Source: Naegleria gruberi (Eukaryota). From it: a stretch of DNA of 64,000 bases. The stretch lies in assembly GCA_000004985.1 (NCBI GenBank), contig GG738861.1; one strand, 5' to 3'. Each line of letters begins with the position of its first letter. Position 1 is the first letter of the stretch. A program made the position numbers and the translations under genes. A model generated the notes under the pieces. The model searched no databases. It was not told the origin of the DNA and saw only the letters and a list, made by a program, of their open reading frames with translations. Positions 1 through 64,000 of this stretch are shown here, piece after piece.

Positions 1-2703
1 TTCTGAGGTTGGTTCCAGTGCTTCATAAATGAATGAGAGGTAATCTCTCTCATCTTTGATTTGTTCTTTGATAATATCCTTCAGTAAAGAGTGATAAAGC
101 TCATGACAAATAATTTCAGATGCATAGCTTTCAGAAAAATATTGACTCTCGAGATTCAATTTTGGTGTTTGTCTCATAACTTTCATAATAGCAGTTGCCA
201 AACGTTCTTGTTCTTTTGGTTCATAACAATGTTCATAGGCTTCCATATAACAATCAATAACCTTTCTCTTTGAATCTTGATACCAAGTCTCGCTTTCTAA
301 TAAACTTTCAAGAACCATAAATCTGTCAACTTGCAGTTTGGGATGGGTAGCTTGGTTTCTTTCAATAAAGTAAGATCCAATCTTTAGTAACCGTTCCTCC
401 AGTTCTTCATAATCGCTTAAGGCACTATCATACATTACTTTGAGACCGTTCGCATCTCTAACTACCACATCCCTCTTTAAATGTAGAGAATACTTATCAT
501 CCCTATATGTTACATCCAATGGAAGAGAGTCTGATATTGTTGCTTTTTCCAGATCGTCGGCTGCAACAAAGAATTTTCTAATAAATGTAGAACTATTCCC
601 TCCTTGCTTAATAGAATACCCAGTAGAATCAAAGTATAATCTTTTTTCGACAGATCTAAAATAATTGAGCAAATCAAGAAGCTTTCTCTTGAATTCCCTT
701 ATTCTAATAAATCTCAATAAATACAAAGCTGAAATTTTGTTATATAAAGACTTGTTCTCATTGCTTGACTGTTCTTCCTCTCCACTTTCTGCAGTTTTTC
801 TTTCTGCTACATATCCTTCATTCAAATAATTTTGCACTTCATCTTCCACTCTTGCTCTCTTAAAATGAGTGTCTGATTGTTCCTTCAGCCTTTTACGAGC
901 ATATTGTAATTCTGTTGTATGTAAAAATCCACATTCAATTTGTAATTGAGGATCCACCCGAAGATCGTTTGTTAGTAAAATCCTTTGTTTTTGATCTAAA
1001 TAAGAGGATTCAGGGAAAAAGACTTGAGATGATTTAAACTCCTCATCTCTATTCCAGCTAGACTCCTTGAGATATGTGAAAGTGTCTGATGCCAATTCTG
1101 CTTTTTTCTCGTCTATATCCTTATAAGGATAAGGCAATACTTTCAGTTTCGCTGATTGGGCTTTGAAAATAGCATCAAACTTATTTCTTACCAAATATAA
1201 AAACTCTTGACCTGTTTCATCAGCAGGAAGCTTTTTCATTTCAACACATTCTTTCAGCATTTCCAACTGATCCTCAATTTCTGTTTTTACAACTGAAAGG
1301 GCTGGTGCTCTACAATCTGTCTGCATTCCAGGGAGGTCAAATGCTTTTTTAAATAAATTAAACCTTTCAGAATACGGTAACCAATTCATCTTTACGAGAA
1401 ATTGATCTACTTTTCGTCTTGATCTTATATCATACAATTGTTTTCTAATTATCGTCTGTAGGTCAGAAGGTTGAATGATGTTTTTAGAAAGTGATTTCCC
1501 AAGTTGTGCTTGGATGTCCTTTTCCCTTATGGAAGCTGTTTCAAATTCTCGTTGAATTCTTATTGTTCTTGCTTGATACATAGGTTGTGCTCTTTCAATA
1601 ATATCTGACCTATCTGCAAATTTTTGCCATCTTGTATTAACTTTGTAGTATTGTAATCTTAGTATTTCTCTCCAGTAGTTATAGAAATTACAAACAAATC
1701 CCTCCATATATGTTTTGGAATTCTTCTTCTCAATAGAAAAATCCAATTTTTTTTCCAATAACTTGTGTGTTGGTTCCTTGTACGAAATTGATGGCAGCGT
1801 CTGCATTTGTTCTAAAAGTTCATTCCTCTCCTTTCTATAATCCAAATAAGTTTTTCGTTGCTCACTGAAAGGCACTGAACTGAATTTAACTTTATCGGAA
1901 GCAGCTGTTGTCATTATCGACGATTTACCATCAACAATTTCATCCCTTTTCTTTTGTACTTTTTCCAACTCCAATTCCAATAATATTTCTGCTAGAGTAA
2001 CATTTCCCATCACGGTTCTCTCCACAACTGGTTCAGGAGCTTGTACCTTTGGTGTTTGTTTTTCTTCATCTGTTTCATCCTCTTCTTCCTCACCATCTTC
2101 CTGTGTTGTTTGGATTGGAAGTTGACTTGGCAAAGTTGGTTCCGAAATGTAGGAAAGAAAAAGGGGTTGATCCTTTAGCGAGTTAAAGAGAGGGTATTTT
2201 TTTTGCAGATCCTTTAGCACTACTAATTTCTTTTTTTCCAATTCATATTCTTCATCAATTAGTGTATCTGTATTATCATCAACAATTTCTCCTAGTTCTT
2301 GTACTACTTGTGATGCCAATTTGTTTCCATTAATTGCTTTCTCAACATTTGAGACTTTGATATCTAGAGAGGCATCATAGTAAGGGACTCTATCCTCTGG
2401 TGATATTTCTTCAATCTCGTGCTCCGTTGATGATGAAAAAGCTGAGGCTGTATCTACAAGTTCAACTGCACCATATGCTCTTGTTTGCCAATCATTATCG
2501 TTTGATGCAGTTAAATCGGATGGTGTTTCCTTAGCAGCAGCTTGTATGAGATTTTTTGCAGAGAGGCTGGCCTTAGTTTTTAATAATGGTTGTTGTTGTT
2601 GCTGTTGAGTTGTTGATGATACTTGTTGTTGATTACTAGAACTCCTAGATACAATGGGTTTCAATTTACGTTGTTGAGTTCCACCTCCAACAACTTGCTT
2701 CAT
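1..2703 (-). CDS. Large hypothetical protein, partial: ATG start at 2703..2701, runs off the window at position 1
   Basis: My reverse-complement translation from the ATG at 2703 gives an uninterrupted frame of about 900 codons (MKQVVGGGTQQRKLKPIVSRSSSNQQQVSSTTQQQQQQP...EDGEEEEDETDEEKQ...). The track lists no complete minus-strand ORF anywhere in 1-2700, which fits one open frame running past the window edge. An in-frame TAG lies upstream of the ATG. No domain recognised. Confidence 0.55.
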   Translation of the reverse strand, partial: MKQVVGGGTQQRKLKPIVSRSSSNQQQVSSTTQQQQQQPLLKTKASLSAKNLIQAAAKETPSDLTASNDNDWQTRAYGAVELVDTASAFSSSTEHEIEEISPEDRVPYYDASLDIKVSNVEKAINGNKLASQVVQELGEIVDDNTDTLIDEEYELEKKKLVVLKDLQKKYPLFNSLKDQPLFLSYISEPTLPSQLPIQTTQEDGEEEEDETDEEKQTPKVQAPEPVVERTVMGNVTLAEILLELELEKVQKKRDEIVDGKSSIMTTAASDKVKFSSVPFSEQRKTYLDYRKERNELLEQMQTLPSISYKEPTHKLLEKKLDFSIEKKNSKTYMEGFVCNFYNYWREILRLQYYKVNTRWQKFADRSDIIERAQPMYQARTIRIQREFETASIREKDIQAQLGKSLSKNIIQPSDLQTIIRKQLYDIRSRRKVDQFLVKMNWLPYSERFNLFKKAFDLPGMQTDCRAPALSVVKTEIEDQLEMLKECVEMKKLPADETGQEFLYLVRNKFDAIFKAQSAKLKVLPYPYKDIDEKKAELASDTFTYLKESSWNRDEEFKSSQVFFPESSYLDQKQRILLTNDLRVDPQLQIECGFLHTTELQYARKRLKEQSDTHFKRARVEDEVQNYLNEGYVAERKTAESGEEEQSSNENKSLYNKISALYLLRFIRIREFKRKLLDLLNYFRSVEKRLYFDSTGYSIKQGGNSSTFIRKFFVAADDLEKATISDSLPLDVTYRDDKYSLHLKRDVVVRDANGLKVMYDSALSDYEELEERLLKIGSYFIERNQATHPKLQVDRFMVLESLLESETWYQDSKRKVIDCYMEAYEHCYEPKEQERLATAIMKVMRQTPKLNLESQYFSESYASEIICHELYHSLLKDIIKEQIKDERDYLSFIYEALEPTSE

Positions 2704-2778
2704 TTTTTTGTATTGTCTTTGGCGGGAAAACTACAATTTCCAAATAAAAAGTTTGGTGGTATTTTTAAATGGATTTTA

Positions 2779-3708
2779 TTATCCCAACAACTTTGGCAAT
2801 TCTCTGTCAAGTTCACTATAAAGTAGAAAGTGATATCCTGTAATTTTATCCATCTCTTCAAAAGTTTGTTCAGGTAGGGCATTGTGAGCTTGGTCAAACC
2901 AATATTTCAGTGCATCATCCAAAGGTTCTTTTCCTAAAATTTCAAATTTACCTTGTTGTCTTGTGTGAATGAGGCCAATTTTATAAAAACACATGGCTTG
3001 CATTACTTTTAATTGCCATATTTCTTCTGGTGTGCTATAGAATTTTCCTTCCACTTCTCTCGATTCTTGAATACATCTCTGATAGGCTACAAGACATGAC
3101 TTGTACACTCCCTCTTGATATAATGTCTCACAATATCTGAAATAAAGATCAAATAAATTAATTCCCTTAAAATACGATGATAAGATTGTATCCTTGAATA
3201 ATGGGTCAATGCTCGATGAAAATTCCTTGTTTTTTTCCATAATTATTGAGATATCATCGGAATAATTTCCTAATAATTCAAATCTATAAAAAGTTTGATT
3301 TTGTAAAAACATGTTAATCATTTGATTTTGTAGTAATAATGCCTGATGAACTGGTATCGAAGCATTAAACTTTTTTCTAGCCTCCTTAGGTGGATTCATA
3401 CAAGAAAGTTTCATCAACTCTGTTGTGTACAATCCCAATTGATAACTAAATAAACTCATCCTATAAAAATTAATCTTCGGAAATAATTGGTCCTCCATTT
3501 TCACAGTTTGTTTTTGATGTTTAAATCGTTGATTATATTCCGCCAGTGTTGCATTAAATCTTTGCAATTCATTCAATAGCACAGGAACCTTATTATGTGG
3601 TCCATTAGTTTGTTCAATCAATTTCGACACGTTAAAATATGTTTGTCGGAAAGCCTCTTGTACATTGGAGGCAAAATGTGAAACCACTCCCTTCTTCATT
3701 TTTTTCAT
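2779..3708 (-). CDS. Hypothetical protein, 309 aa
   Basis: Complete ORF with a true ATG (rc of cat at 3706-3708): MKKMKKGVVSHFASNVQEAFRQ.... Composition is coding-like, and it sits in tandem behind the large upstream gene. No family recognised. Confidence 0.55.
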   Translation of the reverse strand: MKKMKKGVVSHFASNVQEAFRQTYFNVSKLIEQTNGPHNKVPVLLNELQRFNATLAEYNQRFKHQKQTVKMEDQLFPKINFYRMSLFSYQLGLYTTELMKLSCMNPPKEARKKFNASIPVHQALLLQNQMINMFLQNQTFYRFELLGNYSDDISIIMEKNKEFSSSIDPLFKDTILSSYFKGINLFDLYFRYCETLYQEGVYKSCLVAYQRCIQESREVEGKFYSTPEEIWQLKVMQAMCFYKIGLIHTRQQGKFEILGKEPLDDALKYWFDQAHNALPEQTFEEMDKITGYHFLLYSELDRELPKLLG

Positions 3709-3953
3709 CTTTGCATTAAATATTATAATAAATTTGAATTTATTGAATGTAAATAAATTATTGTTTCCTTTGTAAAAATTGTTAATATTTCAATCATAAC
3801 ACGTTTTTTCTCAAGAACTTTAAAATGTAATTTTTTGGAGGGAAATTTGAATTGTATTTGCGGAAATCAAAACAATTATCAAAAAATAGAACAAACTTGA
3901 AAAAGGAAGGGTTTTGTTTTTTCTCTCTCGGAATAAGAAGAATTGAATACAAT

Positions 3954-4955
3954 ATGATAGCAAGCCAGCCACCATCTGGAGAACATAAGAAAGAATGTGT
4001 TTGTGATACATGCAAGGAAATGGATGAAAAGGAAGGAGTTGTAGAGGAAGCCATTGTGGAAGAAAATAATGAAAATACAACAGCAAACACTACATCTTCC
4101 GATCCTTCTAAGGAATCAACCCTTACTGAGAAGGATATTAGCTTGGAAGAATTTGATCATTTACCTAAATCTCTTCAAAATAGACTGGGAGCTTTGAAAT
4201 TATTGAAAGAAAAGGGAAATGATTTGTATCGTCGTAATTTATTTGAGGAAGCAGTTGAGGAATATGCCAAAGTGGATCGTTTTATGGGTGTGCTCTTCAA
4301 AAAGACTGAAACTTCTCCTGAGGAGATGACCTATGTAATTCCTTTTCAAACAGCTTGTCAGCTCAACATTGCTCAATGTCTTATGAAAGTTGGAAAATAC
4401 TCAAAAGCATTAGATCACTTAGATACTGCAGAGGAATACAATAAGGAATACAAGGACAAGCCATCTGAAAAGAAAATACTTTTCAGACGTGCCAAATGTT
4501 ATCTGGACGGAATTGAAGTTGAAAAGGGCAAAGATTTAATGAAACAAGTGAAAGAAAAATATCCAGAAGATCCAGCTCTGATAAAACTTGTCGATGCTGA
4601 ATTGAAGAAGTATAAGGAGCAATTTAAGAGTGATCTTCAAAACTCTTCATTTAAGGGAATGTTCAATAAGAAGGAGCTGTATGATGATATGCCTGAACCC
4701 GTCATTAGTGTCACCCCAAGCCCAGAAACAAACTCTGAAACAATCAATGCAGAAAATGATCAAACAGACACAAACGAACCATTAACTGAACCAACTAACA
4801 ATAGACTCTCCACTAACGAAGTAAGCAATGAAACGTATGCTGCACTTGCTCAATTGATAGGAAATAATTCAACAAGTTATAATTTCCAACTCATTGTCAT
4901 ATTCCTTTTCTTGGCTATTGTTGTAGCAACAATACTCACTTATATACTTAATTAA
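3954..4955 (+). CDS. TPR-repeat protein with a C-terminal tail anchor
   Basis: The track ORF begins at a TTG (3852). The first ATG is at 3954 (MIASQPPSGEHKK...). TPR-like helices follow (LKLLKEKGNDLYRRNLFEEAVEEYAKV; AQCLMKVGKYSKALDHLDTAEEY; LFRRAKCYLDGIEVEKGKDLMKQV). A single C-terminal TM segment (LIVIFLFLAIVVATILTYILN) ends the protein. Confidence 0.6.
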   Translation: MIASQPPSGEHKKECVCDTCKEMDEKEGVVEEAIVEENNENTTANTTSSDPSKESTLTEKDISLEEFDHLPKSLQNRLGALKLLKEKGNDLYRRNLFEEAVEEYAKVDRFMGVLFKKTETSPEEMTYVIPFQTACQLNIAQCLMKVGKYSKALDHLDTAEEYNKEYKDKPSEKKILFRRAKCYLDGIEVEKGKDLMKQVKEKYPEDPALIKLVDAELKKYKEQFKSDLQNSSFKGMFNKKELYDDMPEPVISVTPSPETNSETINAENDQTDTNEPLTEPTNNRLSTNEVSNETYAALAQLIGNNSTSYNFQLIVIFLFLAIVVATILTYILN

Positions 4956-4999
4956 ACTATTCAGCTTTTATTTGTACTTATATTTGGTCAACCAACAAG

Positions 5000-5212
5000 C
5001 TATTTCTTTTCAGATACTTTCTTTTCATCTTCATTCAAATTTTCATCCTTTTCTCTGTTTTCTACATGAAACATGGAAAGGTTTTCCTTGATGAAAGTTG
5101 GACTATCAGAATAGTTAACATAAGCCAAAGATCTTGAAAGAGGGGATCTTGGTTCGTTTTGGAATGCTGTATCTTTTGATTGTTGCTTATTTTCCTGCTT
5201 ATTGTCTGACAT
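5000..5212 (-). CDS. Small hydrophilic protein, 70 aa (uncertain)
   Basis: True ATG in an aaaaATG context: MSDNKQENKQQSKDTAFQNEPRSPLSRSLAYVNYSDSPTF.... It sits alone between two convergent genes. No homology recognised. Confidence 0.3.
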   Translation of the reverse strand: MSDNKQENKQQSKDTAFQNEPRSPLSRSLAYVNYSDSPTFIKENLSMFHVENREKDENLNEDEKKVSEKK

Positions 5213-5318
5213 TTTTTAGTGTACTCAAATAACCTAACAGGTTCTCATTAAATAAATGAATTGAGAATATTTCCAAATTCAAATAAAATCCAAATTAGTT
5301 TAAATTTTAGTTTAAGAT

Positions 5319-7144
5319 TTATTCCATATCGACTGATGGATAACCCCAGTGTTTGAGTGGCATAAATGTTTCCTTAACAGCACGAACACTAGTCCATCTC
5401 AAAAGCATATACTCAGAACCAGCCTTATCATTTGTACCAGAAGTACGACTACCACCGAAAGGTTGTTGACCAACAATTGCACCTGTACTCTTATCGTTAA
5501 TATAAAAGTTACCAGCACTATGTCTTAATCTTTCAACACATTTGGAAATATCAGCACGATCACGAGCAAAGATGGCACCAGTCAAACCATAAGCTGAAGT
5601 TGAGTCAATTAACTTGAGAGTTTGATCGAGGTATGTTTGTTGAGAATCGTCATAAGCATAAATAGTTAAAACTGGACCAAAGACTTCTTGTTCCATAGTT
5701 TCAGAGTTAGGATCAGTTGTTTCAATAATTGTTGGTTCAACAAAGTAACCAACTTCCTTACTACAATTTCCTCCAGCAATAATCTTACATGATGGATTCT
5801 TTCTGGCTCTTTCGATAAATCCAGAAATTCTATCAAATGATCTTTCATCAATAACAGCACTAGTAAATGAGGTAGGATCATTTGGTTGACCAATCTTAAG
5901 CTTCTTAGTTTCTTCAACTAATCTATCTCTGATGGTAGCATATTTAGATTTTGGAATATAACATCTTGAGGTAGCACTACACTTTTGACCACTGTATTCA
6001 AAAGCACCACGAATAGTTTGATTAATAAAGTTATCGACATCACAGTTTGGATGCATCAAGTGGAAATTCTTACCACCAGTTTCACCAACAATTCTAGGAA
6101 TACTCTTATATTTTGGAAGATTAGTAGAAATTTCATTGTACAAGTATTGGAATGTCTTGGTACTTCCTGTAAAGTGAAGACCAGCAAAATTAGTATCATT
6201 CAAAACAACATCACCAAAATGAGATGGAACCTTGGTTGGAACAAATTGAATAACACCCTTTGGTAAACCAGCTTCTTCCAAAGCCAAATATAATAAATAA
6301 TTACTCAACAAGGCAGTTTCACTTGGTTTCCACAAAATAACATTACCCATTTGAGCAGGAGCACAAGCCAAATTACCACCAATAGCAGTAAAATTGAATG
6401 GTGAAACTGCAGCAACAAAACCTTCAAGTGCACGATATTCAACACGATTCCATGTTCCTGCACTGTGATGGTCAATTTGCTTTCCGAAAAGTTGTGATGC
6501 ATAATAAGCATTAAATCTCAAAAAATCTATCAACTCTGCACTGCTATCAATTTCAGATTGGTACATGGTTTTACCTTGACCCATCATGGTTGCAGCATTA
6601 ATCTTGTATCTATAAAAATCTGGGCTTGAAAGTAAATCGGCTGCCTTTAAGAAAATTGCACACTTGTATTCAAGAGGCATATCTTCCCATTCCTTTTTAG
6701 CAGAAAGAGAACCTTCAATAGCATGTTGGATAACTTGCTTATCAGCTCCGTGCATATGATAGAGGGTATGACTACGGAGGGAAGGCATTTCTCTGCTAAA
6801 TATTAAATCTTGATTAGATTGGTAAATACGTTCTCCATTAACAATGCAAGGAATTTCAAGTGGCTGACTCTTTAAAATCTTATCACATTCAGCCAATAAT
6901 CCAACTCTCTCGGATGATCCTTTAGCATAGGTTTTCTATTAAAATTGATCCCAAGTTTACAATAAGCACCAGATAACAATCCAAAAAAACATACCATTGG
7001 TTCATTAGTAATAGTTGGTAATTTAATTGTACCATGACTTGTTAATCTACTTGATGAAGTCATTGAAAAACCTCTCGTAGAACAAGTGGTCTTCATGCAT
7101 GTAGAGGAGACACTTCTAACTGTTGTTTGGACGGACTTATGCAT
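5319..7144 (-). CDS. Delta-1-pyrroline-5-carboxylate dehydrogenase (ALDH4-type), mitochondrial, two exons: join(7144..6995,6935..5319)
   Basis: Exon 2 is the 525-aa track ORF carrying the ALDH motifs (VSPFNFTAIGGNLACAPAQMGNVILWKPSETA; IVGETGGKNFHLMHPN; GQKCSATSRCYIP). Exon 1 encodes a 50-aa S/T/R-rich presequence (MHKSVQTTVRSVSSTCMKTTCSTRGFSMTSSSRLTSHGTIKLPTITNEPM). A 59-nt intron (gtatgttttt...ttaatag) joins them in phase 0, giving ...NEPM|KTYAKGSSERVGLLAECDKILK. Confidence 0.85.
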
Positions 7145-7356
7145 TTTTTTTGGCTTTAAATGCGTTCGTGTTTTGTTTTGGTGGTGTTTGCTGGCTCCGA
7201 AAACATGAACTTTTTTGCTTGCTAGTCCCAATTTGTTGCCCTTCTTTTTTTCACAAGGCCCACACAAACGAAAATCTATCTACAATTTTGCCATGCATTC
7301 TTGAAAAATTGATAATGTTGTGAATTATGAGAATTATCCTCTCTATTGTGACTATC

Positions 7357-9129
7357 TTATTCCTCATCAGATGGTTCTTCCGTGTCTTCAATGAATGAAT
7401 TATCTTCTTCTGTCAAGCTGTTACTACAACTATTTGAGCTAGGAAGGAAATGATAAAAGGATTTCCAATTAATTATATTTCTGCGATTTTCATTTCTCAG
7501 TGCTTCACATGGGATAATTCCTTCAAGGGTTCGGAGAAGTTTATAATAGACATCCTCTTGACCCTCCTCTTTGAGTTGTGGTAGATAATTAAGGAGATTC
7601 GAATCTCCTTTAAAAATATTTTGGTACAAATGGTTTTTGAGCATTAATTGTTGAACCTCAAATCTTTTGAGATAGATATTCTCTAGTTCTTTCTTATTTT
7701 TAAAGTTGAACAATCGACAGGGGAATCTAGCCCTTCTCTTGTCAAATTTCTTGGCAAGATCTCGATGAGGAACAATAGTTTGAGTTGTTTGCTTATTCAC
7801 TCTCTTTGGTAACCATCTACAAATGTAACTATTTGGAATGTCTGAATAAATAATACTAGTTGATGTGATTTCTGGTTTTCTCTTATCCTTAGTGTTGAGC
7901 AGTAATTCTTTCTCCAATTGTTTCATTTCTTCCTCATTAAAACAAAATCTATTTTTGAAATCCTCAATATCATTAAATGATTCCTTTGCTTTCGAGCATT
8001 TAGTAATAATGGAGTTGTATCTATTTTGCATAGATATTTTAGGAGGTTGAGTAGCAGCTGTTTTCTTAGAATGAATATGTTTTGGAGGAATGAGGTGCCA
8101 TCCACTCTTTTTTGATAATTTGGAAGATAATTCCTCAACTCTTTCATTCACATCGTTGAAAGATTGTAAAACAGAAACAAAGTGTTGGAACCTCTCATCA
8201 ATTGTTACAAAGCTTAGTTTAGGTTCTTCCTCAGATTGTTGAATAGAGTTTTGTGGCTCTTCCTCAGGTTCCGTTTCCTCATTCAAAATTTGTTTTTGTA
8301 CAGGTTCAATATTTACATATTTTTCCTCATTCTCAACTACAGTTCTAGTTGCTGGCTCCTCCTCTCTAGTTCTAATTTTTCTTGCCATTGCAAGAATATC
8401 CTCAAGCTTTTTCTTCTGATTGCTTACTGGTTTTGGTTTTTCTGGAATGTTTGACTCAACTGGAGGAGTTTTGTTTTTTTCATTTACAGTTTTCGAAACA
8501 GTTCCTTTCTTTGCAGGTGTTGAGTTCTGGGCAATGGTTGCCTTCTTTTGAGGAATTGATTTTCTATTTGGTTGAGGTGTTGGTTCTGGCAGAATTTCCA
8601 CTTGCTTAGGTTTTGGTGTTTCTATTTGAGGGGGTTCAAATTTTACAGAGTTTTGCTCTTGTTTAAGTGGAATTGAGTTTGGAACCTTCCTTCTCCTATT
8701 CTTCTTGTCAATCAGTAATTGAGCATTTCTTTCTTCCAACATCTTTTTAATTTGAGCCCTCTCAATCTGTTCCTTTTGTTTTAAAAACACAAATTCTTTC
8801 AATGCCTTTTTAGTGGAAGCATTCACAGATGAAAATACCAAATTAGCAATTTCCAAATCCTTCAATATTGGCTCCAATATTTTCCTATTCAATTTTAATA
8901 ATTTAACTCCCAATTCATTTGTAATCACCCCACTGCCATTTGTATTTCTCCTCTCCGAATTAAAACTATTTGAAACATTTTCATAAATATTTGGCGATGA
9001 TTCATCTCCAGTTGTTGGTGTTGTATTTTTGATTGGTGTCATTGCTTCAAAGTTGTTTGTTATTTCCGAAGTTCTTGCCTCTCTAGATTGTATGATGGTG
9101 TATTGAGGGAGCAAGGTATTTGGTAGCAT
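7357..9129 (-). CDS. Hypothetical low-complexity protein, 590 aa (probably nuclear)
   Basis: Complete ORF with a true ATG. It has P/K/E/T-rich disordered stretches (PEPTPQPNRKSIPQKKATIAQNSTPAKK), basic clusters and an acidic C-terminus (TEEDNSFIEDTEEPSDEE). No domain recognised. Confidence 0.5.
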   Translation of the reverse strand: MLPNTLLPQYTIIQSREARTSEITNNFEAMTPIKNTTPTTGDESSPNIYENVSNSFNSERRNTNGSGVITNELGVKLLKLNRKILEPILKDLEIANLVFSSVNASTKKALKEFVFLKQKEQIERAQIKKMLEERNAQLLIDKKNRRRKVPNSIPLKQEQNSVKFEPPQIETPKPKQVEILPEPTPQPNRKSIPQKKATIAQNSTPAKKGTVSKTVNEKNKTPPVESNIPEKPKPVSNQKKKLEDILAMARKIRTREEEPATRTVVENEEKYVNIEPVQKQILNEETEPEEEPQNSIQQSEEEPKLSFVTIDERFQHFVSVLQSFNDVNERVEELSSKLSKKSGWHLIPPKHIHSKKTAATQPPKISMQNRYNSIITKCSKAKESFNDIEDFKNRFCFNEEEMKQLEKELLLNTKDKRKPEITSTSIIYSDIPNSYICRWLPKRVNKQTTQTIVPHRDLAKKFDKRRARFPCRLFNFKNKKELENIYLKRFEVQQLMLKNHLYQNIFKGDSNLLNYLPQLKEEGQEDVYYKLLRTLEGIIPCEALRNENRRNIINWKSFYHFLPSSNSCSNSLTEEDNSFIEDTEEPSDEE

Positions 9130-9202
9130 TTTTTGTATGATTTTAGGAGATCAGCAGTTAATTCTGATAATTGAGATAATTTGTTGAGTATTAATAGATT
9201 TA

Positions 9203-11950
9203 TTAATCAACCATTCGCATATGTTCACTTTGAATATTTGTCCAAGCATTTTTGGCTACCTTTTCCACAAATTCCGATTTCTGGGTTGGCTTGATGAGAT
9301 TGAAGAAATTAGTGAAATTGTACATCTGCTTGTGGAAAGTTTGATTATGCTTGTCAGATAACTGTTTCAAGTGTTGCCATGTGTCACTTGAGAGAGATTG
9401 ACCGTAATTTGTTTGCATTATTTTCTTTAACAATCTTTGAGCACGAACACCATCTTCCATATTTCTCAAATAACTTTCACCACATTCACGAAGTAATTCA
9501 CACATGAATTCCAATTCAGTTCTGGCTGCTTTTGCTTCGAACTCTGGATCGTCTGAATAGCCGCTGAAATGATATTTAAATGGAGCGTCTGATGATTGTT
9601 TCAGATATCCTGTTATCGTTTCCTTCAATTTTGGACATTCTGCTGCTTTAGCACCGGTGAGCATTGCTGGGATACTTTGCTTTGAATCCATGTGGAAAAA
9701 GTCTGGATAAATTGTCACATGTTTTTCAAGTGGTTTGCCTTCACATACATTGATAGCAAATTTAGCCCAAAGTGCAGATGGATCCCAAATCTTCAAATAT
9801 TTCAAAACTGAAATGACATAATGTCCAGTATTGCTGTTCTTTTCATCATAGAATTGAGAACAGTTCCATGCACAGTTGAATTCAGCCAATCTATAAAGGA
9901 AGCTATCAATTTCTTCATTCTTTCTAACTTTGTAAATGTTACAATCATAGAAGGTTTGATAGAGGAAATTTTCTTTCTTTTCTTGATCTTCAATAACTAT
10001 CAAGTGAGTTTTGTCATCAAAAGAAATAACAAACTTGGCAAAGAAAAGAGCCACTTTCAATTTTGGAATATTGTTTTGTGCATCTTGGGAAGGAAGTGCA
10101 TTAGCATCGTATATAACAAATTTGAGATTGAGATATGGAACTTTGTCATTTCTGGCGTGACGTTTTCCTGGATTGTAATTAGCTTCTAAGTGTTTTGGAA
10201 CAACAGTGTTGATGACAATATACTCTTCAGCTTGTTTTGTATCAAGGTCACTGCTCTTTTTGTGTGCCAATGTTTGCACAGAGTTTTCAATCATCTTCTC
10301 ATCTTCTAAAGGAATTCTATTTTGAATAGATTTTACAATCATATCAGTTGCCTCTTCTGCGCCAAATACCTTTTCTTCTTTTCGGACCTCAGCTGGTTTA
10401 ATTGTTACTAATTGTTCACTGGAACTAGCAGGATAAATCACTTCTTCAAATGTGACACCTTCTACCTCAAATCCATTGGATTTGAGGAATCCAGCAAAGT
10501 TGTATCCAAATATGTCAATTATTTTACCGAATTGCATTTGGAAATTTTCAATGAAATGACCTAAATTCTCAAATTTATCCTTAGATTGTTGGTATTGTTG
10601 TTTTGCAAATTGTCCAATGTTCAATATGGTGACAACTGGGGAGTATTTACTAAGAACCGAGTTGTCCCACTGGTAACCAAAGCTTGAATAGTTTGAAGTT
10701 GTTTGGGTATTACCTCCTTGTTGGGTAGTGTACTGAACCCCTCTCATGCTTTGTCCATTATCTTCCGGATTGTAACTAGTTATTGGTTGAATATTATTTG
10801 ATTGAGCTGCCTTGGAAGTGTCAAAAAATGTATAGTCAACTAGTCCATCTATTATTTCATTATTAATTACCAAGAAAATACAAGTCTCTAAATCACTCTC
10901 AAAATGAGTAAGAACTGGCGAAGTAACAAAATGGAGGCCAGCATAATTTCCAATTTCACTGATATGAAGTAATTGTGGAAGAGCAACTTGTACTTCTGGG
11001 TGATCCTTTGGTACAAACCACATACTGATACTTTGCATTGAATGATTTTTTAGCATTTCATACAATCCAGTTCTTGAGCTTTCTTTGAATGATAAATAAA
11101 GAGTGTTTGGCTGTCCACCCATTTTAGGCCCATTTTCAAAATGGATTTTTGTGTATGTGACGGTATTGTAAAAATCAGTAAGTGGATTTGGATAATCAAT
11201 TTCATCATCATCTTTGTCAGATTGTTCAACAGCAATAATGTTAGGAGTAAGGCTGTCAAGAGAATCTGTTTTGCCTTCCATAAAATTTTCCAATATTTGT
11301 TGTACAATGACACTTCCAAAGTTTGCCTTCCTGTTTGGTGTTCTCCTCCTGTTGGTTGGACTTGAACAATTACTTAAAGAAGAGCCTAAAGAGTTAAACC
11401 TTAAAAAAGCCTGAATGAATTCATCCTCCTCATTTTGAACAGCATCTGAAATGAAACATGATTCTTTGGTTGTGCAACCTCTTTCTCCAACGCCACTTCC
11501 TCTTTGAGTTTTCATAGTGATGTAAGCCTGATAGTATTGGTTCTGATACTGGATCTCGAATACCAGGGCTACGAACTTGATTTGTGTTCTTCCTGGATTC
11601 TTTCCATAGTTTCCCACTTTAATAAAAAGTGATTTACCATCATCAGATTGTGTCACCTCTTTCGGTGTAATAGAAGTTTGAAATGTGACAATTCTTGTCA
11701 AGGGGTCAATGTGCATATCACTCAAATTTCCACTACCACCAAGACTGCTATTTCTCGTACTTATTACACTACTTGGTTCACACAAGCAAGCAGCCGAATA
11801 CAACAACCTAATGTTCCCATCTCCATAGGGATTATCAATAAAAACGTTGAATTTTCTGTTTTTCAAGTTATGGAAGGGACTCCACAACTTCAAGGAAAGA
11901 TACAACCCATCTCCAGCCAATAACTTCTTAGATAGAGTTTGCTCCGGCAT
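9203..11950 (-). CDS. Large hypothetical protein, about 915 aa
   Basis: The track start (11959) is a GTG. The first ATG is at 11950 (MPEQTLSKKLLAGDGLYLSLKLW...). The frame is continuous and coding-like. No family recognised. Confidence 0.55.
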   Translation of the reverse strand: MPEQTLSKKLLAGDGLYLSLKLWSPFHNLKNRKFNVFIDNPYGDGNIRLLYSAACLCEPSSVISTRNSSLGGSGNLSDMHIDPLTRIVTFQTSITPKEVTQSDDGKSLFIKVGNYGKNPGRTQIKFVALVFEIQYQNQYYQAYITMKTQRGSGVGERGCTTKESCFISDAVQNEEDEFIQAFLRFNSLGSSLSNCSSPTNRRRTPNRKANFGSVIVQQILENFMEGKTDSLDSLTPNIIAVEQSDKDDDEIDYPNPLTDFYNTVTYTKIHFENGPKMGGQPNTLYLSFKESSRTGLYEMLKNHSMQSISMWFVPKDHPEVQVALPQLLHISEIGNYAGLHFVTSPVLTHFESDLETCIFLVINNEIIDGLVDYTFFDTSKAAQSNNIQPITSYNPEDNGQSMRGVQYTTQQGGNTQTTSNYSSFGYQWDNSVLSKYSPVVTILNIGQFAKQQYQQSKDKFENLGHFIENFQMQFGKIIDIFGYNFAGFLKSNGFEVEGVTFEEVIYPASSSEQLVTIKPAEVRKEEKVFGAEEATDMIVKSIQNRIPLEDEKMIENSVQTLAHKKSSDLDTKQAEEYIVINTVVPKHLEANYNPGKRHARNDKVPYLNLKFVIYDANALPSQDAQNNIPKLKVALFFAKFVISFDDKTHLIVIEDQEKKENFLYQTFYDCNIYKVRKNEEIDSFLYRLAEFNCAWNCSQFYDEKNSNTGHYVISVLKYLKIWDPSALWAKFAINVCEGKPLEKHVTIYPDFFHMDSKQSIPAMLTGAKAAECPKLKETITGYLKQSSDAPFKYHFSGYSDDPEFEAKAARTELEFMCELLRECGESYLRNMEDGVRAQRLLKKIMQTNYGQSLSSDTWQHLKQLSDKHNQTFHKQMYNFTNFFNLIKPTQKSEFVEKVAKNAWTNIQSEHMRMVD

Positions 11951-12553
11951 CACATCCACTAAATTTTTCGTATTTTTTTTAAATTAATCTTTGCATCACG
12001 TTGGTGATGTTTTTTTTATAGTTGTTTTTGAAACGTGATCGTGCTTTCTTTACAACGTGATGGAAACGCATTTATTAAATAATGTAATTCCAAGTTGGAC
12101 ATTTAACTTGTTGCAAGTTAAAAAAAACAGCTAAAAAGAGTGGTGACTTTGCCGATTTAAATTGGCTCAAAGAAAGCACTTCCCTTCAGTCAACTGGCTC
12201 ATTTCCTACTCTAAATACATTAACTCTTTTAACCTTTCATTTTGTTCTTGTGGAATTGTATCTAGTTGGTTTTTAAAAACTATTGCGTTTGTTTTTTGAT
12301 AGTCCACACATGGAATTTCTTGCTCTAATCATATATTGATAGTGCTTGTGGGAACAACGTTATTATTTGATGAGTTGCGCTAATAGCCAATCATCGGCAG
12401 TTATTGTTGGACTCTTACTATCGATCACATGTTCAAGACGAAGGATGTTCTTTCATCTGCACATTTAGATTTTACAAACCTTCTCCAGTGTTTAACGTTC
12501 TTCATTTTTTTAATTTTTTTTAGAAATTTAATTTATTACAATTTACAGCACGT

Positions 12554-13306
12554 TTACTTCAAGTGCTCTTCAACAGCCGCTCTTGCAGTATTCATCAGCT
12601 TACGGAAATTGTTAATTGGATTACCAACATGGAAATCATCAGGTCCAGGAAACTTTTGCTCGGATTGGAGTTGTTTGACACGTTCTCTTTCGTTCCTTTC
12701 ATCTGCAATTTTCTTCTTTTTTGCCTCTCTTTCTTCTTGTTTGGCTTGTTTTTCTAATGCTTTCTTTTCTTGTTCAGCTTCTCTTGTTCTTTTCTTTTCT
12801 TCGCGTTTCTTTTCCTTCTCCAACTCCTCGGCTTGCTTTTCCTGTTTCTTCTTTTCCCTTTCTTGCTCCTTCTCTTCCTTTTTCTTCTTTTTTTGCCAAA
12901 AGGGACATTCTTCTCCTTCTGGGCAGTCGCCATCACCTGTGCAGCTCTTTTCTGTACAAGTCCCTCTTCTGTGACCACGACCATGACACTTACTACACAG
13001 TTGACTTGAGACTTTACAATGTTTGAAATAATAATAAAAAATTAAATATAATAATTATAACTTACCTTTAAAACTTGATGTTGCACTTGAGGCTACACTT
13101 GATGCTCTAGTGATACTGCTGATTGTGGACAGTTGGTCCTGTGCCAATTCTTGTGCATCATCTTTCCAAACAGGGAAGGTTGAATTCATCTGAGAATTGG
13201 AAAATGTATTTGTTGAAAAGGTATCTTGGGACCCACTTTGTACATTTTGAAAATCGAGTCCAACGAAAGGATTGAAAATTGGAGGAGATGTTTCAGATTT
13301 ATGCAT
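12554..13306 (-). CDS. CCHC zinc-knuckle plus K/E coiled-coil protein: join(13306..13066,13011..12554)
   Basis: Exon 1 (MHKSETSPPIFNPFVGLDFQN...SSATSSFK) ends at aaAG|GTAAGT. A 54-nt intron ends in aaag|. Exon 2 reads VSSQLCSKCHGRGHRRGTCTEKSCTGDGDCPEGEECPFWQ (a CX2CX4HX4C knuckle), then a long K/E-rich helix and FPGPDDFHVGNPINNFRKLMNTARAAVEEHLK*. A possible extra 5' exon (MESKIVWSIPNIK...NHPS, 13527..13377) with a 64-nt GTTTGT intron is weaker. Confidence 0.5.
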
Positions 13307-13615
13307 AGATGAGCTTCCAATATTAACATCAATACTTCAAATAATCATTATCTGAAATATAATAATAAAAAACAAACCTTGAGGGATGATTCATATAAGA
13401 ATGAATATTCCATTGTGGAATAGTGTTTGGTTGGTTATTTGGTAACCAATTCCATTGGTGTGGATGTAATTGTTTATTATTTGCATTCTTTATATTTGGA
13501 ATTGACCAAACAATTTTGCTTTCCATTGACCATCTAGGGAATTCAATAATAGAAAGAAAGTTCCCAATACACTTGGTCTTCTCGGCATGAATGAAATACA
13601 ACAATATAAAAAAAT

Positions 13616-14857
13616 ATGGAGACAAGAAGTAGGATATTCACAAGTTCTGGCAGCACCAGTAACTTGTCAAATGCAGAGGAAAATACATTACCTGCTAATA
13701 TCCACCATCATCAAGTGAATGTAGAGAAGGAAACAGATCCAATACCTAATTTTAAAAGAACAGTCGATTCGAATAAGAAGATTTCTAATATCTTTAGGCG
13801 AATTGTGAGAAGTTGTTGCAATAAGATTCCATTTTTTGGTAGTTTTACTTCATCAAATGATGAAAGTATTGTTGGAAGAAAAGTTGTGGAACAAACTTCC
13901 GAAACCAATTTTCCATATTGTAAAATATTAATGCTAGTAATACTTGGTTTTCTAATTGCCTCCTTTATATTGGGAGTTGTACTTTACATGATTGTTTCCC
14001 GATGGGTAAGAGATCAAGCAGGTGATTTTATTGTTCATGAAATTGTTCGTAAAGGAAATTTAAAACACATTTTACAACAAGTGGTTGATCGTGTTTATTT
14101 GTATGATGTTGAGGGAGATTTCAAAAATCCAAGATATCAACTTGCAGTGGATACTTCTCATGATGGTGAATTCTCGGTTCTCGTTCAACACATGTTAAAT
14201 AATCCAGAGTTTGAGAATTATGAAGAACAAATCCATAGAAATGAGAAGAGATATACCATTGTTGATATTGGAGCTCATGATTGTGTTAGTGGTTCAAATA
14301 GTTTCAATTTTATCAAGATGGGATTCGATGCAATTGTTGTTGAGCCATCTCCAGTTAATATGAAATTGTGTAAGAGTAATTTGGAGAGAGCTAGAAGAAC
14401 ATTTAAATTTGATCAACATCATCCTCGTCAACGTATTGAATTTGTGGAGGCTGCCATTACTGATGCTGATGGAACAGCAACTTTGGGCAATAGAGATGAG
14501 AAGGATAGTTGGGGAATGCAATTCTTTGTGGATAAGGAGAATCCAAATGCTGGAAATCTTGGTAATGCTCCAGTTGTTAAAACTCTCAAATTTGGAACAT
14601 TTGCTGCGGAAAGTGAGCTTCCAAAGAAGTTTTCAGTCTTGTCTATCGATGCTGAAGGTCAAGATGTTAAGATTTTATTGAACTTCTTGAGAGAGGGCTA
14701 TAAACCATTATATTTGATTTATGAAGGACTTCATGGCACTGGTTTAAAGGTAGAAGTGATGAGTACCTATGGTTATCAATTGATTGGTGAGAGAGGATGG
14801 AATCAAATCTATGTTTACAGAGTTGAAACTGATACTATTTTAAAGAAAAAGAAATAG
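13616..14857 (+). CDS. FkbM-family (Methyltransf_21) SAM methyltransferase with type II membrane topology
   Basis: The N-terminal tail is followed by one TM segment (ILMLVILGFLIASFILGVVLYMIV) and then a catalytic domain with an FkbM-like core (RYTIVDIGAHDCVSGSNSFNFIKMGFDAIVVEPSPVNMKLCKSNLERA ... IEFVEAAITDADGTATLG). Confidence 0.7.
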   Translation: METRSRIFTSSGSTSNLSNAEENTLPANIHHHQVNVEKETDPIPNFKRTVDSNKKISNIFRRIVRSCCNKIPFFGSFTSSNDESIVGRKVVEQTSETNFPYCKILMLVILGFLIASFILGVVLYMIVSRWVRDQAGDFIVHEIVRKGNLKHILQQVVDRVYLYDVEGDFKNPRYQLAVDTSHDGEFSVLVQHMLNNPEFENYEEQIHRNEKRYTIVDIGAHDCVSGSNSFNFIKMGFDAIVVEPSPVNMKLCKSNLERARRTFKFDQHHPRQRIEFVEAAITDADGTATLGNRDEKDSWGMQFFVDKENPNAGNLGNAPVVKTLKFGTFAAESELPKKFSVLSIDAEGQDVKILLNFLREGYKPLYLIYEGLHGTGLKVEVMSTYGYQLIGERGWNQIYVYRVETDTILKKKK

Positions 14858-14880
14858 ATGTATAATAAATAATATGTAAA

Positions 14881-16426
14881 TTATTTATTGCAACTATCTT
14901 TCATTTCAATATCGTCAGTTTCATTGGCCTTTTCTACAGCATCCTTATATTCCTCTTCAGAGAGGTATGGTCGAATGAGATCGAGTTTACCAATTCTTTG
15001 CAATCCTCTTCTCAATAATTTGGCCATACGAGGGCTTCTCTTAACAAGATCAGAATAAACCAAATGGACATTGGAGCTGTCACAAAAGTTTTGAGTGACT
15101 GCAAAGGTATCATCCAAATTCAAGACCATATGCCACCAAGTACTTGGTACAAAGATTAAATCACCAGGATATTGAACACATTCCCAAGGTCTTCTTCCTT
15201 GATTAAGGGCTTCATAATATTCATTGGTCAACCATTGAATTGGTTCAGAACAAGGTACATAGCTTGGAACTGGTTGAGCATTGTCCTTAATTTCAAATTC
15301 ATCTTCATAAATCTTGTTAATTTTACCTTCGTGTAATAATTTAGTCTTGATTTGCTTTTCGAATTGCAACTTTTCTTGAATCATTTCTTGTTCTGCACTC
15401 TTCATTTCTTCAATTGCTTCCTCCAAATCTTCACTCACATGACTCATTGGATAGAAGAGCCATCTCTTACGACCACTCAATAAGGCATTCCAAGCACTTG
15501 TCAAGTATGGATCCATGTGGAACTAATTACTCTGTTTAGTATAATTTAACACAAATAATACTTACTTGAGTACCACTTCTTGCAGGTCCAACAACCAGCC
15601 ATCTAAAGAGTGGTCTTTCATCAAGTGATAGACATTGCTCGAAAAAGTCTTCCTTGAATAATTGTGGAATTTCATATTCATCCAAAAGTCTTACATCTCT
15701 TTCTGCAAACTTTGAATCAAAAACATAGATTGGATTTTCATCTTGATTATGTTTCATATAATTGGCATAATTTTGAAACTTGATTTTGATATTGCCTTCC
15801 TTTCTGTGTTCATCGTATTTACTCAAATCCTTTCCTTCCTTTTTATCTTGAAGATATTCTCTGTACAATTCTGAATAATGAGGACCCAAGTGTGAAACTT
15901 GTTGATCTGTTTTAAATTCAACTTCACCATACTTTTCCAAGAATGAATCCAATTTCCAATTAGTCATGGCTTTCCAGCTTGAAAGAGCTCCTGTAATAAT
16001 TACAGGAATTTGAAACTTGTTATACTTTTCAGTAAATTGTTCATAAGTAATACTCTCGGCAGGTATTCTTTCAATGTGTGAAAATGGAATATCAAAAAGT
16101 GACATGTCAAATTGAGATCTACTCCATCTACTGTACAAGGTACCTGAAAATCCAGTAAATGGACATGGTTTCTCAATCTTTTTACTCAACCACCATGCAT
16201 GGATATAGGTATATTTCCATGATTTTTCATACCAAAAGTTTCCTTGAAATTCATTCAATGTAAATTGTCTCCACATACTATGATCTTCACTCAATACGAG
16301 TAGAGTTTTAGAAACCAATGAAAGATTACAAAGCTCACTCTTTGATAGGTATGGAATGATAATTTCAACAATACCATCATCAGGAATTTCCTGGAGTAAA
16401 CCCAATCCTTTTCTAATTATCATCAT
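14881..16426 (-). CDS. F-box / JmjC-domain protein (JMJD6-like 2OG-Fe(II) oxygenase): join(16426..15566,15522..14881)
   Basis: The N-terminal F-box-like region is LPDDGIVEIIIPYLSKSELCNLSLVSKTLLVLSEDHSMWRQF. A 43-nt phase-0 intron (GTAAGTATT...aTACTAAAcagagtaatTAG) joins ...WLVVGPARSGTQ|FHMDPYLTSAWNALLSGRKRWLFYP. That junction matches human JMJD6 [38 protein letters not shown]. Confidence 0.8.
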
Positions 16427-16929
16427 TTGTTAATATCATTGTCATCATCATGAGACAATTCAACCATCATCATTATCAATATGATCACTTGTTTAATTTA
16501 AAGAACAACTTACTCTCTAATAATTGGCTTGAAATTTTCTTGTGCTTGTGCTGGTTCCTTGTTGATCGGATCAACAACAGATACTCCTGGAGCAGTGATT
16601 GTTGTCATGTGTTAATGGTGTGGAGTATGCAATGAGGTTTACCGGTATTTTTTTCTTATGTTCTAAAAAGAACAATTTGGTGTATTGTTCGATTTTGGAT
16701 AATTGGATGGCAATTCGAAATAATGTACATGAGGATGAACATTTGGTTTTTGGGTGCTCTTAGTAGATGGGGTTACATCCATGATTGATTTGCATTACAA
16801 TCATGGATGGAGAAAAGATAAGGCATTAAGTTTAGAATAAATCATTCGAAAAAAAGATTAATTGGTAACAGTGAATTTATTTGATACAAACTATACATTA
16901 CATTTTCATCTGAGAGAGATGAAGAGAGT

Positions 16930-17832
16930 TTAATTGCCATCGAGCAATGGAACATTGTCCAAAATACCCTTTTCAGGAGCATATTTACCATAGTGCAATT
17001 CATTCATGTCAGTGCTGGAAATCTTTGTCCAACCATCAGAACGAATCAAATATACATTGATAATACCACCAGAGTAAGCATCACGGTGAGTAGCGTGATA
17101 AATAGCACGACGACCTAATTCACAAGCTTCTTCTTCTGTCAAATCAGCACGATAACCTTGATCCAAAACACCATAGGCATATAATGATCCTGAACCAACT
17201 GAGAATCTTGTTCCCTTCAAACGAGTACCATCGTTATCAACCATGAACAAGTTTGGACCTGTGTGATCCCAACCAGCAATCATAGTACCCATAGAGAGTC
17301 CATGATCCTTATATTGATATACAATATTGCTGAGCAACTTTGATGCAGCAGCAACAGAAATACGACGCTTATTTCTCAATTCATACAATCTACATTGCAT
17401 ACCCAAATAACGTTCCCAAAATTGACAATCAGCAGCACCACCAGCCATAGTTCCCAAAAGGTATGGATTGATTTCAATGACCTTCTTAACATTTTGTGAT
17501 GAAATGTAATTACCCATAGAAGCACGGGAATCGACTGCAATCACAATACCCTTATTAAATACAAAACCTAATGTTGTAGTACCCTTGGCATAAGTCTTTT
17601 CCAATTTTTCCTTTTGATGTATAAAACCAGAATTATTGAGTGATGGTGGAAGAGCAAATCCTTGTTGTCCATCCAATCCGTATGAAATATCTAAACAAGG
17701 ATCTTGAAGAATAACATTATCTTCATCTTGAGGTCCAATAGAAAGTGAAGTAAAATCACTCGATAATACACTCGACAAGTTTGCTCCTTGCTTGAATGAT
17801 TTTGTTGTCTTTGTTGATGGGAATGAGAGCAT
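16930..17832 (-). CDS. Proteasome subunit beta type-5 (PSMB5/Pre2-like)
   Basis: A propeptide is followed by the mature N-terminus [21 protein letters not shown] and by [26 protein letters not shown] and [21 protein letters not shown], all typical of beta-5. True ATG. Confidence 0.9.
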
Positions 17833-18197
17833 TTTTTTATATTAATAATTTTCAATAATGATCTAAAAATAAAATATTTTTTCCTCTTTCCCATCACTTA
17901 TTAAATTCCTTTCCTCTTGAAGACAATTTCAAGCTTGTTTTTCATCCAACAAAGTAATATCGACAGCAATGAAATCAATTGAGATCTATGATGGTCAAAG
18001 AGGACATGGTCAGCGGATTTGTTATTCAATAAGTTTGGCTTTGATCAATTAATGAAAAATTAATAATTTATTTTTAAAATTTAAAAAAAAATTGATCGGA
18101 TCACAGTTCATAATTTTAAAACGAATTTTTTTTCTAAAATCATCATTGGATCGTAATCTTTTAATCAAAATAGTCCTAGAATAATAATAATTTGAAA

Positions 18198-19784
18198 ATG
18201 GAATATCTTGTGGATGCATTAACGAGAGCACCAACACAAGTTTTGGTAAAAAGTGCTACTCAATTCGGTGAAGATGCTGCAAGAGTTTTGGGAGCAGCCA
18301 TTGAAGAATCACTTAAAAATTGTACAGAGGAAATTACAACTAGTATTAAAGAAAATTTGAGAGTATCCGGAAAGGGAATATCAAAAGAATTAGATAAATT
18401 TTCCCAGGTTTTTAAAGAGACTGCAGTTGAAGGATTTACAGAGTGGGGTATTGGTATTGAAAGAGCATTCTATCATTTAGGTCATAAATTGGAAAATGGT
18501 TTAAATAATACAGCTAATAGATTGGCTGTTCAATTGGATACAAGTATTGAAAATAATTTATCAAAAATTGATTTGACAGTTAGAGATAGTGTCGATGTTT
18601 TTTCGAAAGGTTTTTTAAAAGAACAAGTTCCACATTGGAGAAATAGTTTTATGAGAGAATTGAATATTGTGATGATATGTTTACTACTTGTTAGTATTGG
18701 AATATTTATTTTGTGTATGAGTTGGGCTCTTGGAGGATATCAAATCATTACCCACATTTTGACAAAAGAGTTCAGTACATTGTGCTTTTTAATTTTTGCT
18801 GTTATTAATGGAATCTCCCTGTATATATGGAGCAAGTCACTGAAAGAAGGTGAAAGCTCAAACGCTTCTGTACAACAGCAATCTGAAGAAGCTGCAACTC
18901 CAAACACCAAATGGGTTAGAAATATCATAACAGAACAACACTTTTATTACAAGAAGAATCCCCAATTAATGCTGATATTTGTGGGGTGTTTGAGTTTCTT
19001 AATGGGTCATTTGGGAAGAGATGTTTTTTCATTCTCCTCGTTTTTAACTCCTTCATCTGGAATTGTTTTTCAAGCACTAACTCACTTGACTTCATGGTTC
19101 CATATTTTGATAATTCTCATACTTATGATTGCCATCACTCTGATTATTAATAAGATACTCTTATTCCAAGTAACCTTAAAGGTTTACACTTTATGGAAAG
19201 ATTGGATGAAATTCAGAGAATTGATGAGAAATGATTCTCGTATTGTTACCTCTAGTCCTATTCAAGAAGACTCGGTAAAGCAAGAAGTAGTTATTGAAAG
19301 AGTTGAATCAGTCAAGTCTCATACTAATATTGGTGTTGGAGATGAAGTTCAACAACCAACACTTCCTCCTGTACGTACATCTTTGACTAACATTCCAAGA
19401 ATTTCTCCAAAGAGCTATTCATCTGGAAACATACCTGTCAGACAACAGAGTAGTGCAGAACCACTGTCAAAGAGAGCTCATAGTGGTGATCATTTAGAAT
19501 CTTTCAATGATGATTCCAGTAGTGACAGTAGTGAGGAATCAAGCAGTAGCGATAGCAGTACTGAAGAAGAGGAACCAAAAATCACTCGTGTTGGGGACAT
19601 CCCAATCTCTGGTGCACCTTTCCTCTTGTTCTGCAAACAGAATAGACCTAAGCTCACTCAACAAAATCCAAACGCATCCTTCTTTGAAGTAAGGAAAAAG
19701 CTAGATGAAATGTGGATGAACCTGAGTGAGGATGAGAAACATGTCTATGAAGAACAAGTGGAGAAGTTAAAGGAAGAGCTGTAA
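18198..19784 (+). CDS. Multi-pass membrane protein with a C-terminal HMG box
   Basis: The track start is a TTG and the first ATG is 18198. Several TM segments are present (MICLLLVSIGIFILCMSWALGG; FSTLCFLIFAVINGISLYIW; LMLIFVGCLSFLMGHL; WFHILIILILMIAITLIINKILLF). A serine/acidic linker is followed by PKITRVGDIPISGAPFLLFCKQNRPKLTQQNPNASFFEVRKKLDEMWMNLSEDEKHVYEEQVEKLKEEL, an HMG-box-like domain. Single exon. Confidence 0.65.
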   Translation: MEYLVDALTRAPTQVLVKSATQFGEDAARVLGAAIEESLKNCTEEITTSIKENLRVSGKGISKELDKFSQVFKETAVEGFTEWGIGIERAFYHLGHKLENGLNNTANRLAVQLDTSIENNLSKIDLTVRDSVDVFSKGFLKEQVPHWRNSFMRELNIVMICLLLVSIGIFILCMSWALGGYQIITHILTKEFSTLCFLIFAVINGISLYIWSKSLKEGESSNASVQQQSEEAATPNTKWVRNIITEQHFYYKKNPQLMLIFVGCLSFLMGHLGRDVFSFSSFLTPSSGIVFQALTHLTSWFHILIILILMIAITLIINKILLFQVTLKVYTLWKDWMKFRELMRNDSRIVTSSPIQEDSVKQEVVIERVESVKSHTNIGVGDEVQQPTLPPVRTSLTNIPRISPKSYSSGNIPVRQQSSAEPLSKRAHSGDHLESFNDDSSSDSSEESSSSDSSTEEEEPKITRVGDIPISGAPFLLFCKQNRPKLTQQNPNASFFEVRKKLDEMWMNLSEDEKHVYEEQVEKLKEEL

Positions 19785-19957
19785 ATAAAATTAGTTCACT
19801 AAAGATGTTCCTCTTGTTGTAAAATTCAAAGAGATCTTTAGAAATTATAAAAAAGATTAGGACATAAGTTTTTGCAAAGTAATAATTTATGTATGTTGGT
19901 TTTTAGTACAGTTTAGAAAAATATAAGGAGGTATAAGTGAGAAAATCATAAGTCAGA

Positions 19958-21321
19958 TTATTGGGATTTCAAAGTAGAAATTTCCTTTTCCAAAACTTCC
20001 ATTCTCTTCTTGAGTTGTTCCATTTCACGTTCTCTGGCAGCAATCTTGTCACCTTCCTTGAAACCACGTTGAATCATCCAGTCATCGTTCAAGAACTTTG
20101 ACAAATAGTTTCTAATAGAATCTGGCAACAAGACAACAATTCTCTTGTCAGCACTGAGATTGAGCTTCTTAGCAGCAGCAATAGCAGCATACATAGCAGT
20201 ACCAGAGGAACCACCACACAAAAGACCTTCTTCCTTAATCAATTCTCTAGCAATAGTGAATGATGGTTCATCTTCAGTCTTAATCCAAACATCAATCAAG
20301 CTTCTATCCAAAACATCAGGAACAAAGTCATAACCAATACCTTCAACTTGATAAGTTCCGACCTTATCATTTTCAGGATCAGCCAAAAGTGAACCAACTG
20401 GGTCAGCACCAACAACAATGATACCAGGAACCTTTTCCTTGAGCTTCTTTGCAATACCAGAAGCAGTACCACCAGTACCAACACCCATGACAATAACATC
20501 AATTTTACCACCAGTTTGCTTGAGAATTTCTTCAGCAGTACCTTCGTAGTGAGCCATTGGGTTGTCAATATTCTTGTATTGATCCAAAATGTGAGCAGTT
20601 TCACCAATTTCTTCCTTCATACGAGCAGCAACACCAATATGTGAATCAGGTGAGTTCCAGTCAGCTTCAGTTGGAGTTCTGATAATATCAGCACCCAAAC
20701 CCTTCAAGACAGAAACCTTTTCTTGAGACATCTTTTCTGGCAAGGTAATAATCATCTTGTATCCCTTAACAGCAGCAGTCAAAGCCAAACCAATACCAGT
20801 ATTACCAGAGGTTGGTTCAATGAGAGTGTCACCTGGTTTAATACGGCCACTCTTTTCAGCTTCCAAGAGCATACGTTTACCAATTCTATCCTTGACTGAA
20901 CCACCAGCGTTGAAATATTCACATTTAACCAAGACTTCACATTCAACTCCGTGCATCTTTGGAACACGATGCAAACGAACCATTGGGGTGTTACCAATAG
21001 CATCAAGTACGGTATCAAAAATTTGTCTACATTTACAACATCATGGGTTAGAATTTTGTGGGTAACATGCGAGATTGAATTTTGGTAGAATTTTAGTTGA
21101 ATGCATATAACAAAGCACATATATATTCATCAAAGTGGATTTTATGAATTGGATCAAAATTATTGAATTATTATTAATATAAATAATAATTGGATAATTC
21201 AATAACAAAAAACCAAAAGCAACAAACACCACACAAGATGGATTTTTAAAAATAAAAACAACATCGGTTGTTATTCTACGATAGTAATACAATACAATAC
21301 TTACTCTCTGTTGGCAGACAT
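19958..21321 (-). CDS. Cystathionine beta-synthase-like PLP enzyme with no Bateman/CBS-pair module: join(21321..21305,21026..19958)
   Basis: Exon 2 has a CBS-type catalytic core (IGNTPMVRL; [20 protein letters not shown]; [22 protein letters not shown]; [16 protein letters not shown]) and ends in a short coiled coil ([25 protein letters not shown]). No upstream ATG is in frame. A 17-nt exon 1 (ATGTCTGCCAACAGAGA|GTAAGTATT) joins through a 278-nt intron with a ttCTAACcc branch site about 20 nt before tgtAG. The result is [24 protein letters not shown], 361 aa. Confidence 0.8.
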
Positions 21322-22099
21322 ATTGTTTATGTAGTGTGCGTTGATTGCTTTCTAAAAGACTCTTTTAAGTGTGTGGGTAAAGAGAAAAAAAATGTATTTT
21401 TTTCTAAAGAATTTTAAATTGTCGCCGCGCAAGCATTAACCAAGTCCTAACTGGGTTCAACACAATATTGGAGGAGTTTTTGCAATGAACCACCAGCTAG
21501 GAGTTAAAAATCTCTATTGTAAACTTGGTTTCCAGCGTCGCTCCTTTTAAATAATCGTCGTTTTGTAAGATGTGGATTCTTTTTGGTGCATAATAAAATA
21601 ATATGGATATGAATTTACAGTTGTTTCAAATCAGATTATTTCATGTTGTTTTTCATTGTGGTTGTTGAAATTTGTGAACGTTCTGGATTTGGGTTGTTGT
21701 AAAGGATCAGCGGAGTTTATTATTTTCTCATGAATTAAAAATATCTAATATAGTTGCTTAAAATTGTGGTGTTTCAACTCTGATCTCATTCCCCTCAATA
21801 TCATTTCACATTTAATAAATATTAAAATTTAACATGACTTGAATTCATTGCTGCCAAAATTGAGCGTCCTGTTAATACTAAAAAATCACAATTTTTCAAT
21901 CCTTCATATTCCAATTTGCAGATTTTAATTTGCAGCTATTAAATTAATCTAATGCACATTGAATAATACTCTTAAAATACATCCAGGATAAAAAAGCTGA
22001 TCAATATGATGTAGATTTATGAATTTCCTCAATTCAAAATCATTATTATGGCTCCAAACCAAAAACATCATCAGCAAGTGGAAACAAACAAAATGAAAG

Positions 22100-22790
22100 T
22101 GTTGATGTGAAGAAGATTGAAAACTACTCTGAGTGGTACTCTACCAAGAGTGATTTCCTTGATTATTATGAAGTGGGGAAACCATTTGGAACAATTGCAC
22201 AAATGAACTTATGAAGAAATTCTTGCGGTTCCAGTTATTGAGGGTAGGAAGACTGAAACTGAAAAGTTTTCTGCCGCAGATTTCACAACAACCATTGAGG
22301 CTTTCATTCCAACAAACGGAAGAGCTGATCAAGCTGCCATAAGTTGGGTGTTATGATCATGGTGATGACAAGGATATGGTCTTGCCACCAAGTTGCCTTC
22401 ACTCTAGTTGTTCTTATTCCTTTTTCTGTAAGAATAAGGATAATAGTCAACGGAAATTTTCACTCTCCTAGACCAAAATGGGATTCGTATTAAGATTGAT
22501 TATCGTTTGGAAAAGACTCAAATTGGGAAATTCAAATATTGGGAACTTTATGGTATTCCATTGAGAATTGAAATTGGTCTAAAGGAAACTGGCCAAGCCA
22601 AGCTCTGTAGAAGAGACAATGGAGAAATGGACAGTCTCTCTTGATCAACCCACTGCTCAATATATCAATGGCACTTTGGATATGATTCACAATTCCATGT
22701 TGGAAAAAGCTTCACTGGGTGGTTGTAAAGTTTTCTGTACAGAATTGACTGACAGAAAACCAAACAAGAGGGCTATTTGGTAAATTGAAT
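22100..22790 (+). pseudogene. Decayed prolyl-tRNA synthetase (class II ProRS) pseudogene fragments
   Basis: Fragments in different + frames are broken by stops: IENYSEWYSTKSDFLDYYEVGKPFGTIAQ; [38 protein letters not shown] (compare eukaryotic Pro[28 protein letters not shown]); HGDDKDMVLPP (compare HGDNMGLVLPP); an anticodon-binding-like piece KFKYWELYGIPLRIEIGLKETGQAKLCRRDNGEMDS. The motif-2/3 catalytic core is missing. Confidence 0.55.
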
Positions 22791-23391
22791 AAACAAATTA
22801 GATTTAAAGTGTGTAAGTAAACAAGGGACAATTTTCTAATGCTCATAGTTTTTCATTAAGGGATTCAAGGAGATTAAGTTTCTCTAGGTTCTTCTGAATA
22901 TAAGTAGACCTTAAAAAATAGCTGAAAGCTCAACATTTTTTCTCATGAAGTCCCTTTCCTCAAATCCATTCACTATGTTGTTTAGTATTAGAGAAATTGA
23001 TAGGACTTCAATTTTAGCAATCATGCAAGCATATTGAACAAGAAAGAAGCAAGATAGTGGAGAAGAAAAACCAGGGGTAACATCATTTACTCAGGAATAA
23101 ACTTCTTCTTGATAAATTTTCATTAAGAGAGTAGAATCTATCACGATGTTGCAAAGACATAAAAGGATCGGAACCTAAGACAGTGTTTTGTAATTGCCAT
23201 TTTCTATACCAAATCAAATCTCTAAAATACTGTAACATTGGTTCTGTACAGGAAACGTCTGATGCTTTTATTGACCAAAAAAGTTCACTTTAATAATCAC
23301 AAACATCAACAACAAGATGTGTAACCAACCTAAAATAAATGAATCCAACTACCTAGCGCACAGACACTGGAAACTAAACGAAAAAAATTCA

Positions 23392-24597
23392 ATGAGAACA
23401 ATCCTTGTTTTATTGGCTTTGTGTGTTTTAGCACTCGCTGTGAATGGTGCTGACATTAGTTTTATCAGCTCATTTGATGATTATAAACTTTCTTGCAACT
23501 TAAAGACAAAGAATAATACAGTGAATCCAATCTCATCTGGTTATTTGGTTGGGTTATATGCTGAGGGTGGCTCTAGCTATCGTTTGGCCATGATTGACTT
23601 GGACAGTAATGCCATTACTTACATTGGTAATGATGTCTTTAATTCTTATTCATTGGGTGGTGTCGCCATCGACCCAATTAACCACAGATTATTCATCATG
23701 GTTGTTCCATCTCAAACTCCAACAATGAGAACATACAGTCTATTAACTGGTAAAATGTTGTATCAAGTGAATACTTCTGAAATTTCCAACTTGGTTTTTG
23801 AACCAGCATTGGGTAATCTCTATGGATTAGGTTACAATGATTCAATGGTCACAATTTTGGATATTGATTGGGAAACTGGTGAGGATACAATTGTTGCAAC
23901 TACTCCACTCAAAGGATCTACCAATATGATTCGTAATATTAATCCAGCAACATCTGTGATGTATATTTATGGATATGATAGTACCTATTTCAATACTATG
24001 ATTGCTGTCAATTTAACAAGTGGAAGTTGGAAATATTTCAATCCTCCTTCTATTACTTCCTATGTTGCTTTGTTTTCAAATGGTTATCAAGGTAAATCCA
24101 ATGTCCTTGCAATTGCTGAATACGAAGGAAAATATGCTCCTGTTTCCATTGATAGCAATACAAATGTCACTGTAATTGGTTCAACAAGGTTTAATTCATT
24201 GGTCCTGTCTGACAAGGCTTATGACGTTAAGGAAAATGTCATTATTGGAACATTGGAAGATACAAGCAAGATTGTAGTTCTTAATATGACTAGTGGATTG
24301 ATTGTAAAACAAATTCCATTGAATAGTGGTGCTTCTCTTGGACCTGTCTCATACCAACAAATTTGTGTCTGTTGTATTGCTTCTCAAAACACAAGAAGTA
24401 TCTATGGTGGTTCATTGGACAAGTCAATTGTTCTTCCATGTCAAACCAATACTGCATCATCCACCAAAGTAATTGGTACTACTAGTAGTAATGGTACTAT
24501 CAAACCATCTCAGAGCAGAGTTAGTTCTTCCAATTCAAATTTCAATATTTCACTTGTATTCATTGTGATTGTAGGATTTTTGATGGGTCTGTTCTAA
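23392..24597 (+). CDS. Secreted, probably GPI-anchored, N-glycosylated surface protein
   Basis: The cleavable signal peptide starts at the internal ATG 23392 (MRTILVLLALCVLALAVNG). There are many NxS/T sites, a C-terminal S/T-rich stalk and a hydrophobic tail (ISLVFIVIVGFLMGLF*). No family recognised. Confidence 0.55.
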   Translation: MRTILVLLALCVLALAVNGADISFISSFDDYKLSCNLKTKNNTVNPISSGYLVGLYAEGGSSYRLAMIDLDSNAITYIGNDVFNSYSLGGVAIDPINHRLFIMVVPSQTPTMRTYSLLTGKMLYQVNTSEISNLVFEPALGNLYGLGYNDSMVTILDIDWETGEDTIVATTPLKGSTNMIRNINPATSVMYIYGYDSTYFNTMIAVNLTSGSWKYFNPPSITSYVALFSNGYQGKSNVLAIAEYEGKYAPVSIDSNTNVTVIGSTRFNSLVLSDKAYDVKENVIIGTLEDTSKIVVLNMTSGLIVKQIPLNSGASLGPVSYQQICVCCIASQNTRSIYGGSLDKSIVLPCQTNTASSTKVIGTTSSNGTIKPSQSRVSSSNSNFNISLVFIVIVGFLMGLF

Positions 24598-24617
24598 ATA
24601 GATCATGTAGAATAAAA

Positions 24618-26072
24618 TTACTTTCCAAATATTTTTAATCTTTGAATTTCCAATTGTGATTGAATATGATTTAAATCAGTGTTTTGATCCAAAAGCACTT
24701 TGGTTTGAGTTGAATCATTCATTAGAGTGAAGTGCTCAAATAAAGGTTGTTTTAAAAGGATGGAATCATCCATCTCCGTGTTAAAGGTGTCTGAATTTTC
24801 TTGTGAAATTTTCATAGTATCTGAGAGCACCACAAAAGGAATATTGTAAAATCTGGAAATCGAATAGAGTACGCTTGTGCCAGTCTTGTTAGAAATTACA
24901 ATGTCTCCATGACTATAATGGATTGAATCTGATCCTACACACATAAGATCAACCTTTCCAGAACGTGAGAGTAAAGCAACTGCTGCTTCAGTGCAAACTT
25001 GAACTCTTAGATTTTTGATACCCTGATCTAAGGCAAAGTCCTTCAGAGATTTAGCTGTTTTGTACCCTTCCTTTTCTGGCTGAGACTCTGTACAATAGAT
25101 GGTTAAATCAATGGATGCATGTTTTGCATGTAAGTCTAACATTAAATCTTTCAATGATTTAATAACAACACTGCTCCAACTGTGGGTCAATATTGAGATT
25201 TTCTGGGTGTTATCTTTTAAAAATTCTGATTTCACATAATTTTGAAACTTATTTGATAGTAACTGAGTATTGTTTGATATCTTAATGCCAAATTTGTTCA
25301 ATCTGTCTTTCATTTTCTGTACCATATTTTCAAAAGTTTGTTCAGAAATTTGTTTGACAATACTATCCTGATCAAATTGTAATTCACCATTCATTATTTC
25401 TACAAGAGATTGAACAGCCACATTCCTAATCATTGGCATTTCAATTCTACATTGATCTAAAATCCAAACAATGTCTCTCAGTTTCGAAGTTAAAAAAACA
25501 GCTCTCATGCTATCCATATCTATTGAAGAATTCATCAATTTGAAATAATCTGGTATATCTTCAGATGAAAATAAGTTCAAGGCCTTTTTCATAATATCTA
25601 TCGTTTTCAAAGCAATGGTAGTTGCACCATCTGTAAAATTATTAACAATGGTATTGTCTATTTCTACCAATAATTCAGTCTCCAATCCATAGAAAAAGTA
25701 TAATCTGTGAAGAGTGTCTCTTAGATTGGGAACTGTTTCATGTAGGGTGGGAGTGGTGCTGTCATTCATACCCTTCCTCAGAAATTGCTCAGTATCAAAA
25801 ACATTGAATGAATCGTGTTCCCAATCAATCTTGAATCCTAAATTATCAAGTTGGCTAGGGATATCTTTTGAATTTTCTACTGACAATCTAAATAGAAAAG
25901 GATAAACAATAAATCCCTTTCCATTATTTAAAGGCAAATATTGTGGACGACCACTTCGGATGAAGTTCAAATGTTTTCCAACTTGTAATTGTGTTTCTTC
26001 TTGGATTTCTCTGAAGGCACTCCATCGGGCTTTCCACAAAATAATCACCAACCCTATAATCAAACCGATCAT
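24618..26072 (-). CDS. IF-2B family protein (eIF2B alpha/beta/delta or MtnA-like fold); N-terminus unresolved
   Basis: The core matches the IF-2B family (ILTHSWSSVVIKSLKDLM...IDLTIYCTESQPEKEGYKTAKSL...VQVCTEAAVALLSRSGKVDLMCVGSDSIHYSHGDIVISNKTGTSVLYSISRFYNIPFVVLSD). The track start 26111 is a TTG. The first ATG (26072) gives a hydrophobic N-terminus, MIGLIIGLVIILW. See the overlapping Nudix-like ORF. Confidence 0.6.
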   Translation of the reverse strand: MIGLIIGLVIILWKARWSAFREIQEETQLQVGKHLNFIRSGRPQYLPLNNGKGFIVYPFLFRLSVENSKDIPSQLDNLGFKIDWEHDSFNVFDTEQFLRKGMNDSTTPTLHETVPNLRDTLHRLYFFYGLETELLVEIDNTIVNNFTDGATTIALKTIDIMKKALNLFSSEDIPDYFKLMNSSIDMDSMRAVFLTSKLRDIVWILDQCRIEMPMIRNVAVQSLVEIMNGELQFDQDSIVKQISEQTFENMVQKMKDRLNKFGIKISNNTQLLSNKFQNYVKSEFLKDNTQKISILTHSWSSVVIKSLKDLMLDLHAKHASIDLTIYCTESQPEKEGYKTAKSLKDFALDQGIKNLRVQVCTEAAVALLSRSGKVDLMCVGSDSIHYSHGDIVISNKTGTSVLYSISRFYNIPFVVLSDTMKISQENSDTFNTEMDDSILLKQPLFEHFTLMNDSTQTKVLLDQNTDLNHIQSQLEIQRLKIFGK

Positions 26073-26241
26073 TTGAAGAATAATCCACAGGTGGATTGTT
26101 AACCAAGTCAATAGAACCAGAAATTGAAGCCCACATTTTCGGATAAGAATTAACCTTCTCCGATCTTTTAAATAGTAGAATATGTGATTTTTCTTCCTTT
26201 ATCACTTCAATAAAGCCAGTGGCTACTCTTCTCCATTTCAT
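25924..26241 (-). CDS. Nudix-like N-terminal ORF (105 aa) overlapping the IF-2B family gene in another frame
   Basis: MKWRRVATGFIEVIKEEKSHILLFKRSEKVNSYPKMWASISGSID resembles the start of a Nudix fold. The Nudix-box-like REIQEETQL lies in the downstream ORF's frame (+1). This may be the 5' part of a single gene joined by a frameshift or an unrecognised intron. It may also be spurious. Confidence 0.3.
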   Translation of the reverse strand: MKWRRVATGFIEVIKEEKSHILLFKRSEKVNSYPKMWASISGSIDLVNNPPVDYSSNDRFDYRVGDYFVESPMECLQRNPRRNTITSWKTFELHPKWSSTIFAFK

Positions 26242-26312
26242 TTTTTTAAGTTTTGATTTAACTTGAATCTACATATTAAATAAATTAATTTGAATATTTC
26301 CTGATTATAATA

Positions 26313-26540
26313 TTATTTAAATTTCATATTCAAAACAGCATTCATATTATCACTTTCCAATAATGAATCCAAATTAATCCACTTTTTTGAATCGGATTTA
26401 TTTTTCAATTTTGTTTTTTGTTTTTCAACAAGATTATACAATATTCTAGTTCTTTCCTGTTTTTCCAACTCATACTTGGCTTTAATTTGCATCAAGTGAT
26501 TGAAAAAAGCTTGAAGTAACACTTCCGAATCATTTCCCAT
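26313..26540 (-). CDS. Small coiled-coil protein, 75 aa (uncertain)
   Basis: True ATG: MGNDSEVLLQAFFNHLMQIKAKYELEKQERTRILYNLVEKQKTKLKNKSDSKKWINLDSLLESDNMNAVLNMKFK. Confidence 0.3.
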   Translation of the reverse strand: MGNDSEVLLQAFFNHLMQIKAKYELEKQERTRILYNLVEKQKTKLKNKSDSKKWINLDSLLESDNMNAVLNMKFK

Positions 26541-26810
26541 TTTTTTAAAGTTAAAAAAACAAAATTTTATGAAAACAATGAAAAAATTGAAATGACCCTT
26601 AGAAATAGAGGCTTATTGTCATGTTGTTAGAAGCTTTTAAGAATATCATGGAAACAATTTAATATCTACTATTTACTGTTATCATTGCTACTCCTTCGCT
26701 TCATTTTCATTTCTAATCTGGAGTTTATAAAACAGTACACCAGGCTCCGTTCTAATTCGCTCACAAAGAAAAAAAGCCTCAAAAGCCTCTTACTGTAAAC
26801 AACAAACAAA

Positions 26811-27293
26811 ATGGAATACCAACCTTTGAATCAACAAACCAAATACGATCCAAATCAAGTCTACCAACAACCACAACAAGTACCACCTCAAAATGTAGTC
26901 TACTCCCAGCAACCAATTTATACTCAAGAACAACAATATTATGCTTCAACACAACCTATTTATCAACAATCCCATGTTGTGACAACCACCACACAAGGAG
27001 ATGTTGATTATTTGGAAAAGCAAAAGCAAGATCAAACTTCCATGATGTTGTTTATTATTGGTTTCTTTGTTGGTATTGTGTGGATTGTTAACTTTATTCT
27101 CGTAAGTTATTATTATTTGCTTTTTAATTTAACATGTATTATTATTAAATAGCATCGTAATTCACCAAGTGAATCCGCAAGAAAGTTTGCCAAGGCTTCA
27201 ATTATTTGTTTTGCTTTGAGCTTTGTTTTTGCTGCTGTTGCTGTTGGTATTTATTTGATTGTCTTTTTCTCCATCTTCCAATCTGCTTATTAA
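26811..27293 (+). CDS. Small membrane protein with a Q/Y/P-rich N-terminus and 2 TM segments: join(26811..27101,27153..27293)
   Basis: Exon 1 is MEYQPLNQQTKYDPNQVYQQPQQVPPQNVVYSQQPIYTQEQQYY...FIIGFFVGIVWIVNFIL. A 51-nt intron (GTAAGTTATT...attaaaTAG) follows in phase 0. Exon 2 is HRNSPSESARKFAKASIICFALSFVFAAVAVGIYLIVFFSIFQSAY*. Confidence 0.65.
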
Positions 27294-27547
27294 TTATTGT
27301 TATTAATATTATTCCAACTCCATCCTTCTCTCACTCCCACTTTCTAACATTTTAAACCAATTCTCCCAATATATTTATTTTAATTATTCTGTTACATTAA
27401 TTTTCATTCTTATGTTCGTGCAAAGATGAACCTAGTTTCATTGAACCGGGGAAGTCAATTTTGAATTTGTTCAATTTCACACTTTACACTCAAAACGAAT
27501 GTTAAGACTTGTGAAGTCCATCAGTACTCTAATAACATTACAAAAAA

Positions 27548-29332
27548 ATGCCATCACAAGATAATACAGAACAAACAAGCTTTTCCTTCAGAGTGCGGGT
27601 TGCTGACAATGCCAAAGTTAAAGAAGAAAAGTTCATCGTGGTTGATTCTCAGAAATTACCAAAGAGCATTGATGAATTATTCAAATTGGGAAAAGCCAAA
27701 TTAAATTTAAAGAAGAAGGTGCTTGCACTTTATAATGGAAAATCAGGACAAGTCATTGAATCGGATAGTATTATTCAAAAGTTATTCAATGATTTTACAA
27801 CAGCTAAGAGAAAACAATTACAGGAAGAACAATTAATTGGATCAACAGGATTAGGATCAAAGCCTTCCGATGATTTATTCTTTGTTTTTTCGACCAATTT
27901 AAAACAAACTTTCCAAGGAAAGATTACGCAACCAGTTGAATCGAGTGACAATAATACAACAACATCTTCATCATCAGTTGAAAAGACACCAGAAGTAGTT
28001 GTCTTGATAAAGGACAGTTGGTTGGATGATGGAGCTATTAAACAATTGCAAGATACTGCTCGTACATTGAAATGTGTAAGAAGAGCCACTGGTCAACCTG
28101 ACCTTCATCCAGGTAAAACATTCCCAGTAGGAGCTGCCATTTCAACTGTAGATTACATCTACCCACCACTCGTTGGTAATGATATTGGGTGTGGTATGAG
28201 TTTGTATCAAACTAATTTAACATCAGATAGAGGATTGAAACAATTAGAAAAATGGGTGAAACAACTCAACGGATTAGAAAGAGGAGGAATTAGCGGCGAT
28301 GAAAGTAGACCTGTATTGGATGTTGAAAGAAAATTCTTTGGATTGGATTCTAGTGAGGATTTGCTTTCAGCCACATCTACTAACTCTGAAAATGTAGATT
28401 TTGAATTACATGAAGCCACAACTGAATTTATTGAAAAATATTTAACCTATTTTGATGTAGATTTGGGTCAACTCCAAGAAGTTACTCCAAATCTTGAATC
28501 GGAAGAGGGTGTTACCTCTCCGCCAAAGAGTGAAAATAAGGCCTTGGAATTTGCCATTCGTCAACTTGGTACTGTCGGAGGTGGAAATCACTTTGCAGAG
28601 CTTCAAATCGTCGAAAAGATTTGTAATGAAAAGATTTTTGAAGAAGAATTGAAACTTTCAAAGGATGCTTGCTTTTTGATGGTTCATAGTGGATCAAGAT
28701 CCCTTGGTGATCATATTCTTGGAGAACATGAGGATAAATTTGGAAATAGTGGCTTGCTTTTTGACTCGGATGATGCAAAGCACTATATGAAATGTCACGA
28801 CAATGCTTGTAGATGGGCAAAGGCCAACAGAGCTCTCATTGCCAGAAAGTTCCTTACTTGCATTAACGGAAATGGTAAAATGATTCTTGACATTTGCCAC
28901 AACAATGTTGTAGAAAAACAAGTTGAAAATGAAAGAGTTTTCATTCACAGAAAGGGTGCTGCACCAACAGATGCTGGTTACTTCTGCATTCCTGGTTCGA
29001 GAGGATCATTCTCCTATCTTGTTCGTGGACGTGAAGAAGATATTGAAAGCCAAATTCGTTGTAATTTTTCAGCTGCACACGGTGCTGGCAGAAAATGGAA
29101 GCGTTCCAAATCAGTTGGTATGGCCGCAAAGGAAAATGTTCAATCCTTCACAGTTACTGACCTCGGATCTCATGTCATTTGTGAAGATAAGAATTTACTT
29201 TTTGAAGAACAACCTGCTGCTTACAAGGATATCGATGCAGTCATTTCAGATTTAGTTCATTTTGGGGTTGTTGAAGTTGTTGCCATTATGAGACCACTCA
29301 TTACCTACAAGATGAGAAACTGTTGCCATTAA
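27548..29332 (+). CDS. RtcB-family RNA ligase of bacterial (E. coli RtcB) type, with a 170-aa N-terminal beta-grasp/CIDE-N-like extension
   Basis: All RtcB catalytic motifs are present (PDLHPGKTFPVGAAI; GNDIGCGMSLYQTNL; GGGNHFAELQ; VHSGSRSLGDHI; ICHNNVVE; HRKGAAPT; AAHGAGRKWKRS; AYKDIDAV). The best resemblance is to bacterial RtcB (VDIGCGMNALRTAL, GTGNHFIEIC, HSGSRGIGN, SHGAGRVMSRTKAKK, MAYKDIDAV). The eukaryotic HSPC117 type is not the closest match. The N-terminus FSFRVRVADNAKVKEEKFIVVDSQKLPKSIDELFKLGKAKLNLKKKVLALYNGKSGQVIESDSIIQKLF is CIDE-N/beta-grasp-like. Confidence 0.8.
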   Translation: MPSQDNTEQTSFSFRVRVADNAKVKEEKFIVVDSQKLPKSIDELFKLGKAKLNLKKKVLALYNGKSGQVIESDSIIQKLFNDFTTAKRKQLQEEQLIGSTGLGSKPSDDLFFVFSTNLKQTFQGKITQPVESSDNNTTTSSSSVEKTPEVVVLIKDSWLDDGAIKQLQDTARTLKCVRRATGQPDLHPGKTFPVGAAISTVDYIYPPLVGNDIGCGMSLYQTNLTSDRGLKQLEKWVKQLNGLERGGISGDESRPVLDVERKFFGLDSSEDLLSATSTNSENVDFELHEATTEFIEKYLTYFDVDLGQLQEVTPNLESEEGVTSPPKSENKALEFAIRQLGTVGGGNHFAELQIVEKICNEKIFEEELKLSKDACFLMVHSGSRSLGDHILGEHEDKFGNSGLLFDSDDAKHYMKCHDNACRWAKANRALIARKFLTCINGNGKMILDICHNNVVEKQVENERVFIHRKGAAPTDAGYFCIPGSRGSFSYLVRGREEDIESQIRCNFSAAHGAGRKWKRSKSVGMAAKENVQSFTVTDLGSHVICEDKNLLFEEQPAAYKDIDAVISDLVHFGVVEVVAIMRPLITYKMRNCCH

Positions 29333-29550
29333 TCCTAGTTAACAATGACTGGAAAACACATTGAAGCATCATTTAAGAGTAGACATTGCACTCTTTTATC
29401 CAATGATTCAAACCCTTCCTTCCAGCTTCGCCCAGGACTCAACTTTACAATGGAGGTGAATCTTCAACTCGAAATAATATCATTGCACACGCTGGGTTGA
29501 GTTTGGAAAATTTCAATTAAAATTAAAATTTTTTAAAAAAATATTTGAAA

Positions 29551-30891
29551 ATGCTCGCCTCCAAGATCGTCCAAAGAACAACCAGCAAGATTTCTTGTTC
29601 CGCAATCAAGAAGAATGACTCTGTTCGTTGTTTCTCATCATCATCTATCATGAATGCCGAAGCTAAAAAGACACTCTTGTATGATTTCCATGCTAAACAT
29701 GAGGCTACTTTTGTTGATTTTGCCGGATACAAGATGCCTGTGATGTATCAATTAAGTAAATTTAAAGATGCCTTGAAGAGAGAACATATGCAATGCAGAA
29801 ATTCTGCAGCTTTGTTTGATGTTTCTCACATGGGTCAAGTTAAAGTTTCTGGTGCTGATGCTCAAGAATTCCTTGAAAAGGTCACACCTGCAAATATTAT
29901 TCAATTGAAGATTAATCAAGCTCGTCTTACACAATTCACCAATGAAAATGGTGGTATTTTGGATGATTTGATGATCACAAAGAAATCCGAATCTAATGGA
30001 GTTTTTGATTTTTATGTTGTTATCAATGCTGCTTGTGTTGATAGTGACATGGCTCATTTGGCTACTCAAGTTTCCACTTTGAAGTGTGATAGAACTGGAA
30101 AGTCATTCAAGGAATCTGATTTAAAGATTGAAATGATTAATGGTAAGAGTTTAATTGCTCTCCAAGGTCCAAAGGCAGTTGAAGCCTTGTTGCCACTTTT
30201 GGAAAATGATACTGCCAGAGAAAGAGTTAAATCATTGAAATTCATGACTTGCTCTGATGAAGTTATTGTTTTACCAGGTGGTGAAAAGACCTCTGTTCAA
30301 GTTTCTAGATGTGGTTATACTGGTGAAGACGGTTTTGAAATTTCAGTTCCAGATCAATCAGTTGTTGCCATGTCAGGTGCCTTGTTGCAAGTTGGTGGTG
30401 CTGAACCATTGGTTGGTTTGGCTGGTTTGGGTTGCAGAGATACTTTGCGTCTTGAAGCTGGTTTGTGTTTGATGGGTCACGATATGACTCCAAAGATTAC
30501 ACCAATTGAAGCTGCTTTGAATTTCACAATTGCTAAGCGTCGTCGTGAAGAAGGTGGTTTCCCAGGTCATCATGTTGTCAAGAAGAATTTGGAAGAAGGT
30601 GTTCAACAATTGAGAGTTGGTTTCTCATATGGTCAAGAATTAGTTGGTTCTGGTAAGCCAGCTGTTATTGCTCGTGAAGGTTATAAATTCAAGGATTTGA
30701 AGACTGGTGAAGAAATTGGTTATGTGACCAGTGGTACTTTGTCACCATGTTTGGGTCATCCAATTGGTATGGGTTATATTAAGAGTGAATTTGCTAAGGA
30801 AGGTACTGAATTTGGTATTCAAATCAGAAACACTTTGCAAGTTGCCAAGATTACCAAGATGCCATTCGTTCCAACCAGATATGCTAAATAA
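29551..30891 (+). CDS. Aminomethyltransferase (glycine cleavage system T protein), mitochondrial
   Basis: The track start is a TTG and the ATG is at 29551 (MLASKIVQRTTSKISCSAIKKN, presequence-like). GCST motifs are present (ALFDVSHMGQVKVSGADAQEFLEKV; CGYTGEDGFEISV; GLGCRDTLRLEAGLCLMGHDM; PIGMGYI). Confidence 0.9.
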   Translation: MLASKIVQRTTSKISCSAIKKNDSVRCFSSSSIMNAEAKKTLLYDFHAKHEATFVDFAGYKMPVMYQLSKFKDALKREHMQCRNSAALFDVSHMGQVKVSGADAQEFLEKVTPANIIQLKINQARLTQFTNENGGILDDLMITKKSESNGVFDFYVVINAACVDSDMAHLATQVSTLKCDRTGKSFKESDLKIEMINGKSLIALQGPKAVEALLPLLENDTARERVKSLKFMTCSDEVIVLPGGEKTSVQVSRCGYTGEDGFEISVPDQSVVAMSGALLQVGGAEPLVGLAGLGCRDTLRLEAGLCLMGHDMTPKITPIEAALNFTIAKRRREEGGFPGHHVVKKNLEEGVQQLRVGFSYGQELVGSGKPAVIAREGYKFKDLKTGEEIGYVTSGTLSPCLGHPIGMGYIKSEFAKEGTEFGIQIRNTLQVAKITKMPFVPTRYAK

Positions 30892-30956
30892 ATTTACAAT
30901 CCAATTTTGAATCTTGTTCTAAAATTCAACACTTTCTAAAACTCATTACAAAAAAA

Positions 30957-31898
30957 ATGGAAACATTACAAGATGAGTGGATTATTATTTGTTCTTTTAT
31001 GAATGTTAGAAGTTTATTAAATTTTCAATTGGCATGCAGGGATTTCTATCGGATTGGATCTTGTGATATCATATGGAAGAGTATTTATCAATATTATTGG
31101 AAAAGTTGGTCATCAGATTTGCATCCGAATCAAAATATAAAGTTTGGATTGTGTGGTCATCTCTCCATCATTAACAAGGAAATGCCAACAGAAAATTACA
31201 AATATCATGTGATGGGAGTGTATGAATTGCAACATTTAAGAACGGATGGGAAGATTAAATTTCAAAAATATGAGTCAATACTGAAAAAACCACTTGATGA
31301 AATGCATTCGAAAGTGACTCACATGAAGATATCAATTTTAGGAGAAGGAAATGGAGTCACATCTCTGTTGATGAGATTGAAATTAGGAGCATTCCCACAA
31401 ACAGCATTAAATATTGGAAGTCTGCCGGCTATGGAAACCTTTAGGCATGAAACTGTAAAAGAAGGAAGAAAATTCTCAATTGATTTCATTGACCTTTCAG
31501 ATATTGGATATTCACGATTAATGCCATTGCTTTTGTATGGTTGTGATCTTTTCGTTCCAACATTTTCTCTCAATAATGCGCATTCTTCATTTGAAAGAGT
31601 TGAGATCAAGTGGATCCCAACAATTGAACATTACATGTGCAATGCACCAATTATAATATTGGGAACGAAACTAGATGAAAAAAGTAATACACACGTTATT
31701 ACAGAGAAGAAGTTATCACAACAGTCTAATTGTATCACTTATTATGAAATATCAGCACTCACAGCAGATGATGACCAAATGAATCAATTTGTTGAGCTAT
31801 GTGTCAAATCTGTTCTCATGACTCACAAACCAATAATAACAAGTGAGAACAGCTTTGCAACAACTTTTGGAAAACCAAAAAAATGTTTCCTTCAATAG
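30957..31898 (+). CDS. F-box plus Ras-superfamily-like pseudo-GTPase with a C-terminal CaaX box
   Basis: The N-terminus is F-box-like (DEWIIICSFMNVRSLLNFQLACRDFYRIGSCDIIWKSIY). The GTPase-like fold has a degenerate P-loop (KISILGEGNGVTSLL, no Lys) and no DxxGQ. NKxD is retained as ILGTKLD and SAK as EISAL. The protein ends ...KPKKCFLQ* (CaaX). Confidence 0.55.
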   Translation: METLQDEWIIICSFMNVRSLLNFQLACRDFYRIGSCDIIWKSIYQYYWKSWSSDLHPNQNIKFGLCGHLSIINKEMPTENYKYHVMGVYELQHLRTDGKIKFQKYESILKKPLDEMHSKVTHMKISILGEGNGVTSLLMRLKLGAFPQTALNIGSLPAMETFRHETVKEGRKFSIDFIDLSDIGYSRLMPLLLYGCDLFVPTFSLNNAHSSFERVEIKWIPTIEHYMCNAPIIILGTKLDEKSNTHVITEKKLSQQSNCITYYEISALTADDDQMNQFVELCVKSVLMTHKPIITSENSFATTFGKPKKCFLQ

Positions 31899-31912
31899 AA
31901 ACTCGGTAATGT

Positions 31913-33583
31913 TTATTTGACAAAGTATTTGCTGTAAAAGGATTTGAGTGGCTGTAGGGTCTCTTGACTTTCAGTCATGCTATTGGACTGTGAAACATGA
32001 TCTGGAGAATTATTAGAATACCGAGATGAAGTAGAGGAAGATGGATTAAATTGAGGAGGATTAGGAGAGCAGAATGACTCGATTATATTTGTCTCATTGA
32101 GAAGGGTATCACTAAGCAATGGGTTTTGAGTAGATGAATTTACAGAGAAGGATTGCCTTGTTGAGTTCTTTAGATATACTTCTACTTTTTCTATATTGTC
32201 TGTGGATCCAACAATTTTGAATGCAATTTCATTGGATGAGCTCGACAGACCAGGGGACATTGGAATGGAATTAATACTTGCCAGTGTTGTCATGTTTGGT
32301 GTTGTCTGAACGTCACGAAGCATGCTTGTTTGACACGATTTACAATCTCGCTTTTCTTCGTCGTCACTTGAAACAGAAGTATTGCATTCTCTCTTTGGTT
32401 GAGGTTTTTGGAAATGTTTGGCATATGTGGATTTTACAGGTTCTCGTGAGCTAATCTTTTTGGAAATATTTTCTACTGCTTGGTTTGCTCTGGATTTGGA
32501 GGTTGACGATGTCAAAGGTTTTTTCAACTCTGTCTTCTTTGAAGGCTCTGGTTTTGTATATTTGGAGGTTGGTGTTTTTGATCTTGTTGTTGCGACTTTA
32601 GATTTGATAGATGTCTCTTTCTTCTCTTCCTTCATCGAGCTTACCTTAACGGATTGCGGCCTCTTTGGAGTTGTACTTTTTCTTGATGGTTTAATCCTTC
32701 TTGGCTCATAATTTTCCTTGTCACTATCAACAGAGCTTATGGAAATATCAGCCTTCTTTTTCTTTGAGTTTTTAGCAGATTTTCCAGAGAAGATTTCATT
32801 TTCCATATATTTTTCTCCATAATTATCAAGTTTTGTAAATAATTCATCTGTGTTTGTCGACATATTTGAGGCAGTAGATATCATATCATCCACAGGTCCC
32901 ATTCTGTTTGATCTCAATGGAGTGACAGAAGAAAGAGATGTATCAATATCTCTTGGCTTGTATGTATTCGAGAATTCTGTCAACTTCCCATAAAGATCAC
33001 TCAAAGAATCATCCAAATTATGCTGAGTAGGTTTAGGTTTTGATTTTTCATTGTATTTTTCCAAATATCGTTTCAAAGCACTTGCTGTAGAGTCAATTGA
33101 ATCGTCCATACTGATGTTTTCTGAAATCTTTGAAGATAATTTCTTGTTGGAAGGATGAATAAGGCTGCTATCACTCAAGTCATCGTATGCAGCATAGGAA
33201 GATCGTTTTGAGGCACTTGAGGTTGTTTTTTTGACATTACTTTCAATCTCCTTTGCTAAATTATTCATCTCCTCCCACTTTGTTGATACCGATGAAGAGT
33301 TAGACATCATGGAAGAATTTAGACTTTTCATATTTCCAAGAGCAGCAGTACTTGTTGTGGTGACACTAATATTATGATGTTTTTGTACACTAGGTGGCGT
33401 AAGCCTTGACATTAAACTCGACAATAATTCTGATGAATCCTCATCCCCAGTTGTTGGACTCTTTCTTCTCGGGGTTGAATTTACTGATGATGGATAACTT
33501 CTCACAACATACGATGATGAACGGTCCGTATCCTCTCCAGCGTCAGAAACAGTTGACGACGACGAGGAAGAATATTTACTCAT
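31913..33583 (-). CDS. S/T/K-rich disordered protein, 556 aa
   Basis: True ATG. Low complexity runs throughout (MSKYSSSSSSTVSDAGEDTDRSS...). It is continuous and coding-like, with no domain. Confidence 0.5.
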   Translation of the reverse strand: MSKYSSSSSSTVSDAGEDTDRSSSYVVRSYPSSVNSTPRRKSPTTGDEDSSELLSSLMSRLTPPSVQKHHNISVTTTSTAALGNMKSLNSSMMSNSSSVSTKWEEMNNLAKEIESNVKKTTSSASKRSSYAAYDDLSDSSLIHPSNKKLSSKISENISMDDSIDSTASALKRYLEKYNEKSKPKPTQHNLDDSLSDLYGKLTEFSNTYKPRDIDTSLSSVTPLRSNRMGPVDDMISTASNMSTNTDELFTKLDNYGEKYMENEIFSGKSAKNSKKKKADISISSVDSDKENYEPRRIKPSRKSTTPKRPQSVKVSSMKEEKKETSIKSKVATTRSKTPTSKYTKPEPSKKTELKKPLTSSTSKSRANQAVENISKKISSREPVKSTYAKHFQKPQPKRECNTSVSSDDEEKRDCKSCQTSMLRDVQTTPNMTTLASINSIPMSPGLSSSSNEIAFKIVGSTDNIEKVEVYLKNSTRQSFSVNSSTQNPLLSDTLLNETNIIESFCSPNPPQFNPSSSTSSRYSNNSPDHVSQSNSMTESQETLQPLKSFYSKYFVK

Positions 33584-33727
33584 TTTTTTGTGTCTAATGA
33601 AGTTTTGCGCTTAATTTTTTAAGCAACCTCAAAAATGTAGAATTTTGGCGGGAAGAAAAAGGCGGTAACAGATAAACTTTAAATTAAAACCTTATTGAAA
33701 TAGATGAATAGAATGAAAACCTCATAT

Positions 33728-35048
33728 TTAATAATCCACTAATAAATCATGCAAGAATTGTTTACGAGCTTGATTCATAACTTTGGTCTTTTTGGTTGAG
33801 CTTTGAACACCACCTGCCTTCTTTCTCTTCTTCTTATTAGATTCTGCTTCTTCCAAAACAGTCTTGGCTTCAGGATTTAAAAGCTTTTCTTCAATTTTCT
33901 TTTCTTGTTTCTTTAATTTCTTGACATCTTTTTCCTTTTCCTTAACATCGACCACATCAACCAAATTCAAATCAAACAAACCAATGGCATTGTAAAATCT
34001 GATATTTTCCAAAGAGCAACTTGCTAAATATTTGGCATCTCTTGAAATACTCAAATCGAAAATTGGTTCATTAGTTTGATCTGTTAATCTATGTTGACGT
34101 TTAGTATTCTTAGTGTTAAGTCCAAATATGACACCATCATCTGATGCATAGGTCAAATAACCTTCCTTAACTAGTTTCATTACTGAAATATTACTGGTCA
34201 ATGTCGAAATACATCTATTTGGTTGATATAATTTGTGTGATTGGAATTCATAAATAGTTCCTGATGATCCAGCAGCATAAATAAAATCACCATTTGACAT
34301 GGTAGCAATTCCAACAAGGTCATCATTCACTCCTTCAGTCACACCAACACCAGTTGGCTTTGATTTTTTCATATCCACAACACTAATACATCCATCAGCT
34401 CCAGCAGAATATAACATTCCAGATTCTGGAGCAAAAGCAAAGCAACTAATATAATCTCCATGTTCCTTATATGATTGAATGGCTTTCTTTTGACGAACGT
34501 CCCAAATTCTAACAACTCCTTCATCATCTCCTGTTGCAACTCTATCATCATCAATAACGATGAGTGAATTAATTGGTGATTTGTGAGCATCCTTAATTGA
34601 AAATTTAACTGATGCCTTTTTAACATCCACAACATTGAAACGACGATCGGAACCACATGAAAGCATTGTTTTACCATCATCGGAGAAGAAGATTTTACGA
34701 CAAGCTTCATTGTGATGATTAAATGTGGCTACACAAGTATTTTCAATTTCAATAGAGTATTTATATCTTTTGATGATGAATTTAATTAATATTAATATTA
34801 AATAAATTATTTAATTAATAGTTTGCAACTATGTGGATTACTCACATTTTAGTTTCACCTGTCACTAAAGCAACAGCTAATAAATCCAATTTAGGATGAA
34901 AATCAATAGAAAAAACAGATTCCGATTCGATAATTGGCTTTGGGACGTAGATTTTTTGATTCTTTTCATCATTCTTCACAATGAAATGTTCATTCAAAGA
35001 ATAGTCAATCTCATCAACAGATTCACGCACGTCTTCTTCTTTGATCAT
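33728..35048 (-). CDS. WD40-repeat protein (WDR55-like) with a K-rich C-terminal tail: join(35048..34846,34766..33728)
   Basis: Exon 1 (MIKEEDVRESVDEIDYSLNEHFIVKNDEKNQKIYVPKPIIESESVFSIDFHPKLDLLAVALVTGETK; the track M at 35063 is a TTG) ends in phase 2 at a GTGAGT donor. A 79-nt intron follows (gtgagtaatcc...catcaaaag). Exon 2 is IYKYSIEIENTCVATFNHHNEACRKIFFSDDGKTMLSCGSDRRFNVVDV..., carrying the WD repeats. Confidence 0.7.
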
Positions 35049-35138
35049 TTTTTTCAAGTTCAAAAAATAACTTGATTTTAATTCATTTCAAGAAAACATG
35101 GTTGAATTATTGAATTGTTGAGTGAATGAAGAGGATGT

Positions 35139-38096
35139 TTATTTCTTTCTCTTCTTGGCTTGCTTATTCTTAATGGATCCAATTGCATTGAGAACTCTTT
35201 TACTCTCAATTTCAGCTGCCTTCTTCTTTTTCTTGTCTGCTTCGAATATGAATCGTTCGAGGGGAGTCATTTCTTCTACTTTTTTACTTCTGATGGCTTG
35301 CCTCTTCTTTCTCTCTGTTAGAATTGGTTGAATGTACGAATCAACTTCCTCCCTCGACATATTCATTCGTTCTAGACAGAAAGTGTAAAATCCTTGCCAA
35401 TTCAATTTTGGTGGGTCAGTAGAAGAAGAAGAAGCAGTAACTTGAGACGATGAGGATTGAGTTGATGGATCACTATCAATATCTGCCCAAACAAAATCTG
35501 AAAGAGAATCATCTACTTGTGGTTTCGTGTAGGCATCAATAATCTTACTATCTGGGAATCCTTCTGGGAAGATGAATTTCTTCTTGGAACCCTTGTAATT
35601 GAATTGGAAATCACCCTTTTTACCCCATGATTTTTGAGTTCGTCCCATATTGAAAGTGTCGTCCTCAACCCATAATTTGAAATCCTTCAATCCCTGGGTA
35701 ACTTCTTCTAAATTATCTTCATCGAGTTCTTTTTCTTCAGGGTTGAAGGCGTCCACAACTTGAGTTGCTGTCACAGGACCAACATTATGTACACCATCCG
35801 TATAGTCAGAGCCCAATAAAAGAGCTATCTGAATTAGATTAGTCCTTGTAAATCCCAAAACTTTGAAAATATTATCCATTCTATATTCTTCAATAATATT
35901 CTTGTCGATATGCCTTGTCGATCCAAATACATTTCTATATACACAATTTGCACCGAACAAAAACAAGTCAGAATCCTCAGTAATGACAGCATCCACTAAA
36001 TTATGTTTAGATAAAAATCCACATTGAGCATCGGCTTCGCTAGGTGAAACCAAGTAAGGAACACCAAGATAGGTCAATAAATCTTTGGCCAGGTCCACCA
36101 AGGCGAAGAAGAGATTTGTTGTTTTCGACTTGGAGTTAAAGAGATCGATCATTGGGTAATCAGAGTCGAACATGGCCTGCTCAAACCTAGCCGCATTCAT
36201 TTCTTGCATTCTTGCCTCTTCATCGCTAACCAGAGGAACCGAACTCATTTTCAATAATGCTTCCTGTTCATTTTCAAATGAATCATCCATAGAGTTCATG
36301 GATTCATTTGTAATTGATACACTTGATTGGGAGGGAGTGACTTCTTCCACTTCATCATCGCTGCTGTCGATTTGAACAGGTTCAAAATCATCTTCAATGA
36401 CTACTTGTTCATCAATATCTATTGGTATTGGTTCTTCTGGTTGAGCCTGCACTTCATCCCACTCATCTGTGTCACCTCCAGCCACAGCTGGTGGTGATTT
36501 ACCTTGAACCTCCTCAAATTCATCCTCCTCCACTAATTGAGCGGTTTCCCATTCTTCATTCATGTTTCGTCTAATAGAATCCCCACTTTCCACTATTGTT
36601 GAAAATATTGAATCTGGTAGCATATCACTATCAGAAATATTATCAAGATCATTATTTGAAAATGTTATTTGAATTTCATCGTCTTCATCATCAAATTCAT
36701 TTTCTACATTGATAGGAGCTTTACCTTTTGCAGCAGGTAGTATTTCCTCTTGCTCTACAACTTCCTTTCTTGAGAGAAAGTCGCTAAATCTTTGAATTGT
36801 TTCCTTACTTAACTCTGCCTTTTGAGTATTGATAGGAGTCTCTCTTTGTTCTTTTTCTTTTGGTGGAGTTTTCTCGAGGAGGACATATCCTTGATTTGGA
36901 TTTGATGCCAGTCTACCACCTGCTACAATTTGAAAGTTTCCAATGTCACCTTCCACAGAGGAAATCGATGAAGAGGCTCTATTCGACTTTGGAGTTGTTT
37001 GTGAAGCTGATTGGAAAATTGATGGCTCCTCATCCTCTTCAAAGAATCCCATACCCATTTCATCAGATTCTTGTTCCACTTCTACTTCCACTGGCTCCTC
37101 TTTAACCATTGTTATTTCATCATTGCTTTGTGAAGATCCAATATTCTGAGGTAGAGAATCCAATAAATGTTGTCTCTCTGAAACTTCCAATAATTTCTTC
37201 AATTGTAATGATGCTTGACTTCCCTTAATAAAAGAATCAAGTTGAGTAGTAGAGAATTTTTCAGGAGTCTTTTTCTTCAAATCTCTAATATGGGAATCGG
37301 GTTTGAATCTCTTAGATCTACGCAGTTGTTTGATAATATCCTGTTGAATTTCCTTTGGCAGTTGTGTAAAAACCTCTGGATCAACTCCAGATCCTAAATC
37401 CAAATTTGCATTCATATCCACTCTTTCAATAGCTTCAAATGAATCATTCATTGCTCCTTCATAATTTCTCTCATCACACAATATTGAAACTTCTTCATCC
37501 TTTACACTTGTTTGTTGATTGTTTGAACTATTTACACCACTCGAACTTGCAACACCACTACTTGATGCAACCGACGAAGAAGATGATGATGGCATTGCAA
37601 AATCAAAATCCTCCTCATATTTTGGTGACTCAGGTTCCTTAGCTTTTTTCATATTTATCAATTTTCTATCTATGGAAGAAACTCCCGAATGTTTCTCCAA
37701 CATTCTTCTATTCAATAACTTTTTCGCCACTTTTTTCAATCGAAAATTATGTTTGGTTGATCTCATTCTTCTCTTTTGAATTGTTTTCTGTTTTACAAGT
37801 GGAGTTGCACCATCAAATATAAAAATTGGTTTGATGTCATAATATAATAATTTACAAATTCTCTTAAATAAAGCCTTCAAATATCTAACTTGAGAAAACG
37901 ATGCTTGACCTGTTTGATTATTGGCTCCTCGACCAAAGAAGAATTCATCATCATGATCCTCTAATCCCATTCCGAGCATGAATTGATGAAGCCAAACACT
38001 AATATCCACAGCAACAGTCTTTCCCGAGAGTACATCAAGACTCTGCACTTGAAATGCCGCAGGACGCAACAAATCCCACAACCCTTTTACGCCCAT
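35139..38096 (-). CDS. XPG/Rad2/ERCC5-family DNA repair endonuclease
   Basis: The XPG-N domain is at the N-terminus (MGVKGLWDLLRPAAFQVQSLDVLSGKTVAVDISVWLHQF). A long acidic/serine spacer is followed by XPG-I (LLTYLGVPYLVSPSEADAQCGFLSKHNLVDAVITEDSDLFLFGANCVYRN) and a basic C-terminus. Single 985-aa ORF with a true ATG. Confidence 0.85.
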   Translation of the reverse strand: MGVKGLWDLLRPAAFQVQSLDVLSGKTVAVDISVWLHQFMLGMGLEDHDDEFFFGRGANNQTGQASFSQVRYLKALFKRICKLLYYDIKPIFIFDGATPLVKQKTIQKRRMRSTKHNFRLKKVAKKLLNRRMLEKHSGVSSIDRKLINMKKAKEPESPKYEEDFDFAMPSSSSSSVASSSGVASSSGVNSSNNQQTSVKDEEVSILCDERNYEGAMNDSFEAIERVDMNANLDLGSGVDPEVFTQLPKEIQQDIIKQLRRSKRFKPDSHIRDLKKKTPEKFSTTQLDSFIKGSQASLQLKKLLEVSERQHLLDSLPQNIGSSQSNDEITMVKEEPVEVEVEQESDEMGMGFFEEDEEPSIFQSASQTTPKSNRASSSISSVEGDIGNFQIVAGGRLASNPNQGYVLLEKTPPKEKEQRETPINTQKAELSKETIQRFSDFLSRKEVVEQEEILPAAKGKAPINVENEFDDEDDEIQITFSNNDLDNISDSDMLPDSIFSTIVESGDSIRRNMNEEWETAQLVEEDEFEEVQGKSPPAVAGGDTDEWDEVQAQPEEPIPIDIDEQVVIEDDFEPVQIDSSDDEVEEVTPSQSSVSITNESMNSMDDSFENEQEALLKMSSVPLVSDEEARMQEMNAARFEQAMFDSDYPMIDLFNSKSKTTNLFFALVDLAKDLLTYLGVPYLVSPSEADAQCGFLSKHNLVDAVITEDSDLFLFGANCVYRNVFGSTRHIDKNIIEEYRMDNIFKVLGFTRTNLIQIALLLGSDYTDGVHNVGPVTATQVVDAFNPEEKELDEDNLEEVTQGLKDFKLWVEDDTFNMGRTQKSWGKKGDFQFNYKGSKKKFIFPEGFPDSKIIDAYTKPQVDDSLSDFVWADIDSDPSTQSSSSQVTASSSSTDPPKLNWQGFYTFCLERMNMSREEVDSYIQPILTERKKRQAIRSKKVEEMTPLERFIFEADKKKKKAAEIESKRVLNAIGSIKNKQAKKRKK

Positions 38097-38226
38097 TTTT
38101 TTTATAAAATTGAAAAATTCTTGTAAACAATCGAACTCAACATTGAAAAAACTTCACTAATTTCATTTATCAATTATGGGGTTTCTTTTGGTTGTTAGTC
38201 TGATTCGGAAAGAATGAGAGCTTTAT

Positions 38227-39111
38227 TCATTCTACACCCTTTTTCCAAACAAAATTACTAAGGGCAGAAAGTGAAACATCATCACAAGTGACAATTGAAT
38301 TATTTACAATGGCAAATTTGACAATTAACCATGGGTTGTTTGGGTTGGAGTGGTCTGGATTGCAATCACCAATAAAAGCAACAATTTTATCCAAATGTTG
38401 AACGCTTTCATCAGCTTTGGTCAACTCTTTCAATTTTTCTGAATTATCAACTACTTTGAGCACCATTTGAGATTTTGTAATCAGCTTGCTTTCATTGAGA
38501 ATTGTAAAATTGAATTGAGGAAGTTTCTTTTCCAAGAATTGAGAATATTGTTCACACAATCCCTCCTTCTCAATCAAATCACAATTCAAATAGACATGAT
38601 TCTTCTCCTGTGAAATTCTATTCCAAAAATATGAATCCATTTCCAATAACCATTGTCTATGAAATTCCGAATCTTCACAGCCAGGTGGAAGAGCTCTCTG
38701 AACATATTCCCTCCAAAAGTCAATTTGTAAATACTCCTCCCCAACTTCTTGCTGAGTTTGTACATGTCTAGAAGATCTGACATTGACTTGTCCCTTTCTC
38801 TTACTCTCATAATCAACCCATTGTTTCCACAAATTGTGATGAAGTTGCACTTGTTTTTGTAAAAGATCAATCTCTCTCTTCTGTTGGACCATTACAATGT
38901 AAAAGAGATATGAGACGAGAGCTGTCAATACAACGAGCCACAATCCTTGAATTGCTGATAGTGAAGATGGGCTGGAGGAGGCCATCTGTGTAGCTGTTGG
39001 TATGTTTTTTTTAATTGTCTGATCAGATTGAATATCGGAAGAGGAAACACGTGTTTTTTCAGAATCAAATTTGGACACTTGACTTCCGATATCACATCTT
39101 AATACTTGCAT
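38227..39111 (-). CDS. Hypothetical type II membrane protein
   Basis: The track start is a TTG. The first ATG (39111) gives MQVLRC.... A signal-anchor follows (MASSSPSSLSAIQGLWLVVLTALVSYLFYIVMV) and then a luminal domain with conserved-looking Cys and Trp (PPGCEDSEFHRQWLLEMDSYFW). No family recognised. Confidence 0.5.
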   Translation of the reverse strand: MQVLRCDIGSQVSKFDSEKTRVSSSDIQSDQTIKKNIPTATQMASSSPSSLSAIQGLWLVVLTALVSYLFYIVMVQQKREIDLLQKQVQLHHNLWKQWVDYESKRKGQVNVRSSRHVQTQQEVGEEYLQIDFWREYVQRALPPGCEDSEFHRQWLLEMDSYFWNRISQEKNHVYLNCDLIEKEGLCEQYSQFLEKKLPQFNFTILNESKLITKSQMVLKVVDNSEKLKELTKADESVQHLDKIVAFIGDCNPDHSNPNNPWLIVKFAIVNNSIVTCDDVSLSALSNFVWKKGVE

Positions 39112-39476
39112 AGAGGATGAGAAACTTGAGGAATTTTGATACTTAATTTTGTCTATTTTACAATTTCTGTAAATATTTGTAGTAACCTTAAACGTCAAAG
39201 TTTGTGAATCTGACTAACTTAATCAAGCTAAACAAACCCAGTACTACTAATTTAACATTTTACTTGACGATATTGCTCTTCCTTGTATCCATTCACAAAG
39301 AACTTTTCAGACAACTAATACAACCAATAAACTGGAAAATTCGTTCATTTCAATTTCTTTTACAAATTCAAACAGTGATGGTATTAATATTGTCATCATC
39401 TTTGTCATTGTGTAATTGTTTTAAATAGCAAGTGTTATATAATAAATTTAGGAGTATACATTTATTTACAGAATAA

Positions 39477-40031
39477 TTATTGTCTTGGAGCACCTCTTCC
39501 TCGTCCTCCAGAGATACTAGATGACATTCCTCGTCCTGCACCAAGTGGTTGCATTCCTTGTTGTGTTGATACAGCTCCTAGAGATGTTGGTCCTGACATT
39601 AATCCAACAGGAACCATTCCGATCATTGTTTGTGGAACAACTTGTCCTCTTAGTGGCATTCCTCTAGCAGCAGACATAGCTACACCTGAAGTTGCACCAG
39701 CAACTCCCTTTGGAATGGATGATGTATTGGTGGTAGCTTGTTTTGCAAGTATTGATTTAACTCGAGAGTCTTCTGCTGGTGGCGGTCCTTCAACAACAAT
39801 TGAAATTATATTTTCTCCACGAATAAGTAAAAATCCAAGGCTTCTCTTTTGTTCAACTTCTTCTCCTTTACTTCCTTTTGGTATAATCTTTCTAAATTCC
39901 TCACAATCAGCAACAACTAGATTCATAAATTTATCAAAAGCCATAAATTTTCCTACTATTTGTCTACCATCTTGAAGAGTTATTCTCATACGATAGTTGA
40001 GAAATTGGTAGAGTTTAGAGTTTTTTGGCAT
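39477..40031 (-). CDS. Small nuclear ribonucleoprotein-associated protein B (SmB/B')
   Basis: The Sm fold is present ([49 protein letters not shown]...[21 protein letters not shown]) and a G/R/P/M-rich tail ends in GRGRGAPRQ. Confidence 0.85.
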
Positions 40032-40354
40032 TGACTATGATCCGATTAATCCACACACAATTTCATTAGTTCATACAATCATCATTATCCACAAATTATT
40101 GTCATTAATTTAATATAATATATTGAATGTTATATTAGAATAATAAACACAATAAATAATATCATCAAATTGTCATTATGATCAGCTTTAAAATAAAACA
40201 AAAAAATCACCTACCATTTTTTCGTATTTTTTTATAAATAATAATTAAAATTCTAATTGAAGATGAAGTAATAGCGTCAACAGAAAGTTGACCTTTGCAA
40301 ATAATTTTACTAGTAATGAACTGCAGTTGCAATAATTAAATTGAACTATACAGA

Positions 40355-41404
40355 TTATATTTCAACACTTTCTGGAATGTCAGTATTTGGTGCAAGCTCA
40401 AGAGATGGTTCGTATGGTGTAGATTCTTCTTCGGCTTCACCACCAACATTTTCTTCTTCAGCACCACCTTGACTTGATCTCTTTTTCTTCTTTGGGGATG
40501 GCTCTACTGTATTGTCATCTTCAAATTGGAATTCCTCTTCTCCATCTTCTTGAGAGTATGGCTTAGGTCTGTATGGAGATGTGGAGAATGAATCGTCCTT
40601 ATTTACATTATCTTCATCGTTGTTTTGTTCGTTTTGTTCATTATTTTCATCTTGTTCCTCTTCTCGGTTATCATCTTGATTTTCCTCTTCATCACCCTCG
40701 TGATAAGATGGAAGAACACTCTTAGATTGACCTTTCTTTCTCTTTCTTTTACGTTGTTCCTTATTATGTACAGCTTTTTGATAACGAGAACTAAATGTTG
40801 ATCGTCCCCATTCCATAGCTTTATGAACTCGATTACTAAAAGATTGAGATTCCATAAAGGAGAGAGCTTCATCCATTTGTAAATCTGGAAAAACAGTCCT
40901 GCACCAATCGTGAAGTGTATCAAGATAGATATTGAGTCTCTTTGTCAGTACTTGTTTTTCATTACCACTATCCAATGGTACATTTGCTAATTGTTTAAAT
41001 TCCTTATTCTCACTCAAAGCTTGATGTAACACATGGAAACCCATCTGTTTATCTGTATACTTTTCAATTCTTCTATACTTGAGTGGAAGTTTTGGACCTT
41101 CATCTTGTTGAGTAGCACCACTTGCATCACCATCAGCAGTTGTAACACCAGCAGCCTTTTTACGTGTAATCTTCTTTACAGCACTTGCTTTGGCAGCTGA
41201 TGTTTTTGCTGCGGAAGAATTGGTGACTGATTTTCTTGATGCTTTTGAAGGTGGTCTTCTACTCTCCTCCTCATCATATGATTCCAAAAGCGCTCTTTCT
41301 TCTCTCAAAAGTTCATATTTTTGGTCATCATTTTCAAATTCAATAAAACCATCAAATTCGTCCTCGTATAATTCCTCCAAATCACGACGATTACGTGAAG
41401 ACAT
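40355..41404 (-). CDS. Acidic nuclear protein, possibly Tipin/Csm3/Swi3 family (replication fork protection)
   Basis: The N-terminus is acidic (MSSRNRRDLEELYEDEFDGFIEFENDD). The central block RLNIYLDTLHDWCRTVFPDLQMDEALSFMESQSFSNRVHKAMEW resembles the Tipin core (RLMGFYQLWLDDLFPKAKFGDCLAMIEKLGHSKRMKVTRMEW). The C-terminus is basic/acidic. Family assignment is tentative. Confidence 0.5.
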   Translation of the reverse strand: MSSRNRRDLEELYEDEFDGFIEFENDDQKYELLREERALLESYDEEESRRPPSKASRKSVTNSSAAKTSAAKASAVKKITRKKAAGVTTADGDASGATQQDEGPKLPLKYRRIEKYTDKQMGFHVLHQALSENKEFKQLANVPLDSGNEKQVLTKRLNIYLDTLHDWCRTVFPDLQMDEALSFMESQSFSNRVHKAMEWGRSTFSSRYQKAVHNKEQRKRKRKKGQSKSVLPSYHEGDEEENQDDNREEEQDENNEQNEQNNDEDNVNKDDSFSTSPYRPKPYSQEDGEEEFQFEDDNTVEPSPKKKKRSSQGGAEEENVGGEAEEESTPYEPSLELAPNTDIPESVEI

Positions 41405-41718
41405 TTTTTTTACTTGTTTTTAATAATTATTTGAATGGCGTAACGATTGAAAAGTGGCGCCAAAATTTTATCCTGAGTGATTACTTTTCACATTTATTAT
41501 TTATTGCTCAACTCGTAAGCAAGGTAATCTTTCATATCCAATATGATTTTCTTATTTCTAACAAATCTTCTGCATTATTAAAGATAGCTAAGCACTTTAA
41601 AATTCATTGACCAGATGTAAATATAAAAAGAATGTTCAACAATATTCAACTACAGCCAACGGAATTTTATTTCAAGCTTTATTTGTCTCTCAAAATTCTA
41701 CAAAGAATTCTCAAAAAA

Positions 41719-42675
41719 ATGCGTCAATTACTTCTCTTCTTCATTGTTCTTCTTGCCTTAATGAGTGTTTGTTGTGGCTTCGATGTTAAGGTCGCATTGC
41801 CTGCTTCAACAACCACCTCACATCAAACCCCTGAGAAAAAACTGGTCAAATCATCAGCAACCTGCCACTTTGGAGAAAGAACAGGTTTACCACCAATTAT
41901 ATGCAGTGATTGCAAGTATTGCAATAAAGCTCCAACATGCACAAATTTCAATGGAGAGAAGAGCATATTTAACTCTCTACAATTCGAAAACAAAAACCTT
42001 GCTTGTAAATTGGCAATGATGAGAGAGCACTGTGCCAGTTCTGATCCAACAAATGATAATTTGTGGACGGTAGTTTCACCCAGTTATTATCCTTATTATA
42101 ATCCAACTTACAGATTCAAACTTTGTAAACGTTGGACTAACAAAATGTCTTCTATTTGTTACTCTAGCTATGATGTTGAATATGATAGTGATTGTTGGGA
42201 TGATCCAACATTCAGTTTTTCAGAGGCAATGGCAAGTGATGGACTTTGTAAGTTTGGTGAGCTCGTAGGAAAAGCTCCTCAACCGTGTCCGAATTGCACA
42301 GCATGTGGAAATGGAAATTATCCAACATGCTTCACATATAATTCTCAATTACAAATGAAAAAGCTCATTAATAATTATGGTGGCCTTGTAAATGAAGACT
42401 GTTTCGTTGATGTAAAACAATTGGTATGTGCTCAATATCATCCAAAGAATCAGGGATACCATTATAAGATATGGTCACCTTTTCAGGCTTGTAGATCTGT
42501 CTGTGAAAAGAAAAGGAATATGTTGTGTTATCCAGAATGGTATAATTGCAACGATTTTCCAACAGCTGATTGTTGGGATGGATCTATTACTGTGTCAGGA
42601 AGTTATGGATTCTTCCAAATTGTTCCGTTCAAGATAATTTTTGGATTGTTTGTTCTTATTTTAAGTCTCTTCTAA
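41719..42675 (+). CDS. Cysteine-rich secreted / GPI-anchored protein
   Basis: The signal peptide begins at the internal ATG 41719 (MRQLLLFFIVLLALMSVCCG). The track start 41632 adds 29 non-signal residues. A Cys-rich unit is duplicated (CHFGERTGLPPIICSDCKYCNKAPTCTNFN / CKFGELVGKAPQPCPNCTACGNGNYPTCFTYN). The C-terminus is hydrophobic (IIFGLFVLILSLF*). Confidence 0.55.
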   Translation: MRQLLLFFIVLLALMSVCCGFDVKVALPASTTTSHQTPEKKLVKSSATCHFGERTGLPPIICSDCKYCNKAPTCTNFNGEKSIFNSLQFENKNLACKLAMMREHCASSDPTNDNLWTVVSPSYYPYYNPTYRFKLCKRWTNKMSSICYSSYDVEYDSDCWDDPTFSFSEAMASDGLCKFGELVGKAPQPCPNCTACGNGNYPTCFTYNSQLQMKKLINNYGGLVNEDCFVDVKQLVCAQYHPKNQGYHYKIWSPFQACRSVCEKKRNMLCYPEWYNCNDFPTADCWDGSITVSGSYGFFQIVPFKIIFGLFVLILSLF

Positions 42676-42860
42676 ACTATTATAATTAAACTAATCAATG
42701 AATTCATTATTTACTTCTATTGCTCATAAAAAAGTGACTTTTTACCTTTGGATAGAGACTTATATTCAACATTGTGGATGGAGAAAAGAATGATTATCAA
42801 GGTATTGTCTAATGCTGTATATGAAAACAAATATATGAATAATAATTCATAATTATGTAT

Positions 42861-42932
42861 TCCCGTGTAGTCCAATGGCTAGGATACCTGGCTTTCACCC
42901 AGGAGGTCCGGGTTCAATTCCCGGCATGGGAG
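42861..42932 (+). tRNA. tRNA-Glu (anticodon UUC)
   Basis: TCCCGTGTAGTCCAATGGCTAGGATACCTGGCTTTCACCCAGGAGGTCCGGGTTCAATTCCCGGCATGGGAG folds as a cloverleaf. The acceptor stem is TCCCGTG/CATGGGA with one G-T pair. The anticodon stem is CCTGG/CCAGG around the loop cTTTCAc. The T-arm is GGTTCAATTCC. There is no intron. Confidence 0.9.
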
Positions 42933-42937
42933 AATAC

Positions 42938-42941
42938 TTTT
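42938..42941 (+). terminator. Pol III T-run, 6 nt downstream of the tRNA 3' end
   Basis: TTTT sits immediately after tRNA-Glu (ggcatgggag aatacTTTTg). Confidence 0.45.
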
Positions 42942-43396
42942 GAATAGGTATATCTTTCAATCTTTATTGTCCTCAATATTTTTTGCGCTAGTCTTTTTAC
43001 GGGCGTATCAATTCTCTCAACAAACTCCGAATAACAATATTGTGCTCACCTTGCTTCTCAACTACCTACCAAAATCTACCTCACTATCAAATTTGCTTAG
43101 ATTTTAAATCTTTGAGTAATACAGAGGATAATCCCACAGGGGTAATGGAGCAAATAACCCCGATAACACCAATAAACAATAAAATTCAAATTTTGCGCTT
43201 CAAAAAAATATTTCAACAACGTTGAAGGCTTTGAATAGGTGAATCACACAAAAACTCGCTCTCAAGTCTTCCTTCCCATCTTCATCAATTATTTTTGTTG
43301 TTTTGTTGTGGTTTTTTTTATTGATTAACACTACCAGTCGTCATCATTACCCGATCCAATTTTAACCTTCTCTTATACATCACCAATTTTGCCAAA

Positions 43397-45241
43397 ATGT
43401 TGAGGACATTATTTGCTTGCACAGTTTTGATTATGTGCTCGCTGATTTCAGTGACCCTTGCCCAAGAACACTATTGTTCATCTTCTAATGTGACATTGCT
43501 TCATTGGAATGTTACCGATCCAAGTTTCCCTAATTCTCCATATCCACTTTATTTCCCACAACTTCCTGACCTCCAATTTATGGTTGACATTGATGGAGCT
43601 CCACAACCAATGAAAACTAATGATAATATTTATGATGCTTTGAAGGGAACAACATTCTCAATGATGTTCCACGTTGTTAAAAACAAGGAAGATAAGGCCT
43701 TCTACAAGACTGTTTACGTCATGAACTCCAAGCATCAAGGAGGTAGTGTCCAAAAATTGATGGATTGCAACATTAGAGTTGCTCAAAATGAAATGGCCTA
43801 CTGTGATGGTTTGACAATGCTTCCAAATACTGTTACAACTGAAGGAAAGAATCAATACTCTTTATGGAATATTATTTCTGGAAGACAATTCGGAAGTGGT
43901 GATTTGAGTTCATCTATTATCCCATATTTATATACATCCGATATTACTTCATATGGTGTTAATGCTTCAATTACTGATGCTATTGCTATATTCCCAATTA
44001 TTCTTACAAATGTTGACAAGGATCCAATTTATGCTAAAGATGGTTCCATTTCAGGATATGAAACTTTGACTTCTGCCAACAATGTCACTTCCAACATTTT
44101 TGTTAAACCAATTTTACTTTTGGATGTTATTAATAATCAAACCAATCAAAACGAAATTTTGGCTTTGCACAAGTCAGATGCTAATGCTATCCGTATTATT
44201 AGAATCACTCCTTTCCATGAATCATTTGGAATTACTTCTCAATACCTTCTCGTTCCTTCAATCCAAAGTGAAACTTTAAAGCCAACTATGGTCCAAAACA
44301 ATGCTAGAATTGTCTACAGCTCAAAGAGAGGATTGTTGCATGCTGTTGTCACCCTCTACAAGGATCAACAAGTTGCTTTCGAAAACTACCACAGACTTGA
44401 ACATGACAAGTTTATCAAATTCTCCTCAAATGCTCAATTTGTCAATGTTCTCATTACTCTTGATGCTTCAGATCTCAGCAATTTGAAGGTTGTCAAGGTT
44501 TCTCAAATCCTCACTGCTAACAATGTTAAATCAACTGCCGAACTTCTTGCTAGTGGAAATGTCAAGACATGGAAGCTCAATGATATTACTTTATCTGGTG
44601 ATTCTGAACAATATGTTGTAGTTGTTGGTACTATGATCTATACTGCCGAAGGTGAAACTGATAAGAATGGTTTTATTTATACTGTCAATATTGATGACTA
44701 TACTCCATTCCAATCTACTCCAGTTGCTGAAAGATTCTCTCTCATCACTGATGATGAAGCTCAAATTAGTAATTCAGATGCTCTCACTGTTACTGCTAAT
44801 TTCTATGGACTCAATGATACTATTGCTGTTGGTTCAGTCATTCGTACCAAGCTTAAGGATGATCCATTCTATGTTGAACCAAAGTTGGTGGGTTATGTTC
44901 ACTTATACAGTGCCTCAAATCTTGATGAACCTCTTGGATCAAAGATCATGAGAGAAAACCAAGGTATTAATCGTTTGTTCAAGGTTGAATACTTCCCAGG
45001 TCAATCCAAAGACTCCCATGCCCACATCTTCCTTGGATGGAATATCAATGATAATGGTGCTGTTGTCTCTACTCTTTCATTCTCTTGTATTCCAAAGGTT
45101 ATTAGAGATGGATGGCAATACATGTTGATTGGAGTTTTTGGTGGTGAATTCCTTATTTGCGTCTTGATTGGTGTTATTTACTTTGTTGTAAAGAAGGTTA
45201 GAGCCAAGTTTACTGCCAACAAGGAATACGAACAAGTTTAA
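43397..45241 (+). CDS. Type I membrane glycoprotein with a YxxPhi cytoplasmic tail
   Basis: A signal peptide (MLRTLFACTVLIMCSLISVTLA) precedes a large N-glycosylated ectodomain. One TM segment (MLIGVFGGEFLICVLIGVIYFVV) is followed by a short tail KKVRAKFTANKEYEQV* (YEQV matches an endo-lysosomal sorting motif). Confidence 0.6.
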   Translation: MLRTLFACTVLIMCSLISVTLAQEHYCSSSNVTLLHWNVTDPSFPNSPYPLYFPQLPDLQFMVDIDGAPQPMKTNDNIYDALKGTTFSMMFHVVKNKEDKAFYKTVYVMNSKHQGGSVQKLMDCNIRVAQNEMAYCDGLTMLPNTVTTEGKNQYSLWNIISGRQFGSGDLSSSIIPYLYTSDITSYGVNASITDAIAIFPIILTNVDKDPIYAKDGSISGYETLTSANNVTSNIFVKPILLLDVINNQTNQNEILALHKSDANAIRIIRITPFHESFGITSQYLLVPSIQSETLKPTMVQNNARIVYSSKRGLLHAVVTLYKDQQVAFENYHRLEHDKFIKFSSNAQFVNVLITLDASDLSNLKVVKVSQILTANNVKSTAELLASGNVKTWKLNDITLSGDSEQYVVVVGTMIYTAEGETDKNGFIYTVNIDDYTPFQSTPVAERFSLITDDEAQISNSDALTVTANFYGLNDTIAVGSVIRTKLKDDPFYVEPKLVGYVHLYSASNLDEPLGSKIMRENQGINRLFKVEYFPGQSKDSHAHIFLGWNINDNGAVVSTLSFSCIPKVIRDGWQYMLIGVFGGEFLICVLIGVIYFVVKKVRAKFTANKEYEQV

Positions 45242-45334
45242 TTTATTAATTCATTAAAAAACACTCTGTGTATTCAGAGAATAAAATCTTAAATTATTCA
45301 ATGTATGCTCAAGTAAGGTTGTCCACAGAAAAAA

Positions 45335-46267
45335 ATGACAGATAGTAGTGATAGCAAAAGTCTTGTTACCTTTCTCTTGATTGATTTTCATCGTGATGAT
45401 GAGAAGAATAATTATATATTTTCCAAATTGAAGGAAACAATGCAGAGAAAACTGCCATTCGAGAAATGGCTCCACTCTGTTGTAATTGACATTAATGGAA
45501 ATTTTGATCGTTTCATTACTGATATTTATCACCAGAATCATTCCTTGTTGTGTTCCAGTCCAAAAGCTCTCAAATTTCACACTGAAAACAAAGAAACTCA
45601 AAGATATCATCACAAGATAGGAGATCAATGGATTCATCCACAGCATGGTGTAATATTCGAAGGCATGTATTCTAGAAATTCTTCAGTTCTGTATCCTCCA
45701 GTTGAGTTATTTAATCCAACTGGATTTACTTTATTATTGAGGGTATTTATTCAGTCAAATGAGAGAGGAGTAATAATCATGTTTGGAGGAGGACACAGTT
45801 GGTTTGGTATTAATCCTTTTGGAATTAGTTTGAATAATGGTGATAAATGTTACGAGTTCACAAGTCAATTGGAATTATGTCAGTGGAATGATGTGTGGGT
45901 TTCGTATAATAATGCACAATATCCTGGCACATTTAATGAATCATGTCGTGTCTTTACTCACAAGAATTCTAATACAAAGAAAGAAATATTTTGCATTGTG
46001 AATGAAAATGAATACCACTTTGAAATTCCAATCGATAATGATGTTCTTTCTCTATCAGATGATGATTACATAGAAAGTGAAATGGGAATGGAATTTATTG
46101 ATCATTACTGTATGGATCGCCTCAAGGGTTTTTTCTCCAGTTTAGTTTTATTCAATCAAAGTTGTAATAGTTTTGATGAATTGAAATTGGTTGCCTCAAA
46201 CTTTTTGGAAAATCATTTTAAACCAACCGAAACCTATCAAGAAGTATTAAAAGATAAATTCAAATAA
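45335..46267 (+). CDS. Hypothetical protein, 310 aa
   Basis: Complete ORF with a true ATG: MTDSSDSKSLVTFLLIDFHRDDEK...GFTLLLRVFIQSNERGVIIMFGGGHSWFGINPFG.... Possibly a beta-sandwich domain. No family recognised. Confidence 0.5.
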   Translation: MTDSSDSKSLVTFLLIDFHRDDEKNNYIFSKLKETMQRKLPFEKWLHSVVIDINGNFDRFITDIYHQNHSLLCSSPKALKFHTENKETQRYHHKIGDQWIHPQHGVIFEGMYSRNSSVLYPPVELFNPTGFTLLLRVFIQSNERGVIIMFGGGHSWFGINPFGISLNNGDKCYEFTSQLELCQWNDVWVSYNNAQYPGTFNESCRVFTHKNSNTKKEIFCIVNENEYHFEIPIDNDVLSLSDDDYIESEMGMEFIDHYCMDRLKGFFSSLVLFNQSCNSFDELKLVASNFLENHFKPTETYQEVLKDKFK

Positions 46268-46310
46268 TCTTAAATTCTTTAAGGAAGTAATAAATTTTAA
46301 TGTACAAGTA

Positions 46311-47552
46311 TTAATAATTAACTTTTGGTTGAATGAATGTTGAAGTTCGTTTCATTCTCCTCAGAGATGACTGTTCCTGAGCTGGTTCTTCCTCACGTAC
46401 AATTTGAATTCCACTTGTTGTCAATAATCCACCACCACTCTCTTCATCTTTTGAATTCTTTTGAGAAGGGGATGAGTACATGGATTTTAGTTTTACAAGT
46501 GTTGAACCTACTCTCTTTCTATTATTCGAATCATCGTTCTCTGTTGCATTTTGATGATCAGAGGTATCCGAGTTTGCATGTTGATGCTTGTTTTGGTTCT
46601 TTGAGGCCATATTTCTCATCACCTCAATGGATTTGATAAATTCGGCAACTTCTTTAGGTTGCTGAATAGATTTTTCAATTGCATTTAAAGTTTCGTACAA
46701 ATCTGAAATGCTAATTAAACGATCTGACTTCATGTAACACATCCATTTGAGTGTAAATTTGATAATTTCTTTCATATTGAGAGGTGTGTTAATAATTGAA
46801 ACATCTACTAGGTATTTCTGTACAGCTTTGATCAAATCCAAATGTTCAGCAATCAACAGTAAAAGTTCATTCATAGAGTTGACTGAAAATTTTAACATTT
46901 TCTCAATAGTGGTATTACTACTAAACAGTAATGAAAAGCAAACACTCTTCAGAATGACCCTCTTTGCCAATGTAATTTCAGTTTTAAAAACTGTTGTTTC
47001 TAACACTGAATTTCCACAAACTTCTCCAAATAGAGAAAGAGCATTTTCCATTGTCATTTTGGTATTTTCTGGAAGATTGAGAATTTCAGTCTTTTCAAAT
47101 TTAGTTTTGGCAATGATTTGTGTAGCAGCTTCTCCCATCAATATCTTTTTCAATACTGTTATCAAATTGATAATCTTGAAACGATAGGCCATCATTATAA
47201 ATTCACTCAAATCATTCACTTGACAATTGACAACTCCAGAGTAAAAGTATTCAATGAGACTTTTGAATATTTTGAGAGGTTCTTGAATGGGAATTGTAAG
47301 AATTGATGAATTGGATACTGTTCCTGATGAAGATCCTCTCGGAGTAAGAACCTTCTCATGAACATCAAATAAATTCTTAAAATATCGATTTTGATAGAGC
47401 ATGAATTTGTGTGCATAGATTTTACCTTCCAATGTTTCAAAGATAACGTCTGGGAATGATTCTGCATTGTTAAAACATTCGGAAAAAGTGCAATCAAAGC
47501 AGGGGACAGATATCAGATTGTTTGACATTTTTTTTTTAACGTATGATGGCAT
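46311..47552 (-). CDS. BTB/POZ-domain protein
   Basis: The N-terminal BTB fold is FPDVIFETLEGKIYAHKFMLYQNRYFKNLFDVHEK...IPIQEPLKIFKSLIEYFYSGVVNCQVNDLSEFIMMAYRFKI. A helical region and an S/Q-rich C-terminus follow. True ATG at 47552. Confidence 0.65.
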   Translation of the reverse strand: MPSYVKKKMSNNLISVPCFDCTFSECFNNAESFPDVIFETLEGKIYAHKFMLYQNRYFKNLFDVHEKVLTPRGSSSGTVSNSSILTIPIQEPLKIFKSLIEYFYSGVVNCQVNDLSEFIMMAYRFKIINLITVLKKILMGEAATQIIAKTKFEKTEILNLPENTKMTMENALSLFGEVCGNSVLETTVFKTEITLAKRVILKSVCFSLLFSSNTTIEKMLKFSVNSMNELLLLIAEHLDLIKAVQKYLVDVSIINTPLNMKEIIKFTLKWMCYMKSDRLISISDLYETLNAIEKSIQQPKEVAEFIKSIEVMRNMASKNQNKHQHANSDTSDHQNATENDDSNNRKRVGSTLVKLKSMYSSPSQKNSKDEESGGGLLTTSGIQIVREEEPAQEQSSLRRMKRTSTFIQPKVNY

Positions 47553-48426
47553 TTGTCATGCTATTCTTGATTTGGAATGTATTCGTCATCGATAGTGGTT
47601 GAATTGGTGTTTGGGAAATGATCAGGGCAATACACTGCATGATGAGCTGAGCATTTAAAATAATGACTCCCTGATGAGATTAAGGATCTATCTTGGTTCC
47701 TCTTAAAATAGAGATATCAAAGTGTTTAAAATTACCTCTTTCGTTTTCAAGAATATTTAAATATTCCCATGGGCTTTAAAATGCAAGGAATTTATTTTTG
47801 ATTGGAAAATTGGTCATCATTTAAGGCCAATGAATGAACTGAGGATAAATTTCATGTGGAGAAATTCCCCAACTTGTTGGTGTTAGTGAGCTCCATAAAT
47901 CTAATTCCAATCTTTTTTAATGTTGATCCAATTCTTCTTCGATGTGCTTTCATCTAGAAAGATAAGTGTCTTGAAAAAGAGCGATATTTCTTTGTTAATT
48001 CTGTTGTCTTCTTCTCGAAATTCTCATCACACGAAGTTGAGAAACCTAGAGACTGTTTCATTTCATTCAATTCATCATCTCTAGATCTGTCAAGGATTGA
48101 GTCGAATCTCAAATCAAGAAAGATATCAAATGTCTAAAAAAGAAAGAAGATCAATCTTATTCTTCTATGTCTTCTCTGTAAATCTTGAAAATCTTTATCA
48201 TTATCATCTGTTTTATTCAATAATCTATAAGAGAATCTCTCTGGAGTTCTATTATTATTTCACAATATCTAAGGAGTACAATCTAGTAGTGACGTGGGCT
48301 GTAACCTATAGTTCCGTAATATATGACCAATCAAAACATTGCAAAACATTATCATTTGAGACCCACAATGCAATTAAAATATTAAAAAAAAGAGAATGAG
48401 AAATATTGAATATTAAGGAATTAATT

Positions 48427-49318
48427 CTACTTACGGTCACCGCCTCTTCTTCTAGAATCATAAGGAGGGGATCTTCTTGGAGAGTAACCACCTCTTGGAC
48501 CACTTGGTGATCTATCACCTCTGTCTCCTCTATCACTTCTATCACCTCTGTCACTTCTGTCACCTCTATCTCCTCTGAATGGTGGTGATCTTCTGGAATA
48601 TGGGTGATATCTTTGGTCTCTTCTACTATAACGATCATCGTCATATCTACGAGAACCACCTCCTCTACCTCCACCAAATCTACCTCCTCTACTTCCACGA
48701 GTAGATGGAGCAATACCTAATTGACTCTTCTTGTCTCTACCGACATCATAGTCAACATCCCATTTGTTTTGACCAGAAATTTCACCAGACTTGACAGCAT
48801 TGAAGGCCTTTTCGGTGTCTTCTCTGTTGGCAAATGAAATGAAGGCATATCTCAAAAAGTGACCTTGTTTAGTGAAACCAAGCTTAACACTAGCAATTTC
48901 ACCACACTTAGAGAAAGCATCACGCAAATCATTTTCAGTTGTGTTACTATCCAAGCTACCAAGGAAAATTGAAGTGGCCTTTGACTTTTCTTCTTGGAGA
49001 CTAAACTATGTGTTAAAAATCAATAAAATACTACAATAATACATACGCAACATTGTTTTCACTACTACTAGGTCTTCTATCGTATCTTCTTTCATCGTAA
49101 GATCTTCTATCATCACGACGGTCATCATATCTTCTTTCATTGTATCTTCTATCGTCATTGTATCTTCTGTCATCACGACGGTCATCATTGTATCTTCTAT
49201 CGTCATGTCTATCATCATTATATCTTCTATCATCGTTGTATCTCTTTGGAGAAGAACGAGGAGAGTGATTATTATTATTATTATGAGGTTCATCACGTTG
49301 AGGGGAATTATTTCCCAT
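48427..49318 (-). CDS. RRM RNA-binding protein with RY/RD-repeat N-terminus and RGG/RD-repeat C-terminus: join(49318..49043,49005..48427)
   Basis: Exon 1 is MGNNSPQRDEPHNNNNNHSPRSSPKRYNDDRRYNDDRHDDRRYNDDRRDD...SSENNVAY. Exon 2's track M (48954) is a TTG, and RNP2 (IFLGSL) lies upstream of it with a stop just beyond. That forces splicing through a 37-nt intron (gtattattgtag...cacatag, phase 0; weak GTATTA donor). Exon 2 is FSLQEEKSKATSIFLGSLDSNTTENDLRDAFSKCGEIASVKLGF...RYAFISFANRE (RNP1)...GRFGGGRGGGSRRYDD...GDRGDRSDRGDRSDRGDRGDR. Confidence 0.7.
48530..49262 (-). repeat. Imperfect in-frame tandem repeats within the RRM gene (9-nt GDRSDR units near 48530-48600; 24-nt RRYNDDRx units near 49085-49262)
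   Basis: ctctatcacttctatcacctctgtcacttctgtcacctctatctcctct and repeated cgtcat(t)gtatcttctatc units are visible directly. They encode RD/RY dipeptide-rich low complexity and are not CRISPR-like (no unique spacers, and they are coding). Confidence 0.6.
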
Positions 49319-50593
49319 TGGACTTCTTGGTGGACTACCAGACTAGATAATTTCCAAGAAGAAGAATGTGTAAATGTAAAACAATAATAATTGTCGTCAT
49401 CATTGTAGCATACAAAGAGGCGGTTTTTGATCAGCGAAAAAAAGAGCGGTGCTGATAACGTACCATTTTGAATATTTTTTTTGAAGTTGAAGCGTTGCAT
49501 TTTGGTTGGCAAAGCTGAGAGAAGCGGTTTTTAATAATTTGCCTTCAAAACTTTGGGATAATTGAGTGGAAAGTGAAAGACCATTGAGTGGCAGATTTGA
49601 ATTGTTGGGATTGTGTTGGAGGTGTAGATTAAGTTGTTGAGAAAAATTGTTTGCATGGCGAAGTAATTGTGTCGAAAGAAATAATGTCAGTTTGAAGTGG
49701 AATTGTAAACTGGCCAACACAATTTACTAAGAATATGGCAAATTTGAGGGATAATTTTGAGGGATGGTTTTCCTGTTTGGCTTTTTAAAGAATTCCTTCC
49801 CAATTTGCAAAGAGCAATTTCATGTTCAGTAAATAATTGGCAAGATTAATATGATGTGTTTACAATACAAAAAGATGGATCCAAATTCATTAATGAAAAT
49901 GATTAGCTTGCTTGTTGTTGTATGGACATTGGTAGTTCAAATATGTTATTCTATATTTAGAGAACAATAAACTGTATTAATATTTCTTTATTCTGTGGTT
50001 GAAATAATTTTTAGTATTAATTTCAAATATTGAAAACAGTCTTTGCTCAATAAATGTTCTCTTCACAGTCAAATAATTTTGTTATCAAGGATTGCCTATT
50101 TTCATAGTTTGAGCCAAAAATAACTTTTCTTAACCCAATGCTGAGAGTTAGATTGAACAATATCCTTATTCCTTGTCTCTATATAAATTATCGCTTATTA
50201 TCAAAACATGTTAAATATTTGCAAATAAACGAAAATAATTTGTCAAGCCGATAATAATAATATTTACTCAGCACACACTTGGTGTCAACATAAACAAGAA
50301 AAAAATTTCGCACCACCTTGAAATTCATTGCTTGTGCTCTGAGAGTAAACATATCGACAAAACAATACCGTAACGACTGGAATATTTTTGCGCCAAATAC
50401 ATTCACGTGCTATTCAAGTCCAACTTCGCCGCCAAAACAGCGTTACATTAGGCAACCTATCTTCAACGTATCATCTCTTTGCACCAACAACAAAATTCTC
50501 TCTGGCTAGCTGGTCATCCGCACCAACAACAATAACATCATCATCAACAATTATTATAATAATAATATTGAGAGCATAATACAAAGCATAGTG

Positions 50594-52542
50594 ATGAGTG
50601 CTAAAGCTTCTCCTCTTACTACAAACACCAAACGAAAGTTTGACGAGCTTTATTATGATGATCACAAAAATACAGCCAACGGAGGTACACCTAAAAAGAC
50701 ATCATCAAAAGCCAAGAACAATAATAATAACAACAATATAGAAAGAACTTCTCCTCCAGATAAGAGAGTAAAGAAGTTTACTTCATCAGCCTCTCCTAAA
50801 GTTGTAGGTAAGTAATACAAACCAACCGACGTTTCCAAATATGTATAATTGGCCAACATTTTACAACGCCTTTCATTTTGCCATCAGTATTATCATCTGA
50901 TTCCTCTTCCTCCAACACATTGCCACTTTCTAAGAAAGTAAATAGACGACAATCCACTGCAGTTGATAATGAAAATAGCTACTCTCCATCAGGTTCTTCA
51001 TCCTCTTCAAGTTCAAGGGAGAATAGTTGCGATACTAAGGAAACAATAATATTTATCAAGAAGGATCTGCATTCAAAAGGAAATGAATTGAGTGATTCCA
51101 TTGATAGTGATGAAATGCCATGTATTTCACATAAAACAGTCTCCCTCAAACGACCACTATCACAACAACAAGGATTTGCAACTCCAAACAAGATCAGTAG
51201 TAATCCTCAACCACACATAAGCACAACCTCCACTCAATCCCATTCGACCTCCACTCCTCCAATTCCTTCTAGTTCACAAACCCATAGTAATAATAGTAAT
51301 GGTAATACCACTCCAAAGACTCCAAAAACTTCATTTGCAACACCTTCCAGCCAATCCTCTAATGTATCTCAAAAAAAGATTTCACCTTCTCCATTTTCTC
51401 AACATTTCCCTAATTTAACAAGACCTTATTTATCATCACCTCGTGATACCAAATCTCCATTATCCACTCCAATTAAAACATCCAGCCAAGTTTCAATGGT
51501 GTCTGATAATGCACCTTCTCCTACCTCTGTAAAAACTGGTCCAAACCATCAAGCAACCCTTCCAATCCTCTCCCAAAAACCTAAGAAATTTCCAGTATCC
51601 TACTCTCAAAAGATTGGACAATGCATATGGACTCCTCTTGAATCCAATTCAGAAAATGAAGGAATGCTCGAAGAGTTTGAGTTATTCTGCATTAAAACCA
51701 TCAGAGATCAAGACAGTTTTATACCAGATAAGGCCCTTGAAATTCTACATACCTTCGACAATGACATCAAACAAGCTAAATTATATGTGAAGGAACATCC
51801 AAAACAAATCACAAGAAGGAGGATTTTAACTGACGAACAAGAAGCAAAACTCTACAAGGCCTTCAATGAATTCCATCTCTACAAGGGTTCTCTTAGGAAT
51901 TTATACAAGGCAGTTTTGCCAGAGGTACCTTATTTTGATTTGGTTAATTATTTTTTCATTTACAAAAAGGAAGAATCTAAGGTTCCACCAAAACTCAGCA
52001 AAATTGTTCGTAATGGTCTTTTAAGAGCTGCTCAAATGCGCAATATCATTTCAAATCAAGCATCATCCTATCAAAACAATGACTCTGATAGTAGTGGTGA
52101 CAGTAGTTCTGATGATGAGAATTGTTCTGATAGTGCAACAGAGGGAACTCCATCAAGACAAGGTAATAATAATATAAAGAAGGAATCTAATCAAAATGAA
52201 GAAGATGATTCTGGTGATGAATCCTCTGATTCAGAGGAGGAAGAAGAAAAACTCAAGTCTACCCCAATCAAATCACACTCAAATAGTAATCATATCAAAT
52301 CTCAAACACCTCATTCGACCTTTTGTTTGAGTGATAGTGAGGAAGATGTTAGTTTCAAAGATCATGAGTTTGTCAATGATCTTGCACAATACAGCAATCA
52401 TGATGCTTCTTCTCAGGAGGACAGAGCTTACATACCTATTGAGAATGAAGACTCAACCTCAACAACAGAAGTGTTCAATTTTGAAAACAACGAAATGTAT
52501 GAGTTACATCCTCCAACTCAACTCTTCTTTGATCTAAATTAA
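50594..52542 (+). CDS. S/T/P-rich nuclear protein with a C-terminal SANT/ELM2-like region: join(50594..50807,50888..52542)
   Basis: The track start 50591 is a GTG and the ATG is at 50594 (MSAKASPLTTNTKRKFDELYYDD...KAKNNNNNNNIERTSPPDKRVKKFTSSASPKVV). A perfect AG|GTAAGT donor and an 80-nt intron ending ccatcAG join it in phase 1 to the 554-aa downstream ORF, whose own M is a TTG. SANT-like residues are ILTDEQEAKLYKAFNEFHLYKGSLRNLYKAVLPEV. Confidence 0.65.
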
Positions 52543-52615
52543 TATCACGTGGAATTGTAATAAAGTACTTATGTATTTCAATTCTCAATTTGAGATTCTT
52601 TATTAATAGTAAAAA

Positions 52616-54663
52616 ATGTCTCAAAGCAACTGCAGTGATGATACCAACAAGAAGAAATCTGCTGCTGCCAATAAGAATGAAGCAGAGGACAGTCAATCCC
52701 GAAGCCAAAATACAACACCAACAAAAGGAAAATCAAATCTTCAAATACATATTGAAGATCATCATGATGAAGAATTGGATTGTTCTTCACCAAAACCATC
52801 ATTTGGTGCTTCATCATCAACTTGTTTGGCAACTCCTTTGAGAAGTAATATACAACAACAACAGCAACAACAACCCGTGATGACAAAGTTTGTTCTCGAT
52901 GATGAAACTGGAAAATTGGTACAAGCTGCTTTTGATGAGGATGAAATTCAAGATTATTTGGATGCTGAGGATTCAGATTATGATGAGGATGATTCCGAAG
53001 ATTATGACGATGAATACGATTTAGGAGATCAATTGGAAAAGGAATTTATGGATCAAGTTCTTGAGGAGTCAATGAAAACCCTAGATATACTATCACCAGT
53101 TAAACCACCTGCTGGTTCCGAACATGTGTTTGATTTTGTGACAGGTGGTGCTCAGGATATTCTCGAAAAGCAACTTCAATTTGAAGATGAGGAGGAAGAA
53201 GAAATACTCATGACTGATTTTGCTGAAGGAATTGTCAAATGTATTCCATTGAAAGAATACGAAGCTGCCATTGAGGAATCTTCATCATCAATATTGATGG
53301 AAGCTTGTATGGCTGAAAATTCATATTATTATAATGTATTTCAAAGTGCTATGAAGAGATTTTATTTGGATGTGAAAAGATTTTTAATAACTCAGTCATA
53401 CAGAAAGAAACAAAACGATCCATCTCTTCAGGTATCTTCTGATGAGGAGGAAATTAAGAAAAAGTGCTATGAAGGTTTGTTTCAACAAAGTTTGAATCAT
53501 TCTAAATATTTTAACTAGTTCAACCAACATTGTCCTATTTGGAAAATGAAATTTATGACAATTTTGTACCAAAAAGCTCTCAAAGGGATGATATTCTTTC
53601 AGATAGTGAAATGATTCGTATTGCTCAACAAATTATCAAATCAAAAGAGGAGAGAAGAAAATTATTTTATGAATGGACTGAAGAATGTGATAGAAATGCC
53701 ATAGCACCTGATACTAAGGATGAAATGGAACATTTTGATGACGATCCAAATGATCCAGAATATGAAGATGCAGCCAATAAGGATGAGTTGGACAAGCTGA
53801 AAAGATTCAAAACTAATGGAGCTCACATTAGAAGAATTAAAATTGGACAATGGTCACCAACACTCAATTATGATGGGCAATTCCTGCTAAAGGCATCTCC
53901 ACTATTGAAAAAGATTTACTACAAACTGTTCACATATTCTCCAAAGTATCACATACGACCAGAGAGTTTAGACGAAAAGGAAGTGTTGGAATCTTATATT
54001 GTCGAGTCATCAGCATCAAAGGAATCATTTAATGATCAAGTATCAAGAGAATTTGATAGATTTAAGGTTAGTCACGCACTTTGGATGGAAATTGACTATG
54101 GAGATATCATTGGTATTCATTTACAAAAGACATCCACGCCTAAATCCATTCAAGATCATCCTCTCGGTTTGCTTGTGCTCCTTTTATCAAAGAAACCAAA
54201 ATTCCTTACCAGAAGAATTGCTTGTACAGATCAACAACTTAATACCCTCAGAGAACGTGCAGATTTTACCAACGATAAGCAGGCCTCATTGTACAATAGA
54301 CATTACATTATTGGAGATTATAGAGAATTGAAACGAGTTCTTTCAGTAATTTTACAAAGTGATGATAGTGGCAGATTATCGAGAATTTATCAAGATGGCA
54401 TGGAAAACATTTTCGAAACAGAGCCAATTTGGAGCTATGATCCCTCAGAGGATGATAAATTTATCGATCCATCCAAGGACACAATAGATGAGGAAAACTT
54501 AGTAAGAGCCCTCCCTGATGAAGAGGGTTTCTTTGAGGCAGAAGACGAAGAAGAGGAAGCTCTCTACGAGCTCGAATACGACTCTGATATTGGAGAGTTT
54601 GATTTTAAAAATCTTGGTACCACTTATCAATTGAGCAACGACACTACAGAATTGGACAATTAA
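52616..54663 (+). CDS. Acidic protein of about 667 aa: join(52616..53474,53519..54663)
   Basis: A 44-nt intron (GTTTGTTTCAAC...ttaacTAG, phase 1) fuses the 300-aa and 377-aa track ORFs to give ...KKKCYEG|VQPTLSYLENEIYDNFVPK.... The second ORF's M is a TTG, and its first ATG is about 30 codons in. There are D/E-rich runs and a Q7 tract. No family recognised. Confidence 0.6.
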
Positions 54664-54959
54664 CCCTTTGAATTTCCAAATCTGTAGTCATTAATACTAC
54701 ACCATCATTTTGTAAATATGATTCGCTCACAATATTGATAAGGTTGGAACTAGGAAATGTTACAACAAAAAACTATTCGATATCCATTCTAATTTCATTT
54801 TTAGCAATCAACAGTTCACCTTTCATTACAATAATCGGTATTGAAGAGATTTTCATTCCACAACCAATAAAGCAACAAGTGTCTCTTGGATTTTTCACAC
54901 GAAAAAAAAGCGTCCCTGACATTTGCCATTCAACAACAAATTGATTGACCAAAATCAAG

Positions 54960-55946
54960 ATGATTAACCCATCTGTTTCCACTGTGCAAACTTTGCACTC
55001 ACCTGATGTGCGCCAAATGATTCCCATCACTTTCGGCTACACTTCAACCTACGCCCACACTATCCTAAACTTTAACGGAACCTCTCTGTTGCCACAACAA
55101 TTCAACGATTTTCACCAACTTTCCCAAGCAGACTATACCAAAACCTGTCAAGAATTAGACACTCTCATTCTCAAGAATTATGCCTACGAGGAGAGAAAAG
55201 AGTTATTCATGAGAATTGCTGCCATTGTTTCATTAATTCTCTTGCTGCCAATTATTGGATTTTTCATTTATTATGCAATCGATGAGTTGTTTTTAAAGAA
55301 GAAGAGAGATGCTGAATTGAGAGAGAATATGCAAAGGATTTTGGATGATCACAATGCTAGATTGTATAATCCTAAGGGAGTTTCATTGGTTTTGGATGTT
55401 GGATTGACATTGAATAGTTTTTCTGTTCCGATTGAAGCTTGGGAAATTAAGGTTGTTTCACATAGAGTTCAATTGCCACCTGCTAATCAACCATTGGCTT
55501 CCCCAGTCAAATTATACGAAACTAGATGTTCCTATAATAGAGAATGTCGTTTATTTAATCAAACTATTCCAGCCTCAATCAAGGATCAATATCAATTAGG
55601 AGATGAATGGGAGAAACTTGTTAAGGAAATGAATGCAATTTCCCTTAATAATTTACAAGTTTTCTTTCAATTTGTAACTGCCCCATTATACTGGTCTGTT
55701 TTGGTTTCGTCCATTACTCTATTTCTTGCTCTATTTTTATTTTTGCCATTCTTCTTGATCTATGTTGCCATCATTTACTTTGTAAAACTCAAACCAGAAG
55801 AAGATAATATGAGAAATGTGAAACTTCCACAACTTGTGAAGGAATATAATGAGAAATATTTCCTTCCAAAGGGTTTGAGAATTGCTCTCGATCAAAATAA
55901 GGTAAGAACTGCACATATTGATACTCTTTATTTGGCAAAACAATAA
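54960..55946 (+). CDS. Hypothetical membrane protein (2 predicted TM segments)
   Basis: The track start is a TTG and the ATG is at 54960 (MINPSVSTVQ...). TM1 is IAAIVSLILLLPIIGFFIYYAI. TM2 is LYWSVLVSSITLFLALFLFLPFFLIYVAIIYFV. No family recognised. Confidence 0.5.
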   Translation: MINPSVSTVQTLHSPDVRQMIPITFGYTSTYAHTILNFNGTSLLPQQFNDFHQLSQADYTKTCQELDTLILKNYAYEERKELFMRIAAIVSLILLLPIIGFFIYYAIDELFLKKKRDAELRENMQRILDDHNARLYNPKGVSLVLDVGLTLNSFSVPIEAWEIKVVSHRVQLPPANQPLASPVKLYETRCSYNRECRLFNQTIPASIKDQYQLGDEWEKLVKEMNAISLNNLQVFFQFVTAPLYWSVLVSSITLFLALFLFLPFFLIYVAIIYFVKLKPEEDNMRNVKLPQLVKEYNEKYFLPKGLRIALDQNKVRTAHIDTLYLAKQ

Positions 55947-56004
55947 AAATATTCGAAATGAGTAAATCATGAGAAATATTTCCTAAATTTAATGATTTTT
56001 CAAA

Positions 56005-57171
56005 TTAATGTTCACTAGCGGCAGAAAACAATGCAGCAACTGGTGTCGAAACTAATGATTCAGTTTTTGTTGTTGTTGAGCTTTTCACAATTTCATTTCT
56101 CTTTTCAATTTCATTGAGCGCCTTTTCAGAGTCCAAGAATAATGGATAGAAAAGAAATAAAACCAAAACTGAATAGATTAAAACACCTAGACAATTGAAG
56201 AAATGCCAAACTGCTTTGATTTCTTCAAAAGCTGTGACTCCTGCAGCTAAACTAACGGAAATTATTTCTAATAAAATACACAAAACTAAACCTATCATTA
56301 ATCCAATGGTAATTTTGAATGGTGATTGAACTCTCTTTTCAAATGTTTGAGTTTCTAATGAAATCCTTACAGAGCTATTACTGTGATTATTTTTCTGAAT
56401 GGATTGAGTAACATTTTGAGTTGTTTTCCTAATGTTTCGAATAACCAAAACTCCAGAGCTGATAACCATTGAAATAACAAAAGCAAACATGAAGAAAACA
56501 ATCACAGCAAAGACAGGAAAAATATATGTCATTGTACTTGTTGGCACAATTTCGAAATTCTTAATTCCATATAAAATAGAAGCTGCCAAAATTAATAAGG
56601 AAGAAACGAAAATGAATACCACATTAATGGAAATCATTAGCATTTCAATAACTTTGTGAGTTTTCTTTGAAACTGCTCGCATTAGTTGTGCTGTTTTCCA
56701 ACTTGAATTCGAAAGTTCAGTAAACTGAAAATTAAACTAAACTTACAACATACTCTGAATGAAAAATATAATTTCAAACAGCGAAATAAAGTTAATATAC
56801 ATAAAGAATGTTGAAACGCCACCCATCACTTGAATTGCAACGAAAAAATTCCATTCTACTAATTGACCACTTTCGGATAATATCCTGCCATGCATTTGCA
56901 TGGAATCAAGGACTAATCTGCACATCAGATTCAAACATTGTATCAGAACAAACAAAATTGTGAGTCCGAATAGTATTTTGTGGTTTCGAACAAGTTTAAT
57001 TTTCGTGCTTATTCGAAACAAGAATAAACCTAGACCTATTAAATAAACTAGAAATACAATGAGAAAGAATAAACAATTAGCAAGAGATATTGCATTCGAC
57101 CAAACTGGAAGAAATGCACCTGTAGTAACGTTAGCATATTCATTAATTTCAATTGGTTTCGAATAGAACAT
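56005..57171 (-). CDS. Seven-TM membrane protein, tandem paralogue A: join(57171..56747,56701..56005)
   Basis: Exon 1 (MFYSKPIEINEYANVTTGAFLPVWSNAISLANCLFFLIVFLVYLIGLGLFLF...IIFFIQSM) ends in phase 2 at a GTAAGT donor. A 45-nt intron ends in caAG. Exon 2 is FWKTAQLMRAVSKKTHKVIEMLMISINVVFIFV... with 4 more TM segments. Total 373 aa and about 7 TM. See paralogue B. Confidence 0.7.
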
Positions 57172-57536
57172 TTGGATTTGTTTTTTTTAATGTTGAAAAG
57201 TTTGTTGCATTTTATTGCTTGATTCGCAAATATCGCAACTAGTGGGGATACTGGAATCATTACTCATCTCTTGTCGAGGAATCCATTGTTGAAAATGTAT
57301 ATCTACACCTTTCGAATAATCGTAATGCACTTTCGGTTGATGAGAGCAGCTATGAAAATACTTTTATGAGGAGAGATGCATTTCGAAGATACCAACATGG
57401 AAGCATTGCATGTTACTTTCAAATCCCAAAATGTCGTTGCATTCGTCTTGTTTCTAATATTTTTTACCATGTTACAATATTATTAGAAACATTACCATTT
57501 TAAAATTAAATAATGTTTGTCTATCAATTGAGTGGT

Positions 57537-58637
57537 TTAGTTTTGTAATAATTCAACAATTGCATCAGCCAAGTCGTTATAGTTTCGTTTAAATCTGAAA
57601 CCATGAGTTCCACATTTCCATTCCTTAATTTTCAACTTTCCATTCGAAACCTTGTTAATTAAAGTAGCAAATAATTCGCCTTCATCTCTTACTACATCAT
57701 ACTCGGCAAGCCAGACGAAACCTTTTGGAAATTTGGAATAGAATAAATTATCTGAAAGGTCAATAGCACTAAGTGGTGATAAAAATCTATTCGATTTCAC
57801 TTCTTCTTCCCTCAATTCACCAATTAACAAACTCCAAAACATGTCCATTATCATTCCATCAAGTAAAAGTCCACAATCTCTAAATTTCTTATACGAATCA
57901 TACTTTTCATTTCCATATTTGTAATATTCCAAAACTGGATATAGTAAACCTTGCTGAGTTATCTGTGGCACATTTTCTCTTTCCAATATTTCTTTATCAA
58001 CTGAAAATATTCTAATTTGAGTTGTAATTGCTAAATGAGCTCCTGAAGATTCTCCTGTTATGGTCAATTGTGAAATATTTCCATTATATTTCTGATAATT
58101 CTTTCCAATCCAAGAAAGTGCATTCAAATTATCATTTAAACATGATGGGAAAACGTGTTCTGGAGTTTTTCTGTAATTTACACTCACGACTAGGAATCCT
58201 TTTTTGGATAAAGTCAGGCAGAGTTGATTGGAAGAGTCAATTGAGCCAAGCATCCAACCACCTCCATGAATATACATCACAATGGGATAGCCATCATTTT
58301 TGAAAGGTTTAGGTTGGTAAATTCGAAGTGAATAGTGTGAAATTGGTTGACCATTTTCTTTCAAATATAGTTCAGAACTTGAAGTGTCAAATGTAATTGG
58401 AATTGTCTCAATTTTCAACGATTCCGTTTCTAGAGAAGGTGGCAATGGTTTGGAAAGAACCTTTTCTATTATTTTCATTCTAGGTCCAAGAATTTTTATC
58501 ATTGACTTGATTAGGAAACTTCCAACAATTATTGAAATTTTCACACCAGGAAATTTCACACTTTGCAAATAGATATGACCAATAAAGAATGCTACTATTA
58601 ACACGGCTACAATAAACAGTACGAGTAGTAATGCCAT
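57537..58637 (-). CDS. Alpha/beta-hydrolase fold-3 lipase/esterase (arylacetamide deacetylase / hormone-sensitive lipase-like), membrane-anchored
   Basis: An N-terminal TM anchor (MALLLVLFIVAVLIVAFFIGHIYL) is followed by the HGGG oxyanion motif (YIHGGGWMLGS), a GXSXG nucleophile elbow (ITGESSGAHLAI), and a C-terminal candidate catalytic His (WKCGTHGF). Confidence 0.8.
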   Translation of the reverse strand: MALLLVLFIVAVLIVAFFIGHIYLQSVKFPGVKISIIVGSFLIKSMIKILGPRMKIIEKVLSKPLPPSLETESLKIETIPITFDTSSSELYLKENGQPISHYSLRIYQPKPFKNDGYPIVMYIHGGGWMLGSIDSSNQLCLTLSKKGFLVVSVNYRKTPEHVFPSCLNDNLNALSWIGKNYQKYNGNISQLTITGESSGAHLAITTQIRIFSVDKEILERENVPQITQQGLLYPVLEYYKYGNEKYDSYKKFRDCGLLLDGMIMDMFWSLLIGELREEEVKSNRFLSPLSAIDLSDNLFYSKFPKGFVWLAEYDVVRDEGELFATLINKVSNGKLKIKEWKCGTHGFRFKRNYNDLADAIVELLQN

Positions 58638-58836
58638 TTTTTTTAAATATTTCCAAATAGCTTCAACGTTTACTGCGACAATTTACGATTATTCGTTGAG
58701 ATTCTAGTTGACCGTTGTAATCTTGCAATTATTATCCCTATTGCAGAGTTATTCTCATTAGTTCCAGATCCAAGCAAGCTTCAATTTCTTCCACAAATTA
58801 TAATTTCAATCCATTAAGACACAACTCAATAGTCAA

Positions 58837-60012
58837 TCACACATCTTCCTTACTCAATGAAATCTGTGAAGAATTTGCAGAATTTTCAATTTTCACAACA
58901 ATGCTCGAATTCATCAACTCATTTCTCTTCTCAATTTCCTTCAATGCATTTTCCGAATCCAAAAACATTGGATAGAAAAGCAACATTAACAGCACTGCAT
59001 AAATCAAAACTCCCAAACAATTGAAAAAGTGCCAAATTGCCTTGAAATCTTCGGATGAAGTTACGGTGGAGGCGAGAGCCAAAGAAATTATTTCCAATAG
59101 AATGCACAATAATAATCCTAAAAGTAAGCCGAAAGTTATTTTGAAGGGAGATTGGACTCGTTTTTCAAATGATTTGATTTCAAAGGAAGCTCTGTTGGTG
59201 GGAGCAGAGTTTTGAGTATCGGAAAGTGAAGTGTTTCGAATAGATTGAGTGACGTTTCGTGTTGTTTGTTTGATGGTTCGCATGACGAGAATTCCTGAAG
59301 TGATAATTAATGAACTGAGGAAGATTAGAATAATGAAAATTGCAATAAATGATGCAACGAAGGCATAGGTCAAGTAGTTATTCGAAATGATTTCGAATTT
59401 CTTAATTGCATACAATGCAGAAACTGCAACCACAACCAAAACTCCAATAATTACAACCACAACATTTGCTATTAGAATGATAATTTCAATAATTCTATGT
59501 GTCTTGTTTGAAATGGCTCTTAAAAGTCTTGCAGTTTTCCAACTAGACAAATTATTCGAAAGTGTTCAAAACTAAACTTACAATAATCTCTGAACAAAGA
59601 AAATAATTTCGAATAGTGAAATGAAATTAATATACATGGCAAATGTTGTAATACCTGCTGTCACTTGAATAGCAAGAAATAAACTCCATTCCACCAATTG
59701 ACCACTTTCGGATAATAATCTTGCATGTATTTGCAACGAATCATGAACTAATCTACAAATTAAATTCAATATCTGAATAATAACAAAGATTATTGTCAAC
59801 ACAAATAAAACCTTGTGATTTCTCACTAGTTTCACCTTTCTACTTATTCGAAACAAGAATATTCCAAGTGCAATCAAGTAGACAATGAAAATTATTAGAA
59901 AGAAAATACAATTCGAAAGTGAGAGAGCACAGGACCATACTGGAAGAAAGACAGATGTTGTTACGTTGGCGAAACCTCCACTTTCAATAACTTCTAAAGG
60001 TACAATTGACAT
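58837..60012 (-). CDS. Seven-TM membrane protein, tandem paralogue B: join(60012..59582,59542..58837)
   Basis: Exon 1 is MSIVPLEVIESGGFANVTTSVFLPVWSCALSLSNCIFFLIIFIVYLIALGIFLF...IIFFVQRL. It has the same phase-2 GTAAGT donor at the homologous position. A 39-nt intron ends in ctAG. Exon 2 is FWKTARLLRAISNKTHRIIEIIILIANVVVVII.... Total 378 aa, about 55-60% identical to paralogue A. Confidence 0.7.
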
Positions 60013-60322
60013 GTTTTTTTGTGTGAATTAATTATGTTTCGTCCGGTTTCTTTTGGTGATCTAATCCTGTTTGGGAACATGTAAATGATGCAGTTAACAA
60101 TATTAATTGTCAATTTGACTTTCTATATTTGAAATAGAATCGGTCAAAAATGCTCAAACATTTCTAATAGTTTTATTCGAAAGATCTACTATGTCAATAA
60201 GGAAATGGATGAACATCATGTAAACGAACTCTTGAAAAGAACAACAATCAGTTGAAAAATTACTTGCATTCTATTGACAAAGTTTTTTACAAATCTAATG
60301 GAATTTTAAGATATCTAAGAGA

Positions 60323-60560
60323 GATTATTATTGGAATAAAAAGGAATTCACACTAGCTCAGAAAATGCTGTTGAACCACTTTACAGAAATAATCCCACTA
60401 ACATTGTGATTAACACACAACTACTTGTTAATTATAGATGCCTCTGTTTATTAAATGGAAATGCCAATGATTTTCTGTCAAATGTAGAGTTTTATTACTG
60501 TATGATTTCACATACTTTTCACAGGTGAAAACTCAGAACTATTCGGACATAACATTACCA
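60323..60560 (+). pseudogene. Degenerate duplicated fragment of the downstream TPR gene (copy of its 61681..61938 coding segment)
   Basis: gattattattggaataaaaaggaattcacactagctcag...gatgcctctgtttattaaatggaaat...ctcagaactattcgga matches gattattattggaatagaaaggaattcacactagctcag...gatgcttatgtttattgaatggaaat...tcagaactattcgga inside the CDS at roughly 65-70% identity. The upstream copy contains stop codons. Confidence 0.6.
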
Positions 60561-60726
60561 TGATGTAAATTACAATATCCTTCTAGTATATGATAGAGAG
60601 TTTCCAATTTTTCTTTTGGATCACCAATTTTGTGCCATATAGAAAACCCAATGTATTTATGTAGCTAGGAAGATATTTGGAACTCTAAATTGATTGAGTT
60701 TTTTGGATAAAGTGATCACAAAAAAA

Positions 60727-62595
60727 ATGTCCATAAGAGCAGCAAGATTATCATGGTCAACTGTTGTTAGGGTTGGAAAATTGGCACTTTTCTCTAATAA
60801 CACCAACAAGAAAATATTTTCGCACCATCAATTCACAAAATTAAATACTTTTAATACCTTTACAAATATTAATATTAATAATACTAATAATGCTATTAGA
60901 CAATATCACAGCAAGAGTACACTCCATAACAATACTGCTATTGAAAATGTTACTTTGGAAGATTCAATAGAATCCAGTAAAAAAGATAGAATTCAACATT
61001 TGACAGATGTTCTTGATTTGAATCCAAATTTTGCTCCTGCTCTGTTAGAGAGAGGTTTATTATATCAAGAATTGCATGATTTTACAAATTCTTGTATTGA
61101 TTTGGAAAAAGCAATTGAGATTGATCCAAATATAGAAGGATTAGTAAATCTGCATACTCAACTAGGCTATATGTATTCGAAAGTTGAAAAATGCCATGAA
61201 AAGGCGATTTTACATTTAGAAAAAGCATTGGATTTATGTTTTGAAGCTAATATAATTCCTTCAAATATAATTTTCATGTTAACATATACACTCTATGACA
61301 ATAATGGTCACCACGAAAAATCAATTAAACTTTTAACGAGGGGAATTAAATTTCTATCAAGTTTGGAAGCAACTGAAGAATTATCAGAATTATATGTACT
61401 GAGAGGAAATACTCTAATTTCTGAATATAAAATGTTTGAACGTGGAAATCAAGATTATGAAACATCACTTCAATTAGGAGTCAAAACCAAATTGTATTGT
61501 TTAAGAATAATTTTGAATTCTTATGTAAATTTACAGTTATTTGATGATAAGATATTAATGTATTACAATATGGCAAGTGACATTATTAAACAATTTGAAG
61601 CTGAAAATGTGAAACAACTAGATTATCATGTTGCAGAAATGTATTACACTGAATATTCTAAAATTAATACTATAATGAGAGATTATTATTGGAATAGAAA
61701 GGAATTCACACTAGCTCAGCAATATGCTGGTGAGGCAATTTATAAAAATAATCCTGAAAATATTAGAATTGATCCAATGCAACATAATGATTATAGATGC
61801 TTATGTTTATTGAATGGAAATTTCAGAGATGTTCTAGAAAATGTAGAATATATTTATGGGAAGATTGCAAGTAACATTACAGTTGATTTAAGTTTCAAAG
61901 GTGAATATTCAGAACTATTCGGAAACAAAACAGAAACCTTAATTTCACAACGTATTTTCTTGGGTTTATTATATGAAGCTGATAGGCAAATCGACAACTC
62001 GATCTTATTTTGTGGACCAATCAAAGAATTGTTGAAAGATTACAAAATTGATGAAAATTTCACATGTATTCCAAAAGAAAAATTGGAAACTCTCTATCAT
62101 GTGCTTGAAGGATATTGTAATTTACATCAGGGCGATCATTCTCTTTTGAATGAAAACATTTCTCTTGTTGTAAAATATTTTCCATTTTATTTATTTACAA
62201 TTGGTACAAGATACAAAATTAGAAATGAAATGGATAGGTCAAGAGAGTATTATTTACAATATTTCGATAAAAGTGGAGATTTGGAAGGATTATCTGAAGC
62301 AACTGACTGTCTAATTTCACTAAATAGATATGAGGAGGCAGTGGAAGAATCTGATAAATTATTAGAAAGAGATCCATTATACATTCATGCTCTGTACAAC
62401 AAGGGTGAATCATTATTTCACTTGGGGAAATTAGAAAGTGCCAGAAAGTGTTTTGATTTGGCAATTACTGAAGCTGAGAAACAGAACCACAAACATCTTG
62501 AATTGATGGTTCATTCATTGAAGCAAATGTGGCCTCAATATTTAATATTGTCAATTCCTATTACTTTGAAAAAAACCAATAAAAAATTAATTTAA
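60727..62595 (+). CDS. TPR-repeat protein with a presequence-like N-terminus
   Basis: The track start is a TTG and the ATG is at 60727 (MSIRAARLSWSTVVRVGKLALF, resembling a mitochondrial targeting peptide). There are N-terminal TPRs (NFAPALLERGLLYQELHDFTNSCIDLEKAIEIDPN) and C-terminal TPRs (NRYEEAVEESDKLLERDPLYIHALYNKGESLFHLGKLESARKCFDLAI). Confidence 0.7.
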   Translation: MSIRAARLSWSTVVRVGKLALFSNNTNKKIFSHHQFTKLNTFNTFTNININNTNNAIRQYHSKSTLHNNTAIENVTLEDSIESSKKDRIQHLTDVLDLNPNFAPALLERGLLYQELHDFTNSCIDLEKAIEIDPNIEGLVNLHTQLGYMYSKVEKCHEKAILHLEKALDLCFEANIIPSNIIFMLTYTLYDNNGHHEKSIKLLTRGIKFLSSLEATEELSELYVLRGNTLISEYKMFERGNQDYETSLQLGVKTKLYCLRIILNSYVNLQLFDDKILMYYNMASDIIKQFEAENVKQLDYHVAEMYYTEYSKINTIMRDYYWNRKEFTLAQQYAGEAIYKNNPENIRIDPMQHNDYRCLCLLNGNFRDVLENVEYIYGKIASNITVDLSFKGEYSELFGNKTETLISQRIFLGLLYEADRQIDNSILFCGPIKELLKDYKIDENFTCIPKEKLETLYHVLEGYCNLHQGDHSLLNENISLVVKYFPFYLFTIGTRYKIRNEMDRSREYYLQYFDKSGDLEGLSEATDCLISLNRYEEAVEESDKLLERDPLYIHALYNKGESLFHLGKLESARKCFDLAITEAEKQNHKHLELMVHSLKQMWPQYLILSIPITLKKTNKKLI

Positions 62596-62937
62596 CAGTA
62601 TTTGAAATAGTTTTTTATGTAAATGTAATGGAATTTCAGCAATTCAATTTTACAAGTGTTTATGATAATCAATTATTCAACAGATTTGACAATAAACTGA
62701 TTTCTCTCCTTTTCAAGTTATCACGTCCTGTAAATATTCAAAATTCATTGTAAACTAGCCTATTTCCTAAAAAGTAAGATATCAATCATTTCTAAATTGT
62801 TCACTGATCGTCATCCAAACGTTTTTTCATAATCTCAAAAGGTTTCTCAAGTAACGAAGAGTTTTCAAAAATAAAAAAAAACCAACATCCAACCTCACGT
62901 CAACAACTGCCAACTAATTGTACAGACCTAGATCAAT

Positions 62938-63459
62938 ATGGGAATCACACAAAACAAACTGTTAACCGTTGTAAAATCCATCTCTCTAGAACATTTAGAA
63001 TCTGGACTAAATGCTGAAGAAGCAGAATCACTTTGGAAGGAAGCAGATCTCAACCATGATGGAATTTTATCCGAAAGTGAAGCAAAATCACTTTTAAAAA
63101 ACCTAAACCTCACAATTATGGAAAGATTAAGAAAGGCAATGTCTGATCTCGATCAATATCTTCAATCTGATGAATTATTAAAAGAATGGATGAAAGAATG
63201 TGATGAAAATCAAGACGGAAAAATTACAAAAGATGAATTTCTTAAAATGGTAATGAGTGGACATGCAGTTGATACAATTCCAAAGATTTTACTTGATTCA
63301 ATTCATGGCATTGAGGAACAATCAGAAAAGAAGAGAAAGAGACAAGTTGAAGATCAAGCTAAGGAAGATTCGGATAAAGAGGAAGAAGAGGAAGAAAAGG
63401 AAGAAGAAGAAACTTTTGAATCTGAACTGAAAAAGGTTAAATTCACAACACTTGTTTAA
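62938..63459 (+). CDS. EF-hand calcium-binding protein, possibly N-myristoylated
   Basis: The N-terminus is MGITQN (Gly2). Two canonical EF loops are present (DLNHDGILSESE; DENQDGKITKDEF). The C-terminal tail is acidic and K/E-rich. Confidence 0.75.
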   Translation: MGITQNKLLTVVKSISLEHLESGLNAEEAESLWKEADLNHDGILSESEAKSLLKNLNLTIMERLRKAMSDLDQYLQSDELLKEWMKECDENQDGKITKDEFLKMVMSGHAVDTIPKILLDSIHGIEEQSEKKRKRQVEDQAKEDSDKEEEEEEKEEEETFESELKKVKFTTLV

Positions 63460-63649
63460 TCATGATGCATTGCATCGATAATAAAATGTAATATAAAATG
63501 TAATAAGGTTGTTCCCATATTCACCTGAAACTTTCGAAATAAGTTTAAATAACTTAAACTAAACCTTCCTTTTTAGTAACAAAATTCAAACAACCCTGCA
63601 TTGTTCTTTTTTCCATTTTTCCAAAAAAATTGTCTTGACATGTGTAAAC

Positions 63650-64000
63650 ATGCAATTCCTGCCCAATACAATTACCCCAGGTTTTCACATCTCCATCCGA
63701 GTCATCAACCAACCACCACCTTCTACTAGAAATTATCTTGAAACCATCAATAGTAATGGCACTTTAAATTTTGCCTATGGGTCGATCATAACTCCACCAC
63801 AAAACTATGTTCATGGAATGATCGATGAAAATGTCATGACGGATATTCTATCTCATTTCTCTTTACATTCTATGGCTCCTCTTGAATATCACATTGTTCA
63901 GAGAATACTTGTTGGTCAACCGGTGTTTATTAAAATTCCAAACTCTACGGAATATGGTGGATTATTCGCAAACAAGTTGATTGGATTGGTGTTTCAAGTG
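63650..64000 (+). CDS. Hypothetical protein, 5' partial (runs off the window)
   Basis: The ATG at 63650 opens an uninterrupted frame of 117 codons to the window end (MQFLPNTITPGFHISIRVINQPPP...APLEYHIVQRILVGQPVFIKIPNSTEYGGLFANKLIGLVFQV). It is absent from the track only because no stop lies in the window. Confidence 0.4.
   Translation, partial: MQFLPNTITPGFHISIRVINQPPPSTRNYLETINSNGTLNFAYGSIITPPQNYVHGMIDENVMTDILSHFSLHSMAPLEYHIVQRILVGQPVFIKIPNSTEYGGLFANKLIGLVFQV

Follow-up and report, generated by a model that had tools for sequence, protein, structure and literature searches.

An RtcB2-type RNA ligase of bacterial type with an N-terminal CIDE-N-like beta-grasp module in Naegleria gruberi and other eukaryotes

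The stretch of Naegleria gruberi DNA analysed here (64 kb in total, referred to as the window) contains at positions 27548..29332 of the plus strand a complete, intron-less ORF (594 aa plus stop; EFC45815.1, NAEGRDRAFT_66252), whose product is, as judged from its sequence, a bacterial-type member of the PrfH-coupled RtcB2 subfamily of RNA ligases. The best explanation of all the data taken together, to which we give a probability of about 50%, is that this protein is a competent, bacterial-derived RtcB2 that likely reseals cut 18S rRNA, and that its N-terminal beta-grasp domain serves as a docking module replacing the coupling to PrfH.

The span and the length of the ORF proposed in the initial annotation were exact: the translation matches NCBI EFC45815.1/XP_002678559.1 with 100% identity, and there are in-frame stops 12-18 nt 5' of the ATG. 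Since the catalytic domain is closest to bacterial proteins, an artefact has to be weighed, be it contamination by bacterial DNA or a 5' part mis-joined to a separate RtcB gene, but its likelihood is negligible and we consider it effectively refuted: the ORF is single and uninterrupted, with stops upstream; it lies in a 507-kb contig among eukaryotic genes (encoding IF-2B, GcvT, F-box/Ras, HMG-box and WD40 proteins) and has the same GC content as its surroundings; and orthologues with the same architecture are present in three Naegleria genomes, in Willaertia and in many other eukaryotes, the chytrid copy of the gene having an intron.

The RtcB2-type 3'-phosphate/5'-hydroxyl RNA ligase domain comprises residues 149-590 (27992..29317, + strand), as supported by Pfam RtcB, NF007153, TIGR03073, the identity to E. 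coli RtcB2 (EcRtcB2) and Foldseek. The match to Pfam RtcB (PF01139; 263.8 bits with a cut-off of 27, E 4.5e-78) aligns residues 166-588 with profile positions 1-425 of 426, and Foldseek matched the P. horikoshii RtcB structure (E 2e-28). The key residues of the domain, all on the + strand, include: the metal-ligand motif D212-I-G-C215 (28181..28192), corresponding to D75/C78 of E. coli RtcB1; N347-H348 in the GGGNHF motif (28586..28591), a metal and GTP site aligned to GTGNHF of RtcB1; two further metal ligands, H380 in the HSGSR motif (28685..28687), aligned to known RtcBs, and H451 in the CHNN motif (28898..28900), aligned to E. coli RtcB1; and H511 in the AHGAGR motif (29078..29080), the predicted guanylylated nucleophile, corresponding to RtcB1 H337 and P. 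horikoshii H404. The assignment of this histidine follows established RtcB enzymology (Chakravarty et al. 2012, as cited in PMC4408790). All seven residues (D212, C215, N347, H348, H380, H451, H511) were invariant in our alignment (A1) and aligned to the motifs of RtcB1, P. horikoshii and T. thermophilus, and the motifs quoted in the initial annotation are found in the protein and align with E. coli RtcB1 as it described. By the criterion of these residues, the active site of the N. gruberi RtcB2 is intact.

The position of the protein within the RtcB family was given by subfamily models and by pairwise comparisons. The equivalog NF007153 scored 415.9 bits (cut-off 407) and TIGR03073 (release_rtcB) 367.1 bits (cut-off 271.8). 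EcRtcB2, encoded by an intact rtcB2-prfH operon, was 43-46% identical (201+85 bits), compared with 26% identity (113 bits) for E. coli RtcB1; the intact E. coli operon was located via the K-12 prfH pseudogene, as probing E. coli genomes with DNA from a distantly related rtcB2-prfH operon had given no match. A bacterial relative encoded in an rtcB2-prfH operon (P0015) reached 328 bits, nearly all the top matches of the N. gruberi protein were bacterial 'release factor H-coupled RtcB' proteins, and over the aligned columns the identity between the catalytic domain and bacterial RtcB2 is about 50%. Canonical eukaryotic RtcB (HSPC117) orthologues are highly conserved; the high similarity to human or archaeal RTCB looked for as the mark of this type was not found, human RTCB scoring 78.9 bits and P. 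horikoshii RtcB 94 bits, with just two stretches aligned. The initial view of a bacterial-type protein distinct from HSPC117 therefore holds, but not its assignment to the clade of E. coli RtcB1 (rtcBA), which is ruled out by the lower identity to RtcB1 and by the two subfamily models.

Bacterial prfH encodes an RF-1 domain protein of about 205-215 aa and forms a two-gene operon with rtcB2. A tblastn search for PrfH gave no match in the 64-kb window (best E 4.7), and the surroundings of the orthologues, examined out to 10 kb in N. fowleri, Chytriomyces and metagenomic eukaryotic contigs, held no RF-1 gene, indicating that the N. gruberi protein is an RtcB2 homologue and not part of an RtcB2-PrfH system.

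The catalytic domain is interrupted, between the L-x-G-L-E and LGT-x-GGGNHF motifs, by a net-acidic surface expansion restricted to the genus Naegleria (residues 244-336; 28277..28555, + strand). This segment was initially described as an acidic insertion of about 90 aa; it does comprise 93 aa (22 D/E, 7 K/R), only about 70 of which are without a bacterial counterpart. It is partly helical in the predicted structure, with two low-confidence stretches. An unspliced intron was rejected as its source, since blocks of its amino acid sequence recur in the N. fowleri and N. lovaniensis proteins and its GC content does not differ from that of the gene as a whole.

The protein is extended N-terminally by about 148 aa with respect to bacterial RtcB2, less than the 170 aa first estimated. 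The extension consists of a net basic CIDE-N-like beta-grasp module (residues 11-126; 27578..27925, + strand) bearing the signature of its family (R-x-R/T...N...[A]K-x-KL-x-L-K-K...G...D-D-L-x-V-x-S...Q/V-G), and of a disordered S/T-rich linker, already recognised in the initial annotation (residues 127-148; 27926..27991, + strand), in which S and T make up 11 of the 22 positions and pLDDT is below 50 at residues 126-144. The AF2 model of the module has a pLDDT of 86, and CIDE-N domains were the best PDB matches of the module profile, the closest solved relatives being CIDE-N and PB1; as modelled, the module has a beta-grasp fold nearest to solved CIDE-N domains. Within the beta-grasp, a helical insertion (approximately residues 80-106; 27785..27865, + strand), modelled as a long helix that leads into a loop of low confidence, is exclusive to the genus Naegleria and absent in Willaertia, Acrasis and all the other homologues compared. 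The module begins at residue 1-5 in most homologues, leaving no space for a transit peptide, and the N-terminus of the N. gruberi protein is acidic; a mitochondrial role is consequently unlikely.

The domains related to CIDE-N within the beta-grasp fold are PB1, DCX and KHA. At the Pfam thresholds the module belongs to none of the three families examined: the N. gruberi module did not match CIDE-N (PF02017, threshold 23.5 bits), which gave sub-threshold matches in four of ten family members (best E 0.0088); KHA (PF11834) scored 14.2-16.9 bits, below its cut-off of 29.6; and DCX (PF03607, PF24478) did not reach the gathering threshold, the best E value being 3e-4 for DCX2_DCDC1, in three of the ten members. 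The initial annotation had labelled this block CIDE-N/ubiquitin-like. The module profile did retrieve DCDC1-like proteins (E about 1e-10). A further reading is that of a DCX-like domain that binds tubulin or microtubules and tethers the ligase to the cytoskeleton or the flagellar apparatus. This is very unlikely: the regions matched in the DCDC1-like proteins are those called KHA or CIDE-N by Pfam and not canonical DCX repeats, the profile search of the PDB gave CIDE-N and no DCX chain, and Nuclearia and Hyaloraphidium have no flagella.

A module-only, word-indexed profile search gave no matches, and an exhaustive HMMER search gave 86. The module is also N-terminal on other enzymes (a putative HExxH hydrolase, a 2H-phosphoesterase/EEP protein, an N-terminal methyltransferase, and a RING protein), as would be expected of an adaptor domain. 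Chytriomyces and Siphonaria each have a module-RtcB2 and a module-HExxH protein. Whether the module-HExxH family might supply a partner for the Naegleria enzyme was considered, and the idea was dropped when no heterolobosean member was found. CIDE-N and PB1, the closest solved relatives, act via homotypic contacts, so the module might be a domain for homotypic oligomerisation or heterodimerisation that regulates the ligase by pairing or filaments, as in DFF40/DFF45, and does not target the ribosome; its presence on other enzymes of the same taxa (the module-HExxH proteins of Chytriomyces and Siphonaria) and on a 2H-phosphoesterase/EEP protein is in line with this. We nevertheless regard this as improbable, as the acidic EDG surface used in CIDE-N head-to-tail contacts does not appear to be conserved (the 'EEDG' position of FSP27 is 'NGKSG' in the N. 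gruberi module and non-acidic in the family consensus), the basic K-L-x-L-K-K patch alone being strongly conserved, and no second module-bearing heterolobosean protein was found among the 86 profile matches or in the HExxH family. The conserved module appears to be undescribed, although it may have been mentioned earlier, for example in Burroughs & Aravind 2016 (NAR).

At least 24 full-length proteins carry the fusion of the module to RtcB2. They represent a wide range of eukaryotes: Heterolobosea, a prokinetoplastid, Nuclearia, chytrids, Selaginella, Bryopsis, a labyrinthulid and a rotifer. In a neighbour-joining tree whose bacterial sample is skewed to query-like sequences, the fused proteins formed one clan apart from about 105 bacterial RtcB2s (bootstrap 57/60); the EcRtcB1 outgroup joined a long eukaryotic branch, which makes the rooting uninformative. 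Being common to a broad eukaryotic clan, the fusion is either old or has spread among eukaryotes. The redeployment with a new module suggested in the initial annotation is thus not specific to Naegleria; of the features which that annotation listed, only the acidic insertion is peculiar to the genus. Tian et al. 2022 had already pointed out in their Discussion that eukaryotic RtcB2s exist (98 sequences, most of them fungal or plant); they predicted repair of the 40S subunit and asked how this would work without PrfH.

The preferred explanation would run as follows. The protein is predicted to be an active member of the RtcB2 subfamily that joins 3'-phosphate and 5'-OH RNA ends with GTP and Mn2+. 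An early eukaryote probably gained this ligase from bacteria, or it was handed on among eukaryotes; it would have lost its operon partner PrfH and gained the N-terminal CIDE-N-like beta-grasp via the flexible S/T linker. Its most likely job would be to reseal endonucleolytic cuts in the universally conserved decoding-centre helix of the cytosolic 18S rRNA of the 40S subunit, presumably inflicted by colicin-E3/CdiA-like ribotoxins of the bacteria met by phagotrophic or osmotrophic eukaryotes. The beta-grasp most likely docks a protein or RNP; it would recruit the enzyme to the substrate, or to a rescue factor of the host, and replace the coupling given by PrfH in bacteria; the acidic insertion may be a lineage-specific elaboration of the surface. 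The rRNA substrate is inferred by analogy with EcRtcB2; the cytosolic location, the direction of transfer and the docking role are likewise inferences. EcRtcB2 repairs 30S subunits cleaved by CdiA-CT, at the cut between A1493 and G1494 of the small-subunit rRNA, and not cleaved tRNAs, a specificity known for EcRtcB2 only (PMC9304027); RtcB2 can repair 30S and 70S by itself, and PrfH only accelerates the reaction (PMC13166195). The following counts against this explanation: no ribotoxin is known to cut the eukaryotic decoding centre in vivo in RtcB2-bearing eukaryotes (Tian et al. 2022), and the module is below the Pfam thresholds for CIDE-N, KHA and DCX and does not appear to conserve the acidic EDG face.

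The substrate could be another. The protein might be a general or tRNA-directed ligase that repairs cleaved tRNA or mRNA, or that takes part in tRNA or HAC1-type splicing where HSPC117 is lacking, the beta-grasp being then a generic interaction domain. [quoted passage not shown] We hold this to be rather unlikely, however, because cleaved tRNAs are mended by EcRtcB2 to less than 2%, the opposite being true of RtcB1 (PMC9304027), the identity of about 50% between the catalytic domain and bacterial RtcB2 argues for a conserved substrate, seven Rnl1-family ligases of N. gruberi could serve tRNA splicing (PMC4408790), and RtcB2-bearing fungi and plants use Trl1 (Tian et al. 2022).

Taking rRNA repair as the preferred reading, we put forward tentatively, at clearly lower confidence, a wider proposal: that the module is the eukaryotic replacement of PrfH, docking RtcB2 on the toxin-damaged 40S/80S or on a rescue or splitting factor in an unrecognised cytosolic pathway for re-ligation of the 18S decoding centre, and that its presence on a putative HExxH hydrolase, a 2H/EEP end-processing enzyme, an N-terminal methyltransferase and a RING protein marks a small set of enzymes sharing that platform. 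The module may also be a pre-metazoan ancestor of the CIDE-N domain.

To our knowledge, the re-ligation of rRNA in broken ribosomes has been shown only in bacteria, via RtcB2-PrfH. The reference system is the rtcB2-prfH ribosome rescue and repair operon of E. coli ATCC 25922 and many other strains, described by Tian et al. 2022 (PNAS) and Maviza et al. (2022, 2026); its RtcB2 rejoins the 16S decoding centre after cleavage of the colicin-E3 type. The N. gruberi protein resembles bacterial RtcB2 in its scores above the subfamily cut-offs, in its 43-46% identity, in keeping all the metal, GTP and nucleophile residues, and in the size of the catalytic core, which is equal once the lineage-specific insertions are removed. 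It differs in that PrfH, reported only from bacteria, is absent from the window and from the vicinity of the orthologues, in the addition of the CIDE-N-like beta-grasp, the S/T linker and the acidic insertion of about 70 aa, and in being the product of a monocistronic nuclear gene of a eukaryote.

The protein belongs to the group of eukaryotic RtcB2s of Tian et al. 2022, so that both the 40S prediction and the question about PrfH apply to it; the domain architecture was not described in that work, and what the present analysis adds is the conserved module, the monophyly of the proteins that carry it, and their occurrence among protists, Heterolobosea included. A conserved CIDE-N-like domain at the N-terminus is the hallmark of a single clan of eukaryotic RtcB2s that ranges from Naegleria to chytrids, a lycophyte and a green alga, and it gives a concrete handle on how these enzymes might work without PrfH. 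With E. coli RtcB1 and the archaeal and metazoan RtcB/HSPC117 the protein shares fold and chemistry (PF01139, Foldseek); the substrates of those enzymes differ from the one predicted for it, since they repair or splice tRNA, and HSPC117 does so together with Archease, DDX1 and other proteins. Compared with the CIDE-N domains of DFF40/CAD, DFF45/ICAD, CIDE-A/B/C/FSP27 and Drosophila Drep1-4, the module is sub-threshold in Pfam and does not appear to conserve the acidic EDG interaction face, and it sits on an RNA ligase of protists, fungi and plants, whereas CIDE-N is found on animal apoptotic nucleases and lipid-droplet proteins; the known range of CIDE-N-like domains, most familiar from those animal proteins, thereby comes to include protists, fungi and plants and the context of RNA repair.

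The window is nuclear DNA of Naegleria gruberi. Its ORF at 27548..29332 (+) encodes a 594-aa protein (hereafter NgRtcB2) that is 100% identical to EFC45815.1/XP_002678559.1 (NAEGRDRAFT_66252), located on a 507-kb contig. Stops lie in frame directly 5' of its ATG, the reading frame is unbroken and the surrounding genes are ordinary eukaryotic ones (IF-2B family, glycine-cleavage T protein, F-box/Ras-like, HMG-box, WD40); the coordinates, length and motifs reported in the initial annotation are therefore right. Its GC content (37%) is close to that of its own 2-kb window (~38%) and slightly above the whole-window average (~34%). The rival that the fusion described below is an artefact, whether bacterial contamination or an N-terminus mis-joined to a separate gene (the latter already raised in the initial annotation), is very unlikely: the frame runs through this region uninterrupted and the neighbours are eukaryotic. 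Two observations concern these neighbours. Within 24618..26241 (-), a 497-aa ORF is of the IF-2B family (Pfam PF01008); its N-terminal part and the overlapping upstream ORF 25924..26241 hold a Nudix-box-like sequence (…REIQEETQL…), and the two may together form one gene, a Nudix/IF-2B fusion interrupted by an intron or frame change. A 313-aa ORF (30957..31898 (+)) has an uncommon pairing of a weak F-box-like motif (E 3.8e-4) and a Ras-family GTPase domain.

NgRtcB2 matches the Pfam RtcB model along practically its whole length, with residues 166-588 (E 4.5e-78). The initial annotation had placed the protein in the E. coli RtcB clade (RtcB1, the rtcBA type), but it belongs to the PrfH-coupled RtcB2 subfamily instead: the top NCBIfam models were NF007153 (415.9 bits, cut-off 407) and TIGR03073 'release_rtcB' (367 bits, cut-off 271.8); identity to EcRtcB2, taken from an intact E. 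coli rtcB2-prfH operon, was 43% over 250 aa and 46% over 89 aa, versus only 26% (113 bits) to EcRtcB1; and the human, archaeal and Thermus RtcBs of the PDB scored 79-108 bits. Among 5.8 billion proteins, the nearest non-eukaryotic ones were bacterial 'release factor H-coupled RtcB' of ~375 aa, and identity to bacterial RtcB2 was ~50% over aligned columns. The gene for one bacterial relative, P0015, overlaps a downstream 215-aa RF-1-domain gene by 4 nt, a typical rtcB2-prfH operon. All metal-binding and nucleophile residues (D212, C215, N347, H348, H380, H451, H511) are invariant in the homologue alignment, and this intact active site suggests an active RtcB-type ligase. The AlphaFold model (pLDDT 82) matched RtcB structures at E 2e-28 in Foldseek; no RtcB2 structure has been solved.

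The extra N-terminal residues noted initially are real, amounting to ~148 aa relative to bacterial homologues rather than about 170. They comprise a module (residues 11-126), with an extra helix (~residues 80-106) in the genus Naegleria, and a disordered S/T-rich linker to the ligase domain (residues 127-148). In the alignment, the module was common to the RtcB2-type proteins of N. fowleri, N. lovaniensis, Willaertia, Acrasis, Nuclearia, a rotifer, Aplanochytrium and Bryopsis, and absent from bacteria. Its Pfam matches were sub-threshold and consistent (CIDE-N in 4/10 members, DCX2_DCDC1 in 3/10, KHA in 3/10); independently of Pfam, its profile matched the CIDE-N domains of Drep4 and FSP27 among PDB sequences at E 2.4e-4 (DFF45 and ICAD more weakly), and Foldseek with the full-length model again led from this region to the FSP27 CIDE-N. 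Fold and remote homology thus support the proposed CIDE-N-like beta-grasp, although the module falls short of formal membership in the Pfam family. For the protein as a whole, we put our confidence in family and architecture at about 0.95. A less likely rival reading is that the module serves homotypic regulation in the CIDE manner; CIDE-N domains carry an acidic EDG face, whereas in the module this face is not conserved, the domain is net basic and a (N/A)K-L-x-L-K-K patch is strongly conserved.

Searched exhaustively with HMMER at E<=1e-3, 1.84 billion cluster representatives yielded 86 proteins that match the module profile, and these include at least 21 further clusters of module-RtcB2 fusions. 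Fusions from named organisms add Chytriomyces, Siphonaria sp., Hyaloraphidium, Selaginella (with two loci) and the prokinetoplastid Apiculatamorpha; two metagenomic proteins kept out of profile building also had the module. With that profile, a word-indexed search for homologues gave zero matches, missing even the query proteins, so negatives from indexed searches are not trustworthy for short domains. One chytrid fusion gene contains an intron, and a metagenomic member adjoins Ribosomal_L6e and Rad10 genes. No RF-1 neighbour was present at the chytrid, metagenomic and other orthologue loci inspected, and no PrfH was found within the 64-kb window. The N. fowleri orthologue locus (VFQX01000034.1) has no synteny with that of N. 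gruberi and is flanked by retroelement-like RNase H and reverse-transcriptase genes.

Without an outgroup, a tree of 133 sequences (neighbour-joining only, with a bacterial sample biased towards query-like sequences) separated a eukaryotic clan, made up of all 24 fusions and of three relatives that are truncated or unfused, from ~105 bacterial RtcB2s (57/60 bootstrap). The EcRtcB1 outgroup joined inside the eukaryotic clan beside the long rotifer branch P0054, not among the bacterial RtcB2s, probably through long-branch attraction; with the root on that branch, the trees formally leave the polarity, direction and timing of transfer unfixed. The simplest reading is one acquisition and one fusion; afterwards the gene would have been inherited vertically, with losses, and/or passed between eukaryotes. 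The fusion is common to a broad eukaryotic clan, and the redeployment proposed for Naegleria is not specific to it; only the acidic insertion of NgRtcB2 is genus-specific. This segment, annotated as ~90 aa, measures 93 aa (22 D/E versus 7 K/R), ~70 of them without bacterial counterpart. Its blocks are conserved in three Naegleria species and the segment as a whole is shorter in Willaertia, a pattern that excludes an intron left unspliced.

The module also turns up in the multi-DCX proteins of DCDC1-like type in metazoans; the units it matches there score as Pfam KHA or CIDE-N too. A role as a DCX-like cytoskeletal tether is a further, unlikely rival. Elsewhere it accompanies unrelated enzymes. 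The metagenomic P0161 (595 aa, L010 302-2089) has a 2H phosphoesterase (2_5_RNA_ligase2), the module and an Exo_endo_phos (EEP) domain, and is a second RNA-end-processing-related architecture. Two further proteins, P0175 and P0194, show it joined to an N-terminal protein methyltransferase of NTM1 type (Methyltransf_PK) and placed inside a SAP ... RING-finger protein; it therefore behaves as a mobile adaptor, and its spread over several architectures is in keeping with such an adaptor or with a docking domain. A module-HExxH family of ~300-400 aa, outside the window (P0167, P0169, P0188, P0201 and 38 more in alignment A3; chytrids, the haptophyte Chrysotila, metagenomes), has a C-terminal domain with no Pfam match and an invariant T-x-x-HE-x-x-HA ... 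DEF-x-AY ... W motif, which suggests a metallohydrolase. Module-RtcB2 and module-HExxH proteins occur together in Chytriomyces hyalinus and in Siphonaria sp. JEL0065; no heterolobosean member of the HExxH family was found, so no Naegleria partner can be proposed from this family.

The decoding-centre helix is universally conserved. Because of this and of the identity to bacterial RtcB2, the most likely substrate of NgRtcB2 would be cut small-subunit rRNA. In most homologues the module starts at the very N-terminus, leaving no space for a transit peptide, and for this reason the site of action would be cytosolic, on the 18S rRNA of 40S subunits. A less likely rival is that NgRtcB2 is a general or tRNA ligase; EcRtcB1 and EcRtcB2 (28% identity) have mutually exclusive substrates, EcRtcB2 re-joining 16S rRNA cut between A1493 and G1494 in 30S by colicin E3 or CdiA-CT, and leaving cleaved tRNAs unrepaired (PMC9304027).

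NgRtcB2 appears, uncharacterised, in the list of Unciuleac & Shuman, which gives two RtcBs for N. gruberi (PMC4408790); the Naegleria RtcB that a diplonemid study places in an EcRtcB1-like clade (PMC12699882) is, by elimination, probably the other paralogue. Tian et al. list in their Discussion 98 eukaryotic RtcB2s, mostly from fungi and plants, so their existence was already known; they predicted 40S repair and asked how damaged 80S is rescued, PrfH being bacteria-only. In the literature searched (Burroughs & Aravind 2016 lies outside its scope), no paper joins RtcB with CIDE-N, KHA or DCX or treats the architecture of eukaryotic RtcB2. In bacteria, PrfH frees the peptide from the stalled, damaged 70S ribosome (PMC9304027); RtcB2 alone repairs 30S and 70S, and PrfH speeds the repair of translating ribosomes (PMC13166195). 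In eukaryotes, general rescue factors of the host would presumably see to the splitting of the ribosome, and the module on its flexible linker would give the recruitment that operon coupling with PrfH gives in bacteria. We hold the substrate and docking proposals jointly as tentative, at slightly under even odds. The ligase subfamily is known, and its presence in eukaryotes has been noted; what appears to be new is a conserved putative docking domain, specific to eukaryotes and so far undescribed, where bacteria have the partnership with PrfH.

What the first reader, a model, noticed from the sequence alone, without database searches (positions are those of the whole stretch)
30957..31898. F-box fused to a CaaX-ended Ras-like pseudo-GTPase
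An F-box-like N-terminus is followed by a small-GTPase fold whose P-loop lacks the lysine (GEGNGVTS) and whose switch II DxxGQ is absent, while NKxD (TKLD) and SAK (SAL) remain. It ends in CFLQ, a candidate prenylation box. This is a membrane-targeted SCF adaptor built on a nucleotide-binding-deficient GTPase scaffold, an uncommon architecture.
Basis: inference. Interest (0 to 1): 0.5.

Follow-up and report, generated by a model that had tools for sequence, protein, structure and literature searches.

The report
Naegleria F-box–Rho pseudoGTPase, already catalogued

Summary
ORF 30957-31898 (+) is an intact single-exon gene of 313 aa. Profile searches confirm all three modules.

- **F-box (aa ~3-45):** the family profile matches the beta-TrCP1 F-box at E=2e-11.
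- **Tail:** polybasic stretch plus CaaX, KPKK-CFLQ.

The G domain is degenerate. The P-loop is GEG-NGVTS (Lys16 to Val, one residue shorter). Switch II is DLSDIG (Gly60 and Gln61 lost). Thr35 and the Rho insert are gone. TKLD and SAL remain, and these are the native Rho forms of those motifs.

The window is Naegleria gruberi NEG-M. The protein is 100% identical to a sequence printed in Herman et al. 2021 (PMC8296547, Table S8). It is listed there as "Rac", newly created gene model on ACER01000199.1, additional domain "F-box". [quoted passage not shown]

Its search found no discussion of P-loop loss. The loss is shared only with the paralogue XP_002674152.1 (43% identity). Other F-box-Rho relatives keep GKT.

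A near-identical strain gives dN/dS of about 0.19, which argues against decay. SCF-adaptor function, loss of nucleotide binding and farnesylation remain inferences.

Verdict: observation confirmed, architecture already known, modest interest.

The parts
30957..31898 (+). Complete single-exon CDS (313 aa plus TAG) of the N. gruberi F-box-Rac pseudoGTPase gene
   Evidence: ORF list. It is 100% identical to the 'Rac / ACER01000199.1** / F-box' sequence of PMC8296547 Table S8. No consensus intron donor lies inside it. It is conserved in strain L001 with dN/dS 0.19.
30963..31091 (+). F-box (aa ~3-45; three short helices 4-12, 17-24 and 28-34 in the model); lacks the canonical Leu-Pro (T3-L4)
   Evidence: Pfam F-box-like aa 11-45. 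The family profile matches beta-TrCP1, FBXO3, FBXW7 and Skp2 F-boxes. Helices come from the AlphaFold model.
31092..31316 (+). Helical linker (aa 46-120) between the F-box and the G domain; no known domain
   Evidence: Model helices 37-53, 62-73 and 78-93 at low to moderate confidence. No Pfam hit. It is 25% identical to the paralogue P0002.
31317..31826 (+). Rho/Rac-type G domain (aa 121-290) without the Rho insert
31341..31364 (+). Degenerate P-loop G129-E-G-N-G-V-T-S136 (Lys16 to Val, one residue shorter than GxxxxGK[ST])
   Evidence: Alignments to Rac1 and H-Ras. Identical codons in L001. The paralogue P0002 has GDHHSGVTD.
31491..31508 (+). Switch II remnant D179-L-S-D-I-G (DxxGQ lost: Gly60 to Asp, Gln61 to Ile). 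The downstream Y-x-R-L-x-P-L of Rho alpha2 is kept.
   Evidence: Alignment A3. P0002 has DVSDMDY.
31665..31676 (+). G4 motif T237-K-L-D240, identical to Rac1
31752..31760 (+). G5 motif S266-A-L268, identical to Rac1
31872..31895 (+). Polybasic stretch plus CaaX box K306-P-K-K-C310-F-L-Q313 (X = Gln predicts farnesylation)
   Evidence: Read directly from the sequence. Cys is invariant and basic residues recur in all family members: CSLQ, CSIQ, CLIQ, CVIC, CMVQ.

Best explanation
This is a genuine, selectively maintained Naegleria gruberi gene of the lineage-specific F-box-Rho(Rac) family that Herman et al. 2021 catalogued.

Shown here:
- The domain order is F-box, helical linker, Rho-type G domain, polybasic-CaaX tail.
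- The G domain has lost the P-loop lysine, Gly60 and Gln61 of switch II, Thr35 and the Rho insert.
- These losses are shared with one paralogue only, so they arose once, before that duplication.

Inferred mechanism:
- The F-box docks on Skp1, placing the protein in an SCF (Cul1) ubiquitin ligase.
- The C-terminal Cys is farnesylated. Together with the basic patch this holds the complex on a membrane.
- The Rho-like domain can no longer cycle between GTP and GDP states. It would serve as a constitutive protein-binding module, that is, the substrate receptor. Likely partners are proteins that normally recognise Rho-family switch II/alpha2 surfaces, because Y-x-R-L-x-P-L is retained.

In effect it would be a Cul1-based, switch-less counterpart of the RhoBTB-Cul3 adaptors. 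Sister F-box-Rho proteins with intact GKT/DxxG motifs would do the same job in a GTP-dependent way.
For: Identity:
- Exact match to the published 'Rac + F-box' model.
- Neighbouring genes are N. gruberi XP_002678559.1 and XP_002678557.1.

F-box:
- (profile E=2e-11 to beta-TrCP1; 8 of 8 family members hit both Pfam F-box models).

Rho-type fold:
-.

Degenerate G1, G2 and G3 motifs and missing insert:
-.

Shared derived state with the paralogue P0002 (GK to GV, DxxGQ to DxSD, insert loss):
-.
- Seven other F-box-Rho relatives keep GxxxxGKT.
- 126 of the 151 proteins on file from that search (150 listed hits plus one cluster member) keep the motif; most exceptions look like fragments.

Selection:
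- 9 synonymous against 7 non-synonymous changes versus strain L001, dN/dS 0.19, binomial p=0.0014 against neutrality. The only indel is in frame.
- Between the 43%-identical paralogues, the F-box (51%), beta2-beta3 (53%), switch II/alpha2 (47%), beta6/G5 (73%) and alpha5 (67%) are the best-kept parts.

CaaX:
- Cys is invariant and the polybasic context recurs across the family.

Published view:
- F-box and BTB fusions point to 'GTPase-dependent ubiquitination' in Naegleria (PMC8296547 Suppl. Material 4).
Against: - No biochemical step was tested.
- The F-box lacks the conserved Leu-Pro that contacts Skp1 and Cul1 in canonical F-boxes, and it starts only 3 residues from the N-terminus. In the full-length protein it scores below Pfam's cut-off.
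- G4 (TKLD) and G5 (SAL) are perfectly kept. That is unexpected if nucleotide binding is completely gone, so weak or atypical guanine-nucleotide binding is not excluded.
- The AlphaFold model is only moderately confident (pLDDT 68.8, 7-sequence alignment).
- The dN/dS estimate rests on only 16 substitutions.
- No expression data could be consulted. The gene was missed by the original N. gruberi annotation.
- No substrate is known for any F-box-GTPase.
Confidence: 0.55

Rival explanations
1. Self-turnover device. The F-box does not recruit third-party substrates. It couples the Rho-like protein itself to SCF so that it is short-lived. The prenylated pseudo-Rho domain is the functional part, for example a membrane scaffold or a competitor that sequesters Rho regulators.
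For: The same idea was proposed for the only experimentally studied F-box-GTPase, TbFRP of trypanosomes. There the F-box was linked to rapid proteolysis and turnover (PMC3593210). F-box proteins are commonly auto-ubiquitinated (general knowledge). The domain evidence fits this reading equally well.
Against: It still requires Skp1 binding, which is untested. It does not explain why dozens of different GTPase classes in Naegleria acquired F-boxes. It overlaps with the best explanation rather than excluding it.
Confidence: 0.2
2. It is still a nucleotide-binding, atypical GTPase. It would be locked in one state like Rnd or RhoH, or bind through a non-canonical P-loop. Substrate recruitment to SCF would then remain nucleotide-dependent, as suggested for the family.
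For: G4 TKLD and G5 SAL are identical to Rac1, and Asp57 and Thr17 equivalents are present. Herman et al. speak of 'GTPase-dependent ubiquitination'. Sister proteins keep all motifs.
Against: The P-loop Lys is replaced by Val and the loop is one residue shorter. Gly60, Gln61 and Thr35 are lost. The paralogue has additionally lost Lys116 (TQKD) and most of switch I. By established knowledge of Ras-superfamily G motifs, this combination is characteristic of nucleotide-free pseudoGTPases.
Confidence: 0.15
3. It is a decaying or unexpressed paralogue, a by-product of the birth-and-death evolution of Naegleria GTPase families, whose ORF is still open by chance.
For: Herman et al. note pseudogenes and rapid turnover in the F-box Rab-like clades. 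The gene has no 1:1 orthologue in N. fowleri in their table. It was not called in the original annotation. Catalytic motifs are degenerate.
Against: A 313-codon ORF is intact in two strains, with an excess of synonymous change (dN/dS 0.19, p=0.0014) and an in-frame indel. A 43%-identical paralogue shares the same derived losses yet keeps the F-box, fold and CaaX, so the degenerate state has been maintained through long divergence. The authors did not flag it as a pseudogene.
Confidence: 0.08

Closest known systems
Naegleria F-box-Rac proteins of Herman et al. 2021 (BMC Biol 19:142, Table S8), especially the paralogue XP_002674152.1 / D2VPB9
   Same: Same architecture: F-box, linker, Rho-type G domain, polybasic-CaaQ. 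The window protein is itself entry 'Rac, ACER01000199.1**, F-box'. XP_002674152.1 shares the GV P-loop, the DxSD switch II and the missing insert.
   Different: Most other members keep GxxxxGKT, and several keep DTAG and the Rho insert. Examples are XP_002678060.1, ACER01000078.1, N. lovaniensis XP_044543062.1 and Willaertia KAL9656017.1. Some carry extra Kelch or BTB domains. A search of the paper and its supplements found no mention of the P-loop or of nucleotide binding in these proteins.
RhoBTB (atypical Rho GTPase fused to BTB domains; Cul3 substrate adaptor)
   Same: An atypical Rho-type domain is fused to a cullin-RING-ligase docking module. Herman et al. place F-box and BTB fusions in the same functional frame. 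RhoBTB also exists in Naegleria.
   Different: The docking module here is an N-terminal F-box (Skp1/Cul1), not C-terminal BTB domains (Cul3). No BTB hit was found. This protein has a CaaX tail. RhoBTB's role as a Cul3 adaptor is from my own knowledge and was not tested here.
TbFRP (FYVE-F-box-GTPase of Euglenozoa; PMC3593210)
   Same: It is the only F-box-plus-small-GTPase protein found in these searches with experimental work. It is also membrane-targeted, and its F-box function is also unresolved.
   Different: TbFRP uses a FYVE domain (PI3P) rather than prenylation for membrane binding. Its GTPase is Rab18-like, not Rho-like. Its authors found no orthologue in N. gruberi, so the fusion is independent.
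FBXL2/FBXL20: F-box proteins with a C-terminal CaaX (geranylgeranylated)
   Same: They are precedent for a prenylated, membrane-anchored SCF substrate receptor (own knowledge). The FBXL2 F-box appears among weak profile hits.
   Different: Their substrate-binding module is leucine-rich repeats, not a GTPase fold. Their CaaX is CVIL, a GGTase-I type.
PseudoGTPases (p190RhoGAP pG1/pG2, CENP-M; Rnd and RhoH as hydrolysis-dead Rho proteins)
   Different: Rnd and RhoH keep the P-loop Lys and bind GTP. The p190 pseudoGTPase domains have lost G4 and G5 as well (own knowledge). This protein is intermediate: G1 to G3 are lost, G4 and G5 are kept.

Membership tests
F-box proteins (Pfam PF12937 / PF00646) | About 45-aa three-helix motif recognised by F-box profiles | tested here: met
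   F-box-like scores 25.2 bits (cut-off 24.3) for the N-terminal 54 aa, and 20.6 bits in the full protein. The family profile hits beta-TrCP1 at 2e-11 and FBXO3, FBXW7 and Skp2. The model has three helices at aa 4-34.
F-box proteins (Pfam PF12937 / PF00646) | Conserved Leu-Pro dipeptide preceding helix 1 | tested here: not met
   T3-L4 occupies that position. The Pro is absent in all eight family members aligned.
F-box proteins (Pfam PF12937 / PF00646) | Binds Skp1 and assembles into SCF | not testable with these tools
   No complex-prediction or binding assay was available.
Rho family of Ras-superfamily small GTPases | Ras-superfamily G-domain fold | tested here: met
Rho family of Ras-superfamily small GTPases | Closest sequence relatives and signature motifs are Rho/Rac (YxRLxPL, KWxPE, TKLD, SAL) | tested here: met
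   All 60 PDB sequence hits listed (of 183 matched) are Rac, Rho or Cdc42. The motifs are visible in alignment A3. Herman et al. annotate it as 'Rac'.
Rho family of Ras-superfamily small GTPases | Rho insert helix between beta5 and alpha4 | tested here: not met
   25 residues separate TKLD from SAL, as in H-Ras, against 39 in Rac1. The model has no insert helix.
Rho family of Ras-superfamily small GTPases | G1 P-loop GxxxxGK[ST] | tested here: not met
   GEG-NGVTS: Lys to Val, one residue shorter.
Rho family of Ras-superfamily small GTPases | G2 Thr35 and G3 DxxGQ (switch I and II) | tested here: not met
   Switch I has a 4-residue insertion and no aligned Thr. Switch II is DLSDIG.
Rho family of Ras-superfamily small GTPases | G4 [NT]KxD and G5 SA[KL] | tested here: met
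   TKLD and SAL are identical to Rac1.
Rho family of Ras-superfamily small GTPases | C-terminal polybasic region plus CaaX | tested here: met
   KPKK-CFLQ. The Cys is invariant in the family. Actual prenylation was not tested.
PseudoGTPases | GTPase fold with motifs incompatible with nucleotide binding and/or hydrolysis | tested here: met
   Met at the sequence level only: G1, G2 and G3 are lost.
PseudoGTPases | Demonstrated lack of nucleotide binding or hydrolysis | not testable with these tools
   Requires biochemistry (mant-nucleotide binding, ITC).
Naegleria F-box-GTPase fusions (Herman et al. 2021) | Listed member with N-terminal F-box plus Ras-superfamily domain in N. gruberi | tested here: met
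   The string is identical to the Table S8 entry (314 characters including the stop, match True).
RhoBTB | Tandem BTB domains C-terminal to the Rho domain | tested here: not met
   No BTB hit at E<=10. The protein ends 23 aa after the G domain.
TbFRP (FYVE-F-box-GTPase) | N-terminal FYVE domain; Rab-like GTPase | tested here: not met
   No FYVE hit. The GTPase is Rho-like. The TbFRP authors found no Naegleria orthologue.

The most novel reading that the evidence does not exclude
The Rho-like domain cannot hold nucleotide but keeps the switch II/alpha2 surface (Y-x-R-L-x-P-L). It may therefore mimic nucleotide-free Rac, the state that RhoGEFs bind most tightly (compare the G15A and T17N trap mutants). 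A farnesylated SCF with this receptor would capture RhoGEFs, or RhoGDI, at the membrane and ubiquitinate them. That would be a hard-wired, switch-independent brake on Rho signalling and a Cul1 analogue of RhoBTB-Cul3, evolved within the N. gruberi lineage.
Probability: 0.1. Interest if true: 0.7.

Novelty: already known. Interest (0 to 1): 0.3.

Why it matters

No F-box-Rho protein has been studied experimentally in the literature searched here. The one detail that search did not find reported is that this gene and one paralogue have turned the Rho module into a pseudoGTPase while staying under purifying selection.

That pair offers a natural comparison of switch-dependent and switch-independent versions of a putative GTPase-coupled ubiquitin ligase. 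It could help test whether these fusions really act as SCF substrate receptors.

Tried and rejected
- **Word-indexed homologue searches.** The single-sequence search returned only the 97%-identical metagenome copy. The profile search returned mostly plain Rab and Rho proteins. Neither helped define the family. The exhaustive phmmer search was what found the paralogue and the Naegleria and Willaertia relatives.
- **Exact-sequence look-up of the window protein** found nothing. The reason is that the gene is missing from the public N. gruberi annotation, not that the ORF is spurious.
The taxonomic spread of the full architecture could therefore not be surveyed by structure.
- **Other GTPases in the window.** The Rab22 and Ras-pseudogene models on the same contig (ACER01000199.1) are not in the window. 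No other small-GTPase-like sequence is present.
- **Intron hypothesis rejected.** No GTAAGT-type donor lies in the CDS, only a weak GTGAGA at 31843. A real intron elsewhere in the window shows the GTAAGT...CAG consensus.
- **Sequencing or assembly error rejected** as the cause of the odd P-loop: a second assembly has identical codons.
- **Antisense ORF 31319-31609** (96 aa): no supporting evidence, treated as chance.
- **RhoBTB, TbFRP or FBXL2 membership rejected** on domain content.

Full report
**What is there**

The finding's coordinates coincide exactly with an ORF on the + strand, 30957-31898, with an ATG start, 313 codons and a TAG stop. The window has about 34% G+C. It is densely packed with mostly uninterrupted ORFs and very short spacers. 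Neighbours include:

- an RtcB ligase and a glycine-cleavage T protein upstream;
- a Ser-rich ORF converging 15 nt downstream;
- a WDR55-like protein, an XPG nuclease, a proteasome subunit and others.

**Organism and prior knowledge**

An exhaustive phmmer search of 1.84 billion representatives found four kinds of relative:

- a 98%-identical copy (P0001);
- one clear full-length relative at 43% identity (P0002);
- weaker full-length relatives (P0007, P0016, P0037, P0035);
- many ordinary Rho/Rac proteins.

Cluster look-up identified P0002 as Naegleria gruberi XP_002674152.1 ('rho family member'). P0007 is from N. lovaniensis and P0037 from Willaertia magna.

Two neighbouring window proteins are exact matches to N. 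gruberi XP_002678559.1 and XP_002678557.1. The window is therefore N. gruberi NEG-M. The finding's own protein is not in the gene-position index.

A literature search led to Herman et al. 2021 (PMC8296547). Its Additional file 10 (Table S8, N. gruberi sheet) prints a 313-aa sequence. The entry is labelled 'Rac', ID 'ACER01000199.1**' (a newly created gene model), additional domain 'F-box', and is not flagged as a pseudogene. A string comparison shows it is identical to the window translation.

[quoted passage not shown] It adds that F-box and BTB fusions point to 'GTPase-dependent ubiquitination'. 'F-box' occurs 72 times in Table S8. At least eleven N. gruberi 'Rac' entries carry an F-box, some together with Kelch or BTB domains.

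A search of the paper and its supplements for P-loop, catalytic or nucleotide-binding remarks about these proteins found none. Neither this gene nor XP_002674152.1 appears as a one-to-one orthologue of an N. fowleri gene.

**The three modules**

*F-box.*
- Pfam F-box-like matches aa 11-45. It scores 20.6 bits in the full protein, below the 24.3 cut-off, and 25.2 bits for the N-terminal 54 aa alone.
- The five PDB sequences hit by the N-terminus alone are all F-box proteins, aligned in register.
- A profile of eight family N-termini (A4) makes this decisive: beta-TrCP1 2e-11, FBXO3 8e-11, FBXW11 1e-10, FBXW7 8e-7, Skp2 about 1e-4.
- All eight members hit both Pfam F-box models.
- The AlphaFold model has three short helices at aa 4-34 followed by longer linker helices.
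- One caveat applies. The Leu-Pro that opens canonical F-boxes is absent. T3-L4 sits in its place, and the Pro is missing in all eight family members aligned.

*G domain.*
- Sequence: Pfam Ras 5.3e-11. All 60 PDB sequence hits listed (of 183 matched) are Rho family, led by Rac1 and Entamoeba Rho1 at about 3e-13.
- Motifs against Rac1 and H-Ras:

| Motif | Canonical form | This protein |
|---|---|---|
| G1 (P-loop) | GxxxxGK[ST] | GEG-NGVTS; Lys16 to Val, one residue shorter |
| Switch I (G2) | Thr35 | 4-residue insertion, no aligned Thr35 |
| G3 (switch II) | DxxGQ | DLSDIG; Asp57 kept, Gly60 and Gln61 lost |
| G4 | [NT]KxD | TKLD, identical to Rac1 |
| G5 | SA[KL] | SAL, identical to Rac1 |
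| Rho insert | 39 residues TKLD to SAL in Rac1 | absent; 25 residues, as in H-Ras |

- The Rho alpha2 signature Y-x-R-L-x-P-L survives.

*Tail.*
- The C-terminus is KPKK-CFLQ. The Cys is invariant across the family and basic residues precede it. Family endings include CSLQ, CSIQ, CLIQ, CVIC and CMVQ.
- By the established CaaX rule, X = Gln predicts farnesylation. This is inference.

**Is the degenerate state real, derived and maintained?**

An independent metagenome assembly (L001, ERR1078381) carries the same gene in the same gene order. Within the CDS it differs at 16 nucleotide positions and by one in-frame 3-nt deletion. The P-loop and switch II codons are identical.

Nei-Gojobori counting gives 9 synonymous and 7 non-synonymous differences, dN/dS = 0.19. 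The binomial probability of so few non-synonymous changes under neutrality is 0.0014.

The paralogue P0002 shares the same derived features:
- P-loop GDHHSGVTD;
- switch II DVSDMDY;
- no Rho insert.

It has drifted further still, with TQKD at G4 and most of switch I deleted. Yet it keeps the F-box, the fold and KKKR-CSLQ.

Between the two paralogues, conservation is highest in the following regions:

| Region | Identity |
|---|---|
| F-box | 51% |
| beta2-beta3 | 53% |
| switch II/alpha2 | 47% |
| beta6/G5 | 73% |
| alpha5 | 67% |

This pattern fits retained interaction surfaces rather than random decay.

Seven other proteins in the hit set that carry the family F-box all have an intact GxxxxGKT. 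Of the 151 proteins on file from that search, 126 have the motif, and most exceptions look like fragments. The loss therefore happened once, in the ancestor of this N. gruberi pair.

**Intron check**

A genuine intron elsewhere in the window, in the F-box-JmjC gene, has the consensus GTAAGT...CAG. The CDS contains no such donor. The published model is the same single exon.

**How it probably works**

Shown: the architecture, the motif state and the selective constraint.

Inferred:
- The F-box docks Skp1, so the protein would be an SCF (Cul1) subunit.
- Farnesyl plus the basic patch anchors it to a membrane.
- The switch-less Rho-like domain is a constitutive binding module that selects substrates.

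In function it would resemble RhoBTB-Cul3 adaptors and the prenylated F-box protein FBXL2. Both comparisons rest on my own knowledge. The intact-motif sisters would couple ubiquitination to GTP state, as Herman et al. suggest.

Rivals:
- The F-box mainly controls the protein's own turnover, as proposed for trypanosome TbFRP (PMC3593210).
- The retained G4 and G5 motifs indicate residual, atypical nucleotide binding.
- The gene is a decaying paralogue. The selection data argue against this.

The most novel reading not excluded is that the nucleotide-free Rho mimic traps RhoGEFs or RhoGDI for ubiquitination. There is no direct evidence for it.

**Comparison and verdict**

Membership of the F-box and Rho families is supported by profile and fold. 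Three classical features were tested and not met:
- the Leu-Pro of the F-box;
- the Rho insert;
- the G1 to G3 motifs.

The protein is not a RhoBTB (no BTB), not TbFRP (no FYVE, and not Rab-like) and not FBXL2-like (no LRR).

The architecture and this specific gene model are already published, though only in a supplement and without functional work. What this analysis adds is the pseudoGTPase character of this pair and evidence that it is under constraint. Interest is modest.

Noticed in passing
window 14881-16426 (-): ORF 15536-16426 carries F-box-like plus the N-terminal part of Cupin_8. ORF 14881-15516 carries the JmjC C-terminal part. A 34-nt GTAAGT...CAG intron at about 15531-15564 joins them. 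This is a second F-box fusion in the same window, F-box-JmjC hydroxylase or demethylase-like.
   Followed up: partly
window 30957-31898 versus public annotation: The finding's gene is absent from the public N. gruberi protein set. Flanking genes are present as XP_002678557.1 and XP_002678559.1. It exists only as a 'newly created gene model' in a supplementary table.
   Followed up: yes
window 27548-29332 (+): The RtcB ligase (XP_002678559.1) has an N-terminal extension of about 165 aa with no Pfam match. The RtcB domain starts at aa 166.
   Followed up: partly
window 33728-34666 (-): The WDR55-like WD40 ORF begins at position 70 of the 296-position profile. An upstream exon and an intron probably exist.
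   Followed up: no
window 31913-33583 (-): A Ser-rich 556-aa ORF with no Pfam domain converges on the finding's gene. The two stop codons are only 15 nt apart, so the 3' UTRs must overlap or be extremely short.
   Followed up: no
L001 / L002 (metagenome run ERR1078381, PRJEB11402): A contig from an environmental or host-associated metagenome carries the same RtcB, GCV_T, F-box-Rac and Ser-rich gene order. Across the aligned 1.1 kb it differs from the window at 16 nucleotide positions and one 3-nt indel. A close N. gruberi-like strain is therefore present in that sample.
   Followed up: partly
L003 (DRR438532) and L004 (SRR28285696); P0060, P0083: Further F-box-Rho-CaaX proteins with intact P-loops occur in unidentified eukaryotic assemblies with very tight gene spacing. 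In L003 the gene sits next to a Kelch-repeat gene. Longer versions (498 and 657 aa) have an internal F-box. The family's taxonomic range beyond Naegleria and Willaertia is open.
   Followed up: partly
window 46311-47552 (-): A BTB/POZ-domain protein of 412 aa, another cullin-adaptor-type gene in the window.
   Followed up: no
window 42860-42933 (+): A single tRNA-Glu(UUC) gene, the only Rfam or ARAGORN hit in the 64 kb.
   Followed up: no
PDB hit list of the family F-box profile: ECT2L, a metazoan protein that combines an F-box with a RhoGEF module, appears among the F-box hits at E=5.8e-4. F-box fusions to Rho-pathway components have thus arisen independently elsewhere.
   Followed up: no

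What the first reader, a model, noticed from the sequence alone, without database searches (positions are those of the whole stretch)
56005..60012. Tandem pair of 7-TM paralogues flanking a membrane lipase; intron position conserved, acceptor sites differ
Genes A (56005-57171) and B (58837-60012) lie on the same strand and are about 55-60% identical. Both are interrupted at the homologous codon (SM|F / RL|F, phase 2, GTAAGTTTAGTTT donor). A uses a caAG acceptor with a 45-nt intron. B uses ctAG with a 39-nt intron. The only gene between them is an AADAC/HSL-type alpha/beta hydrolase. The 7-TM topology, with a 3+4 TM split across the intron and a long third cytoplasmic loop, is receptor-like. 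I cannot assign a family from sequence alone.
Basis: seen in the sequence. Interest (0 to 1): 0.5.

Follow-up and report, generated by a model that had tools for sequence, protein, structure and literature searches.

The report
Naegleria tandem GPCR-like 7TM gene pair
Two neighbouring genes of the amoeba Naegleria gruberi encode old duplicate copies of a seven-helix membrane protein that folds like a G-protein-coupled receptor; it belongs to an undescribed family seen only in Naegleria and Willaertia, and the esterase gene between the copies looks like a chance neighbour.

Summary
The window is Naegleria gruberi nuclear DNA. On the minus strand lie gene B (60012-58837, 378 aa), an Abhydrolase_3 esterase (58637-57537) and gene A (57171-56005, 373 aa). 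A and B are 61% identical. Each has one phase-2 intron at the homologous codon (45 nt with caAG, 39 nt with ctAG), and both introns start GTAAGTTTAGTTT.

This intron is not special to the pair. It sits at the same place in Willaertia and N. lovaniensis homologues, and 23 further ORF fragments stop exactly at the TT|GTAA read-through.

No Pfam or PDB sequence match exists. An exhaustive profile search finds about 100 cluster representatives, and every named one is from Naegleria or Willaertia.

Both copies are under purifying selection (dN 0.30, dS saturated), so neither is a pseudogene.

The receptor-esterase-receptor block is not seen at any of the four homologous loci I examined.

Verdict: an ordinary old tandem duplication within an undescribed, lineage-restricted GPCR-like family. 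G-protein coupling is inferred, not shown. Both public gene models here are wrong.

The parts
59582..60012 (-). Gene B exon 1. Encodes Met1 to the first two bases of codon 144: an N-terminal NVT sequon, then TM1 to TM3.
   Evidence: A metagenomic ORF, P0009, matches it at 99% and ends with the TT|GTAA read-through.
59543..59581 (-). Gene B intron. 39 nt, phase 2, GTAAGTTTAGTTT...TCTAG.
   Evidence: The junction yields FVQRLFWKTARLL, identical to the junction in the public model P0001 and matching the conserved FWKTA of homologues.
58837..59542 (-). Gene B exon 2. Encodes ICL2, TM4 to TM7 and a cytoplasmic tail ending EDV, plus the stop codon.
57537..58637 (-). Intronless gene for a 366-aa alpha/beta hydrolase of the HSL/family IV type (Abhydrolase_3). 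It has an N-terminal hydrophobic anchor and the motifs HGGG, GESSG, DVVRDEG and HGF.
   Evidence: One search gives the ORF. PF07859, E 4.6e-38; the closest solved relatives are EST2-type carboxylesterases, E 1e-26.
56747..57171 (-). Gene A exon 1. Encodes Met1 to the first two bases of codon 142: the NVT sequon, then TM1 to TM3. It is missing from the public model.
   Evidence: It is 76% identical to the Willaertia magna locus L001 9377-9787.
56702..56746 (-). Gene A intron. 45 nt, phase 2, GTAAGTTTAGTTT...TTCAAG.
   Evidence: By my reading of the sequence, the internal TTTTCAG acceptor would leave a 22-nt intron and run into a stop codon.
56005..56701 (-). Gene A exon 2. Encodes ICL2, TM4 to TM7 and a tail ending SEH, plus the stop codon.
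   Evidence: The public model P0004 covers only this exon, starting from an internal Met.

Best explanation
A and B are two functional, anciently duplicated tandem paralogues. They belong to a multigene family of seven-transmembrane proteins known so far only from Naegleria and Willaertia (heterolobosean amoebae).

The proteins sit in the membrane with a short, probably glycosylated N-terminus outside and the C-tail in the cytoplasm. They adopt the GPCR-type seven-helix bundle.

The single phase-2 intron lies at the cytoplasmic end of TM3. It was inherited from the family's ancestor, so its conservation between A and B is expected. The cAG versus tAG acceptor difference is neutral drift.

The most likely function is that of a membrane receptor. 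The more variable parts (TM4-ECL2-TM5, ECL3) would sense a ligand. The conserved cytoplasmic face would engage a common intracellular partner, plausibly a heterotrimeric G protein. That face comprises the RNxK motif at the ICL1/TM2 boundary, QxxF(W/L)xT at the TM3 end, PF(K/I)K at the TM6 base and L(F/Y)xP in TM7. This function is an inference.

The esterase gene between the two copies is an unrelated neighbour.

Shown: the gene structures, paralogy, family distribution, ancestral intron, purifying selection, 7TM topology and GPCR-like fold. Inferred: cell-surface location, ligand sensing and G-protein coupling.
For: Gene structure and 61% identity.

Organism and family:
- Hits are 'predicted' or 'hypothetical' proteins of N. 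gruberi, N. lovaniensis, N. fowleri and Willaertia magna.
- An exhaustive HMMER profile search of 1.84 billion representatives gave 100 hits at E<=1e-3, with no named hit outside those genera.

Ancestral intron:
- It has the same position and phase, with TT|GTAAGT...AG|TTGGAAAAC, in Willaertia L001 and N. lovaniensis L002 and L003.
- 23 ORF fragments from distinct 50%-identity clusters end one residue (Leu) after profile position 142, as the TTG-TAA read-through of a TT|GTAA donor predicts. Another 24 fragments start just after that position.

Both copies functional: pN 0.246, dN 0.30, pS 0.72 (saturated). ORFs are intact and the family motifs are kept.

Old duplication: DNA similarity is confined to the coding region. 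The Willaertia orthologue is about 76-82% identical to A in tblastx segments, closer than B is.

Topology: seven hydropathy peaks, and by my reading of the sequence the Lys/Arg-rich loops are ICL1, ICL2 and ICL3. An N-terminal NxT sequon is kept in most of the 24 aligned members.

Fold:
- AlphaFold2 with a 110-sequence alignment gave pLDDT 82.5, pTM 0.78 and seven long helices.
- The top 34 Foldseek PDB hits are all GPCRs; a microbial rhodopsin first appears at rank 35 of the 50 listed.

Conservation is higher in ICL1 and ICL2 than in the extracellular loops. A/B divergence is concentrated in TM4-ECL2-TM5.

Tandem pairs occur elsewhere in the family without a hydrolase.

Context from the literature: N. 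fowleri has conventional slow-exchange G-alpha subunits but only one recognisable candidate GPCR (PMC9283941).
Against: - There is no sequence-level link to any GPCR family. Pfam was negative for 23 members and 2 consensus sequences, and the PDB was negative by sequence and by profile.
- Class A signature motifs (DRY, CWxP, NPxxY) are absent.
- Foldseek E-values are weak, at 0.02 or above.
- The excess conservation of the cytoplasmic halves of the TM helices over the extracellular halves is not significant (p = 0.11).
- No expression, splicing, localisation or binding data were available.
Confidence: 0.72

Rival explanations
1. The proteins share the 7TM fold but are not signalling receptors. 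They would be endomembrane scaffold or trafficking proteins, in the manner of plant TOM1/TOM3/THH1 or GOST/TMEM87-type proteins, or else transporters or channels.
For: - UniRef names one distant family member (N. fowleri A0A6A5BLT3, P0106) a 'THH1/TOM1/TOM3 domain-containing protein'.
- There is no sequence link to any G-protein-coupled family.
- The family-wide C-terminal Val/Ile resembles a trafficking signal as much as a signalling one.
Against: - PF06454 (THH1/TOM1/TOM3) is not matched at E<=10 by P0106, P0043 or any of the other 21 members or 2 consensus sequences scanned.
- There is no lumenal GOLD domain; the N-terminus before TM1 is only about 25 residues.
- No plant or other TOM1-type protein appeared among the 100 hits of the exhaustive profile search, as far as those hits carry names.
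Confidence: 0.2
2. The receptor-esterase-receptor arrangement is a functional gene cluster. For example, the membrane esterase would make or destroy a lipid ligand sensed by A and B.
For: The three genes share a strand, with spacers of about 200-365 bp. The esterase has an N-terminal membrane anchor, so it would sit in a membrane as A and B do.
Against: - No conservation at the four homologous loci examined. The Willaertia orthologue of A is a single gene between DUF5662 and PfkB genes.
- N. lovaniensis members lie next to RGS and His-kinase genes, or next to PHD and PROPPIN genes.
- The N. lovaniensis tandem pair has no gene between its copies.
- No esterase remnant flanks A or B, and A/B DNA similarity stops at the coding-region ends.
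- Operon-like functional clustering is not a general feature of this kind of eukaryotic genome (general knowledge).
Confidence: 0.05
3. One of the two copies is a decaying pseudogene, or the proposed splice sites are wrong in one copy.
For: - Gene A is annotated as the exon-2 ORF only, and gene B carries an extra in-frame 168-nt 'intron'.
- A lacks the family's usual C-terminal Val/Ile and ends SEH.
- No transcript evidence could be consulted.
Against: - Both spliced ORFs are complete, and both keep the four invariant and five nearly invariant columns of the 24-member alignment.
- dN/dS is about 0.12.
- A has a 76-82% identical orthologue in another genus.
- The proposed junctions recreate the conserved FWKTA motif.
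- By my reading of the sequence, the alternative acceptor inside A's intron leads to a stop.
- The segment removed by the public model of B contains the family's best-conserved motif, RNHKxLF.
Confidence: 0.03

Closest known systems
G-protein-coupled receptors, compared at fold level (solved class A opsins, P2Y, PAF and chemokine receptors; class D Ste2; class C GABA-B and GPR156)
   Same: - Seven helices with an N-out, C-in topology.
- An N-terminal glycosylation sequon.
- TM5 and TM6 extend into the cytoplasm around a variable ICL3, and the tail is rich in Ser and Thr.
- A conserved Pro lies in the cytoplasmic half of TM7, and a conserved motif sits at the cytoplasmic end of TM3.
- It is a lineage-specific multigene family that expands by tandem duplication.
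   Different: - Sequence identity is 5-11%, and no profile-level match to any Pfam GPCR family exists.
- DRY, CWxP and NPxxY are absent. The family has QxxF(W/L)xT at the TM3 end and L(F/Y)xP in TM7 instead.
- G-protein coupling is untested.
THH1/TOM1/TOM3 family (Pfam PF06454; plant seven-pass proteins needed for tobamovirus multiplication and listed as candidate plant GPCRs)
   Same: These are 7TM-only proteins of similar size with no extra domains. One distant family member carries this name in UniRef. TOM1/TOM3/THH1 have themselves been discussed as GPCR-like (PMC2530877; PMC12716839).
   Different: PF06454 is not matched by any member or by the family consensus here. No TOM1-type protein from other eukaryotes turned up in the exhaustive profile search, as far as the hits carry names. 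A direct profile-profile test could not be run.
Naegleria 7TM-RGS proteins and the single cAR-like candidate GPCR of N. fowleri (PMC9283941)
   Same: They come from the same organisms and share the predicted 7TM architecture. They are candidate upstream elements of the unusually rich Naegleria G-alpha repertoire.
   Different: No member of this family has an RGS domain. The family profile did not retrieve any RGS-domain protein among the 20 retrieved hits that were also scanned against Pfam. That paper mentions such orphan 7TM proteins only as 'data not shown'.
Microbial (type 1) rhodopsins
   Different: TM7 has no lysine for a retinal Schiff base (WHFFNCLGVLIYxVLxxxLFYP). There is no Bac_rhodopsin Pfam match.

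Membership tests
GPCR superfamily (7TM receptor fold) | Seven TM helices with an extracellular N-terminus and a cytoplasmic C-terminus | tested here: met
   Seven hydropathy segments in both A and B. By my reading of the sequence, the basic residues lie in the loops TM1-2, TM3-4 and TM5-6 and after TM7. The AlphaFold models show seven helices.
GPCR superfamily (7TM receptor fold) | Three-dimensional similarity to solved GPCRs over the whole bundle | tested here: met
GPCR superfamily (7TM receptor fold) | Sequence-profile match to a recognised GPCR family (7tm_1/2/3, Dicty_CAR, Git3, Frizzled, STE2/3 and others) | tested here: not met
   hmmscan against Pfam-A gave no GPCR family hit at E<=1 to E<=10 for A, B, 20 other members and 2 consensus sequences. 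There was no PDB sequence or profile hit.
GPCR superfamily (7TM receptor fold) | Ligand-dependent activation of a heterotrimeric G protein | not testable with these tools
   This needs biochemical or cell-based assays with Naegleria G-alpha subunits.
Class A (rhodopsin-like) GPCRs | D/ERY at the TM3 end, CWxP in TM6, NPxxY in TM7 | tested here: not met
   The family alignment shows QxxF(W/L)xT at the TM3 end, no CWxP, and L(F/Y)xP in TM7.
THH1/TOM1/TOM3 (PF06454) | Match to the PF06454 profile | tested here: not met
   No PF06454 hit at E<=10 for P0043 or P0106 (the member UniRef names this way), for any other scanned member, or for the consensus. HMMER's speed filters may hide very weak matches, and HHpred was not available.
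PQ-loop / MtN3-type 7TM proteins | Internal duplication of a 3-TM unit carrying PQ motifs | tested here: not met
   hhalign of TM1-3 against TM5-7 and against TM4-7 sub-alignments gave probabilities of 1.3% and 3.0%. No PQ-loop Pfam hit.
Frag1/DRAM/Sfk1 | Match to the family profile | tested here: not met
   No hit in the Pfam scans.
Microbial rhodopsins | Retinal-binding lysine in the middle of TM7 | tested here: not met
   No Lys in TM7 of A or B, or in the aligned TM7 segment of the other members.
GOST / TMEM87-type 7TM proteins | A large lumenal GOLD-type N-terminal domain before the 7TM bundle | tested here: not met
   The N-terminus before TM1 is about 25 residues in A and B. Only the 7TM part resembles TMEM87A.
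HSL / family IV alpha/beta hydrolases (Abhydrolase_3; AADAC-like) - applies to the middle gene | A PF07859 match, the HGGG oxyanion motif, the GxSxG nucleophile elbow, and the catalytic Asp and His | tested here: met
   PF07859, E 4.6e-38. The sequence shows YIHGGGW, GESSGA, DVVRDEG and GTHGF. The closest solved relatives are EST2-type carboxylesterases, E 1e-26. The substrate (lipid or otherwise) was not tested.
AADAC-type membrane anchoring - applies to the middle gene | An N-terminal signal-anchor helix | tested here: met
   Residues 2-24, ALLLVLFIVAVLIVAFFIGHIYL, are uniformly hydrophobic. This rests on reading the sequence only; no dedicated predictor was run.

The most novel reading that the evidence does not exclude
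This Naegleria/Willaertia-restricted family is a previously unrecognised class of true G-protein-coupled receptors. It would be the 'missing' exchange factors for the conventional, slow-exchanging G-alpha subunits of Naegleria, for which only one cAR-like candidate receptor has been recognised so far. A and B would be two ligand-specificity variants that diverged mainly in TM4-ECL2-TM5.
Probability: 0.3. Interest if true: 0.6.

Novelty: new variant of a known kind. Interest (0 to 1): 0.35.

Why it matters
Naegleria has many G-alpha subunits, including conventional ones that should need a receptor to exchange nucleotide. Only one recognisable GPCR candidate has been reported, alongside 28 7TM-RGS proteins (PMC9283941). 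A family with a confidently predicted GPCR-type fold gives concrete candidates for the missing receptors. At least 18 distinct members are annotated in N. lovaniensis. That bears on when receptor-driven G-protein signalling arose in eukaryotes, and on drug targets in the pathogen N. fowleri.

At the practical level, the work corrects two wrong public gene models. It also defines family markers that can be used to annotate other heterolobosean genomes: the phase-2 intron after TM3, the motifs RNxK, FWKT, PFKIT and LFYP, and the C-terminal Val/Ile.

The tandem pair itself, and its shared intron, are ordinary.

Tried and rejected
- Structure and exhaustive searches therefore used paralogue P0003 and exon-wise fragments.
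- **AFDB search unavailable**.
- **Third homologue search.** A word-indexed search with a 24-member profile at E<=10 returned only known members.
- **Pfam.** Scans of 23 members and two family consensus sequences matched no family above its curated score cut-off; the few weak hits were to unrelated families.
- **PDB sequence and profile searches.** Nothing, or only E>3 noise.
- **PQ-loop-type internal repeat.** Rejected by hhalign.
- **Microbial rhodopsin.** Rejected because TM7 has no Lys.
- **RGS neighbour in N. lovaniensis.** The gene next to P0002 is not a 7TM-RGS. Its 431-aa main ORF, read by eye and not scanned against Pfam, shows no hydrophobic TM stretches. I did not treat the adjacency as evidence.
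- **N. gruberi gene context.** The look-ups for P0001 and P0003 found nothing on record.
- **Literature.** A search for the locus tags and accessions found no paper.
- **Bacterial promoter/terminator scan.** Uninformative for a eukaryote.
- **Intron similarity beyond the splice signals.** Only marginal, 62 of 2000 shuffles, so I make no claim of a conserved intronic element.
- **Cytoplasmic versus extracellular TM-half conservation.** A trend only, p = 0.11.
Full report
**1. What is in the sequence**

The window is AT-rich (34% GC). It comes from Naegleria gruberi: exon-level translations are 99-100% identical to N. gruberi 'predicted proteins' on a 507-kb scaffold.

Three genes lie on the minus strand between 60012 and 56005:
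- Gene B: exon 1 60012-59582, intron 59581-59543, exon 2 59542-58837.
- An intronless 366-aa ORF, 58637-57537.
- Gene A: exon 1 57171-56747, intron 56746-56702, exon 2 56701-56005.

Removing the 39-nt and 45-nt introns gives uninterrupted reading frames of 378 and 373 codons. Both introns are phase 2 and both begin GTAAGTTTAGTTT. A and B are 61% identical over 360 residues (E 1e-139). The only correction is that identity is marginally higher than stated.

**2. Are the splice sites right?**

The spliced junctions produce ...IQSM-FWKTAQLMRAVS... in A and ...VQRL-FWKTARLLRAIS... in B. Full-length annotated homologues from N. gruberi (P0003) and N. lovaniensis (P0002) read ...VQNMFWSTATLMRAIS... 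and ...VQKMFWKTALLTRAIS... across the same point.

By my reading of the sequence, the only other AG inside A's intron (TTTTCAG) would leave a 22-nt intron and run into a stop.

The genomic loci of three homologues carry an intron at precisely this codon and phase, with TT|GTAAGT...AG|TTGGAAAAC. These are Willaertia magna L001 and N. lovaniensis L002 and L003.

I aligned all retrieved proteins to a family HMM. Twenty-three ORF fragments from different 50%-identity clusters end one residue (Leu) after profile position 142. A TT|GTAA donor read through as TTG-TAA predicts exactly this. Another 24 fragments begin just after that position.

The intron is therefore ancestral to the whole family. Its conservation between A and B is expected, and the cAG/tAG difference is neutral. 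Apart from the splice signals, the two introns are only marginally more alike than shuffled sequence (62 of 2000 shuffles). No RNA-seq could be consulted.

**3. Age and state of the duplication**

Synonymous sites are saturated (pS 0.72), while dN is 0.30, which gives a dN/dS of about 0.12. Nucleotide similarity (68%) stops at the ends of the coding region.

A has an orthologue in Willaertia magna that is 76-82% identical in tblastx segments, closer than B is to A. So the duplication is old and both copies are under purifying selection. Neither looks like a pseudogene.

Divergence between A and B is concentrated in TM4-ECL2-TM5 (36-42% identity), ECL3 and the distal tail (19%). TM1-3, TM6-7, ICL1 and the proximal tail are 70-86% identical.

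**4. The family**

Word-indexed searches found only Naegleria and Willaertia proteins and unnamed metagenomic ORFs.

An exhaustive HMMER profile search of 1.84 billion cluster representatives found 100 proteins at E<=1e-3 and 61 at E<=1e-10. Every hit that carries a name is a 'hypothetical' or 'predicted' protein of one of four species:
- N. lovaniensis: 18 distinct representatives.
- N. gruberi: at least 5.
- N. fowleri.
- Willaertia magna.

None of 23 members, and neither of two family consensus sequences, matches any Pfam family above its curated score cut-off. The PDB has no sequence or profile match. No paper mentions the locus tags.

UniRef names one distant member (N. fowleri A0A6A5BLT3) a 'THH1/TOM1/TOM3 domain-containing protein'. 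PF06454 is not matched here even at E<=10, so that link remains a lead only.

**5. Topology and fold**

Hydropathy gives seven segments in both A and B, three before and four after the intron. By my reading of the sequence, Lys and Arg cluster in the TM1-2, TM3-4 and TM5-6 loops and after TM7. An NxT sequon precedes TM1 in most of the 24 aligned members. This indicates an N-out, C-in topology.

- With 13 sequences: pLDDT 67.
- With 110 family sequences: pLDDT 82.5, pTM 0.78, above 90 across the helices, and seven long helices with a disordered ICL3 and tail.

With the shallower model, rhodopsins led. The top 34 Foldseek hits are GPCRs, with a microbial rhodopsin first at rank 35 of the 50 listed, and E-values are weak at 0.02 or above.

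The fold is therefore the GPCR/rhodopsin-type seven-helix bundle, leaning towards GPCRs. Several alternatives fail on specific features:
- TM7 has no lysine, which excludes a retinal protein.
- There is no GOLD domain, which excludes GOST proteins.
- TM1-3 does not resemble TM5-7 (hhalign probability 1-3%), which excludes a PQ-loop-type duplication.

**6. What is conserved**

Across 24 full-length members the best-conserved positions are:
- KxxRNxK(I/V)LF at the ICL1/TM2 boundary.
- A Gln and an Arg in TM2.
- QxxF(W/L)xT at the cytoplasmic end of TM3. This is where class A receptors carry DRY, and it is where the intron lies.
- PF(K/I)K...GL at the base of TM6.
- G(V/I)LxFA...L(F/Y)xP in TM7.

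ICL1 and ICL2 are more conserved than the extracellular loops (2.0-2.4 versus 1.5-1.7 bits). The cytoplasmic halves of the helices are not significantly more conserved than the outer halves (p = 0.11). This pattern fits a common intracellular partner and variable outer surfaces, but it does not prove either.

**7. The gene in the middle**

The 366-aa protein is an Abhydrolase_3 (HSL/family IV) hydrolase: PF07859, E 4.6e-38. It has the motifs HGGG, GESSG, DVVRDEG and HGF, and a hydrophobic N-terminal anchor. Its nearest solved relatives are EST2-type carboxylesterases. 'AADAC/HSL-type' is right. 'Lipase' is unproven.

The block is not seen at any of the four homologous loci examined:
- The Willaertia orthologue of A is a single gene between DUF5662 and PfkB genes.
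- N. lovaniensis P0002 lies between RGS and histidine-kinase genes; the RGS gene's main ORF shows no TM stretches by eye.
- P0014 lies between PHD and PROPPIN genes.
- N. lovaniensis has a directly adjacent same-strand pair, C9374_007817 and C9374_007818, with nothing between the two copies.

I therefore read the esterase as a chance neighbour.

**8. Most likely function and comparison with known systems**

The best-supported reading is a lineage-restricted family of GPCR-like receptors that has expanded partly by tandem duplication.

The literature gives this some weight. N. fowleri has conventional slow-exchange G-alpha subunits that 'presumably require' a receptor. Only one cAR-like candidate GPCR and 28 7TM-RGS proteins were recognised, and other orphan 7TM proteins were mentioned only as data not shown (PMC9283941). 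None of the scanned members of the present family has an RGS domain.

Membership of any named GPCR family fails at the sequence level, and the class A motifs are absent. The claim is therefore 'works like a 7TM receptor', not 'is a member of family X'.

The main rival is a non-signalling 7TM protein of the TOM1 or GOST kind, and it cannot be excluded with these tools.

**9. Verdict**

The tandem arrangement, the shared intron and the differing acceptors are ordinary.

What is mildly interesting:
- The pair belongs to an undescribed, Naegleria/Willaertia-restricted family with a GPCR-like fold.
- Both public gene models at this locus are wrong.
- The family carries a striking C-terminal Val/Ile.
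- The locus shows an unexplained local excess of the hexamer TTCGAA.

Noticed in passing
window 55,900-60,200: The palindromic hexamer TTCGAA occurs 37 times in the 64-kb window, against 17.6 +/- 4.4 in shuffles. Nineteen of these sites lie in this 4.3-kb locus (binomial P about 3e-13 if spread evenly). They fall in all three codon frames of A, B and the esterase, in both introns (56708, 59555) and in intergenic DNA. Only three pairs are at homologous A/B positions. The homologous genes of Willaertia and N. lovaniensis carry 1, 1 and 0 sites. I have no explanation.
   Followed up: partly
window 59773-59940 (gene B) and 56747-57171 (gene A exon 1): Both public N. gruberi models are wrong here. 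NAEGRDRAFT_66269 (XP_002678680, 322 aa) splices out an in-frame 168-nt 'intron' (GTATGG...CAG). That removes residues 25-80 (the end of TM1, ICL1 and TM2), which all homologues keep. NAEGRDRAFT_66267 (XP_002678678, 225 aa) is only the exon-2 ORF of gene A, starting from an internal Met.
   Followed up: yes
C-termini of family members; gene B ends at window 58840 (EDV), gene A at 56008 (SEH): Of 70 family proteins with a complete C-terminus, 39 end in Val and 13 in Ile. Val and Ile make up about 7% and 6% of the otherwise unalignable tails, and many termini read [S/T]-x-V. This looks like a conserved C-terminal sorting or PDZ-type signal. B has it. A does not, although A's Willaertia orthologue ends AIV.
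   Followed up: partly
L005 5708-7212 and 7633-8460 (N. lovaniensis PYSW02000031.1): Two family members, C9374_007817 and C9374_007818, lie directly adjacent on the same strand with a spacer of about 420 bp. Tandem duplication therefore recurs in the family without any intervening gene.
   Followed up: partly
L002 7756-9622 and 12625-18503 (N. lovaniensis PYSW02000049.1): The closest N. lovaniensis relative of A and B (P0002) sits between an RGS-domain gene and genes for a hybrid histidine kinase and a guanylate/adenylate cyclase, with two Ras/Roc GTPase genes further on. The RGS gene's main ORF shows no TM stretches by eye. This may be coincidence, since signalling genes are very numerous in Naegleria.
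   Followed up: partly
window 54945-55946 (+) and 60694-62595 (+): The flanking ORFs are a 333-aa protein that has hydrophobic stretches by eye and only a sub-threshold Erf4 match, and a 633-aa TPR-repeat protein. Neither is related to the 7TM pair.
   Followed up: partly
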